This document shows, piece after piece, positions 1-64,000 of a stretch of 64,000 nt of DNA (positions within the stretch are counted from its first letter, which is position 1; every line of letters starts with the position of its first letter). A model generated the notes under the pieces. It was not told the DNA's origin, made no database searches, and saw nothing but the letters and a program-made list of their open reading frames with translations. Position numbers and translations under genes: made by a program. The stretch is from NCBI GenBank assembly GCA_028534125.1, contig CM052816.1, forward strand, positions 34,660,001-34,724,000. The letters are read 5' to 3'. The stretch is from Lama glama (Eukaryota).

Positions 1-3000
1 TAGCATCAAAGTTGGGAAACTGTAAGGTAGTTTAGGTTTTTGCCCAGAGTGACAGAAGTGAGGGCAGGGGAATCCGGCAACCCTACGAAGCATGTCTGTG
101 GAACTCTACCAGATGGAAGAAATGCTGGAGCACTTCTGGAGGCTGCTAAAGACCTAGAAGTTCACCCCCACTGCAGGACAGGGACAACTTAAGTTAAGTC
201 TGATTTCTCCATAGCTTAGCTTTGTTCCTTCAGGCCCATTTTCTCATGTAGATCCTTACGTGAGATATGTAACATGGTGATCCATGAATATGGGTCAGTG
301 GATCACAGTGGTCTGCATTTTGCTGAGACTATATCCCTAAAATTGTTAAAGGATGGTTTGGATAGAGAGCAGGAGCTAAGTTCAGGGGGCGAGAAACTTG
401 CTGGGAGAGAATGTAAACAGAAAACAGAGTGGGGAAAACACCACAGCTTCGTGAATCTTGCATCATAATTTTACCTGGGGCTGGTGAAATATGCACATTT
501 TGAGCTATCAGCAGATAGAAAGTGGTAATGCTAATAAAACCAGGTCAAAAAATAAAGTAAGGTAACTTGGAAGGATTTCTTACCTCCTATCTTTTCTAAT
601 AACCCTGCAAAAGACATTTGATGGCAAATAAAAGTTCACAGCTGTTATGGCTCCCATAGAGATTAAAGGCTAGTCTGGCAGTACTCTGCAGTACTTAGCA
701 GCATGTGTGAGATTACTCATGGAAATGCTTCTCATTTTGTGCATTTTATTTATTTTTTATTTTTTTAAACTATGGTATGAGACTGAATTCTTTCTAGATG
801 CAGAGAAGTGAAGCTCCGGATTGCTTTCCAGTGATAGTACAAAATTTTCTGCCCACTTAAGGAAGGAAAAACTTTGCAAGTGATGTTTGGTACTACATCA
901 GAGTACCTGAAGACCTGCTTAATTGGAAATTATTTATGTAATGCTTGAAGGTGTTTGATAATCAGAAAATGTTACAAATCCATAATGAGAAACTGGTCAA
1001 GTGAGTTGAGGTGAAAATGTATTTACTTCATTTATTAATGCAGAATGTATAAACAAGACTCAGTACTTTAATACTTTTACTTGATAAATAATGACTGAAA
1101 AAAACCCCAACAATCTGGATATGATTGGATTTCACCCTAGTCACCTCAAGGATGATCCCATGTCTGTAACAGAAACTAAAAAGATGGTGGTGAAGAAAGA
1201 AAAGTTCAGTTTCACTGTGACATTAATGGTCCCAATATTTCAGTACAATAGTTTATCACTATCTGTTTGCCAGTAATATCCACATAATGTTCAACTGGTT
1301 AAATAATACAGCTAATGTGTACAGGCTTTGCTGAAACAATACATTGTAGGAAATTTTGGGTAAACTGATGACTTCTAAAATAATGCCTTGAATAATAAAT
1401 TCATCTGCAAGAAAGTATATGTGAATATACTTCAGTGCATAACCCTGTCCATTTTCTAATTTTTAATTATAGGACTCTCTTTCCTTTTCCGTCTTCCTAT
1501 CATTGGGAATTACAGTTTGACAATATAACAAATGGACATCAGAATTTAGTAGGTACTTCTTTTAGAAGCTAGATTTTTCTCTTCTTCATAGATTTATTGC
1601 TAAACCATCCCCAACTCTTACCCCAAATGACATTGAGTTTCAATACTTAAATAAACTAAGTTCATAATTAAAATTAGAATAAAAACCCCTACACTAAAGA
1701 ATCAGAAACCTACAAAAAATATAGCTCAACAAATTAACTCTAGGTCTATCTTAACTCTTTTCCCAATTTTTGCTTCCTTTAAATTATAAAATCAATATAA
1801 AACCAATATTAAAGAAAAAATTGAAAAACTTTAAAAAAAATTAACTGTCATCTTGGATGCCAACAAAATTATTTTCAACTGTGCATTTGCTACTATATTC
1901 CTCAGTCCGAGGTATATACGTTTCACATAGTTGCAATTAAAACACATACTCAAATTGTATTACTTTGATTATATTCTTCAATGTTTGTTAGTAGTTATTT
2001 GTTGTTTTTTTCATTACTGAATATCCAATAAGTACCCCAAACAGTGCATAGCATATAGTAGGTGTCATAAGTAAATACTTTCATAAAAGGTGGCAGAAAT
2101 GTCAAAGTGCCCATATGCTCTTAAAAAGGCAGTATGTACTATGTTTTATACCAAACTAGATCCCCTCAGGTTCCAGGTTGAGCAGAGCAGCAGTTGTTTG
2201 GGAGACAAAGTGTGAGATAATGAATCACTCTATCCTTTTCACTTTTCTTCTGAATTGTTTCAAGTCTCTTAGGCAGGATGCCCCAGCCTCAGGCCTGAAA
2301 TGAGCTTTGAGTTCCACTAGTATGACCTTGGACTTGTTGAAGACTGTGCATGCCATTGACCTCTATGATTCCAGAGGGACAGTTCCAGATTGCAGTTCCT
2401 TTGCAACTAGTTTTTGCTTTCCTCTGATAGTGAGATTAAATAGTCCACACTCTTGGTAGCTAAACAGGACAGTTGATGGGAGGGGCAGGTCACAGGTGAG
2501 GGCCAGCATAGCTAGGAGAAATCCATCCCATTTCAGTGTGCAATAGCATGGGAGATAAAGAAAGGCTTCACCTGAATTCACCTGGGCCACAGTTTCCCAT
2601 TGTTAATGTAACTCTCTTCTTCAAGGTGGTCCCCTGTGGAGGCTGCCCAAATTCCAGGTGTATGAGTATACTATAGTCATGGACACAAGAACAGTTCTAT
2701 ACACTTTCTCCCCTTGCCTGGTTCACAGTTAAAGGTGTACATAATAAAGTTGATAAACTGTGCTGGTAACTTTCTGTTGGACAGAATAGCTCAAGAGCAT
2801 CTCAGATACCATCTTAATGGACCGACCAAATTCATGCAATCTTTCTTGGTTATTTAATGGAAAGAGCCTGGCTTATGGGACTTAAGTCACATGAATGAAT
2901 TTCTTAGTGTCTGAGTATCCCATCTTGGAAAATGGGGAGAGTAATTCCAACATTGCAGGGGTTTCTGAGTGTTAAATAAGACTATTGGAAGTAGTGTGAA

Positions 3001-4837
3001 TAGCATATGGTAGGCACTCAATCAGTCTGAGTTTTCCTTTCCTTTCTAGAGATTAGCTAAAGCCCTGGGACAATCTGATTCTTTAAGCACAACCCTTTGT
3101 TTTATTAGGGACAGTGGTCTTCTAGTTTTAAGATAATCATAGAAAATAGAAGTCTGCAACCATTTCAGAAATGTTAAAGGTTTTCAAGAAGTCTCTATTG
3201 ACCACTGTAACTTTGTAATTATATGAGATCAATTTGGAGACTTGACTCTCCTTACTACCCTGTTTGCAGCTGATCTAACAGAGCACTAGTTTCAACCAGA
3301 AGACAGATCCTAAGCTTTCCTTACACACAAAAAGCAGCCTGACAGCGAATCCCACTGAGCTCAGATTTTCACTGATAGAATTCAACTCTAGACATAAATT
3401 ACATGGTGCTTACAAGGCAAATGAACCACAATCTATCAAGATGGAATCACCAAGCTTGCACCTCACAGCCAAAATGGATGTGACTGAAACAAGTTTCTTT
3501 GCAGATTCTTATTTTGGACTCTGACATTTTCCGACAGTTTGTTTGAAAGATTCCTAAAGTAACTGAAAAGTAATTGTATTTTTTGGCAACATAGAAATCC
3601 TAGGAAAGTACTTAAAATGCAGCAGCTGCTGCATAGAAAGAGGAGACTGCTTGATTATAGATATTCTGCTAGAGAGTTAAAAGTATTTTTGTACACCGAA
3701 GAACTGCAACTTAATTATCTTACGTTAGACAATAACATCTTCTTTGGATTCAAGAGAATATGCTGATAATTTACCAGTCTACCAAAAATTCTTGACCAGT
3801 TTAGTCTTCACAGAATAAATAACATCAGGTCCTTAAGAAAAGGAGTAAGCATATGCAGTTATCAAACTGTTTGGTCCTTTCCTATCTGATAGGTGAAAAA
3901 TTGTATCAGCTATTCTGCCAGGCGTGAGCAGGTCCTCAGCGCTCCTCTCTGGCTTTCCTGTGAGTCTCTGTAGGAGGCAGGTGCTCGGATTGGCAACTGG
4001 CATCCTGGCAGCTGATGTGGGTTCCTTATCATGTCTGCAGCTACCCAGGGAGGCACTTATTACCACACCTCCTTCAGGTGGTGGTCCAGATGGTCTTCAC
4101 ACTGCTGCGTAGATCAGGGAAGGGCTGGAGACAGGACAGCAGTGGCTGGGTATGTGGTGTGGGCCCTGTTGTGTGTCAGGCTGTAAAAAGGAGGCCAGGT
4201 GCAGAAATGGGCCTCCTTTGTACTGTTTCCTCTCCTCCCCCCAGCATCTATTCACTGGGGAGTGTAGGGAACACTTCACTTTGGCTATGTGCTGCAGGAG
4301 GAGACAGACAGGCAGGCACCCTGCTTTAGCAACTTCAGGTCACTCTTTCCCATCACCAGTGCATAAACAGGTGGAAGACAATAACCTATAGAACTCTTTG
4401 GCAAAAGCATTGTTTATTGAATTACCTGTATTAAAATAATTTATCTGTTTTGCTGGACATGTGGCTCACTGACACACCCTTAAATCCCTGACATACCAAT
4501 TTCTTTTTTATTTTCTGAATTATTCTGAATTTTACTATAAAATTGATTATGCCCTTCATCAGGTGACACATCTTAGCAACCATTCTTTTGGCCTGACCAG
4601 AAATTATTTTTCTCCACATAGGAACTTATCAATAAATTTGATGAATTGCTTTAGCATTCATTCATTCATATGGTGAATGAATTATTGAATACCTATTCCA
4701 TTCCAGGCATTATGCTATGTGTCTAGGAGTGATAAAGAAAAATATAATGTTCATGTTCTCAAGATGCTTATAGTCTGGAGTGCATTTCCCAAAGTACGTT
4801 TCAGAGAAAACATGTTCCTGCAGTTGCTTCACTTCCT

Positions 4838-4870
4838 TCTCTCTCTAAGTCTCTCCCTCTCTCTCTCTCT
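4838..4870. repeat. Imperfect (TC)n microsatellite
   Basis: tctctctctaagtctctccctctctctctctct. Confidence 0.85.
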
Positions 4871-5899
4871 GATCAAACATATTTGGGAAATGCTATACAC
4901 AGGATACATCAACATATTAAAAGCTCTGGGTGTTTAGTGGTAAAGAATCCTATTTAATTTTAGTTAATTCAGGTAAAATTGGATATACATTTTGTTAATA
5001 CCTATTGACAGTCCAAGAAACTAGCATGTCTCAACCAACCAATGGAAGGTGCTTTTCCAAACATCTTTCCCATTCTGGTGGAGGAAGAATTTGAGGAAAA
5101 CCCTAAGATGTCAGATTTCCCAGGTAGGTTATTGAATTTGGAGTTTTAAAGGAGGGAATGTGTATTATATATTTGAGAGAGTTGTGTGTGAGTTCAAGTT
5201 ATGCATTATTATCATTTATATAATTACATATAAAAATTCTCACCTTTTACAAGAAAGGTTTAAAGGATCGTCACAACAGATCACCTTTCCTGGAAACTTT
5301 ATCCTTGTGCTTCAGTGGTTTCCTCCTAATTTTGTAAGTCTCCAAACACTGTAAAGTATCTGGGGCCTTTGTTGTAATTAACAAAATCTCAGGAAGATCA
5401 TATGTTTAGTTGCCTGGCATGAGTTGGAAGCAGACCTCCCCATCCTTTGAGGAAGGGGGGACAAGGCTTACTGTTTTCTAATGCCCTGACCTCATGGAGG
5501 GATTCCTGATAGCATCTGGCTCTGTCACTTTTCCTGCTTGAAATAGTCTTGAGCAGCTGCCCCTCACAGCAGGGTGGTTGCAAGTAACTGGCTGGGGATC
5601 CCTGTTGTAGATGACAGCTGCAGGGTGATTTTGGTCATAGCTGCCAAGAGGCAGAAGTTGAGTGGAAACATTATAGAATTTTCATTATTCATTGTGGCAG
5701 TATGTTCCTGGCCAAACAAAGAGGGCACTAGTTGAATGCAGGGGAGAAAATAATTGGATCATCCACTTTCTCAAAAGCCTCACTGATGCCCTTTCATTGC
5801 CAGAAAGTGGAACAAGCAAAACAAAACTGAAGACATGTGGAATATTTCCTCCCTGGCCTATTCTGCCTGTTTATATATCCTTGGCCAGAGAAGGTAAGT

Positions 5900-6150
5900 G
5901 CTGATAATACTGCTCCTACTACTAACACCTACCATTTATGGAATATTTACTAGGTACCAGACACCATCATCTGAAACCCTGATCTGAATTTCTCCTCCCA
6001 ACACACTGTGAGGTAGCTGCCTTTTTGTAAATGAAAAAAACTGAGTCATTGAGCAGTGTATAACTTGCCCATGGTTGTGTAGGTAGCAGCTTGTGAGACG
6101 GAGACTCAAACTAATACCAGCTCAAACTTACTGGAAAGTCCATGCTATTG
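5900..6150 (-). mobile_element. MIR
   Basis: ACCATTTATGGAATATTTACTAGGTACCAGACAC...TGTGAGGTAG...AAATGAAAAAAACTGAG...TAACTTGCCCA. Confidence 0.7.
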
Positions 6151-6983
6151 ACTGACAACTGGGTGAATTTATGAAGTACAAGAACGCAGCTGTTGTTTAA
6201 ATAGGCATGGCTCTTCCCAGCACTCTCATCAGATCACAGCAGTAGTACCAGGTGGTATTTCGAAGCAAAGGTGAACAATGAGAAACAAATTTAGTGATCG
6301 AATTCCATTTTTGAATGCTAAATTTCAGTGTAAAAACTGCCTCTTGGTAAGTAAAGCCAAAGATATTAAGTAATCTTTGTGGACATGAAAAGGACTACTC
6401 AATACGTCCCAATTTCATAGCTTCCTTTAAGGTAAAAGTGACTTGATTATTGTTTCTGTATCTCAAGCACCATCTTGTCCCCTCACTGCACTGACTGAAA
6501 TGAGGATCAATCAATCCCTAGTCCCCCATGGACAGGACAGGGTAAGGAATTGGAATATATATGTGATTTGGGCCTAAAGTTTGTGGAATACAGTCATTAT
6601 GCGATGCAGATCTTGGAAACGGTGTGATTCCCGTGGAAATGGAAAACCATGTGAGGAAATGCTGTCCGGGTTTCCATCCGTGTTGAAGGTGTTGTATTGG
6701 TGCTAAGAAGTGCATTTCTTAGGAGTGCTTTTATTGTCTGAACATATCTTAGGATTTTCTTTATGGCTGCTCAAAGATTTTCTTTTCCTTCTTTTGGAGA
6801 TTAAGAAGGGATTTTTATTTTTAAAGAGCTCAGTTCCAGTGTGAGAAATACAGTGATGCTCTGTTCTCTCACACAGCTCTCAGAGAAAAGAGAGATTGGA
6901 GACTATCTACTCATCTTCCAGCCACTAGAAACGGGTTGATGGAGGTATTGGAAGGTCTTTAGGGGACTTTTTGACTGAGAGAT

Positions 6984-7540
6984 TCTTACTGAACTCAGGT
7001 TCGGCTGCTCCCCACTCAAAAGCCAATAATTTGAGAGGCAAGTGTCAGAAGAAAGGAAAGGTACTTTACTCAGAAAAGCCGGAAATCTGGGGGAATGGTG
7101 GGCTCCTGTCCAGAGACCATCTCTCAAGATTCTGTTCAACCATGACTGTTTTTAAAGGGAAAAATGTGGGGAAGAATCTGAGTGAATCATCGAAGCAGAA
7201 GGTTGGTTCTGCATCATTATTCATTGTGTACAGACTGGCTGACTCTTTAGATGTTATCTTGCCCTATGATCTACCTGTAGGATTGCTAAGGGGCTTTTGA
7301 GGGTAGAGAGCGAATCATTCTTTAACTGCTTAGTTCTTCATTCTTCTTTTTTATCTAGGAAAAGAATCAACTGGTTAGACACGGCATGATGTGTATTCAG
7401 GAGCACATAAGTCTGGAGTTAGTTTCAATTGCTTGGTGATCTCATTCCTGTAATTAGGTTCTTTTGAGGTTAGAGGGGGACAGAAACGAGCAAACAGGAA
7501 AGGGGCAAAAGAGCTACTTTTAATTCCTCACTGTCAAACA
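6984..7540 (-). mobile_element. ERV1-class LTR
   Basis: Antisense U5-like end TTACTGAACTCAGGTTCGGCTGCTC...AAAGCCAATAA. AGTAAA signal on the minus strand near 7065. A purine-rich tract precedes the TG start at about 7540. Confidence 0.7.
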
Positions 7541-8680
7541 CTCCATTTCTACGGGATTAGAGGCAAAGCTCCATCTTCTGTAACATCTTCATGCTGATAT
7601 AGGGCGCTGTATGCTTGGAGTGTAAGATGTTGGCATGGGTCTGTAGCATCTCTTTGCTGACAATTTTAGTTGCCCACTTACATACACAGGCAAAGCAAGC
7701 TACAATTTTTTTGATGCCACAGACGTATTGATTATCGTGAGCAATAATGTTCATCCTATTCTCTTGAGGCCAGTCCTCGGAATTGTGTGAGCCACGGATT
7801 CAGTGCTGCTCAGGATGGAGCAGCTTTTGTCTTGTCCACAGTCTGGTCATCATACAGTTAACTTTCTCCTCTCATGGCAGTTATAGTACCTGTAAAACAA
7901 TTTAGGAACGTGCACTGGACAGAGTCTGTGACTCTATTGTCCTGATCATTAACTGCTCGGTTTTGTACTCAGGGCGGTGGGGGTGGAGGTGCAGTGCTGG
8001 AGCATTCTGCTTGGTTCCAAGATCAGAAATTACTTCTATGAAATTATGAGGTGAGGCGGTCGGTCCAGATGTAATTGTATTTTTCTCATCCGCACAGTTC
8101 TTACAGTTCATCCTGATTTCTTCATCAGCAAATTTTGACATAGAAGTTTCTTTTTCGATAAGGCTGAATGGTTGATGCTGTTGCTCACCATTCTCACTGC
8201 AGCCAGTGCTAAGGTTTGGTCAGTATTTGAGATAAACTTTTATTAGAGTGTTTCCATTACGATGTTTCAAGGCCATTGCGTCAAAGAATGAGACACATTC
8301 ATCTTGTTCTGATTTAATTGCCAAAAGGAGGGTTGGTTTTATACACTATAAAGCCACTTTCAGGGAGGATAGAGCTTCAAATCTATAGTTACAGGGTTTC
8401 ATTTTGTTGAAACCTTCAGTTTCTCCTAGCACTGCTGAAATTGTAATGCAGTTTCACTTTATGAGGCTCCTGCAATGGTGGCTACAGTCGCTGCCTGGTT
8501 TACTAAATTGACAATGACATGGACAATATGAAGTGCTGGGAGCCAGCTCAGCCAGCTTCACAGCAGCAGTTCACAGGATTTGCACGCCCTGCCTTAGAAG
8601 GCCGCTTCATAAAGGTTCGTGCTGCTGCCCAGGGAATTTCTCACTCCTCCTTGACCATGTTGCCTTTTTACCTAACAACA
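7541..8680 (-). mobile_element. Probable ERV1 internal (env-side) remnant attached to the LTR
   Basis: Contiguous with the LTR. CpG retention is higher than in the flanks. There is a degenerate hydrophobic, TM-like peptide near 7650-7775, and a GCAGCTT..GTC..CACAGTCTGGTCATCATACAGTTAACT motif like artiodactyl ERV1 sequences. Confidence 0.5.
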
Positions 8681-11600
8681 GCTCCCCAGGTCCCCCTCCC
8701 CCATTTACTGTGTCAGCCTTAAATCCTTGACAAGGTGCTCTGATGAACTAACCACCTCTATCTGCATCTCTTAAGCCTTTCCTCACTCTCTTAGCCCAGG
8801 CCAGCATCTTGTTGGCCACTTGGCAGAGGATAGATATCTACCAGGTGAAAAGAAGTCATTGTCCTAGCCATCTCTAATTCAGCCAGTGTGTTTACCTCTA
8901 GTTCTCCCCAGGCCCCATGGACTCTCAGAGAGGGGCTGAGCTGAGGCAGCCACTGCTGCCACCACTGCATGGACCTTGAGCACGATCCTGCTCCCTGACT
9001 GCACTGACTGAAATGAGATCAGTCAATCGCTAGGCCACTGAGTCACTGAAACAGAATTACCTTTTTTTCCCCCAGGAGAACTTTTCTCTTGAAGACAAAA
9101 GTGATGAGCAAACAAGTACCAAAGCACAGAACCTGCCAAGTTTAAGACCTTTGTCCTGGCCTTTTCTACTTCAGAATTGATGTTTCCTATCCAATGTTTC
9201 TAGCCACAGAGGTCATTTTCCTCAGATTATGAAAAAAGCCATACATCAGAATAATCAGTTCCACTCCTCTCCCAGGTTTCTCTTAGCACATTTCTAACAA
9301 GCACCCAGGAGAAACCCGTTCCAAATTCATCATTAATCATAAGATAGCAAAATTATGCATTCTACAAATATATCAGATGTTATTTCCATCTAGGTATTAA
9401 AAAGGGGATTCTTTTTTCCTATCTCCTCTAAACATGAGACTTCACATTTTGTTTCATTTAGCGTGGGTATGCTCACACTTTAAAGTTAGCTTTCTTCTAT
9501 CCTTTGCATCAACTGAAACCCCAACTCTTTCAGAAGATTTTCTTTGGTGTCAAGCCTGGCTCTAACTCCTCTTTATTGTACTCCAATTTGTTGGTCCCAG
9601 TAATGGAAGAACCTCTAAAGATGTCTGTCAGTTCTTACTTCATTCCTGTAGATAATCAAGGGGTCCATCATGTAATGCATATTTGTGTTCATGTATTTGA
9701 CCAAGGTTGTCCTCTCCTTAAAGACAAGGGCTGTGTGTATTTAACAGTCTAGAACCATGACATGTATAACTGGAAACTTTACTATTTAATGACAAGGATG
9801 TGGAGTTTAACAATTAGGAAGTACCTTGGTCATACTTGTAGTCAATTCTTCAGAATAATGTATATTTCTTTTTTGGGCACAATAGATTGACTCCAGGAAG
9901 TTAAGACATTTAGAGAGAATGCCATTTGGAAAAGGAAACATCAAAAGGGCTTCTAATGAGAATCTGTGTCAGATATATCCCTTTTATAAAGTTCCATAAT
10001 ATCTATACCTTTTTATGGCAAATATTACTTTGTATTTTAAATTATAGCTGAAGGTACAGACACAGGATGCCTGAGGGCAGGATTACTGTAGAAACCATCT
10101 TGATATATTCCTCATATTCACATAGGCACCAAGTCTCGCAAATATTAAGTACTCAGTGAACTTCTCCTGAATTAATGGAAATGCGGTGGGCTGTGGAGCT
10201 GGAATAGAAGGGGTGCTGATGGAACTGACCTTATGTGATATACTGTCTGTATAGTGGGTTTGGACACCCTTTCTACATGTCAGGGCCCCTTATTACACTC
10301 TTGTTCCCTTCATCCCCTCCCTCATCTCCATCTGAAGAATCATTTGAAAGCCTCAGGGTGTAAGAGAGCAGGACAGACCCCTCCCCCATATCTTCTGCAT
10401 CAAATGATGCATAGACAGAACTTAGAATATGATACTGGAGGAGTAAACAGGTAACATTATCCTTCAAACAGCTCTTCATAGAAGCTGATGTTAGGCACAT
10501 CAATACTTGGCTCCCTAAAAAGAGCCTGAAATGAAGTGGTCTTGTCACTATTAAGTCATTGGCTTTGGAAACCATGCAGATGAATAAGGGATAAGGATAT
10601 TTTTTTGATGAAATTGGGGCAAATTTTCCTCTATGTGGAAGATCAGAACAGTTTTTTCATGAAAAGTCACTCCTGAATCAGAATAAGAAAACCATTCTCT
10701 CAGCACAAACCCTTACTCATTTTCGGAGAGCAGGGAGAATAGGCAGGGAGACACTGAATTTCTCAAAAAATAAAATAAACCCTGCAAAGCCATAATAGTG
10801 TAAATTTCTCAAAAGGTAACTTTTAAGTATGTCTTTCTTTTATGTTTTAAGAAGTTTGAGTATGTGTCTTGATGTGCCTGCACTTGCATTTTTATTTCTG
10901 GGGGGAAGAATGTTGACCCTGACTTCTGTGTGCCTCTTCTCCTCTTCCCAGGATAACCTAGATAGGTAATCAGGAGCCCTGTCTCTGAGCTGACAGTTGG
11001 ATCATCCTCACCACTTTGTATCCATTCTGTTCAAACAAATGGACCATTAATTTGAAGCATGGTATTTTGGGAAGTTAAATAAATCTATGGGAGAGCACTT
11101 AAAATTAATGTTAAGAATTATTGTCAGAGGACCTATTTTCCTCCAACCAAAGTTTATACATCAGCAGACCATGCAAGTCATGATGGGGCATGAAGCCAGT
11201 TTCATGCTTTCAAACTTTAGTGCTAACAATAATCTTGAATTTTATGTTTATATACACATGCACTCTGCCCAGTTTGGCTGCTGTTTCCTAAAAAGCTGCT
11301 AAGTGTATGCCTGGCCAATGACTCTACGCATGGCCTGAAAAGAAAAGAAGCCTGGGCAGATAAAAGCTGTAGTCCCCAGAGTGAAAATTAACATTCAAAA
11401 ACCCTTTCTGACATCTACCTTTATAATTAAATCAAATATATTAGGGAAGGGAAGAACATTTTGTGGATGAATCCTTTGCTGTGTTGAGAATATCTTGCAT
11501 TCCTAAGAATAGGAGTTAGTTCAAAACCCTTGCATTTGGTGCCTCAATTTAAGCATAGAATTTACTTAACTCTTGTTGTCTTTAAAATTTCGTTTTCCTT

Positions 11601-11737
11601 AGAAGGGAACTTTTCAAACTAACTTAATTGTCCTTTCTTAGTTGACTCTTCTTAGCAATGGAAATGTAGTGGAAAAGTTTAGGGATGTCTCTGTTAATAT
11701 CAAATAATCAAAACAGACTTTCTTTTATCCATCTTTA

Positions 11738-12087
11738 TAGTGGTCCCTTGGTATCCATTGGGAACTGGTTCCAGGAGCCCTTCAGATGCCAAAATCTAAG
11801 GGTTCTCATAGCCCTCATATAAAATGGCATAGTATTTGCGTATAACCTATGCACATCTACCTGTATACTTTAAATCATCTTTAGATTATTTATAATACCT
11901 AATACAATGTAAATGCTATGTTAACAGTTATAAATACAATGTAAATACTATTGAAATAGTTGCTGGCATATGGCAAATTCCAGTTTTGCTTTTTGGAACT
12001 TTCTGGTAAAGTTTTTTTATACTTTAAATCCTCGGTTGGTTGACTCCAAAGATGTGGAACCCAAAGATATGGGGAGGGGGACCACTG
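11738..12087 (+). mobile_element. MER2/MER2B-like Tigger (TcMar) non-autonomous DNA transposon
   Basis: Terminal inverted repeats (t)AGTGGTCCC ... GGGACCACTG with TA TSD. Diagnostic internal sequence ATAAAATGGCATAGTATTTGC...TATACTTTAAATCATCT. Confidence 0.9.
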
Positions 12088-15000
12088 TACCTTTCCCCCT
12101 GCTTTATTTTCAACCAAACTTTGGTATTGATTTTAGCTACTGCCAGAGGGTAGGTGTGGGACAACTGAAGAAAATGCCTGACTTTTTCCTCTGCTTTAAC
12201 TCTTCCCTCAGGAGAAGGTGGCTTGTGCCCTCTAGACCTTGCAGGATTGTACCTTCTTCTTTCCCCAGTACTCCCTACAGGAATTTGTATGTTCCCTAAA
12301 AGCTGAATAAGTGTTTTAAAGCAAGCACTATGATGCTTGAGACTTAAAGAAGAGCCCATTATGAGTTGAAAAGAATTCCCAGCTGTGTTTTCACTAGTCC
12401 CAGATCCCAGCAGCAGCAGTCAGTACGCAGGGGACTCCATTTCTTAAGCTCTGTATGTATATGTATATTTGCACATCAGTGTGCATGAGTGCATGAATTT
12501 GAAGCAGTTGAAAAGCCCTAAACCTTAGAGATGAATTAATTTTCTTCGTGAGACAGACCTGAGTATCTACAAGTACAAAGTAAATACATCATACTTGTCT
12601 GTTTATTAAATTGTAAAGATTCTCAGCATGATTTCAAACATTAGGGGCATCAAACGAAATCAAAAGCATAGGTCTTCATGTCAGAGCAAGTAAGGGCATG
12701 AACACAAAGAAAGTAATTCAAGATAGGTTGAGAAGTATCAACATATATTGAAAAAAAGTGCAATGAGGTTTAAAGTAGATTCAAGGTTAGTGAATAAAGG
12801 AATTCCTCTCTAGCCTGGAATAACATAAAGTCAGTCTGAATTTCCTCCTTACTAGGGGAACTGATTCTCATAAATATATGTGGAATTTCCTCTTAAGATT
12901 GTGCATAAGCAAGGGAGAACTAATTAAACTGAAATGAAAAGGAGAGTTTGGAAATGAGGTGTAGAGAGATGTCACTGTTCTTCTAAACTAAGAAAATTAA
13001 CACTTTGGGTATCCATCACTTTTCACTGGATTAACAGCCAATGAAGCTCAGAAGCCTAATCCAAAGACAAAGTCAGGTTTAAAGGAACACTGTCTCCAAC
13101 TTTCTTACACGGCACTTATCTGATAACCTGTAAAGTCCATCATTTACCACTTTGGTCAAAAGTATAATCAGTTAAAATAAAAGCATTAGACCTAATATGC
13201 CCATCATCAGACATGATGCCACTTGTGTCTCCACCTGTAGTCCTCATCATTTGGCACTGACCGTAACCCATTTGGGTTTCTGAGTGCCTGACTGAATGAC
13301 TTTAGATTTCTGTACTGAACTTTGAATGCCAATTTCCCCCAGCCCTGGACTTAATTTTTGCTCTCTTTGTTTACCGCTCACCCGAAGTCATCATTATCTG
13401 CCAGTTAAGGAGCTTTTGAAACCTTGTCCTCCATGGGATCATTCACATCCTCCTTGAAAATCTCAATAATACATGAACAGAGGCTTAACACTAAAAGAGC
13501 CAAAAACAAGTAGCAGGGAAAAATCATAGCACAGGCAAAAATGACCGAATGTCTGAATGTCCTCAAAAAACCTGGGCAGGACGGAAGAGGAAGAAGGCAG
13601 TTTGGGAAAGGCGTTGCTGTGGCTAGAAAGACGGGGACAATGTTTCAGCCTTAATTGCCCACAATTTTCTCTGATTCATTATGCTCATTCACAAGCCTGG
13701 TATTATTTTGATGTCATTATTCTTTGGATGGCCTTGTTTTTATTTTTCAGAATACAAGAAAGGGACAAAAAGAATTTCATTACCAGCCTGTCAGGCAAGC
13801 TGTTCTCTTCTCAGAGGAAGAGAGTGATTGAATCTATGTCAGCAGAACTTTTCAGTTCACGCATTTTCCCTGGAGCTAGAAAACCGGTGTCCAGGGTGTG
13901 ACTTGCAGTCCACCCTTGTCCTCAGTATCGACAGTGGGGTCAGACTTGAGGTCTGATTCCTGAGTCTGTGTTGGGCCACAACTTCTTGGCAGCAATCTTA
14001 TGATGAAAGGAAAACTCGCAGCCGACTAGGATTTAGAGCTTTGCTCAAGGTCACAAGGGGCACCTTTGCGTAACAAGCTTCCTATGAAAAGCCCAGGGCG
14101 CCAGCAGAATCAAAGCTATTTGTTAAGGCATATCAGGCAGCCAAGAGCATCCATTACGCACTGTTTGTGGAGAATTTAGGGAATTAAAATGAAATAGAAG
14201 ATATGGCCCCTTCCTTTTAGAGTGTGAAATCTAATGGAGGGAATAAAATACACAGGCAAGAAAATGGGACACTTACAAATGAAAATAGATAGGAACACTT
14301 ATAGGATAGAAGCAGAGACATGCAAAGATGGTCATTGTTAATTGGACATGTACAGAGATATATACTATTGGCCTAAAACAGCCTGGGAGTGACTGAAAAA
14401 AAAAAGTCTGTGTAACCTTCACAGTGTGAAAAAATGAGATTTTAAGAAAGATGTTTCAGCCTCAGGTGAGACCACTTTGATGACCCACTCCCCCTGCAGG
14501 CTCCTTATCCTGTGCATCTCCCTCCGCTCTGTCTGGTGATGAGAATGACTAGACCCTATGCAAAAAATGAAATAGGAGAGGAGAGGAGTCAGATACTTGG
14601 GGTGGGGTGGAGAGGGGGTTAAAAGAATGTGAAGGAGGGGCTCCATAGAAAATCTGCCAACAATTGATAGGTTAGACATATGCAGCTCCCCAGAAGGCTA
14701 GAAATTTGTCCCTGTACCTACAGGTGAGGCATAGGGACAAGCTAGCCTGAATAGATACGCTTACCACACCTTGGATTCTGTCTAGTAGATTAGATGACTT
14801 GAATCTAAGGCAAAGGACTAAGACTAGTTTTAGGGGTACTTGGTAAGAAGAATTTGCCTGGTTGAGGGAGGGAATAAACCACTATGTTGTATTACCACAC
14901 CCCGTCCCTGGTCTATGGATGCACTCAGGTCTTCCAGAGTGGAAGATGAAGTCAAGGCAAGCCATGAAGGATCAACCAATCCACTGTCCAGTAAGGCCAT

Positions 15001-16779
15001 CTGACTGTCCTACCTGCTCCCTTCCTTGGATGAGGTTGGAAGGCCCAGGTTACATGGATGTGGACGTATACTAAGTAGATAAGGTGTGTGACAGAGAGAG
15101 GAACTGACCTGATAAGGGACGCTTACAGAGCACCGGGAGCACAACTTAACAGACTGAACTTTGGTTGCCTTTGCTGATGTATTGACCAAAACCGTTCTGT
15201 ACAGTTTGCTCAGCAGGCTGGCTTTCAGTGAACAAACATAACAGATTATGCTAAAAATCTGTGGTAAACCATACCACTTCTTACTTGCAGTGAAATTTCA
15301 TCCTAAACATGATGCTTTATCCAGTGTGCTAACCTCCAGGTATAAGCTTCAAAGGAGAAGAGAAGGCCTACAGTTTCTGAGGTCTTCCTCTTATCTAGGT
15401 GTCCCCGCAAAATGACATTCTTTGTCCTAAAATGGTATTAAGTGTCCCATGAACCCTCTCCAACAAGCTTCCATTTCCACAAACCCTGCCTCATAAACCT
15501 TCACTGCTTTGCACCAGAGCAGGTAAGGATTCTGATTATGGCAAAAAAAAAAAAAGTATATGTTAACAGTTGCTAAAAGTATTATCCAATTTATCTCCAA
15601 GTAAATGTCCCACAGTGACTTCAGGGACAGGGTTCTTTCTCTCCTTTTGGCTTTTTATACAAAATTCTTTTAAACTGCAAGCGTAGATTAAAATTTCCAT
15701 CAAATATAATTAGAAAAGGTGTACTGGAAGAATTATACATACATTCTTGAAAAGTTGTACCTATCACTACTCCATTTTATAAATTATTTCTTTAAAAATT
15801 ATGTTTTCTTTGTGATATTTGCATTTCAGAAAGCAAATTGAAATTAATCTTTTCTTCACTAGGAATACTGTAGGGTAAAGAACTTACACTAGCAATGAAT
15901 GAGTGTTTTGCAACCGTGCTTTTGCAAAAATGAAATATTACAAGTGACATTAGGAATAATGAATTGCAGAACAGTAGTGGCGGAAATCCTGGAGCTCTGT
16001 CATGGGAGGGTTAGAGTTACCACAAACTTCCCTTCTTATCACTAGCAGCCTTCAACCCGCTGTGTGAGTGAGAGCTTTGAGTTCAAGTGAGGACCCTGCA
16101 TCACCATGTGGAGAACTGTGTGTGCAGAGTGGGCGTCAGGAAGTAGTCCAGAATCCAGATAATTTTCTTCATGATTAAAATTTCTTGCTAACAGTTTATA
16201 GGTGAATTCACAAAAGGTTACTTCTACAGAGAGCAGGAAGGAGATAACTATGAAAACAGGACAATCACAATTCACCACAGGAATATTTACCAACGTAAAA
16301 TTTTGGTCCAAGGTACGTATATTAAGCTGTGGATTACAGCCTGTAGTATGACTGTGACCGTCTACAATTAGTTGAAAGGAAATAATTTTTTAATTAGGAT
16401 TGCCACTCATCTAGAGCCTGGGGTTAAAAAGTAGGAAAGGGAAAAAAAATCCAAAAACCTCTGCACATCAATTTCATGATCTTTTCTATCTTAATGCTCA
16501 GCCAGGATAAAGTAGCTCTAAGAAAATGAGATCTACAGCCTAAAAATGTAAGTACAGAATTAATTCCCTATTTAAAAATTAGATTATTGATTCTCTAAAC
16601 ATTTGGTTGCTAACCAGCACTTGTCCCTGGGATTGCGTCTTATTATAGGATACTGAGGCGGTATCAAAATCAGGAAGGGCTGAGTTTTACTCCCAGTTTT
16701 TTTCAAGTACCTAAATTTGGAGTATTTATCCTTTGGGGCCCTTGTGTAATTTTCCTCCCTTCAGGAGAGGTAAAGGGTG

Positions 16780-16950
16780 TGGTAGAAAGAACACAGGTCT
16801 TTGTGTCAGAAGGTAGAGAGGGTTCAGATCCACCCCTGACTAGCTCTAGACCTTGGACAAATCCCTTAATCCCTGAAAGCCTCAGCTTCCACATCCACAC
16901 AAAGGGGATAAACCTATCACAGATATCTATCTTAGAGATCATAAATGATA
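16780..16950 (+). mobile_element. MIR
   Basis: GGGTTCAGATCC...ACTAGCTCTAGACCTTGGACAAATCCCTTAA...AGCCTCAGCTTCCACATC. Confidence 0.7.
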
Positions 16951-17859
16951 CAGCACACGCAAACTGACTAACATACCGTAGCAAATCTCTTGGTTTGATG
17001 GCTTGAGCCCAAAACCTCACATCTACACACCGCCATCCCAGTGGAGTAATAACGAATGACAACAGTGGAAACAACAGCAGCTAGTTAGGCGCCCTGCCTT
17101 TCTTTTCTTGTTTTCCTTCTTGTATATATTTAAGATGTACAACATGATGATTTGATGTATGTATACACTGTAAAATATTCACTACAATCAAGGTAATTAA
17201 TATCCATCTCAGATGCCTTTCTAAGCAATAGGGATAGACATAGATATATAGTGGGGAGTATATATACATATATAAAACTCACTGTATGTATTTACACAGG
17301 AAGGAACTGAGATGCCAAGAGGTTAAGTACTATTCTTGAGGTTTTTCAGCTAGATGGCCATGCAACCAGGGTTCCAACCCAGTCTGGAGCTAAATATTGT
17401 ACTTACAACTTCTCTGCTGAGCTCTTCCTTCCCAGAATCCCCAGCTAAGAGCTGCTGACAGCTCACTGACTCTGACTGGGTTATGTGCCTCTTCTTAAGC
17501 CAATCACTGTAGGTTGCTGGGGACAGGATATGCTGATTGGCTTAAAGCAGTTAGGACCCACCTTGAAGCTGGGAATATGGTCTGTGCATTGACAGCAGCT
17601 GGATGAGGCAGGTACCAGGAGTCTTTGGCAAAAGGGACTGTTAGGGAAGAGGAGATGAATACTGGGAATGGATATAAACTGTTGGTGGAGCCTCCCAATG
17701 AGCTTGAGATTTAGAAGGAAAGGAAAACAGGTATGCAGGGCCATAATACAAGGCACTCAGTAATACACTTCACAGCTCACTTCTACATGGCATCAGGGTG
17801 CCTGCAGGTTGGTAAGTCTCCATTCCTTTTTTTCCTGTCCTGAATTACTTCTTGTCTAT

Positions 17860-18170
17860 TTTCATCCATCCATCCATTCATTCATTCATTCAATAGATAC
17901 CAGAGCATCTACCTTGTGTCATGCATGGGTGGCACTGGGACTTCTGAGGTGAACAAGGTGGTTACAGTTGCTGCCCGTTTGGAGCTCACACAGCACTGGA
18001 GGAACCACTGCTACAGTTAACAGTGCAATAAGCAGCCACAACAGGGAGCTGTGGTTAGGAAAGTGCAGGGTGATGTCCAAACCCATAACGGAGGGATCTG
18101 ACCCAGGTGTGAGTCCAGGGGAAGTTTCTAGGAATAAATGACACCAAATCCAAGACTCCAGGGGAAAGGA
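17860..18170 (-). mobile_element. L2 3' end with (ATCC)n/(ATTC)n tail
   Basis: CATCCATCCATCCATTCATTCATTCATTCAATAGATACCAGAGCATCTAC. Confidence 0.7.
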
Positions 18171-18829
18171 GGAGTTGGCTAAACAAAGGTGGATGCAGAT
18201 AGGACCTCAGAAACTCTGTCCTATAAATACTCTGGCTAGCTTTTTTCTCTAAGCCCTGTAGCAATGGCCTCAAAGCCACCATTAGAGTTCTTTTAAAGAA
18301 ATTTAAAATATGAGATTAATTGAATTGATTTATGTATACTTTATATTAGGTAAGACTGTACATTACCGAACTATGTTCCAGGAGCCCTAGGGTTCCGCAG
18401 AGGTCTCAGGGGCTCAGTGGATGGAAGTGAGGAGTAGAGATGGAGGATCTGTTCCTCTCAGAGGGCAAAGAAGCTGAGCAGGGAGACTCCTGGTCTCCTT
18501 TTGCCTGATTTGACTAGACCAGCTCTGCCTTTATGCTTTATATAGTGGAAAATTTAAGTATGTATTATTGGGAGGCTTAAAAATAAGGTTTGAATAGCCC
18601 TGAGATCAAATATGGATTTATTAGATTTCCTTAAACTGATTGTGTTGGAACATTTATTTATATAATCGAGCAATCAGGTCCTTGACTGGGATTATAACTA
18701 TCATCATGACACAGTCTCCATGAGAAAGTTCTGATTCAGCTTACATATTTCAAATTATAATGCCTTTTCTGGGAATTCATCCCTGTATAGAACTATCTGG
18801 TTGTGGCAAGAAAGACATGAGAGGTTCCA

Positions 18830-19700
18830 ACATATGCAATCAGATTTCAATGAGAAAAGAAAGTAGACTTTTGCTGTGAGTAATCTGTGATGCTTTCAGA
18901 GAGGCAGTAGCCTCTGAACCAGAATTTGTTGGATTTAAATAGTGATGGAAGAGAAAGAGGAGGGCTTTCCATATGAAAGGGGGAAAATGGAGAAAAACAT
19001 AGGGCAGAAATGCAAAATCATGTTTGGAGAAAAATAAGATAAATAACTTGGCTTGAACCTGAGTATTGTGTGGAGAAGTTACATGATTTGAGACTGAAAA
19101 AATAACTTGGGTCAACAGGGTAGAGGGACAAGAATGACAAATAATTCCCTTCCTTCATCAGGGCCTTTGTACTTGCTATTCTCTCTCCTTAGAATGCTCT
19201 CCCCAGATATCCAGATGATCAGGTCCTGCTCATTATTCATGTCTTCAGTCAAAGTCATTTCTTCCAAAAGGTCTACTTTGACCAACTTTTTAAAGCAATT
19301 CCCTCTTTACCCAGCAACTCACTCTCTACCTATTACTACATTTCATTTCCTTCACAGCACTAAATTACCTTGTTCGTTTGCTTACTTGTTTACTGCCTAT
19401 CTTCTCACTAGAAGGCAAAAGCCATGAAAGCAGGGATCTTTTCTATCTTGCTCACTGCTGAATCCCCAGTGCTGTGCAAGTGCATGGCACTTACCAGGTT
19501 CTCAGTAAGTATTTGCTCAATGAATGATTGTATGAGTTGTTCTTTAGTCAGTGGATAATGAGGAACCATACAATTTTTGAGTAAAGAGATGAATCCCAGT
19601 GGTATTCAAAAGAAGTTAATTTGACAGCAGACAGCAGATTTTAGGATGGAATGAGGCAGTATGAGATTTAAGGGCAGGGAGATCAATTAGGAGGCTATTT
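18830..19700. mobile_element. L2 fragments (nested, both orientations), left of the L1
   Basis: L2 3' motif GCAGGGATCTTTTCTATCTTGCTCACTGCTGAATCCCCAGTGC...CTCAGTAAGTATTTGCTCAATGAATGA, and purine-rich antisense L2 ending in AATTAGGAGGCTATT. Confidence 0.75.
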
Positions 19701-20550
19701 ATTTTATTTTATTTTAACTGGACCAGTCATTCTTTTTTTAATTGAGTAATAGTCATTTTACAATGTTGTGTCAAATTCTAGTGTAGAGCACAATTTTTCA
19801 GTTATATATGAATATATGTATATTCATTGTCACATTTTTTTTTTGCTATGAGTTACCACAAGATCTTGTATATATTTCCCTGTGCTATACAGTATAGTCT
19901 TGTTTACCTATTCTGCATTTTAAAATACCAGTCTGTCCTTTCCCACCCTCTGCCCACTTGGCAACCACAAGTTTGTATTCTATGTCTATGAGTCTGTTTC
20001 TGTTTTGTATTTATGTTTGGGTTTTTTTGTTGTTTGTTTTTTTTAGATTCCACATATGAGTGATCTCATATGGTATTTTTCTTTCTCTTTCTGGCTTACT
20101 CACTTAGAGTGACATTCTCCAGGAACATCGATGTTGCTGCAAATGGCATTGTTGTCGGTCTCTGTGGCTGAATAGTATTCCATTGTATAAATATATCACA
20201 GCTTCTTTATTCAGTCATCTGTTGATGGACATTTATGCTGTTTCCATGTCTTGGCTATTGTAAATAGTGTTGCTATGAACATTGGGGTTCAGGTGCCATT
20301 TTGAAGTAGGATTTCTTCTGGATATATGCCCAGGAGCGGGATTTCTGGGTCCTATGGTAAGTCTACTCCTAGTCTTTTGAGGAATCTCCATACTGTTTTC
20401 CACAGTGGCTTTCCTTGCTTCCCTCTCCCACTCTTAATGATTTAGTTGTCTTCTTTTACAATTTTGTGGGGTTTTTTTAGTTATTCATGGCAATTATCTC
20501 CTTTCCAGTTATGAGTTTCTCATTTTTGTAGCATCCTGCTTCTTTTCTAC

Positions 20551-21442
20551 TTAGAGTAGACCTGTCAATATTTCTTTTAGCATGGGTTTAGTGTTGCTAA
20601 ACTCTTTTAGTTTTTGCTTGTCTGTGAAGTTCTTTATCTCTCCTATTCTGAAGGATAGCCTTGCTGGATAGAGTATCCTAGGCTGCATCTTTTTTTCATT
20701 CAAGACTTTGAATATATCTTGCCACTCCCTTCTGGCCTGTAGTGTTTGTGTAGAGAAATCAGCTGGGAGCCTTATGGGGGTTCCATTGTAACTCACTCTT
20801 TGATTTTCTCTTGCTGCCTTTAGGATCATTTCTTTATCCTTGACTCTGGCCATCTTGATTATGATATGTCTTGGTGTGGGTCTGCTTGGGTTCTTCTTGT
20901 TTGGTACCCTCTGAGTCTCCAGTACTTGGATATCTGATTCCTTCTTTAGGTATGGGAAGTTTTCAGTCATGATTTCTTCAAATATCTTTTCAATCCACTT
21001 TGTTCTGTCTTCCCCTTCTGGAACCCCTATTATGCATAGATTGGCACACTTTATATTATCCCATAGGTCCCTTATGTTGTTTTCATTGTTTTTTATTTGT
21101 TTTTTCTCTCAGCTCTTCTAATTGGGTGCTTTCTGTTGTCCTGTCTTCTAGGTCACTTAGTCGTTCCTCTGCATTATCTAGCCTGCTTTGTACAGCCTTT
21201 AGATCAGCTCTCATCTCAGCAAATGAGTTTACTAATTCTACTTGGTTCTTCTTTATAGCTTGTATTTCATTTTTGACATATTTTGTATCTCTAAACACTA
21301 TTTCTTTTAGTTCCTTCAGTACTTCAATCACTCCTTTATTGAAATCTTGATCTAGTAGGCCATCAATGTCTATTTCCTTGATCGTGCTTTCAGGGGATTT
21401 CTCTTGATCTTTTAATTGGGAGTGGTTCCTCTGCTTCTTCAT
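20551..21442 (-). pseudogene. L1 ORF1p (coiled coil + RRM + CTD), frameshifted
   Basis: The ORF-track pieces 21083..21442 (MKKQRNHSQLK...RLDNAEERLSDLEDR) and 20551..20970 (ENFP...RPTPRHIIIKM...LQARREW...PRILYPARLSF) carry hallmark ORF1p motifs. The frame breaks between them near an A-rich run. Confidence 0.95.
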
Positions 21443-21445
21443 ATT

Positions 21446-21545
21446 NNNNNNNNNNNNNNNNNNNNNNNNNNNNNNNNNNNNNNNNNNNNNNNNNNNNNNN
21501 NNNNNNNNNNNNNNNNNNNNNNNNNNNNNNNNNNNNNNNNNNNNN
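21446..21545. other. Assembly gap (100 N) between the L1 5'UTR and ORF1
   Basis: Run of 100 n characters; true length unknown. Confidence 1.
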
Positions 21546-22710
21546 CTGCTCCCAGTGGCTGTCAGCTAGCAGATCACTCCCCCTCCTAACACTGGATCAG
21601 GAGCTGAGCTCTTACCCGGTGGGCGGACGGGTCACTCCCCCTCCCAATGCCGCTGTCAGATGCTGCACTGGGAGAGGGGAGGCAGGTTGGTGGATCGCAC
21701 CCCCTCCCAGCACCATGGGCAGATGCTGCGTTCCTGCCAGGAAGGGGGTTGGCCTCCCACCCTCTCCCAGCACTGGTCACTCTGCTGCTCTGTGCAGCTG
21801 CCCACTCCGCCTCCGGTCGGTGCTCCAAAGGCAGGCTCAGGGAAGACCGCAGAACAGCCCTGCGCCTGCTCCATGCCAGATCTCAGCTCCTTGTTTGTGT
21901 TGGCAGCGCGAGTTCTCTGAGGTGTCAGGGCAGAAAGATCCTATCTGCCTCGGGCTGTGAACAAGTCTCAGTCCTGCCTAGGAGGGTGCGGAGTCCCCGG
22001 TGCGGATTCCTGATTCTCAGCCCCGCCTCCGTCTGGGTGCTGTGCCCAGGAGAATATGGTGGCTGTGGCTGCGCCCTACCTCTCTTCTCAGGAGAAGCAC
22101 CAGTAATGGCGACACAGGTCTGGGGAGACAAATGCTATGGCACCCCTCCCCCCAGGGCACACTAGCCATGTTGCTTTGCTTTTTTCACAATTTATGGGGG
22201 ACTGAGGTTGTTCTGCTCCATATCCCCTCCCAGCCATGGCGTGTAGCACCCTGCAGTCCCCTGGGGCTGCCTCAGTGCAGCTGCCCCAGTCCTCCGCCTG
22301 GCTTGGGCGGCCTGTCCCGGCCCCAGCTGCCGGCTCGTGCCTTGGGCCGGGTGTTGTGGGGACCCTTTGTGCCCATTTAACTTAGTTCTGTAGGTCAAGG
22401 GATGTTCGGGGCAGATCTGAGCCTCGGAGGCTTCCCCTCCATCCCACTGGCCTCTCCTTTGAAGAGGAGAGACCTAGCGAATGAGCGCCTGTCCTCCTTT
22501 GCCGCTCCCTCCCCTTGGGACCAGTCCTGCACTGTTTTGCTTTTTCTTCTTTCTTTTTCCCTTTTATCCTACCAGATTTTTGGCATCTTTGTCTTTCGAA
22601 GAGGGCGATGTTCTGTCAGAGTTCGGCAGGTGCTCTGGTTGGCTGAGTAGGTCTGTAGATGTGAGTTTTGGTGTATTTGTGGGAGAGGGTGAGCTACAAG
22701 CATCCTTCTA

Positions 22711-22727
22711 CTCCACCATCTTGCTTC
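22711..22727 (-). promoter_or_regulatory. L1 5' terminus with YY1-like site (CAAGATGGtGG)
   Basis: Minus strand reads GAAGCAAGATGGTGGAG, directly adjoining the TSD. This matches the CAAGATGGCGG motif at mammalian L1 5' ends with one CpG decay. Confidence 0.7.
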
Positions 22728-23275
22728 TTAGGAGGCTATTTTAATAGTCAAAAGGGATAAGATCCTGAACTCTGGCAGTGGCAGTGGGATAGGTGAAAGA
22801 ATTGTGAAGATCAAAGGCATGTTACTTGAGGACTGATTAGATATGAGAGGTGGGGGACAGCTGGGAATTAAAGGAATGCCTTACTTAGAAAGAGGGAAAA
22901 GGACCTAGTTTGGGCAGAGTTCAAATTGAAGCATCCTGAGCTTTAAGTGACACAACATTTGGAAATGAAATATGAAATCATGTAGGCCATGTGTGCCCTT
23001 GCCTGTAAAGACGAGCTAGAAGAGGAAATAAAGATTTGGGAGTTAACAGCTTAGAAGTGATAGTTGACCCCTTGGTAGTGAATAAGGTCTCTGAGGAAAG
23101 GTATAGAAAGAAAAGTGCAGAGGGCTGAGAATAGCAGTGTGGAGAGCAGCTGTATTCCAAGGATGAAAGAAAGGGAAGGAGATGCAGGAAATGGGGTGGG
23201 AGAGGGGAGAAATTCAAGAAGGAAAAAGTGAATTGGAATGAGAGTATGTCAAGGTGATCACAGGATGCCAGAATA
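22728..23275 (-). mobile_element. L2, continuation of the element split by the L1
   Basis: Resumes at TTAGGAGGCTATT and continues with antisense L2 sequence (CCTGAACTCTGGCAGTGGCAGTGGGA, AAAGATTTGGGAGTTAACAGC). Confidence 0.7.
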
Positions 23276-24533
23276 TGAGGGATGAGGACATGCAGGATGA
23301 AGACAGGAACCTCCCACTTCTGTCCCTGCAATAGGAAGAGCAGTATTCAATGTCATCTGTTTACCATGACCAAGACCCTCTGCCCCTTTGCCACTCTTCC
23401 TAGAATCCTGAACCTACCTGTGTGTAAGTTCTACAGAACCCCTCAGCAAGCACACCTTTTCAAAGACCCTCCACAATTTTAAAACCCAATTGGTCTTTAC
23501 TGCTTTCCTGTATGTGATTTTTCTTCCCTTAATACCCGGTACCTAATGATGAAGATCTAGTTTGAATCTCTTAATTACTAGACATCAACAGTAGAATCAT
23601 GCAAATCACAATAACCATAATAATGGTCCATAATAGTTAATTATTTACACCTAATCTCATTAACATTGCTATTGCTTGTCATCACTGTGTGCCTATTAGA
23701 TAGGCTATAAGAAGAAAAAAAGGATAATGACTTCTCTTTCCTTTTTCAAAGTCATGGACTATGTTTCTAGTCATCTCTGGAATGTATCTCTATATGCCTT
23801 GTGTTTTTGACTAAGGTCTCACTGAATTTAAGTGAAAGTGGAATCTTTGGTACAGAAAAACCTTGATATAACCGAGGCAATTTAGAGCTTCCACCTCCCT
23901 TCAGGACCCCTGTACCTGGAGTCAAGTTATGTGAAAATCACTGCTGCCCCATAGGACTTTAAAAGTTAGAGTGATCAAATGTCTCCTCAGCCACGTTTAT
24001 TGAGCACATGCTAAAGTGTGTGCATAGAAAGTGGGAAAGATATGAAAAGGAAGCACCAGCCTTGGGCCTTTCACGGGCCTGGGGGAGGACATGCCTGGTA
24101 CAGGAATGATTATGGCATAAGAAGAAGACAGGTGTGCAGAGGGCTGCAGCCTGTGCCCTGAGCCCTAGGAGTGCTTTGTAGTCAGGCTCTGGGCAGCAAA
24201 AGATGAGGCAGAAACACCATCAGTCAGGACCGAGAGCCAAGATTAAAAACCACAGAAGCATGAGAGTCCCTGTTATAGTCCTGGATTCTTTGGGCTCAAG
24301 ACACTGGGTCACTAGGGAACAACATGGTTGAGTGTAGGACCCTATGGACCAGAGTTAGGCAGCAACTGAACTAAATTAGCCCTTCTGGAGAATGAACACC
24401 AGTGGGGACAAAAGGGAAACCAAGATCTAGTACCCAAGAAAAAGCAGTTTTAGTCTCCATATAGGAAACTCTTGGTGTTGGTCCAGTAAGCTTACAGAGA
24501 AAGGACATTTGTTGGCATTTAAAAATTAGGAAG

Positions 24534-24690
24534 CTAAGTGTCCATCAACAGATGAATGGATAAAGAAGTTATGGTATATATACAATGGAATACTACTGAG
24601 CCATAAAAATGAAATTTCATCATTTGTAACAACATGGATGGATTTGGAGGGTATTAGGCTAAGTGAAATAAGTCAGAGAAAGAAAAAAAA
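24534..24690 (+). mobile_element. L1 fragment (ORF2 C-terminus only, no 3'UTR)
   Basis: AAGTGTCCATCAACAGATGAATGGATAAAG encodes KCPSTDEWIK. The fragment ends in an A run. TSD core TTAGGAAG at 24526-24533 and 24692-24699. Confidence 0.88.
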
Positions 24691-25439
24691 GTTAGGAAGA
24701 ATATAGTTTTCATCTGGAACATTTGTCTATTCAAGGTCTTCCAGGAGTCACTTCCAGGTTTTTCTACTGTCTGAGATTTAGGTAAACTTTTCTCAGATCC
24801 CTTGCACACAACTGGGGATTATTGAGAGCCCACTACTCTGACTGTACATTTCCAGGCTTACTTTATTCTCTGTCTCTACTCTTGCATTCATCTATACAAT
24901 TTAGATCCTCACCAAACCACAGGTCTGACCCAGGTGCAATATCCTCTCCCTCATCAACTTTCATAGGAAATCCATTCACACAGAGTATACCTGAATTTTT
25001 ATAATTTTATTGAATATTTGTCAGGACAGGAGGCAGGTGGCAATCACATCTGTTCATTTATTGAGTATTTATTATGTTATAGTTACTGTTCTCCGTGCAG
25101 TAGATATAGCAGTGAACAAGACAGACAAAATTTCTGACTTCCTAGTCACCAATCCAGTGGGAGAGGTAGATGACAAACTCCGTGGAGAGTGTGACCATCT
25201 GCAGTTTCCCGAATCCTAGCCTTTCCATCCTCCTCTTCCTCTTGAGCCACTCTGTCATGCTCTGCAGCATTTTGAAGCCTCTGCTCTGATATGTGACCCC
25301 ATGGCCCTGCCAGGTTGCTTTGTCTTTCACAGCCCCCTGACCTTGGAATTTTGGCAGACAAAAAAGTCTACATCTTTTTACACAGGATTCTTCAGTTCCA
25401 CGGAGCTAGAACTTGGCAGGTCTTCCAGCCACCCAGCTG

Positions 25440-25690
25440 CCAGCTGGGAATTTAGTATAGTGGGTGGGACAATGGCATGAACATAGAAATTTGGGATAAG
25501 GCAGGTCTGGGATCAAAACTCTGCCTCTCACTTGTTGTGTAGTGTTGAATATGTTTCTTAATCTTTCTAGGACTTCATTTTTCTCATCTGTAAAATGGAG
25601 CTATTAATAACATCCTCTTAACGTGAGAGTAAAGATTAAATGTGAAAAGTTTCCAGCACAGTATAGGTGCTTAAATATGACTAGTGTATT
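25440..25690 (+). mobile_element. MIR
   Basis: MIR core CTTCATTTTTCTCATCTGTAAAATGGAG. Confidence 0.75.
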
Positions 25691-26299
25691 TCCTTTAGGT
25701 TCTAGAGAGATTCTGGGGTACACCAGGAAGTGGAATCAACCAGAACTCAGGTCCGGACACAAAGACAGTCATGGGTTATATGAGAGAAAGAAAGTTAGCA
25801 CTTACTGCACTTTAAGGGGGGCAACACAGGTATTCATGGGTCAACCCCTGTGACCTCTGTGATGAACAGAAGAGTGACCTTCTCCAGTGTCATAAAGTAG
25901 GTGGGACACTTAACTAAACACTTCCTTCCCCCGAGACCTTGGAACTAAGGTTTAGCTCTCACTCCTGCTCTAGCAAAAATGGCTTAAGATGGAACTGGAG
26001 CAGAACAAAAATTGCACAGGGAAGTCATTAATGGTCCCATGGGTGGGGGCTAGCAAAGACAGAAGCAGGACAGGCTGAAAAGACACTCAACACTGTGAAG
26101 AAGTAGAGGCTGGATGTCCCATCTGGTAAGGATCAAAGCCATAAAATATCCCCAAGAATGGAAGATGCCCAAGGTGGCTGTACTGGCAGAATTCTGACAT
26201 CTGTGGTGGGAATAAACAACTGGCTCCTAGGATATGGCCACTGGGAGCTGAAGGGCTGAGATTCTCAGACTCTTCAGCTTGGAAGGGCTCTGAAAGATC

Positions 26300-26490
26300 A
26301 TCCAGACCGGGGGTTCCCAAACATGACCCCTGATCTAGCATGACTGAATGAGATGTGCCCAGGTTTGAGGCAGGCAAAACATTTAAATACTTCTCAGGTG
26401 ATTCTAGTGGCTTGGGGTGGGGACTAGAGAGTCTACATTTCTAACCAAGCTCTCAGCAGATGTCTGACCATATTTTGAGTAGCAGGGTCC
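26300..26490. mobile_element. MER5-like hAT MITE
   Basis: GTCTACATTTCTAACCAAGCTC...CCATATTTTGAGTAGCAGG resembles MER5A. Confidence 0.5.
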
Positions 26491-27344
26491 TAGACTGACT
26501 TCACAGCAGATGCTTGACTCTTCCCTAGATAGTCTATCAAAAGGTCCTTTGACCCCTGCTTGATTATCTCCAGTGAAAGGAATCTCATTACCTCTGATGG
26601 AGCCTGTTCAAACTTTATCCCTCCTAGTTAACACCTTGTGTGTATATGTTTCCTAAGTACTGCTGTTGACATTTGTAGCCTACTCTATCCTTTGACAACT
26701 CTGCCGGAAAATCCTTACTAATGTTTTTCTACCATTGATCATTTAAAGGTTATAACATTAACTATAGGTTTTTGTAGAAAATATGGAAAATATAGACCTA
26801 TAGAGGGAAACATTTATAATAATGATATCACCAACCAGAGATACCTACTATTGAAATACTGGAGTATTTCCTTCTAGTTCTTCCTTATACTTTGAAATCT
26901 GATTCCTGTGTCATTCTCCCTTAGAATCTCAGAGAACAAAGCTCAGCCCCATCCCTTTTCTCTCTCACAGCTCTGGGCAATGGGCAGCAATTCTCCACTG
27001 GCCAGTGCTCCAGTGCCTGCCTCTCCTAATGTCTCTGTGGGCCCACTCCTTACAGGAGCAAAGTTTGGCAGAGACAAGAGGGAGGAGAACTCAGGCCCTC
27101 TGGGTGAGATGTCACTGCTGGCGCTCATTGAGCCATGGGCTGTTTTTCAAGTCATGGGGATGGCTTTACAATGAGCCACTCTATTTCTTTCACTTGATAC
27201 TGCTTGTCACCAGTAAGCAAACATTTCAAGGATTCTGTGACCACAGAACAGAATGTTTTTCACTTGGCAAAGGCAATTGGCTCCCAGCCAATCATAGCCT
27301 CACCCTTGTTCAGTTTCATTAGTCTTATGACCCACTGAGTGTGG

Positions 27345-27570
27345 GCTCATGAGTAAACACCTGGATTCAAAGCCTGCCTCCATCATTTCTTACTAACTCT
27401 GAGAAGTTGGACAAGTTACTTAGCCCTTCTATGCCTCAGTTTCCTCATCTTTAAATGAAGATACTACTACTACTCTCCTACAGAGTTCTTCTGTGGATTA
27501 AGTGTGTTAATTCACATTAGGTTTTTAAAACAGTGTCTGACTCATGAAAGAACTCAGGAGATGATATCTA
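27345..27570 (+). mobile_element. MIR
   Basis: CCTGGATTCAAAGCC...TTGGACAAGTTACTTAGCCCTTCTATGCCTCAGTTTCCTCATCT. Confidence 0.8.
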
Positions 27571-28343
27571 AAATGTACACACACAAACAGCCACAATATC
27601 AAATTTAATCGGTAAGATATACTGAGATAAGGAGATAAGCTTAGTACTTATTTCTGCACTTTAACCTCGAGAAAGACCTGGCTAAGGAAAGGTTCTCAAA
27701 GTGCCCAGAGCCAACTGTGACAAGGAGTATGTTCTGCCTCGGAAGCCAATCACCTGTGGTCCTGCACCTCCTCTGAAGGAGCTGCACTCTGAGCTTTGAG
27801 CACAGCAGCTGGGGTGGAACAGGTGCTTGGTAAAAGTTGAGCAATGAGGACTGCTGTCACCACTTCCCTCACTATTTCTGGTTCTGCCTAGTGGGTGCCA
27901 GGATACAGGTGGAAAACCTGGGAAATTGGTAGTATTTTTCAGTTAGGACGGGTTCTCCCTAGGACAGAACATTGAGGATTCCATGTCACTCCCTTTGCAT
28001 GCTGCAGAGACCTGTGGCCAAACATCATGCTATGAGTCTTGAAAGCTGTGCTCAATCCCCAGGGAGTCACTGGCTGTGCTCTGGGCACTTAGTACATTAT
28101 TGCAATTATAGCTGGTTTTCTAGACAGTGTCTAAATGGCACCCTGATGACTAGAAAAAGATAATGTTCAACCCTATACACCTAACTTCCTATTAGAGAAT
28201 CAATTAGACACTGGGGACAATCTGGCTCATTAATAAATAAGTTCATTTCTGTGTTTTGTAATCCAGACCATAAATAGCTTACCCCATACACTGATCCTTG
28301 AATTTATAACCCTTTCTCTTTTTTGCCTCTTTGTCCATTCCTT

Positions 28344-28480
28344 TATTTTTTTTTAACAGCTTAATTGAAGTATGATTGGCGTATGACATTGTATTAGTTT
28401 CAGGTGTATAGCATAATGATTTGATATTTGTATACATTATGAAATAATCACAAGTCTAGTTAATACCCATCACCTTACAC
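28344..28480 (-). mobile_element. L1 3' end fragment
   Basis: T-run followed by AATTGAAGTATGATTG...TATTAGTTTCAGGTGTATAGCATAATGATTTG, similar to 44100-44230. Confidence 0.8.
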
Positions 28481-30535
28481 TTCCTCTTTTATAATATAGA
28501 TGATTAATGGCATAAATTTCCCCATAAGTGGCATTGCTTGGATTAAAAATTTTTTTTCACATTCAGTTCAAAATGCTTCTTAACTTCACTTTTGGTTTCC
28601 TCTTTGGCCTATAAGTTATTTAGAAGTGTTTTATTTAATTTCCAAATATTTGGGGAAGTTGCCAGAAATATTCTGTCATACTTTGTATGGCTTGAATCCT
28701 TTTCAACTTGACTGAGACTTATTTTATGACCCAGAATGTGGTCTACATGTCCTGTGTGCCCTTGACAAGAATGTGTATTCTGCTTTTCTACAACTATTAA
28801 TCAGGTCAAGTTGGTTAATACTGTTTTTGAATCTTTTGGATACTTGCTAAGTTTTATCATCTTGTTCCATCAATTACTGAAAGAGATATTGAAATGTCCA
28901 CTATAACTGTGGATTTTCTTCTTTCACCTTGAAGTTCTGCCATTTTTTGCTTCATGTATTTTGATGCTCTGTTATTAGGTTCATTAATGTTTAGGATTGT
29001 TCTGTCATCTCAATAAATTGATCCCTTTATTATTACATAATGATCTTCTTATTCCAGGTAGTATTTTGCTGCTCTGAAATCTACTTTACTTGATAGTAAT
29101 ATAGTAGTAGAATAGTAGATAGTTGTTATTCCTGTTTTCCTTCATATAGCTTTAATCTTGATGTATCTTTCTCCAACGTTTTAAATTTAACTCATGAGTA
29201 TCTTTATGTTTAAAGTAAGTTTCTTGTAAGGCAACATTTATTGGGGTCCAATAATCTTTGCCTTTTAGTTGAAATACTTAGATCATTTGCACTTAATGTT
29301 ATTACTGATATGATTAGATTTACATATATCATCTTGCTATTTGTTTTCTATTATTCCCATCTCTTCTTTGTTCTCTTTTTCCTTCTTATTGTGGATTATT
29401 TAAATTTTTATGATTTCAATTTATCTTCTTAGATTATTAGTGATAACTCTCTGTTCTGTTATTTTAGCAGCTGCCTTTGGGCTTATAGTGCACATCTTTA
29501 ACATATCACAATCTATTGTCAATTGACATTATACCACTTCACATATAGTATGAGAATCTTTAAGCAGCATACTTCCATTTCTTCCTTTCTTGTCTTTGTG
29601 CTGTGGTTGTTACAAATTTTACTTCTTATGTGTTATAAGCTACACACTATATTGTAATTAGTTTTGTTTAAATAGTTATCTTTTAGTGAGATTTAAATAA
29701 TGAGGAAATGGACTATCTATATTTACTCATGTAATTACCATTTCTCATGTTCTTTATTCCTTTCTGTGCATCTATATTTCCACCCATTACCATTTTATTT
29801 CTGCCTGAATATTGTCTTTAGTGTTTTTTATAGGGTGCATCTGCTGGTGAATACTTTCAGCTTTTGTTTGCATGAAAATAACATTATTTTGCCTTTGGTT
29901 TTGAAAGATATCTTCATTGAGTATAGAATTCTAGGTTGGTAGTTGTTGGAATTTTTTTTTTGAGTACTTTAAGTATATTGACCCACTGTCTTCTCACTTG
30001 CATTGTTGCCTATGAAGACTCTGTTATCCTTATCTTTGTTCCACTTTACATAGTGTAACTTCTTTCTCTGATGGCTTTTAATATTCTCTCTTTGTCACTG
30101 GTTTTAAGCAAGTCAGTTATAATGAGGCTTGGCGTCATTTTCTTCTTGTTTCTTGTGTCTGAGGTCCAATGAACGTCTTGAATTTATGGATTTATACTTT
30201 TCATCAAATTTAGAAAATTTCCAGTTGTTGTTTCTTCAGATATTTTTGTCCTCCCACCCACACCTTCAGGACTCCAATTACACATACATCAGTCTGCTTA
30301 AAGTTGTTCCATAAGCTCACTGATGCTCTGCTCATGTTTTTAAAAATTATCATTTCTCTGTTTCATTTTGGATAGTTTCTATTGCTTTGTCTTTAAGTTC
30401 ACTAATCTTTTCTTCTTCAATGTCCAATGTGCCAATAACTCCATCTTATACATTGTAGCTATAATTTCTAGAAATTTTGTTAGGGTCTTTTTTATATCTT
30501 AACTTCTTGAACATATGGAATAGAGTTATACCTGT

Positions 30536-30659
30536 CTTTTTGTGTTTTGTGTTTTTTTTTTTTTTTGAGTGAAGGTAGATTTATTCAGAGAGATACATTG
30601 AAAGGCAAGAGAAAGGCCACGAGGTTTGGGCATTGGGTGCTAAGTTTAAAAGTAGGTAC
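30536..30659 (-). mobile_element. Short polyadenylated retrocopy, probably of an ERV LTR U3/R segment
   Basis: 14-bp TSD AGAGTTATACCTGT at 30522-30535 and 30660-30673. The body is 93 nt, with AATAAA (30585-30580) 13 nt before a poly(A) tail. The LTR origin is inferred from sequence resemblance. Confidence 0.75.
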
Positions 30660-31239
30660 AGAGTTATACCTGTTTTAATGTCTTTATCTGCCAATTTTAA
30701 TATCCTTGTCAGTTCTGTGTCAGTTTAGGTAGATTGATTTTTCTCCTTATTATGAGTAGTATTTTTCTGTTTTCTTGCATGTCTGGTAATTTTTTATATA
30801 TGTCAGATCTTGTGAATTTTATCATTTTCAATATTGGATTTTTTTTAATGCCTTCAAGTATAATTGAGCTTTACTCTGGAATGTAATGATTTGGAAATGA
30901 TGTGCTCCTTTGAGATCTTGCCCTTAAGATTTGATAGTGAGAATTAGAGTAAGTTCAGTCTAGGGATATTCATCACTCACTTCTGAGGCAAGTCTTTTCT
31001 GTTTATTGTGTTTAGTTCTTCACGAATCCTGAGATTTCCCAATCTGCCTAGTAAGAACAGACACTATCCCTAGCCCTGTGTGAGTGCCAGACACTGTTAC
31101 CTCTAATCATTTTGAATGTTTATTTCTCTTAATTCAAATAGTTTTTACATGTGCATGCCTTGCTTAAACCTCAACTGAGGCAGACCCTGTCCACATCTCT
31201 GTAATTTTTCACACTGTGCAGTTCTCCCCTCTCTGTGTC

Positions 31240-31302
31240 CTGGAATCTAATTGAGTTTCCTCTCCCTGAGCCACTGGAATCTAATTGAGTTTCCTCTCCC
31301 TG
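31240..31302. repeat. Perfect 29-bp direct repeat (period 34)
   Basis: CTGGAATCTAATTGAGTTTCCTCTCCCTG at 31240-31268 and 31274-31302. Confidence 0.95.
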
Positions 31303-32004
31303 TGACATAGCCTGGGAAAACCCTCACAGCCCGAAGCTGGGACAACTGTAGGGCTCATCTATTTGCTTCCCATCTCATAATGATAACTGTCATTTGTTGC
31401 CTTACAACAGTGTCTTGCAAAGCATCCTTTCATATAGTTTGTCCTTTTTTTTTTTTTTGGTTGTTTCATGTGGGACAGTTAATCTGGTCCCTGTTACTCT
31501 GTAATGGGTGAAAGTAGGAGCCCCCATCATTTCTTTTTAAATCTACTCTGATTATTTTCATTTGGTTGACAAATCATCTAGCCTCTTGCCATTAGGTATA
31601 GTCTATTGAATGCCTGAGATATGGTCATTTGCATCTAGCTTTTGTATGAATCTCTGGAAGTTATTTTAGAAATTAACAATATAATTTGGAATGTGTTTCA
31701 TTTCCCTAAGGTCTATGTTTCCTTCCTTCACCACTTAGCTGATGCCTTTCTTCTAATGGGTTCCTCCCTTACATTTTTTAAATATGTGTCAACCAGGCTA
31801 ATTGTTTACAGCACCAGAGCTTTTAAGTTGTTATTGATTTTTTCATCACTTAAATAAGAAATATATGTATGAAACCATTTATTTGAGTAAGTGTGTAACA
31901 GCTGATTTCCTCGTCTAATGGACAAAAACATCTAGGGGGTTAGGAGACAAATATTTATGAATCATATGCAGTATGAAAATAAACATTGTAGACATAACCC
32001 AAAC

Positions 32005-32250
32005 TAGTATTTACTGAGGACCAATTATTGTTCAAGTACTGAGCTGAGTTTTTTTCCCCCCAACATTATTTTAATTATCTTTACTTTATAAGGTAGATAC
32101 CTCCCCACCCCATTTTTTCAGACAAGGAAATTGCATTTCATAAAGTTAAATAATTGCTACAAGTCACTTGGCCAATAAGTAACGTAGCCAGGATTTAAAC
32201 CCAAATTGTCTAATTCCGAAATCCAAATTCTTTCTCTTCTGACATACTGG
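32005..32250 (-). mobile_element. MIR
   Basis: CCCATTTTTTCAGACAAGGAAATTG...AGTTAAATAATTGC...AGCCAGGATTTAAACCCA. Confidence 0.7.
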
Positions 32251-32979
32251 CCCAAGAAGAAATCAACCTGTTGCTAGACTAGACTTTCCTGCCTGTATTC
32301 ACTAGTGTGCCCAACTGCAGAAAGACACATTAAAATCCTCTCAAAAGCAACTGAAATACCAAAATCCTTTGAGTTAGACTTCTTTTTTTATCAATGCCTT
32401 TCTCTCAACTTGAAATTATTTGAGCAACAAATAACTTAGTGACTATAATAATACAGGCAGTGAATGAGGTGGAAATCATTTCTACTTAGAAAAAGGGTTT
32501 ATTTGGATTATCTAAAGTTAGAGTCAGCCCCCAAATAAATGCCACGTGAATTAAATCTCTAAGCATAAAAAAGCAAAGTCATAATGTTTTAAAATGAAAT
32601 TAGATAATTTTTTTTAAAAAATGTGAATTTGGGAGATGCCATTCAAAGTAAGAAACAAAATCTGGAAACCAAAAAGGAAAATATCTGACACATATGACAA
32701 TGTGATTTTTTTCATTTACATCTGTACCAAAGGTATTCCAAAAATTCCAAAAAAAAAAAAAAAGGCCTCAAGCAACAGAACTGGAAGGAAATATTTGACA
32801 TTTGTAACAAAGAGTTAATATTTTAATTGGACTATCCTCAGCTCAGCATTACTCACTAATGGTTCTCAGCATTAATTTCAAATAGAGGCCCTTGCTGTGA
32901 CAAACCTTTTCTTTCAGGCCACCATCCCTCTGGTTAAGTTCTTGAGTCTGTCCTCATCCAGAGTTCCTAGGATCATGAA

Positions 32980-33170
32980 GAGAGTTAACCAAGTATGGGT
33001 TGAAGCTCTGGCTCTGCCATTTACAAGCTACATGATGTTGGCCAAGTCATGTAGCCTCTCTGCATGCCCAGTGGGGATAGAAACAGTGCTGAGCTCACAG
33101 CGTTTTTGTGAGAATCAGTGAACATTGTCTTTGGTGTATAGTAAGCATTCAATAAGTGGTAGCCACTGCT
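32980..33170 (+). mobile_element. MIR
   Basis: TGGGTTGAAGCTCTGGCTCTGCCATTTACAAGCT...TTGGCCAAGTCA. Confidence 0.7.
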
Positions 33171-33244
33171 CCCTGTTACATCCTCAGTGCAGGGACATCT
33201 GGCACATAAAGACACTCAATAAGTATTTGTTGAATAAATAAACA

Positions 33245-33930
33245 CCTTCTACAGATCAAGAAGAAAAGGACACCCCATAGAAAAATAAGCAAAGGATATG
33301 GTTGAAAATACACAGAAAAATGCAAATATTTGCAAATGCATGGGAAAAGGCTCGATCTCAATAATGATAGAAATACAAATTAAAACAAAACCAAAATATC
33401 TTGTTTATTTTTTAAATTAGTATTTTTTCTTTATGGAGGTACAAGGGATTTAACCCAGGATCTTGTGCATGCTATGCACGTGCTCTACCACTGAGCTATA
33501 CCCACCCCTAAATTACCTTGTTTTTAATTGTCTGGATTGAAAAAAAAATGTTTACATGACTTACTGATTATATCCAATGCAAGCAAGATTGTTGGGAAAT
33601 CTTCCTATACATCCCTGATGGAGTAGAAATTAGTAGAATAGCCCAAGAAAAATATTTGGCAATAGTTTTTAAACTATAAATATACAAATTCAGCAAAAGT
33701 TCTAGGAATCTAGCTTACAGAAATAATACATGAGTATGGAAAGATACATCTTTAAGGATGCTCATTGCACATTGTTTGAAATTTAAAGCATCAGAAATAA
33801 CCTAAATGCTCAACTACTGAGAACCACTTTAAAAAATAGTGATACATCCATATAAGTGAATGAACTAAATCTAAAAAAGATCCATGATATATATTCTTGA
33901 GGATATACATTTAAAGAGAGAGCAAATTGC
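33245..33930 (+). mobile_element. Old L1 (L1ME-like) 3' region interrupted by a SINE
   Basis: A-rich degenerate ORF2-end/3'UTR motifs (TTCTAGGAATCTA, AAGGATGCTCATTGCAC, AACCTAAATGCTCA). Confidence 0.6.
33407..33508 (-). mobile_element. tRNA-Ala-derived SINE (Vic-1-like, shorter and more diverged copy)
   Basis: Minus strand GGGGTGGGTATAGCTCAGTGGTAGAGCACGTGCATAGCATGCAC...CCTGGGTTAAATCCC, homologous to the copy at 42.7 kb, with an A-rich tail. Confidence 0.88.
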
Positions 33931-36900
33931 TCATCAATATAATAACTAATATTTGTTGAACACGTGTTAGTGTAGCAAGCAATTTCCAGGAGTTATCTTA
34001 TTTAATCATCAATATATATAGCCTCTATGAACTTCAGTTGCTTCAGATGTAACATAAGAGGATAAGACCAGATAAGCTCTAAGATCCTTTCCATCCTAGT
34101 TCTAAAATACTAACTATACTAAGATACTTATTAAGATACTTTTTTGAGAGCCAACTAGTTCTAGAAAAAGCTGAGCACAGTGATGCCTCTGAGAATTGGA
34201 CAAACTGGTGTCTAGTCATGTGATGTCTACTATGGAAACTCTGTAGTGCATGATTCTGCTTCCTGAGAAATATTCACAATCTTGTTATCAAGTGTTAAAC
34301 AAAGTTGAGACCATTGATAATTGGTGAAGTATGGCTTTCTTATGTTAAGGTGAACTGCTTTCCTCTTGAAGTCCACCTGTATAGCAAAGTGAACTCAGGT
34401 CCTCTAACTATGCGGGAGATACCAACCACATGCTCTCCTGTGGGTCTAACTGTAGATGAACAACTTTTTTCGTTGTCTCCCCACTTGCACAGAGCTTGCC
34501 TCCTAGTAGTCCTGGAACTGTGATGTTAGCAAGTGCCAGCTTTCACACCAGGAGCTGGGAAGTAGAGAATGAGAGAGTAAAGCATAACCAGATGCAGGGC
34601 AATTGCACACCCCTAGCAGATCCTTACTTTTGGTCCATTCACCGTCCATACCAAGGATGTGCAAAGGAGTGCCCTTAATTCTGCCCTGTAGTGAAAGGGC
34701 AAATTTAAGTTCTGAACATGTGTGGAATACTGTGGGAATATGAGAAAGTGAGTAGTGAATTCAAGATTTTGACCACATGCTCATATTTTTAGAAAGATTT
34801 TATTATCTTTTGTGAAAACTTAGCAAAAAGGTTACTCTTACAACTGCCCTAATTAAAAAAAAAATTGTAGCAGAGGTATATTCTATCCCTGGATTAGTAG
34901 TATCTGACAAAAACAATGTGTTTACTAGTAGGTACGGATTCAGAGTACAAAATAAACTCTGATTCCTGCCTATTTGATAGAGACTCTTTATCAAATAAAA
35001 ACAACTTACTGGGTGATCATATCCCAGACACTGCCACTCCAGTTGTGCAATCTGCTGGGACTTGTTTCGATACTATTAGTAGCACTGTGTGAAAAATGAC
35101 CATCAGCGAGGCTGGAAACTTTGGAATCATCTATCCCAAAAAAGGACGAAAGCCCACTTCTGGCATGTGTCAGGCAACTGGAGTATCAGTTTGGAAATTG
35201 ATGACTGCCTGCTCCTGCTCCCAAGACCAGAAAAGTGCACCCTCTTACATGGGCTGCAGTAATCCATCCAAACGCAGTGTTTAAAAATGAAAAAGAAGGG
35301 GAGGTAGGAGAACAGAACACAGGTGTGTTTGGCTCTACTAGAAAATTTTGTTTTATGTACAGATTATATCTACCAGCCCCGACTCTCACAGCAGTATTAA
35401 TATGCAGATAGTTTATCAGTAATCAGGTGTCTTCGTTATGCTTAAAACCAGTTGCTGTCTTTTGAGCCAAAGGCTGAATAAAGGCCAATAAAATCACAAA
35501 TAAACTAACATTTTTCCTGATAGGTTTTTTCCAAGGGTAATAGAGTCTAAAAGAATCCATAAGGGGCTAGCCCACCTATTCCTCATGTAAGATACTGGCT
35601 TTGAGGACTACAGAGTGCAAGTTGAATATTTGTCTAACTTACTGCATCTTTGTGTTGACAAGTAAGGGATGTAAATATGTAGCCCTCAAATGAGACAGAG
35701 GTTCTATGGGCCTCCTCTACCTCTGACCCTGGCTCCATGGAGCTGTGGCCACTGCAAAGACGTAGCTTATTGCTACTTTGAACTCAAAGCCAATGCTCTG
35801 TTTCATACTTTACCATCCTCCAATACCAGCTTCACTGAAGGGATAAATGCATTGCACCCATTTATATGCCTTTCTATTCAATGGGCCAGAGGCAGGGCTA
35901 CCGCATGCTCTCTGGAGCTTTGTCCTCCTCAAGCTTAGGAGTAAATCCCAAGAAGAGAAAGGGGTAGAAGCAGGCATTGGAAAGGCCAGAGGACAAGCTT
36001 GATGGCACACACGTACTATTTCATGTAAAATTTGTCTTTAGCGGTAATGTGTGTCCCTTATTTCTCATTCCCTGGAAGTGAAGTCCTTCCCATGAAGCTT
36101 CTATTCTTTGTCTATTCCCAGTGAAGTTATTCCTGTGAAGCTCCTCTTTTTCCTCTGGAAAGCCCACCCACCTCCTAGACATGGCTGAATGCCCTAGGTA
36201 TCCCTGGCTTGGGCTCTTATACTAGGATCTCAGACAAACAGTAAGAATTACAAAGAGGAGAAAATTGGATTATGAATTCCTGTGCTTGAATTATGAAGAG
36301 GAGAATATTGAGGGAAATACTGGTTACTCCTTTCATTTTGAAAAGGCTAAATTTCTAATTAAAAAAATTAGTGCCCCTCTTAGCAAATTTGCCTAAATGT
36401 TCTGGGTCTGTTGAAAAACTATTACACCTGCTCTTATTTCTCCAGATGGAAGGACTCATTACTCTTCAATTTTCCCCTTCCCATTTTAAACTCAGACTAT
36501 CTCTCAGAGATGCTCAAGAATACTGATCCAATAAATTCCCCAGTGCTGTCAGCAGTGGCTCCATTCTAGAGTGAAAAAGAAAGACACAACCATTCTTTTG
36601 TCGGAAAGAGACTTAGGAAAGAAAAAACAACCTTCAGTGACTTTTTTCTGAACTTAAATTTTATTTATTTCTGTTGCATCACCAAATGATTTCAACTGGG
36701 GGTAGTATTTTAATACAGAAAAAAAGTAAAACAAAAAAGTAAAACTCGAGCATATTTGACATTTGAAATTAAGCTGATTGGCTGGTATATTTTAAAACAT
36801 ATCAAATAAGACAGGCATCAGTGTTTGACAAATTTTTACACAAAATGTATTGTAAGAAATAAGTGAAAGAGAAAGTGTCAACAATTTTTTTAAATAAAAT

Positions 36901-38064
36901 TTAAAAGACAAATGCACAGAATTGCAGCAGGTGTATTAACTCTGTGTAGAATTTAAAATGACTTTTGTGGTTTATAATCCTTTTAAGATTCAATCTGAAA
37001 AATTGCTTTGGAACAATGAAAACATGAAATCAAATCATAAAGCAGACTAACGGATAAAGACTATAACACAAATGGACATACTTTATCCTGCCTGTTCAAA
37101 ACAAGAGCACATTTCTATTTCTTTTATAAGCACAAAGAAGGGTCTACATTAATTTGCCTCACAATAGTCATGATTTCCTTTGCAAAATTTTAAGCTAATT
37201 TAAAGCTCTAATCTGATCATATTTTTTTAATATTCACTATTGCTTACTGGTTCAATTCTTGTGTATATATACCCCCCCCAAAAAATCAAAATTACATAGG
37301 TATTGATGGGCATTCAGCCATGAATATCACAAAACAACTGTTGCAAGGACTGGATCATAAGTGGAGTTTTTAGGGCTTTTTCATTCCACTTTGAAATTGT
37401 CATCTTTGGGTTTGAATTCTGCTGATAATCAGTGTCTGCCAGGCACAGACTAGATAAACAAGATCAGAAACCACATCTTCTCATTGGGCTTTATTTCTTC
37501 ACTATTTCTGTGCAACTTTTCATAGCACATTGACATTCTCTGCTGTAGTCGCCATGTGATTGGGTTTTAATGTATGGCTGCATGTCCCAAGGGCAGAGCA
37601 AATTATGCTACCTGAACCCTTTATCTGTAAGCAGCAATACAACAGGGCGATGTAAAACAGAAGACAGATTTATTTAGACATAAACAATGTAAAAAATATT
37701 ATTCGATACAAGAAACATAAAATCCAATATCCCAATAAATCTAGCTGACAAGCCTTACCTTATTGCTAAATGATTGCACAAAAGAACAAACTTTCTTTAA
37801 TGTTTCCAGGTTGACAAATGCAATATGTTCTGTCTACAGCCTCCTAACTTTGTCAGGAGCTATAAAGTCCTTCCCTCTTGGGTGCCAATATTTCTGAGGA
37901 GGTTTACAGGATTTCAGAGTCTATCCTATTGCAGCTTACCAAGGCCCTGGCCTTGTATTTGTCCCCTGATATTTATGAAAATAGTGAGTACTACCAAGTG
38001 TGATGTTGCTTATATTTTGTCTTAAAATTATAATCAGTTATAAAAATGATCTGGGCTGGGACAT

Positions 38065-38215
38065 CTGAGACATGAATGTTCATGTACATCACCTGAGGGC
38101 CTCATTAAAATGCAGACTCAGAGTCAGTTATTTTGAGTGAGGCCTGGGATTCTTCATTTTGAACAAGGTGTATCCAGTGCTGCATGCCTGTGGATCACAT
38201 TTTGTGTTGCCACAG
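38065..38215. mobile_element. MER5A-like hAT MITE
   Basis: ATCACCTGAGGGCCTCATTAAAATGCAGACTC...GAGGCCTGGGATTCTTCATTTTGAACAAG. Confidence 0.6.
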
Positions 38216-38772
38216 TCAGTATGACCTCATTTAAAGGAGAGAAAAATCTGACCCAAACTGGACTTAGAAACAGATTTCCACAGCTACTAGGACCATTGTG
38301 TTGGAACATTTATTAGACTTCTACTTTGTGCAATAGGGGTGCAAGAGGAGGTGCCCCAGTTCTGTCCATCCTCGTGGAGCTTGCAGGGACGCAGGGAGCC
38401 AGGGCAGAGAAGGGGAGAACTTATGCAGAGCTCACAGCTGGAGCTGGAATTCACACTTCCTCAGGTCCAGTCCACCATCCTGCCTAGCCTTACAGACTCC
38501 TGCCTTCTGACTGTTTTTTAGTCCACTACTCCTTCAAAAGCATGTTACATATACGATGCTTCTCACAGTGTTGTGCAAAACAAGTGCATGTTGGATGCAA
38601 ATATAAAATGGTAGCAGAAAATGCAGGAAGATGGTTAAGCACTCAGTAGGCTTAGGAGTTAAACAGATCTGGTTTCAAATCTGCTTGCGTCACTTACTAG
38701 TGAACCTGGGCAGGTTAATTACCCTCTCTAAATCAGATTCCTCTTCTGAAAATGTCAGTAATAACACCTACT

Positions 38773-38977
38773 GATTTCAAAATTGTAGAATAGATAAAAA
38801 AGATTAGACTGTATAGCACAGGGAAATATACACAAAATCTTATGGTAGCTCACAGAGAAAAAAATGTGACTATGAATATATATATGTTCATGTATGACTG
38901 AAAAATTGTGCTGAACACTGGAATTTGACACAACATTGTAAAATGATTATAAATCAACAAAAAATGTTTAAAAAGAA
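38773..38977 (+). mobile_element. 5'-truncated L1 3'UTR copy inserted in a MIR
   Basis: Homologous to the 3'UTR of the L1 at 19.7-19.9 kb (ACTGTATAGCACAGGGAAATATA...AATTTGACACAACATTGTAAA). 14-bp TSD TAATAACACCTACT at 38759-38772 and 38978-38991. Confidence 0.92.
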
Positions 38978-39558
38978 TAATAACACCTACTTGACAAAAC
39001 TGTGTGAGAGAAAGTAATCTAATGTAGGAAAAGAGTTTAGCAGAGTACTTGGTGCATACACAGTGCTCAGTACCTGGAAATCCTAATATTTATTATTATT
39101 GTTGTTAATAAATGTGCTTAAATTTTACTTGGAAAGATATAGACTGAATAATTAAGAAAAATTCTTTTCAATTAGGATATTGTGAATAAACTAGAGATTT
39201 CTTAGAATAAAACGCAGGATGGTTTATTCCTGATGACTTAATTATAGTCTTGCCTAAGGACCATGCCCTGAAAAGGCTTTCTACCACACAATTCTATATT
39301 TTCTCAGCTAAATAAAAACAATGATTATAATACTGACCTACTTAAAAAATTTTGTAAAGAATGCCAAAATCGAGTGTCTTAAATAGTTTGAAAAATGCAA
39401 AGCAACATATACATTCTAACTAATAATTATCTTTTCCTCTGAGGTCTAATCCAAAACTACTTTGGTAAGTCAGTGACTGAACAGTCTTTATCAGGCATTT
39501 GTCAATCGATTGGTACAGTGGAAATGCCCCCAAATAGTGTAGGAATACATTTTGGGGA

Positions 39559-39572
39559 GTTTCCATGGCAAC
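39559..39572. promoter_or_regulatory. RFX X-box motif
   Basis: GTTTCCATGGCAAC matches the consensus GTTNCCATGGNAAC. This is a motif match only; function is not shown. Confidence 0.4.
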
Positions 39573-42329
39573 CTACAGACTGCTTTAGAATACCTTAAGT
39601 CTGCAAGACTCAGTTCTGTTACAGTCAAAATAATCAATCATAATATTAGACCAACTTGAAGTATATAATTCAAGCCAACTTCCATTTTTATTGAGTACAT
39701 CATACTTAAACAATAATTTTTTCTTCATAGTATGCCTTTCACTTTATGTGAAAACACAAATAACTTGCTCCATTTGGTAATGTCCCACCATTTATACCTA
39801 ACCACATCTTATAGATAAATATTTCTCTTTTAAAAGTCTCTTTTCCTTGAAAATATTTCCTAGATGATACTTGCCAGATCAAAATTTTAGAATACTTCTT
39901 TTAAATTTCTCTGTGTATTTTTTATGCAAGACCAAATGAAAACCTGGCTTTAGTGTTATAACTTGTTGCAAGAAACGGTGGATGATCATTTGATGAAAGT
40001 TGCATAATGTTTTCTTTGAACACGATTTCCAGTTAACCTGATTGATAATTTCTACTCAGAAACCTAGTTATATAGAGAGAAATCCAGGACAATAAAATCA
40101 TTAACATATTAACAATGCATTTTCCTAGCTGAGAGGAAGGTACAATTAAGTTGTTCTGATTAATCACATGACAAAAGGAAGGTTATACAGCATAATGAGT
40201 ACTGACAGTCTGAGCCCTCAAATAAAAAGGAACAATTACATTCAAACCACTATTTAACTTCCAGGAAAATCTTTCCATCATTCAGTGAATTATGCCTTTA
40301 GAACACATCTCAGTTGCATATCTCAGCCCACCTTGGATAAACACTAAATCCTTTGTGGGCAGCTTTAAGTATATTTGCCTACAGTTTGTGTATCACTTCA
40401 GACTCCTTCCCCTCTCCCCATGGAAGGTCCATAAATGATAGTTGAGAGATTTTCTTTCCTCCTTTTCTTACCCATTAGGAAAAAAAGACTTCCTAAGCTT
40501 GAGAACTATGAGAATTTTCCTGGTATTATATAACAAGATGAAAAAAAAATTTGTCAGAATTCCAGAAAAAAATGTTTTTCCAAGGCAGTTGAGGCAAGAA
40601 AGTAGACAGTATTTTGGTATCACTGGTCTGCTGAGTTAAGTAGAAAAGAACTAAACGGTGTAGCTAGAGAATTGAAGGAAAGGCTTCAGAAAGGAAAGGA
40701 ACAAAAGCACCTAATATGCATTTTCTTGGGGGTGCCAATATTTCGCTTCTGTTTGATTTGAGATGTATTCATCTTGGCATTTAGAAAACAAAGGTTGAAT
40801 AGTTTTATTGGCTATACAAAATGAAAAATATTCTGGTTGGTCACTAGAACAATGACAAGATCTTTTGAAACTCTTAAGCACTATTTTTAGTGGCCTAGTA
40901 CCCAGGTTCTCAGTCATGAAACATCCGCCAGTGTTTACCAAGGCAGAGGTTTTTCCAGAGCTAAGACCCATTAAGTCATGCCTGATTATAACAAATTGTT
41001 CTCTTTGTTTAAAAAAAATTCTTTTTAAAGCATGTTAACCATATCTTCATATGAAATGTGCAGTTGTATGTAAAAGTTATTTCATATTTTCAAAAACACT
41101 GAAACTTTTTGGACACTGTCGTCATAAAACATATACTATCTCTGTATTGGAGCTGTGATCTAGCAAGGAAGACAGTACTATCTGATGAGTTTTTGCAAGC
41201 CCAAGTGAATTGTTCATAGAGGCAGCAAGATTTGGAAAAGGAAATGCTCTACCTCTTCTTATTCTAAATCTATTCCACGTAGTTGCCTCCAACTAGATTC
41301 ATGGTCTAGCAGGGAAGAAAAATCTTTGTCCAGAGTTGGACCAATTTATGAGCTGCAGCTAACAGCCTAATAATTTGGCGCTCCTTCAAATCTATATTTC
41401 TTAAGTATTATCTTAATATTTATTTGAAGGTGATTGGGGGGAAGGTGGAAAAGGAGGGGCTGGGAGCAGCCTCAGTCCTTCCTCAGTTTTTCAGTTGGCA
41501 ATTCAGTCCCAGCCCAAACTTGCATATCTCACTCAGCAAAAGGACACCCACCTTGCCTTAAAGTCAGTTGCTCACCATCTACTGTTATTCGAGTATACCC
41601 TTGGATACAGCCTCCATTAAAAAAGTAGAATAAGATGCAAAGAGAAAACAATGGTATTCTTTTCCTCAAGTTTTCTTAAACCTTTCTGTGGGCCAGTTCT
41701 TTCCCTGTCAATGGATGAAATCTTGGCTTTTATGTTCACTTGTAGATAATACTTTAAAAGTCCTCCAGGAACTTCTAGTCAAAGCACAATATCAGTAATT
41801 AAAATGTTCATTCCAACATAGCAGTAAAAATTGCAAACTTCAATCAAATAGAAAGCTTCTCTCATCCTCTGTATTGGGCCACTTCCAGCTGAAAGCCTGT
41901 AGTGGTGAAATGGATGCATGATCAGCCTCTTTATTCTCTGACTTGCACTTGTTTTAAAGCACTCCACTTCCGTTAGCCTGACTCTGATTTCTGCTCGGGG
42001 GTGGGGTTAGACAGGGATGTTACGCAGTAGGAGAGGTCTGTCTCAGTGGTGCTCTTGTGATAAGGTATTGGGTCCTGTCTGGGCTTGGTGCACACTCAAG
42101 GCTAACTTTTCTGTATTAGAGTCTCCTGAATGTTTTTCTGATATTTACTAACTAGAAATATCCAAATATAATTTGGAGATGAATGTCTTTTCACTGGCAT
42201 CCATGATTCCTGCCCCAGCCTCTGGTCATTTGTAAGTGGGTGATCCCCACTGTTAGAGATCCCATCCATTCTCCAGGTTATCTTTTCAGAAAAAATCCAA
42301 AGCACTTCACAAAGCAGCCTTAGTTTATC

Positions 42330-43097
42330 TGTTGTACCAAGGCAGACTTGAGAGACAGCTTTACCTCAGCACCCTAAGAGTCTTGTTCTCCACATAGGCC
42401 ACAGAGTCTTAGCCAAGTCTTGGCTGAACACCCTGTGACTCCCAGAACAAGGGGAGATAAGCAGCCTTGTGAAGAGCTGCCCATCACAGTTTCTTATCTG
42501 CCTTACTATCTTGTGAGAAACTTCCATGAGACCATTTCTCATCCATCTCCCTGATTTCAGCTAAGCACAGGGCTTTCCACCCACTTCTCCCTCCCTCCTT
42601 AGGATACAGATGAGAGTTTCTGTGTAAGTCTATAAAACTGCTTGGCTATAGTTCAGAGTTGACTCCTCAAGTGCCTCTTTTTTTTTTTAATGATTTTTTC
42701 TCTCTTTTTTCTTTATGGGGGTTAGGTAATTGGGTTTATTTATTTATATTTGGAGGAGGTGCTGGGGATTGAACCCAGGACCTCGTACATGCTAAGCATG
42801 CACTCTACCACTGAGCTATACACTTCCCCCCCAGAGCTGACTCCTCAACATCAGATTGGCCACTGCCCACACCATGCTTTGTATTTGGTATCACTTCTGC
42901 CCCAGTCCTGTGGGAGAGACATGGAGAACTGACACCATGGTGACTTTGAGTCTGCTGTGTAATAAGAATCTACCTGAATCCACTGTCACTTTACCAGCCA
43001 AATCTCTGGAAGTGTGGCAAGCCAACCCAGTGGTTTCGGTAGTGACCCTTATGACTCTTCCCTTCCTGCTACTGCTCGGAGATGTAACCACTTGACA
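42330..43097 (+). mobile_element. Solo LTR (ERVL-class, LTR40/LTR50-like), interrupted by a SINE
   Basis: TGT...ACA ends, TATAAAA at 42631, and an AATAAG poly(A)-like signal at 42961. Confidence 0.6.
42678..42831 (-). mobile_element. tRNA-Ala-derived SINE (camelid Vic-1-like)
   Basis: Minus strand GGGGGAAGTGTATAGCTCAGTGGTAGAGTGCATGCTTAGCATGTACGAGGTCCTGGGTTCAATCCCCAGCACCTCC shows an A box, AGC anticodon remnant and B box, then an A-rich tail. TSD CAGAG(T/C)TGACTCCTCAA at 42654-42670 and 42832-42848. Confidence 0.92.
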
Positions 43098-44092
43098 GCA
43101 GCAAACCAGATAGTCTCTTATCTTTATACTTTTCCAGTCTCTTTTCCCTACGAACTTTAGGGACATAACAAACTTTTTACATTGTTTCCCTAAAGTAGAG
43201 GAGTGGCACACCCTACCACTCCAACATTTCTGAAGATGGGATACCATTGTTACTCCAACAACTTTCTCCCCAAAGTACTCCTTTTCCCAGCCTCTTCAAC
43301 CCAGACCTGTTTATATCCTTCAATGCTTGCCTAAGTCTGCAAAATTGGTCTACTTTCTTTGCATGCTGCTTTAGCACTTTATTTTGGAATGTGTGCACAA
43401 CTTGACACCTATAACCTATTGTTTTATTCTCAGCTTTTGAAATCTCAGTTTAAATGAAGACAGAAAGAATTCTAAGCAAATTTTCTTTGGCATTAACATC
43501 AACCCTACGTAAGATATTCAAATTATTCTTTTTAGTACCAGAATAATCTTCCTGAAAGAAATTCCACTTAAAAATGAAATCATGTTTACCCCTTTTATTA
43601 CATTATTTCTGATGCTTAACCACCCTTTCCAGATGGCAACTCTTAGTAATGTCCTAACTGACCACCATTTAATTTGGCTCTGATGCCAACCATTGAAAAG
43701 GTTAAATTCCAGGAGCCATGTTTGTTCTAGGCCATCAAGCAGGCAGATTTAATTTAGAGAATGTTTAATGTCAAATGTTTACTTTTCAGTTACCTGTGAA
43801 GGCAAGAGTTAACTTCTGGGCACATTAATTTCAATCACAAAGTTGTTGAATTTATAACCCTCTTGCTTGCCTTAATTAAATAACAGCAAACCCCAGAAAT
43901 TGCACAAGCTTTTTAAAAGCTTGAAGCCCTGGGAGCTTTCATATACCTTATTTGTCTCCAGCTAAATACGGCTGCACCAAAGCCTCTGAAGTATGACTGT
44001 CCCTGGGAAAACACTGTGAAATAGCTCGTTTGATATCAGCACTTCTAGTCCCCCACTTTGTTGCCTTCTCTCCCCTCCGGAACACCTAATAC

Positions 44093-44646
44093 CTTTTTTT
44101 AAATTGATGTACAGTTGACATACAACATTATATTAGTTTCAAGTGTACAATATAATGATTACATGTATGTGTATATATATATATAGCTGAATGATCACCA
44201 CAATAAGTTTAGTTACCATCCATCACCATATAAAATTACAAAAAAATGTTTTTCTTGAGATGAGAACTTTTATGATTTACTCTCTTAGCAACTTACAAAT
44301 ATGCAATGCAGTATTATTGACTATAGTCAACAGGCTGTACCTTACATCCTCGTGATTTATTTATTTTATAACTGGAAGTTTGTACCTCTTAACCCCCTTG
44401 ACCTATTTTGCCTACTCTCCAGCCACCACAACCCCAGTCCCCTGACAACCACCATCCTGTTTTCTCTGAGTTTTGTTTTGTTTGTTCATTTGTTTTGTTT
44501 TTTACATCTCACGTGTAAGTGAGATCATGTGATGTTTGTCTTTGTCTGACTTGTTTCACTTAGCATAATACCCTCGAGGTGCATTCATGTTGTTGTAAAT
44601 GACAAGATTTCATTCTCTTTTGCAGCTGAGTAATATTCCATTATAC

Positions 44647-44684
<38 letters not shown>

Positions 44685-45150
44685 CTGTGCATGTGTGTGT
44701 GTGTGTTTATCTGTGTGTGTGTGTGTGTATATATATCATATCTTATTTACCCATTCATCCACTTACTGATATTTAGGTTGTTTTCATATCTTGACTTTTA
44801 TAAATAATGCTGCATTGAACATAGGGTTGCATATATCTTTTTGAATTAGTGTTTTCATTTTCTTTGGATAAATACCCAGAAGTGGGAAATGCTGAATTAT
44901 ATGGTAGTTCACTTTTTAATCTTTTGAGGAAACTTCATATTGTTTTCCACAGTAGCTGCAGCAATTTGCATTCCCACTAATAGTATACAAGGGTTCCCTT
45001 TTCTCCACATCCTTGACAACACTTGCCTGTTGTCTTTTTTGATAATAGCCATTCTGACAGACGTGAGGTGATATCTCATGTGATTTTGATTTAACATTTT
45101 CCTTATTATAGTGATGTTGACCAACTTTTCATGAGCCAATTGGCTATTTG
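44093..45150 (-). mobile_element. 5'-truncated L1 (L1MA/L1MB-like ORF2 end + 3'UTR)
   Basis: ORF 44909..45139 contains the ORF2 motif MRYHLTSVRMAIIKK. Typical 3'UTR and T-run at 44094-44100. Degenerate TSD ACCTAAT on both sides. Confidence 0.9.
44650..44728. repeat. Compound (TG)n microsatellite inside L1
   Basis: Long TG run with TATC/CA interruptions. Confidence 0.95.
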
Positions 45151-45789
45151 TACCTAATGCTCTTATAGTTTCACTAAGACTTACACTCTCAAGGCTGAGC
45201 TCTGGCTCAGAACCACATACTCTCCCTCTTTGCTACTAAAACTCACCTATTTTGTTCCTCATTTGTTCTGACAAGTACTTGTCTTGAGCTTATAAAAAGG
45301 GCTCTGGCCTTCCTTGCTTAGTTTTTTCTCTTCTCCTACCCAACTGGGAAATTCTTGCTTCATCATATAGATTCTTTTGAATTTTTACAAGAATATAGGG
45401 AAAGAGGAGGAGGAGTGAGACAGGAGATAGTGAATTAATGAATTTATCCTAAGATGGTATATAGCCCCTAATAACAATGTGTTATTCAGTCCCAGTGTAT
45501 TAAAAGAAATTAGACCCTAATGGTAAAATTTTCAAACATTGCAGGAAAGTAGAAGTGCAACCTGAGGCCATGAACCTTGATATTAAACCAAGAAAAGTGT
45601 ATTTGTATCAAACTTTTGCCTCCATTTAAAAATCTGACTTTGCTGAAAAGTTTTCTCAAAAACTTTTCTGTAAACCTTTCAACTTATTGGACAAAATGTA
45701 CATTTGGTTATAGTATTACTCTTATAATAAAAATAGACACTGATTGCTGAGCACTTCTGAATTAGCAGTTAGTACACCAGGTATTTAAC

Positions 45790-46275
45790 ACACATTAGCT
45801 TTAGCAAACTGGTAGTCGGCTTCTCGTGTATTCTCTCCTTCTTCAATAGTAATGAATTTTCAAAGAAGCGTATGGTCCACCTTGAGACTATTTTTCAGCC
45901 TACTTTAGAGGTAGGAGGCCATATGACTAAGTTCTTTTCATAAGAATGTGGGCAGTGACATGTGCAGTTTCTGTATCACTTAAATAAATACAACATCTCG
46001 TCCTGGATGACAGTCTCTCTTGCCCCTTTTCTACCGGATGGCATACAGATGTGTTCATAAACTAGCTTGGCCACTCATATAGAACAAGAACGAAGGGAAT
46101 GCAGAAGTAACACAATGAAAAGTACCTGAGCTCCTGACTCTCTGTGTAGAACAGAAATATCTAGTTACTCTGGACCAACTCAACTTTTAACAGAGACAGA
46201 AATAAACTATCTTGTTTCAACTGCTGTAAGTTTTTATCTCACTCTAATAGCACTTTAGCCTATGTTCTAAGTAAT
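45790..46275 (+). mobile_element. MLT1 (MaLR) LTR inside a MIR
   Basis: GGCCATATGACTAAGTTC and AGAAATAAACTATCTTGTTT motifs. Confidence 0.7.
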
Positions 46276-46699
46276 ATCTAAACATTATTCTGCTTAAACA
46301 TAATAAATCCCATGAAGTCTGAATTATTATCTCTATTTTATAATGAAGAAATTAAAACGAAAAGGTTAAGTGAAAAGTATAAAGTATAAGATAATACAGT
46401 AAAGCAGTGGCTATACTGGCATTTAAGTTTATATTTGGCTCCAAATTCAGGTGCTTTCCCACTCTGCTATATTGTTTCTATATTTCTAAATTAATTTATA
46501 TATATAACATGACCCAATGTGTTTTTCTTAAAAGAAGTCATGATTATTTTTAAGGTATTCTAGATTTTTATGCCAGTAGATGTGTACAACACACATTAAT
46601 ATGAGAAAAGAACTTATACACAAATACATCTCCACATTTTATGTAACAAATTTAATGCCATTATCCATTTGCGTGGTAGTGCTGTGAACCAATAATTAC

Positions 46700-48125
46700 C
46701 ATTTTTTTTAGTCTCAGAACTCCTTTATACTATAAACATCTCAAGGACCCCAGGAATCTTTTATTAGATGAATTATATCTTCTATTATTTATCGTATTTG
46801 AAAATAAAATTGAGACATTTTGAGAATGATTATTGATTAATTTGTTTTAAAAAATGATTAAACCCATTGCATGTTACCATAAATAACATTTTAATAAAAA
46901 TCAAAGTAAAATTAAAATGAGTGAGAGTAAGGACATTGTTTTACATTTTGTAAGTCTTTTTTAATGTGCAGTTTAATAGAAGACGTTGGATTCTCACATC
47001 TACTTCTGCATACACTGTTGCAATATGTTGCTTTAGTTAAAATATACAAGGAGAATCCAGCCTCACATAAATATACTATTGAAAAAGAAAGAAATATTTT
47101 AATAGCCTTTACACATTGCAGTGGATATTCTTCTTTGATAATACACCAAAACTCAACAATTAGTAGCTACTTAAAAGTGAGCTGCAAAGTGGCAACTGAA
47201 ACTGTATCAGTGAATCCTTGGTGGTCTGTAACATTAAAATCTACTGATCTGTCTTGTACTTTGATGGGATCTTTAACCCTCGTATGATTTTATAACAGTA
47301 TGCATCAATCATTTGGAAAATATTGGTTCACTGAGTTATGTAGATCTTCTGAATGTTGACACGTTTCATTATCCAATACAAAAAGTCACATTACTTAATA
47401 TCATTACCAATCTCATTATGAAAGTCTTTAAATACGTATTGGGAAGCTGTCAGACTTGTGGTTTAGGTAAAAGTTTTCCAAAACGTTAATTTTTATTTAG
47501 AAGCTTGGATTTTATCATTGACAACATATAGTATAAATTATTTTTCTTGAAGTGACAGATTCATTTTGTTCATTTTGAAGATCATGTCTGCCAAATACCC
47601 AAGTCTGAATAATGATGGTTTGTCAGTCATTCTCTCAAGTAAAAATGGAGCTCTGTGTAAAACATTGGCTGGTTCAGCTCACCACTCAATGACAGAAGTG
47701 CTTTTCCTTGAGACAGCATCACACTTCTGTATGCAGCATAAGCACTTTACAGATATACTTGCCATTTGTCACACAGAATATTAAAATGATGTATATGGAA
47801 GAATTAATATCTAATAAAATGATAGTTTTTACTACTTCATCAAGGACATTATTAAGTGAAAGTGGCATTTAAATTTTATTTTTATAATGTGGGTCCATGA
47901 TGGTGAGGAATGTACTGCCTCAGACAGCATGGTGCCCTGCTCTGATTCTCGCTAAACTGCCAGCAGTTTTACCCACCGTTGCTTTTGCACATCAGTAGAA
48001 ATTTCATCATGGTGAGAAAGTCAAACAGTGTCTTTGTGTTATTACAAAAAATACTGACTTCACAGAACCCATGAAAGGTTCTTGAGGACCCTTGGGGATC
48101 TGTGGACAGCCCTTGGAGAATCTCT
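46700..48125. mobile_element. Charlie1a-like hAT DNA transposon
   Basis: About 1.4 kb. Starts GTCTCAGAACTCCTTTATAC...GGACCCCAGGAATCTTTT and ends GACTTCACAGAACCC...TGTGGACAGCCCTTGGAGAATCTCTG, resembling Charlie1 termini. Confidence 0.8.
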
Positions 48126-48557
48126 GCTATAAACAAACACACGAACAACATTCAGCAGCCCAAGGAATCTCCAAATGAGTAAAATCCTTTGTGTTTGTCA
48201 AGCACTGTGAAATAAACATATAATTCACTAAGTGCTTCTAAAAGTCATTTTCCCCTTCTGTCCAAAGCTCTCATATTGCAGCTACTTTTTGAGCCTTTCT
48301 CTCCAACCCCTCTAAAAAGCTCCCTCCCTAGTTACTGCCCGTGATCCTTTAATCCTTCTCTATCTACCTCTTACCTACTTAGTCTCATCTTAAAGACTCA
48401 AAATAACTGGTTCAGAAACGTGAGGAAAAAGAAGAAACATCATGGGAAAACTATAATGCTCTACTTATTGGAAAGGCAATTGGAAAAAGTTGAATGTTCA
48501 TATATTAATTTTTGTTGCTATAGATTAAATATTTTTGAGAAGCTGATGGTTATATAC

Positions 48558-49040
48558 TGTGTAAAATATTGACTGTTTATACTCAGTATGATCTCGACGC
48601 ATTGAAACTCTTCCCTATCTTATAGTGTCTGGAAGCCTAGAAATTACAATGCTTAAACTCCCTCACTGCCTCCTTTAGATTCTGCCAATAAAAGGTATGT
48701 TGCACAAAATTTGGAAGGCAGAAGAGAGAACAGCCAGTATTCTTCCACAGCAGTGGCTGGTAGATTTCTGGGTAGCTCATAGATGTGAAATTCCCTGACG
48801 CTTCTGGATAAGCTCTTGTGAATTACCTACGTTAGTACTGTAAGCAGCTGTAATCACCAGTCACTTCCTATCACTCCTGGATTTCCAGATTTCTTCAAAG
48901 CCAGCAGTATGTTTCCATGAACTTTAATTGCCTGGTCCTCCCAATAATTTTATAAGGTTGTAATTCCCTTTGTATTTAATCATCCCTTCCTGCTGTAAAC
49001 TAAAGAGGTAAGTGCTTTCCTGGCAAAACCTTGACTGATA
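48558..49040 (+). mobile_element. ERVL-class 5' LTR (LTR33-like)
   Basis: GATTCTGCCAAT...ATTTGGAAGGCAGAAG motif, ending CCTTGACTGATA. Followed by a tRNA-Leu-like PBS remnant TGGTTCCTGAAGTGG at 49051. Confidence 0.7.
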
Positions 49041-51760
49041 AAACAGTGTTTGGTTCCTGAAGTGGTTCCCGGATGCAGAAATTCAAAGACAGGAATCTGG
49101 GATTAGTTATGTGGCCTCTTTAGATTAGAAAGCAGTTAAGACTTCATTGCCAATGAAAAATGGGATACCGGTAGTCCATGGAAAGCAGTGGCAAAATAAT
49201 TATCTACAGTTTTCCGGGATGAAGAAACACCTTTGAGAAACTACTAACTATTACAATAGGATTTTTAGAGGAAATAAGGACTGTAAGGATTATGGTGTGG
49301 ACTGGTTGCTTTTAAATAAAAGGTTAACGTTTCAAATTCTCAGCTAAAGGCACAGTCAGAGAACCAGAGAGCTTCTAAGACTGCCCTAAAAATATCTTTT
49401 ATAGCCATATGGCTAATGTATAAATTTTGTCCTGTAAGTTGCACAATTATAACCCAAATGGAATTCATAGACTTGCCAGGTCTCTTATGTAAAAGTATGG
49501 ATATTGATTGAGAAAGAGCAAAAATTGGAATGAGGACATTGGGTGAATTTCAGTGACTGACAATCACTAACTTCTAAATCCTACTGAGCTGCCCTTCTTC
49601 CCTGTTTGAACTTAGCCTCCTCTAGCTTAAAGATTCTGAAAATTTACCTTTCACAGGACTACAGAACCTCTTCATGGACAACCTCCAATACTTACTGTCC
49701 CCAGACTTATAACTAGAGTCAGAGCTCCTCAGACCCTGCGAGGATATCAGAAACCTGGAAAAAATTACTGGGAATGGAATCTAATGGTTTTAGACAGGAG
49801 AAGGTAAAAAACATAACTTGGGGTATAGGCAAATTTGTTAGTATGGGTGCAGTTACCATAAAATCTAGATTTAATATTTAATTTGAGTGACTGGGAACAG
49901 CCCTATAAAGAGTTTGCTTGATTGGTTGACTTAAACTAGGACCCAACAGTGGTCTTCATTAAGTGAAGTAGATATAATAAGAAGAAATTCAAAGGATTCG
50001 GAAGATAAAATTGTTGGCATGGATCAGTCATATATAACTGGCTCATCCACTGCTTACCATGGCCCCATGGAGGGTCCAGAAGACACTCCCATCATGAAGG
50101 TATTGAAATGTTTATTAATAAGGGGAACACCAGCATCCTTGAAAATCTTAGTGGTGTCTGTGCCTTTTCAGATTAGGGATGAGAGTATAATGATAGCAAA
50201 GGGGCTACCAAGAGTTGTAGAGGCCAACTGACAGCACTTAGCCACCAGAGAGATAAGGTAGACAAAATTATTATACTGGACAACAGGTCAGAGTCCTAAT
50301 CTGAATGATTTTATCCATAAAGATCTTTTGCAGTGACTTTTGATCATTGTGTCTCTGGGACTGAAATGGATTGTCAGCCTAATAAAGTTCATTTGTAACA
50401 TTAAAAAAATTAAACCTAGTGGACAGATATCTGATTTATATAGCCACAGTAGAGAGTTGTGGACTCTCACCAGTCCTCCGATCTAAGCTCTTTAACAGGG
50501 TCCCTTAAAAGAAAGGGAGGCTGGGACCTCTTGAAAAAGGACCCAATGAGATTGTAACAATAATGTACTATAAAATTTCTTTCTCTCTTTCCCTGAAAGG
50601 AAATGCATTTGTTTATCAAGGTGATATATAATCCCTCTGGGGAAAGGAAAATACCCAGACATTTCCAGAATTTTGGACACTGGCTCTGAAATGACTCCCC
50701 ACATTTTAGATTCTACCAGTTATAGTGGGGACATAGGAATGACAGATAATAAATGGACTTTGGGCTTGAGTCCCTCTCCCAGAGGGCCCTGAGGATCTGT
50801 AAACCTAGCCTTGTAGTTATTTCTGCAATTTCCCAAAGTGTATTTGGCAACTGGTAGAACCCTCACTTCCTGACCCTTGAAATGAAGGCTATTATGATAG
50901 GAAGGGCCAAGAGGAAACCCCTGGAACTGTCCCATTTCTACCAAAGTAGTACATTAGTAATAATTCTACAACCCTGGAAAGGCTTGAAAGATAAGAGGTG
51001 GTGATTCCTATCATGTTCTGATAAATCTCCCTTATTTGTCTTGTGCAGAAAAAAGATGAATTTGGGGGAAAAACAGTGGATTATCATAAACTTAATCAGG
51101 TTGTGACACCAATTATAACTCCTGCCTCAAATGTGCTATCTTTTATGGAACAAATTAACACATCCTTTGGCATCAAGCAGGCCACTATTGATCTGACAAA
51201 TGCTTTTCTTCTCTGTACCAATTCATAAAGACCACTTCCTGCAAATGGAAATGCTGTATTAAGCCTCTGACAAATCCAGATAAGAGAATTACAGTGCTGC
51301 ATCCTTTGGGGTTTTAGAGCAAAATATGCTCACTTCAACAAATAATTCTTCTTTTGAGAAATAACTTGGAGTAAAACTGGAGCCAAGGAAAGACTGAATG
51401 ACAGAACATCAAGTAACCACACAGCCTCAGCTACCCGTCATGAACTGGAAGTTGTTGAATTCATGAGCCACAGACTTGGGCGTGGGCAGCAGCCCTCCAT
51501 AATCAAGTGCAAGTGGTGCAAACAAGGTCATGCTGCAGCTGGTGAGCTGTTGGCTCAGATTCTCATGGCACCTCCTCCTGCTGCTTTGTCACCTCCCCCT
51601 TGACCCATGCTTGGGGGAATTTCCTGTGATCTTTTGGCTGATAAAGACACAACTTGGGCCTGATTTTGAGATGATTTTGCACCATCCAAAAATGGAGTAG
51701 TGCTACATTTTAGCCTTATTCGGGGGTGGTCTTGAAAAGCGTAATGAAAATGATCTATGA
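49041..51760 (+). mobile_element. Class III ERV (ERVL) internal relic: gag, protease, partial RT and connection region
   Basis: Protease motif LDTGSE at 50673-50690. RT motifs TVDYHKLNQVVTPI...IDLTNAF in ORF 51043..51228. PLGF*SK near 51303. Many stops and frameshifts. Confidence 0.88.
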
Positions 51761-52135
51761 TGGCTAGAAAAAGGAGGCGCCAAAAGGATGAGATAGAGAT
51801 GCTTATGTCTGTCTTTTTGGAGCCCATTTAAAATATTATATTATATGCATCAGAGCTTATAACTTTAGTATAATCACCCATTCACCCCTCCCTCCACTCT
51901 GACTATCGTTTACTTCACTAATATTTACTAAATGCTCTCCCACCTTCAGAATTTGGTTCAAGATGACACTTCTCTCTGAGTGACCTTTCCTGCCCTACCC
52001 ACAATGCTGTCATCTGATTGAAGCGCTTCCAGATGTACTAACTATCCCTGTCTCTCTTTGTGTATCCCATAACCCCATATGGTTCCTTCTATCTCTTCCT
52101 CCCATTTTGCACTTTACACTGATATCCCCCTAAAA

Positions 52136-52670
52136 CAGGGGCCCCAAATGCAAATGTTTAAAGAGGTGGAGCAGGTGACTTAAATGAGTGATGGAGGCCT
52201 GCTAGTTGCACATTAAATATATTGGGTTATTTTTACCCCTTTAACAGAATATGCTCTCCTCCCTTTTCCTGAAAATGTGGTCCTTTGGGCCTTTCATTTC
52301 CCACTTTTGACGTAGACATATGTACACAAATATTTCTCTAGTATTTTTTCAAACTCTTGGATGAATGGCTACTATGACTCAAGTTTAGTGTCAGGAAGAA
52401 AGGGACTGGTGAAGACAATGGCAAACTGTAAAACTCACACCTCGTCAAAGTGAGGAGGCTGTCACTCAGTGTTGGGTGAGGGTTCCAGGAATATGGGGCT
52501 AACAGGACCAGATCTTACTATTTTTCCCTCTAGAAACTGGAAAGTTAGATTTTTATATGAAATCTCACAATTTCAAGTTTAGTCTTAAATTTGCTAAAGC
52601 ACTCTGCCAATCAAAAAAAAGAACCTACAGGCAGGAGTGGGCCTGCCAGCACCAATTTGTAAGTTCTGCC
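52136..52670. mobile_element. hAT-Charlie family MITE (MER102/MER113-like)
   Basis: CAGGG...AAATG...GCAGGTGACTTAAATGAG start, AGATTTTTATATGAAATCTC internal motif, and AATTTGTAAGTTCTG end. Confidence 0.55.
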
Positions 52671-54589
52671 CTGTGGTGCCATGTGTTCCTTGAGGTCATG
52701 GAAGGAATCTTATTCGCTTGTGTATACACAGAGCCCAGGACAATGACTGGCCCATAACACCTTCTCATTAAATTTTGGTTACCTTTAGTTAGATTTTTTT
52801 CAATCGAATACAACTGTATATTGTCTACAGGTAGAAATCCTTAAAGAGATCTTTTTCTAACTGCTTTCATAGACACCCAGAGCCTGGCCTTTCACTTGTA
52901 TGTAATAGATGCCCAAACATGTTTTGAGTTGTTGAAGGGGATCATATCAAGTAATCATTAACAGCTTAGCTTTAGTTATTAGATGAGTAGCAAGGCATTG
53001 CCTAAGGTTTAAAGGTAGAGAACATTAAAAGAGATGATTTTGATAAGGAGAATTAGATCAAGAGAGAATCAGTGCTGCTCTCAGCAGGTGTAATTGAGCA
53101 TCTCAGTGATCTCTGGACAAGAATGGAGATGTGGGAGAACGCTGCAACTTTGAGGGATTTGGACTTGGTGTCTGCAGCCCGCAGTGAGGCACAAGGCTCT
53201 TCCTCTGCAATGCAAAGCATTTCCAGAGCTGTCACTGCTGGATGTGACTTCTCAGAATGGCTGTTCACTTACAGTGGCCACTTCAAACATCATGTTTGCT
53301 GTCCATTATGAGAGAGAGCCATACTACTTGAAAAAAAAAGTTTTTAATTAAAGGCTAACGCAGTGGGCTTGCTTTTTGAATTTTGCAAGTTGAAAAAAAT
53401 TGCCCAGAGTTACAAATATTTTCAAAGATTAACAACTCGTAAACAGTTGTTTTGAAAATATTAGCAAGCAGTGCATTTACAAGGGAAACCAAATAAATAA
53501 TAACTGCATATCTATTCATGTATACTACTGCTATAAAATATAACTTTAAAAATGAAGACAAGGACTATTTTATACAAACTAAAAAATGATAAATTTTCTG
53601 AGTAAATATTGAGTTGCATCCAATTTATTTAAAAAAAAAGATCAATTGTGAATATCTCCTGTTAAATTATCATGCCATACTTTAAGTAATGTATTTGCCT
53701 TGTCTAATATATAATGAAAAGACTTTTGGCAAACATTTGCCACATATATTAAATAATTCATTTTAAATTTATGATAATGACAATATTTTACTATGCATAA
53801 AAAAACTCATATGAACTTGAACAGCATTTATAGTATGGAAAATTTAGCAAGCAAAACTTTACATTCAAAATGCCATTAGATAAGACTTTGATCTTATTTC
53901 TTTGATTTTATTTCTTCTGTACACTTCCCAACACACAGTCTTAATTTAACATTGAATAAACAAGAAAATACTCAATTGTATACAGAACTAGGTAATAGTT
54001 CCTAGTATGTAACCTTAGATCAAAGTATTTAACCTCCTACATTAGTGAAACTGTCTTTATAAATCAGACCACATATTTTATAAAAACTTACTTATTCACT
54101 AATATTTACTGAGTGCCTATTATGTGTTAGACACTGTATGCACTGGGAATATATCAGTAAACAGACAAAAAAAAAAGTCAGCCCATTTGGAGCTAAACCA
54201 TAGCAATGCTAATATTCCTATTTTGTGTTGTTTTGCATGTTAGTTATTGTGAAATAATAAATAATAATAATAACAATTTATAATTACAAAAAGTAGCATT
54301 TACCTCTTTGGGGTACTTTCAAATACGTTCTCAGTTAATTTTTAAACTCCCCTGGCCTTGAAGTAAGCTTGGCAGACGTTACTACCTCTATGTTATAGAT
54401 GAGGAAACTGTAGATGGTAGATTCCCACAGCCACTGTCATAGGACTGTTCTCGTATCTCTCCAACTCACACAGCTGTGGGAGCACACGAATGAGACAGAG
54501 TCAGAGGCTGAGTAGAGTAAAGGAAGTTTGAAATTATTGCTGTGGAAAGAGGAAGCTAACTGGAAAAACATTAAGAATGTCAGGAGCAG

Positions 54590-55005
54590 CTGAGATTGCT
54601 GACTGTGGCAGTTGCTGGCTGTTCATAAACAGCTGTATTTGGTTCTTCTGCTTCCTGGCACATGGTAAGATTGCAGTTTCCCAGCTTCTTGAACTCAGGT
54701 ATGACTACCTGAATTCCTTTGGCCCATATAAGATGAATGGAAGGTGTTCAAAGGCAATGCACTTACCAGCATGCTGCTTCCCCCAGATGCAATGACCGGG
54801 AAGCACAAATTCAGGTGGAGCCTCCATCCTCCTGAGTCCTTGAATGACTAAAATGAGCAGAACCCCATTCTGGACTTGCAGTAGAGGCAGAAAATAAACT
54901 TGTATCAAGCCACTGATATTTGAGATTTGTTGTTTATGTTTTGCTTTGCTTCATCTTGTTTCATTTTGTTTGTTACCACAACATAACCTAGTTTGCCCTG
55001 ATTGC
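54590..55005 (+). mobile_element. MLT1 (MaLR) LTR
   Basis: GCAGTTTCCCAGCTTCTTGAA, CTGAGTCCTTGAATGACT and AGAAAATAAACTTGTATCAAGCCACTGA motifs. Confidence 0.7.
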
Positions 55006-55009
55006 TAGA

Positions 55010-56295
55010 AAGCATGGGTTTATACTGTTATCAGTTTGTCTGGTTTTGTAATTTCTTGTTCTCCAGCTGTCTCAGCAGCTCGAGTAGAGGTGCAGAAAGC
55101 AGATAGTGAATTCATCTGGAGTTGGGATTTTGTCAGGTGACTGCAACAAAAAGTACTTGAGAATTTTGTCTAGAGAGTGATTGAAACTATGGACCATGAT
55201 ATCCAAGCTTGATTAAGAGGGAGATCAAGCAGGAGAAGGCTCCTGAATAAAGAGGAAGCAGATGGGTCAAGGGCTGGCTGTTTTGATAAAGTGGATGACC
55301 AGTTATAAAGAAAGTAAATGAATAATGAATCTTTAAAAGTGAGGACCTATGACTGAAGCCTAGGATGGTTTAATTAGAGATTACAAAAGTGGCAAAATTT
55401 CAGGTCATGGCAAGGTACAAGATGTGGAAGTGGTGAGGGTGATCTGGCTGTGACATCTGTCACCCCATTGATCGCCAGGGTTGATTTGGCTGATCTGGCT
55501 GCTAAGCAGGTGTCCCCTTCCTCCCTCACTCCTCCATGTAATCCCTCCCAAAGCTGCACGTTTGGTCGAAGAAGATGACCTTCCCCAATAGAGGAGGACC
55601 ATACTTCTTGGTCAAGGGTATATGAGTAGCTATGCTCCCCTGCTAGAACCTCCAAACAAGCTCTGAAGTTGTGGAAGTGGAATTGAGTTACTCAACTGGA
55701 GAGAAAATGTTTGAACAGACAGAAGTTGTCAACCTGAGAGGCTGTATGCTGAGCAGGCCAGCTGCATGCACATTTGAATGGTGGCAGGAACTGGAATAGA
55801 GAGGGGGACAGTGAGTTGCCAAAGTCACCAGTTAATGAGTGAGAAGAAACCAGAGATGGGGACTGTGTCTAGTTGTCAGGAGCTTGAGGAAGACAGGGGT
55901 TTTCATTTATAAGAGACAAGAGGCAGAATTAATGGGCTGCAGATGCTACTTCCCAATGCTGAGCGCCACAGGGTGTAGGAGAGAAAAAGCAGCTTCCACT
56001 CGTGAAGGTTGTAAGACCAATGATTTTATAAGATGATAACCAAATGTCTGTGCAGGTGAAAAGATTGAGGAAAGGCTGCTTGAAGAAGTTGAGGATGTTG
56101 GTAACAATTTGGAGTCATGGAAAAGGGGTTGTGAAGGGGTTCAGGGAAAGAGTTTGGTGGGGAAGATGAGAGATTGGAGCAGGGAGATGAACAAAGCATT
56201 ATTAGAATGAAAGTTGGAGGGTGAGGCATAACCAGAAAGGTGTCCTTGGGCAATGACCAAGGGAAATGGGTATTTGAGGCCAGGAGGGTTTAGGC
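55010..56295 (-). mobile_element. L2 internal region hosting the 7SK pseudogene
   Basis: Purine-rich antisense L2-like sequence (ACTATGGACCATGA, CAGGTCATGGC, AAAGTCACCAG, CAGCTTCCACT). Confidence 0.55.
55433..55664 (+). pseudogene. RN7SK: 7SK snRNA retropseudogene, 3'-truncated, no poly(A) tail
   Basis: Colinear with 7SK from about nt 5 (GTGAGGGtGATCTGGCTGtGACATCTGTCACCCCATTGATCGCCAGGGTTG) to GCTAGAACCTCCAAACAAGCTCT. Many mismatches are at CpGs. 15-bp TSD AAG(A/T)TGTGGAAGTGG at 55419-55433 and 55666-55680. Confidence 0.97.
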
Positions 56296-56308
56296 GATTA
56301 TAATAAGT

Positions 56309-57085
56309 TGTGATTTATAATAAGAAGTATATGTATTTGGTGATATTTTGGCTTATAATAAGAAATATACATATTTGGTCTTTCTCTCTGTTTCTGGCAT
56401 ACAGCTCCTAAAACCCTTGGTATTCCTAAAAGTTGAGAGCAACAAAGGTGTCTTTTTTATGTTAATGAGGTGACTTTTCAGAAGCACCTAAGGATGGGGG
56501 TTGGTTTACTGGAAAACCAACCATGTGATTAGAGGACTGGACCTTTCAGTCCTACCGCTGAACAACAGGATGGGAGAAGGGCTGCAGGTTGAAACAGTTG
56601 CCCATAGCCAATAATTTAATCAATTATGTATATGTAGTGAAGCCTACATAAAAACCCAGAAGGACTGGGTTTGGAGAGTATCTGGACTGGTGAACACATG
56701 GGCCTATAGAGCACATGGAAGCTCCGTGGCCCTTCTTACATACCTTGCCCTATGCATCCTTCTATCTGTATGTTCATCTGTATCCTTTATCTTATCCTTT
56801 AATAAACTGATAAACATAAGTAAGTGTTTCCCTGAGTTCTGTGAGCCTCCTTAGTGAATCATCGAACCTGAGAAGGGAGTAAAGGGAATCTCTGATTTAT
56901 AGCCAGTTGGTCAGTAGTTCAGGTAACAACCTGGCTTGGTGTCTTTAGTTGGGGATGAAGGCGGTACACATCTTATAGGACTGAGCCCTTAACTTGTGAA
57001 ATCTGATGCTACCTCTGGGTAGATAGTATCGAAATTGAGTTGAATTCTTAGATATATTGCTGGTGCCTGAGAATTGCTTGGTGTT
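56309..57085 (+). mobile_element. MER21-like solo LTR
   Basis: Diagnostic stretches TGTGATTTATAATAAGAA...CAGCTCCTAAAACCCTTGG...ACCAACCATGTGATTAGAGG...AAGTAAGTGTTTCCCTGAGTTCTGTGAGC. Confidence 0.85.
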
Positions 57086-57579
57086 AAAATTGGGTCCTGG
57101 AACCCAAAAAGGAGTGGCTTTCAGAGCAATGAAGAGGTTGGAGCCAGTCAGGACAGTTGTTCTCAGTGTCCCCTGTGCTAATCTGTGGGCTGGCACAGAG
57201 GACTAGTAGATGTGCTATGCAAATACACATTCTGTTTTGTGGGCATGGGCCTCATACAGGCTTAGAGCCTATCAAGGGATGCTCCCAGGAAACCGATCTT
57301 TGCTACATCCAGTCACATGGAAAATACTCAGAACTAAATTCTGAGATTGTTTTGCATTGGTTGCTAGAATCCAGAGTCTCCAGAATCACTGGGCAAAAAA
57401 TGATTCATTCAAACCCTGTTCATTTATTAAATGAGAAAACTGAGGCCCTATGTACTGCTCAGCACAGAGTCTGTAGTTTGTCATAGAGCTGAGTCTGTAG
57501 CTCAGGTCTCCTGACCCTTGCACTGTCTTTACTCTAAATGTTCAGCCTCCTAGAAGAGCAATGGCAGGCCACTGTCACA

Positions 57580-57820
57580 TAGTAATAGCTAACATTCACA
57601 ACCAATGCCTGTTGAGGACACAACTATAGCCAAGCCCTGTAAATCACCTCTCATTCTCCTAACAGCTCCATGTAATACAGACACTATCATCATCCCCATC
57701 CTACATAGATGGAAACCAAGGGTTAGAGAAGTTGAGTAACCAAGGTCACATAGCTACAAAGCGGCAGCTCTGGGGTGTGAATTTCCCATCCTTCCCCTCC
57801 AGAGGCTTCTCCCTCAGCCA
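57580..57820 (-). mobile_element. MIR
   Basis: AATAGCTAACATT...TATCATCATCCCCATCCTACATAGATGGAAACCAAGG...CCAAGGTCACATAGCT. Confidence 0.7.
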
Positions 57821-59489
57821 ATAGAATATACTTTATCATTCACTTTCACATGTGTTACCATTTGTGCATTCCCTCCCCCTGCCTTTTTAATAGAATTAGA
57901 AAAATAGTGGTTTTCCCTTGCTGTATATATAGTGCCATATGCCAGCACCTGCTCTGCTCAGACAACTATCTAGCATGAATGTGCAAATACCTGTTTGAGA
58001 CTGGCTCTTCCTAATCATCTTGGCTATCAGTTTCTGCAGCCACCTACCTCTGGGGAATGAAACAAGAAAGGAGATGGATAAAAATACGAGCATGAGGCAC
58101 TGGGTTTTTAAACTTTATTTTGATTTGTGACATTACCAGTATCATCTAAAAATGATAACCTGCCTCTTCTTTCACTGTAAAAAAGTGGCAGATTGACTGT
58201 ACAGCTGCTGGTATCTATGGAATTATTAGGTCTGTTAATGCTATAGTATATGGAGAGCTGTACCAAGTCAGCTTGGGGATAAGACTTGGAGATGGTGGAG
58301 CAGGCTGTCACACATGCGACATGACTGCTGTTTCCTCAAGTTTTTTCAGAGGTGGGGAATCTCTGACTAGCAGGAGAGAAGGCCTCTTGGTCGCAGACCT
58401 AGCTGCTCCTTGGCACAGTGTAGCAATAATTAGGCAAACATTTTGTGAATTCCTCTTGTCTTCCAGGCATGTGCTAGGTGCCCTTAAGGAAATCACACTA
58501 GTCTGGGAGACCAAGAGGGTGAATGGAAACTTGCAATACCATGTGTAATTTCTACGTGGGACACAGGCAGAGGGCTAGGGCAACCCAGGGGAGAGGCTTG
58601 GGCATCCCCAGAAGGCTTCTTCCAAGAGATGTCACGGATGACACTGAAGCAACTCATTTTCCCTCAGAGAAGCCATATAGCAAACCCATTGGGGGATTTA
58701 TTAGTTTTTATTCTTTAGAGTAGGCAGGGTCACATATTGATCATGAATAGAAGTCTGTATGCAGCCCTGGGTACATACAGAGCACATCAGAGGAAAATTG
58801 GTAAGGCAAGGTTCTGAATTGATTCCCCCAGCCTCGTCACAGTTAATAAAGTTACCCTCTTTTGTTCTCCTGCCTCTCTGAAGCAGTGCGGGATTGCCCC
58901 TGAATTGTTTTAATGATGTGCTGTTTTTGTTCCCGTGAGTACTCCATATTTTAGGTGCCAATTCACCTTTTCCTCTCATAAGGAAGAGTCAGGAAAAAGA
59001 ACAAGAGGAATGGCTGAACAATTGAAAATCCAGCATATTGAAAAGGTCATGGTACTACTGCATACTATTTTAATTTCTAAATGTTTTAGGCATTGTAAGT
59101 CCTTTTTGACACTCCATTCTACTGACACATACTAAAAAGGGGCTGGAAAAGGGCAAAAATTATTTTATCTGCTTGTAAAACATGATGAGAAGAATAGGAA
59201 ATGGTGCCCAATTAATCCAAGCTTTTTGTAGCATTTCACTTGGAGGCCTGTTTTGGACATGCCTTCCTGTGAGAAAGGTAACAGTTATGACCTTGTGGTG
59301 CTTTCCCACAGTGATAAAGTAGAAGCTAGGCATCCCTCTAAATAAGCTAGCATTTTAACTTCCTCCTCTTCTTACATGTTTTACTAGTTCTCATCTACCA
59401 TCTATTTAGTGTCTGATTTACTTTCAGGAAGCTTTCAACTAGAACCCTGGTAATTAACATTTACCCAGAGTTAGCACTTTATAAAATGC

Positions 59490-59960
59490 TCGTGGCAGAC
59501 ACTGTTGAGTATCTTATCCCCACCCCACCCCTACCCTCACCCCAACCCCTACCCTCACCCCCACCCCTACTCCTCTCCCTGACTCTCTCCTACTGTACAG
59601 ATGGAAAAGCCAAATACTTGTTCAGCCTCCCTGGCAGGTAGATGTGGCCGTGTCATTTAGTTCTGAGAAGAAGGGAACAGACAAACTCACACATACTTCT
59701 CACTTTTGTCTGTGTGTAACTCGGGAATACCTAGAGCTCCAGCAGCCAACCTGTGACCATGAAGAAGCTGACTTTGCTGAGAAAGTCGGAAAGGAAAGAT
59801 ACAAGGATCCTGAGACACTGATGATGCCGTGGAGGTGCTACCCATGCCCACCTACCTATAGAAGATATCTTGTTATAGGAAAACAATGACCTTCTGTTTG
59901 TTTAAAGTATTAGTATTTTAATTTTCTGTTACTTGTAGCTGAAAGTATTTCTAACTGATG
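59490..59960 (+). mobile_element. MLT1 (MaLR) LTR
   Basis: GTGGCAGACACTG start, CAGCCTCCCTGGCAGGTAGATGTGGCC, and end TCTGTTACTTGTAGCTGAAAGTATTTCTAACTGA. Confidence 0.7.
59517..59571. repeat. C-rich tandem repeat, ~18-bp unit (CCCCACCCCTACCCTCA-like)
   Basis: About three copies inside an MLT1. G-quadruplex-prone on the minus strand. Confidence 0.75.
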
Positions 59961-60539
59961 AAATGCTTTTACAGACAATATCTCATTTGAGCTTCATAAT
60001 AAACCTGTAGTAGATCTGCATTATTCCTATTGTACCAATAGAGAGAGGGAAATTAATGGAGTGTCACTTAAGAGGACACTACAAAAAAAGCACACTACTT
60101 CCAGGCCATAAGTGCTAGAAATCCGAAATTCTCTGTGCTTTTTCCATCATTCCCCCATCCCTATCTGGGTTGAGAATTTGAACTTTCATGGGAAAGGAAG
60201 ACAATCCATTAAAGAGTTATTTGATCCATCAGTCAAGCGACTTCAGGTTCTTCTCTCCCTTCAGCTACTGAAGTATTAGTGTATCATGCTTCTGCTTCCT
60301 CTGTTTGAGTATCTTATTTGCATCCTATTTTTCCTGCAAAGTTAAAGAACATGGAGTTAAAGCAGAGCTAGGAAGATGGAAAATGTCTCTGAATGCAGAA
60401 AACACCAATGACCCTCTCTCATAACAGAAAGATGGGCAGTATTAAGAATATAGCTTTTGGAATTGAAGGTAGTTTTTTTCTTTCCTTTTTAACTTAGAGG
60501 TGAACAGTCTCAAAGTGAACTGTTGATCCCCCTATAGTG

Positions 60540-61000
60540 TGCACTGTCGATGCTCCATCCACAAGCTTTGCTCCTTTTCCTCGCTGGCAGACCAAGGCGT
60601 TTGGGTTTCCATTCTTCTTCCACGTAATTAGGGAAAGGGATCCTTTCCCCAGTTGTAGGGCTTCTGTCAGTCAGTCATGGCAGCTCCATTCCCCTTGCCA
60701 GTGTCGACCTAGGGTGCCTGTGACCTAGTGATAAAACATGAGAAAAGGTCTAGGAAAGATGCTTTCCGCTTCATCTGGCTATTATCAGCCTGGCTATAAC
60801 TCCTATCTTATGACAAGACAGATCTAATTCACTATGAATGACCAAGTGACAAAATGGAAAAGACCTGGATCCTGAATGATAGTGTTGAGCCACTGAATTT
60901 AACCTTGGAGTGTCCCTACCTTTGGTCTCCTTGTTGTGTGAAATAAAAAAAAAAATTTAATTGTTTAAGCAAAGTTGAGTCAGCTGAAGGCATAGTAACT
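60540..61000 (+). mobile_element. MLT1 (MaLR) LTR, degraded
   Basis: GACCTGGATCCTGAATGATAGTGTTGAGCCACTGAA...CCCTACC..TGGTCTCCTTGTTGTGTGAAATAAA...TGTTTAAGC. Confidence 0.6.
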
Positions 61001-61389
61001 TCGTAGTTTCCTGATCGCAGTGGAGATTTGGCCCAGTATGGAAGCACAGCAGGGGAGTTGCCGTCTGGGACCACTGGGTCCTGACAACATAAAGAGATTC
61101 CTCCTAGGCAAGGCCTGAAAACTTGCCTGCATATTGGCTCTTCCAGGTGGTCTGAACATTCATTACTGCTGTACACAGTCATCACAGTGTGACCCCAGGC
61201 TGGAGACATTCAACAAAGACAAATTGAAAAACCAAATCTAATTAATGAGAACTGAGATTTCTTAAAATAGAATTGTTAATGCTGTTAACTGAATTGAGTA
61301 TGTTATGGAAAATGCTTCATGTTGTGCACCATCATCTAAACATTTATCCTTTTCAGAATGAATCATATTTTGGGATTTTGCTCTCTGGA

Positions 61390-61625
61390 AAACCGTATTA
61401 TGTAGAATGTAAGAGTCTAGGTTCTGAGTGCAGGCTGCCAGAATTCACTTTCCATTATCTGTCATTAATCAGACTTGTGACATTGAGCAAGTTATATGTC
61501 TCTGTGCCTCAGTTTCCCCATTTGTAAAAAAGATACAGTAACAGCACCTACCTCATGAGATTTTTGTGCAGGTGTATCAATTTTTATCAGGTAACAGGTG
61601 CTAAAAAAATTGTTAGCTATTTTTA
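61390..61625 (+). mobile_element. MIR
   Basis: MIR core TGAGCAAGTTATATGTCTCTGTGCCTCAGTTTCCCCATTTGTAAAA. Confidence 0.8.
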
Positions 61626-63188
61626 TTATTTGCTAAATGGATTGCAAGCATCCATTTTCTTCCCTGTCTTTTTAAGTGATAAGTAATCCTTTTGCTTGAA
61701 TTTGGGATGTTTTCCATGGCTCTTTCCTAATATTTACCTCCTTCAGAATGATAGGAGAAAATAGTATCTTGAAAACTAATTATGCTGTGTCCTAATTTTT
61801 TTATAATTAATATTGTTACTAGTAATAACATTGCTACACTAAAAAATGCTTTCAGGGACAGAATCCTTACCATTTGTAACCTGGTAGACAAATCCTGGAT
61901 TATCTTAATTTTTTAGACTGTGTAAGTGATACTGATTTTGGTAAATAACTCCACTAAATTCCCTGTCTTTAACTCGTATTTCTCAGTGACTCACTATTTC
62001 TGTGGTAGCTGTCACTCACCTTTTCACTGTAATTTAAAATGTCCTCTCAAAGTGCAGCCAAGACCCTCACAAATGCTTTCTCAATGGAGGTCTTTCCTCA
62101 ACAGACTAATTTTTTTTCTTCTTTACGTATGATTTAATTTTACTCTTTTCAGAGAATTATCTCTAAATATCCTATAAGCAAAAGATTCTGGAAGGAAAGT
62201 TATGGTTCCTGGGTTTTCCTTTTGAGCATTTGAACTGCAGAATTCTACTGCAGAATAAATACTCTTGTTTGTTACAGGCACCTTATCTGCAGAAAACAGT
62301 ACTCACACTTTCAGATAAGGCCACTGGATGTATTGGTGTTTCAGTCATAATTATGATGTGAAGATTAATCTCTACCTTTCTTGCTTAGATTTTTTTCTCT
62401 GATATAGCTTCACTTTATTTTTTTTCATAAGTTCTCTACCATAAATAAACTTATAACTACAGAAATCCTTTTCCTGCATAAAAATCCTTTATTTATTTAT
62501 TCACTGAAAAATCTGCTGCTTGCTCTAGCAGGGACACAAAGATGAAAAGCACATAGATTATTTCCTATGTTAATAAAATATTAATAATGGAAATATTCAT
62601 GACGTCTTAACTATTACAGTACAGGAGAATGACATAGACAAACACTACTTAAATAAAATGGAAATATCTCATTAAATCACTAGATTCTACAATAAATATC
62701 TTCTTTAAATATTAAAATTAAAGATAAGAAGCTGTGCTCTGTTATATGTAAATGTCCTAAAGAAAAATCAGGGGCTGGTTGAAGAATGATTCCCAAAGAA
62801 ATTCAGGTCAAGAAGTTATAAACTGTTTGACAAAGGTAGAAATTCCATTTGTGATAAAATGACAAGACTGAGAAGGTGGAATAAGATTAAAGTCATGCAA
62901 CAGACACTCAACAGGAGAAACAATCACAAATGTTGCAAATATTTTGTAATGGAAGGGAAAGAAAAAATGGCCACACTTTCTCCTATGACAGAGGGGATAA
63001 GGCTGAAAGAGCCTGGGAGTCTCAGTAGATTACAAATAACATGAGATTATCTTTGAGAGATTTAGAACATAATTAAAGTCATCATCCCAGAAGCAAGAAA
63101 AAAATGGCTACAGGCACAGCTTTAACCCCCAAATTCTGGAAAGCAGGCAGCCCCAGGATATGTGACCCTAGAGGAAGAAAGAGAGTAA

Positions 63189-63222
63189 GATGATGATGAT
63201 GGGTGATGATGATGGTGATGAT
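63189..63222. repeat. Imperfect (GAT)n microsatellite
   Basis: gatgatgatgatgggtgatgatgatggtgatgat. Confidence 0.85.
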
Positions 63223-64000
63223 AAAGAATAGCTACCTTACAGGGCACCTGCTGTGTAGCAGGCACTGTGCTCAGTACCTATCATTCCATTTCACTCTGAA
63301 TTACCCTTGGAGACCATCGTTATTAATGTTTTACTGAAGGGAAAAACCAAGGAGCGGAGAGGTGATGAAATTTTCACCAGGTCACTATTAGGTGATAACC
63401 TGTGGTTGGATGATTCCTCTTCCTCTTACCTCTCTCACTTGGGACACCCCTTCAGTGCTTCTCCATCCCTGCTATCCATCTCACGTGTAACTCTACATTC
63501 TCTGGAATGACACCCTTCCAGGTCCAGCCAGAGTCAGTAAGGGAACATTTATAAAATACAACAGACGTCTCCAGATGTAGGAGTTTATCTCTGCCTGTAC
63601 AATAAGCAGATAGACCCTGACTCCTATTGAAGCCATATTCATGCAAAATAATTGCATCCACCAAAGAGAACTGATCTTATTCAGGGGCTGATCACCTGGT
63701 CTGTGGATTGAGAGTTGATGATAAAACCTTGTCAACAAAGTTACTTTGAATTCATAGAGAATCTTTCATCTGAAAAGGCTTTATAGTTAAGAGATGAGTG
63801 ATTGCCCAGATTCTTGGCAAATTCTATGTTGGAGCTTAGAAAATAAACTACAGTTATGGATTTCCATATCATATTTTATGAGCAATGTATTTACCCTAAT
63901 TCCTACTTTTCATTCTGTACCTTTTAAACTATGTGATAAGATTTAAAGCACTACAGTCATTCTTCTAGTGGGTAGTTTGGCAACGTAGTTTTGCACATTT

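Follow-up and report, generated by a model that had tools for sequence, protein, structure and literature searches.

A decayed camelid LINE-1 copy that retains ORF1 and has lost nearly all of ORF2

Structure of the element and hallmarks of its insertion

The analysed window, a stretch of 64,000 nucleotides from the genome of Lama glama, contains a genuine, old and now broken LINE-1 (L1) copy, in which the promoter and the first gene are kept and the second gene is nearly all gone (Table 1). The element is enclosed by a pair of target site duplications (TSDs), as the initial annotation described: the window contains just two occurrences of the 14-mer (at 19687 and 22728), identical at 14 of 14 positions. 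The minus-strand order given there for the enclosed parts was also recovered, namely the L1 5' end, 5'UTR, ORF1, 142 nt of spacer, the ORF2 C-terminus, 3'UTR and tail, and the letters at the jump from 20409/20408 into PLWKTVW match those described earlier. Twin priming was rejected since all of these parts lie on a single strand.

Table 1. Features of the element in order along the minus strand (positions within the window)
Feature	Positions	Strand	Remarks
TSD, 5' copy, 14 bp	22728..22741	-	site TT/AAAATAG
L1 5' terminus and 5'UTR, running on into the gap	21546..22727	-	GC 0.59; 29-nt match to L005-L009
Assembly gap, nominal length 100 N	21446..21545	.	between 5'UTR and ORF1
ORF1, about 297 codons (coiled coil, RRM, CTD)	20551..21442	-	no premature stop
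Inter-ORF spacer, first 142 nt, end ...GCAAGGAAAG	20409..20550	-	alignment to relatives
Deletion junction	20408..20410	-	AG at 20410-20409 assignable to spacer or ORF2 side
ORF2 C-terminal remnant, PLWKTVW to ORF2 stop, about 120 codons	20043..20408	-	
L1 3'UTR, ATTAAA at 19742-19737, first A run	19733..20042	-	
17 extra bases, then (AAAAT)3	19701..19732	-	absent from second 3'UTR copy
TSD, 3' copy, 14 bp	19687..19700	-	

The TSD-bounded unit measures 3.0 kb and has an intact 5' end together with hallmarks of insertion by the L1 machinery: an endonuclease-type target site, an exact TSD and an A-rich tail. The pre-insertion site, read on the element strand, corresponds to the L1 endonuclease consensus, which was taken from a passage of PMC5860796. 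The 3'UTR is 85% identical to a second copy in the window at 38774-38964. The 17 extra bases and the (AAAAT)3 that follow it here are possibly a short 3' transduction and a decayed poly(A) tail, and this 17-nt tag could reveal the source locus.

At least 1182 nt of the 5'UTR are present, and a further part is hidden by the assembly gap. Its CpG observed/expected ratio is 0.35, compared with 0.06-0.08 in the flanks, and positions 22666-22694 match the 5' end of the related L1 loci L005-L009. Antisense pieces of this 5'UTR occur in the dromedary gene model P0040. ORF1 carries the Pfam domains Transposase_22 and Tnp_22_dsRBD; the gap may conceal an N-terminal extension of it, and the protein P0009 carries residues ahead of the homologous ORF1 methionine. 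The closest proteins to the element are dromedary L1 pieces (78-79%). ORF1 itself is damaged, with a +1 frameshift near 21105 and an in-frame loss of 3 nt near 20644; this frameshift, together with about 10% amino-acid change in the copy, means that the element has decayed since insertion and is now dead. Outside the element, 109 stop-to-stop frames of at least 72 residues were searched for host-gene context, and none has a Pfam match above the curated cut-off.

The missing ORF2 segment and the splice-like junction

By our estimate, about 3.7 kb have been lost, comprising the rest of the spacer, the ORF2 start, the endonuclease (EN) and reverse transcriptase (RT) domains and the zinc knuckle. 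The spacer measures 390 and 504 nt in relatives. Its alignment to L005-L009 was reached by 0-2 of 500 shuffles, and that to a further related locus, L001, by 36 of 500. The absence of EN and RT, noted initially, was borne out, as none of the 50 proteins from the ORF1 search, a set that includes several with RT or EN domains, matches the element anywhere but in ORF1 and the 5'UTR; locus L001, with about 2.9 kb of ORF2, matches it through ORF1 only. The CX3CX7HX4C zinc knuckle, which directly precedes PLWKTVW in the dromedary ORF2 protein P0057, is gone as well, and the remaining ORF2 part carries four premature stops and two frameshifts.

The junction had been called splice-like on the grounds that its 3' breakpoint follows a CAG. 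An older L1 in the window (44.7-45.0 kb) indeed has GCAG ahead of the homologous point, and the 3' side is compatible with a splice acceptor; the AG, however, is common to both sides. The alignment to the older L1 runs 2 bases to the left of the claimed breakpoint, through the AG, leaving up to 2 nt of uncertainty in the breakpoint. Pyrimidines make up only 37% of the acceptor context in the older L1, and an acceptor-compatible 3' side arises in a computed 12.5% of random spacer-to-ORF2 deletions. Among the 150 matches examined (the best 150 of 10122, HMMER), 135 bear the PLW motif, which is preceded by glutamine in 124 of them, and the dromedary ORF2 sequence reads SLVQ-PLWKTVW at the homologous point. 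The camelid glutamine codon before PLW could be CAA or CAG.

The 5' side of the junction ends in AAG, which is common at exon ends. A donor-like GT motif lies upstream of the aligned junction, at a distance of 2 nt in L001 and 10 nt in L005-L009. In neither of these two independent relatives, both non-camelid and the latter being one locus seen five times, does a GT coincide with the junction itself, and the strong donor found in L005-L009 aligns to bases that are retained in the element, where they read GC. As for the earlier proposal of a retroposed spliced L1 RNA, the insertion of a half-L1 by the L1 machinery fits the anatomy, while splicing is compatible with the junction rather than demonstrated by it.

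Further copies and the pattern of decay

The junction occurs only once in the window. The exact spacer 22-mer gave no match in metagenome, genome and viral contigs, collections without camelid genomic DNA. Searches guided by ORF1 returned 11 non-camelid mammalian loci among 330 metagenome candidates, one 260-nt fragment among 149 genome candidates and nothing among 33 viral-contig candidates; the ORF2-guided viral-contig search was negative for all five of its candidates. Sixteen viral loci sharing the junction 16-mer were dismissed as chance, none of them aligning to the element beyond 45 nt. Plasmid records yielded a single 65-nt low-complexity match, and phage records none.

At the protein level, none of five candidates for the junction-spanning peptide scored in the sense frame, and no spacer-derived residues precede PLW among the best 150 of the 10122 whole-library HMMER matches. 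None of the 13 matches of the antisense junction peptide spans more than 74% of the query, and they lie on the ORF2 side only. These blanks are uninformative because the sense frame has no start codon ahead of the junction. Part of the stretch is present in 20 of the 23 listed sequencing runs, with 0.63 as the best share, a signal in which an orthologous copy and other family members are indistinguishable. No description of a camelid HAL1 was found in the literature searched, and a curated Repbase or Dfam camelid entry may exist; the term HAL1 does not occur in the main text of a Camelus transposable element survey (PMC8605555), and PMC6726744 mentions HAL1 only as a bat match.

Six of the seven frame-breaking changes fall in the ORF2 remnant and one in ORF1 (nominal P 0.002-0.006), an asymmetry noticed after the fact. 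Such a concentration would be expected had selection maintained an open ORF1 in a source element. In contrast, private amino-acid changes are similarly frequent in ORF1 and the remnant (6 of 58 versus 9 of 66 positions, Fisher P 0.78), and among columns with conservation of 90% or more the damage is heavier in ORF1 (3 of 50 versus 0 of 24). These data therefore do not demonstrate a prolonged existence as an ORF1-only lineage under selection.

Origin of the element and comparison with known systems

The explanation that we favour, by a modest preponderance of probability, is that a camelid L1 RNA already lacking ORF2 was inserted in trans by ORF2p, in the manner of HAL1 elements. We infer that the loss preceded insertion: the template RNA would have comprised the 5'UTR promoter, ORF1, part of the spacer, the ORF2 tail, the 3'UTR and poly(A), and would have been copied over its full length and integrated by target-primed reverse transcription. 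ORF2p would have come from another, intact L1, with the element's own ORF1p probably acting in cis. The later decay of the copy, which is now dead, is evident from its sequence. The template may have been a full-length L1 transcript, in which a spacer donor was spliced to the CAG before PLWKTVW, or the transcript of a genomic half-L1 source element. Splicing as the origin of the junction has somewhat less than an even chance, and other loci probably share the junction. In favour of this explanation are the insertion hallmarks around the unit, the acceptor-compatible 3' breakpoint, the AAG end and nearby GT motifs on the 5' side, the retention of promoter and ORF1 next to a remnant with most of the frame-breaking changes, and the repeated emergence of ORF1-only elements in mammals. 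Against it weigh the lack of a second junction copy in the collections searched, which contain no camelid genomic DNA, the amino-acid changes in ORF1, the position of the relatives' GT away from the junction, the pyrimidine-poor acceptor context and the frequency of chance microhomology.

The strongest alternative, to which we give a substantial but lesser probability, is a single deletion event with microhomology of 0-2 nt at the shared AG, involving neither splicing nor a family. Either a full-length L1 would have inserted normally in cis, with about 3.7 kb lost from the chromosome afterwards, or the reverse transcriptase would have skipped the middle of the RNA in this one insertion. The AG on both sides of the alignment suits this account, as microhomology of at least 2 nt is found in a computed 23-27% of random deletions, and so do the weak acceptor, the displaced GT of the relatives and the similar amino-acid divergence of ORF1 and the remnant. 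About 10% amino-acid change is also age enough for later deletions, and cis insertion is the commoner route since L1 proteins favour their own RNA, as stated in a passage of PMC5860796. Against it stand the infrequency of an acceptor-compatible landing, the concentration of frame-breaking changes in the remnant, and the sparing of the entire promoter, ORF1 and 3' end, a layout repeatedly selected in HAL1 elements. An assembly misjoin across a collapsed repeat, in which the front part of an L1 became joined to the rear of a different one or of itself, is very improbable: the 100-N gap means that the region was assembled from short pieces, but the junction lies 1 kb inside a contig, the 2 nt at most that its sides have in common would not suffice for a misjoin driven by overlap, and the exact TSD at either end assigns both contigs to a single insertion.

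As a lone deleted L1, the element would have little importance. Should the junction be present at many loci, it would mark an apparently undescribed camelid half-L1 family and a further independent ORF1-only origin, and if the missing part also runs from GT to AG, L1 RNA splicing would be linked to the birth of HAL1 elements, providing a mechanism for repeated family origins. A camelid-specific, multi-copy ORF1-only family founded by one splice, from a spacer donor to an acceptor just past the ORF2 zinc knuckle, is in itself unlikely. Were it real, a spliced L1 integrant would not always be a dead end, and ordinary splicing could found a HAL1 family, because such a splice retains the promoter and ORF1.

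Half-L1 elements are already known in other mammals, and HAL1 was reportedly the subject of a 2010 study by Bao and Jurka. Like the HAL1 elements, including rat RNHAL1, outlined in passages of PMC5753468, PMC2241872, PMC4859970 and PMC13756887, the camelid element combines an L1 promoter region (5'UTR) and ORF1 with an L1 3' end and has no functional ORF2. It likewise bears the hallmarks of the L1 machinery and, if moved in its present form, needs ORF2p from outside. It differs in that HAL1s are multi-copy families, whereas one copy was seen here, and in keeping a recognisable 120-codon ORF2 tail. According to the same excerpts, ORF1-only elements originated on several occasions in mammals (PMC5753468) and number about 7500 copies in rat (PMC2241872). 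Because of its similarity to dromedary L1 proteins, the element belongs to a camelid L1 lineage and would therefore represent an independent HAL1 origin.

The SpIREs (spliced integrated retrotransposed elements) of human L1 (Larson et al. 2018, PMC5860796) are similar in their internal deletion, AG-compatible 3' end and intact TSDs. Those described there arise by splicing inside the 5'UTR or between the 5'UTR and ORF1; they retain ORF2 without the promoter and are dead ends. In contrast, the junction of the camelid element lies in the inter-ORF spacer, its donor site is putative, and promoter and ORF1 are kept at the expense of ORF2, so that such an element could be transcribed and moved again. 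Spliced SpORF2 transcripts (excerpts of Belancio et al. 2010, PMC2896524) are likewise L1 RNAs cut to one reading frame; demonstrated at the RNA level with sequenced splice sites, they are the mirror image of the camelid element, with ORF1 removed and ORF2 kept.

An L1 insertion with promoter and ORF1 but without the enzyme gene

The element is one L1-type insertion that has a promoter and ORF1 and lacks the enzyme gene, and it is a real feature of the window. The initial annotation had placed it between two copies of a 14-mer target-site duplication (TSD), and this 14-mer does occur exactly twice in the window, with zero mismatches. Before insertion, the target read on the minus strand would have been TT/AAAATAG, which is the L1 endonuclease consensus (PMC5860796). 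Between the TSD copies lie, in the order previously described, the L1 5' terminus (a 29-nt match to where related full-length L1s begin), a GC-rich 5'UTR of 1182 nt (CpG observed/expected 0.35 versus 0.06-0.08 in the flanks), an ORF1 carrying both L1 ORF1 Pfam domains, 142 nt of inter-ORF spacer, an ORF2 remnant of ~120 C-terminal codons, the 3'UTR and the tail. A 100-N gap separates the 5'UTR from ORF1. The spacer runs straight into the PLWKTVW motif that starts the ORF2 remnant, at exactly the position that had been claimed.

Coordinates of the features in the window
Feature	Position	Strand	Remarks
Element, TSD to TSD	19687-22741	-	TSD copies start at 19687 and 22728
Junction	20409/20408	-	spacer to ORF2 remnant
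ORF1 +1 frameshift	near 21105	-	
ORF1 in-frame 3-nt deletion	near 20644	-	
Extra tail bases	19716-19732	-	17 bases, with an 11-nt near-palindrome inside
Short old L1 ORF2-end fragment	24535-24690	+	74% to element
L1 3' end, ~190 nt	38774-38964	+	5'-truncated, of the element's lineage (85% identity to its 3'UTR); own 13-14 bp TSD
Older L1	44100-45130	-	5'-truncated; ORF2 end and 3'UTR, ~70% to element
(TG)n tract	44650-44728		interrupts the older L1

The extent of the loss was estimated from related mammalian full-length L1s taken from metagenome contigs (11 loci out of 330 candidates). A long spacer is present in two independent non-camelid relatives, the locus L001 (504 nt) and the near-identical loci L005-L009, counted as one (390 nt). 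The first part of the L005-L009 spacer aligns with the element's 142 nt at a score that 0-2 of 500 shuffles reach, and the alignment with the L001 spacer is not significant (36 of 500). By alignment to these spacers, ~240-280 nt of spacer were lost. None of the ~2.9 kb of ORF2 in L001 matches the element, which bears out the claimed absence of the endonuclease and reverse transcriptase domains. The ORF2 start and the zinc knuckle are gone as well; in P0057, a protein named dromedary L1 ORF2, the knuckle directly precedes SLVQ-PLWKTVW. With an ORF2 length of ~1,270 residues, the total loss is estimated at ~3.7 kb.

Origin of the junction

The breakpoint had been described as splice-like, a reading with which it is compatible. 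CAG does stand at the homologous point of the older L1, and among the best 150 matches examined, 135 contained the PLW motif, with a Q directly before it in 124. However, the alignment to the older L1 extends through the AG, which may therefore simply be ORF2 sequence or microhomology; the 19 bases preceding the acceptor there are pyrimidine-poor (37%), and no GT stands at the junction position in the relatives. Splicing is further favoured by the retained 5' side, which ends in AAG as many exons do, and by a donor-like GT near the junction in both relatives: relative to the ungapped junction position, GGAG/GTAAAT lies 2 bases upstream in L001 and GGAA/GTAAGA 10 bases upstream in L005-L009. 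Against it, L005-L009 continue with AT at that position, and the bases matching their strong donor are retained in the element, which reads GC there. Among simulated random spacer-to-ORF2 deletions in three relatives, 12.5-12.7% had an acceptor-compatible 3' side, 23-27% had microhomology of at least 2 nt and just 0.1-0.3% had both GT and AG, a rarity that makes the donor the decisive half. That this junction was born by splicing is put at somewhat less than an even chance. Both long-spacer relatives have a strong donor-like GT motif ~140-220 nt past the ORF1 stop, which suggests that in L1s of this lineage ORF2 may readily be spliced out from a donor in the spacer.

Taken over all the evidence, the reading slightly favoured is that the L1 RNA was already shortened before insertion and would have been copied by ORF2p from another L1, as for HAL1 ('half-L1') elements. 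A serious competitor of lower probability is a one-off deletion, which would have occurred either in the chromosome or while the RNA was being reverse-transcribed; the ambiguous AG is compatible with it. An assembly misjoin is very improbable: the element does contain a 100-N gap, but the junction is 1 kb away from it, at most 2 nt are common to both junction sides, and the TSD spans both contigs.

Lineage, decay and tail

All parts of the element belong to a camelid L1 lineage, as indicated by dromedary protein matches: the best identity for ORF1 is to P0040 (79% over 78 residues), which also has antisense pieces matching the element's 5'UTR, and that for the ORF2 remnant is to P0057 (78%). 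P0040 itself is publicly annotated as dromedary 'cylicin-1'; the final third of this gene model is built from pieces of L1 ORF1 and of antisense L1 5'UTR, and it is probably a mis-annotation.

ORF1 (892 nt) has zero premature stops, one frameshift and one in-frame deletion, versus four stops and two frameshifts in the 334 nt of ORF2 remnant examined. The nominal chance of this split is 0.002-0.006, for an asymmetry spotted after the fact; it hints at a source element with ORF1 kept open after ORF2 loss. By contrast, amino-acid changes private to this copy are about equally frequent in both parts (6/58 in ORF1 versus 9/66 in the remnant, P 0.78). Damage at 90%-conserved columns is worse in ORF1 (3/50 versus 0/24), and at 80%-conserved columns the counts are 4/80 and 7/54. 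Amino-acid change of ~10% would correspond to roughly 5% at the DNA level, and the element is an old, dead copy.

At the 3' end, ATTAAA and a run of seven A are followed by 17 bases, (AAAAT)3 and the TSD, with the last A-rich run beginning 21 nt past ATTAAA. The 17 bases are absent from the second 3'UTR copy in the window and would fit transcription that ran past the end of a genomic source element into 17 nt of its flank, possibly a short 3' transduction. Such read-through is uninformative on whether the source had ORF2, and the stretch could tag the source locus.

Comparison with known elements

HAL1 elements encode ORF1p alone, have several origins in mammals (PMC5753468) and number ~7500 copies in rat (PMC2241872). 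A camelid HAL1 turned up neither in the literature searched nor in what the Camelus TE survey PMC8605555 says in its main text; other literature around the topic includes PMC13756887, PMC4161310, PMC4859970, PMC6726744 and bioRxiv 10.1101/2025.02.02.635956. The element would work like a HAL1 and has its structural features, and family membership would hinge on copy number; a splice-born camelid half-L1 family is unlikely. An exact spacer match, scans guided by ORF1 and ORF2 and BLAST gave no second copy of the junction in collections that yielded no camelid DNA, and peptide searches across the junction gave uninformative blanks. Sequencing runs of several organisms share up to 0.63 of the queried stretch's words, a figure set aside in the family question. 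The element differs from the described spliced integrated retrotransposed elements (SpIREs) of human L1: these arise by splicing inside the 5'UTR or from it into ORF1, which costs them the promoter and makes them dead ends (PMC5860796). Compared with SpORF2 transcripts (PMC2896524), the element is the mirror image.
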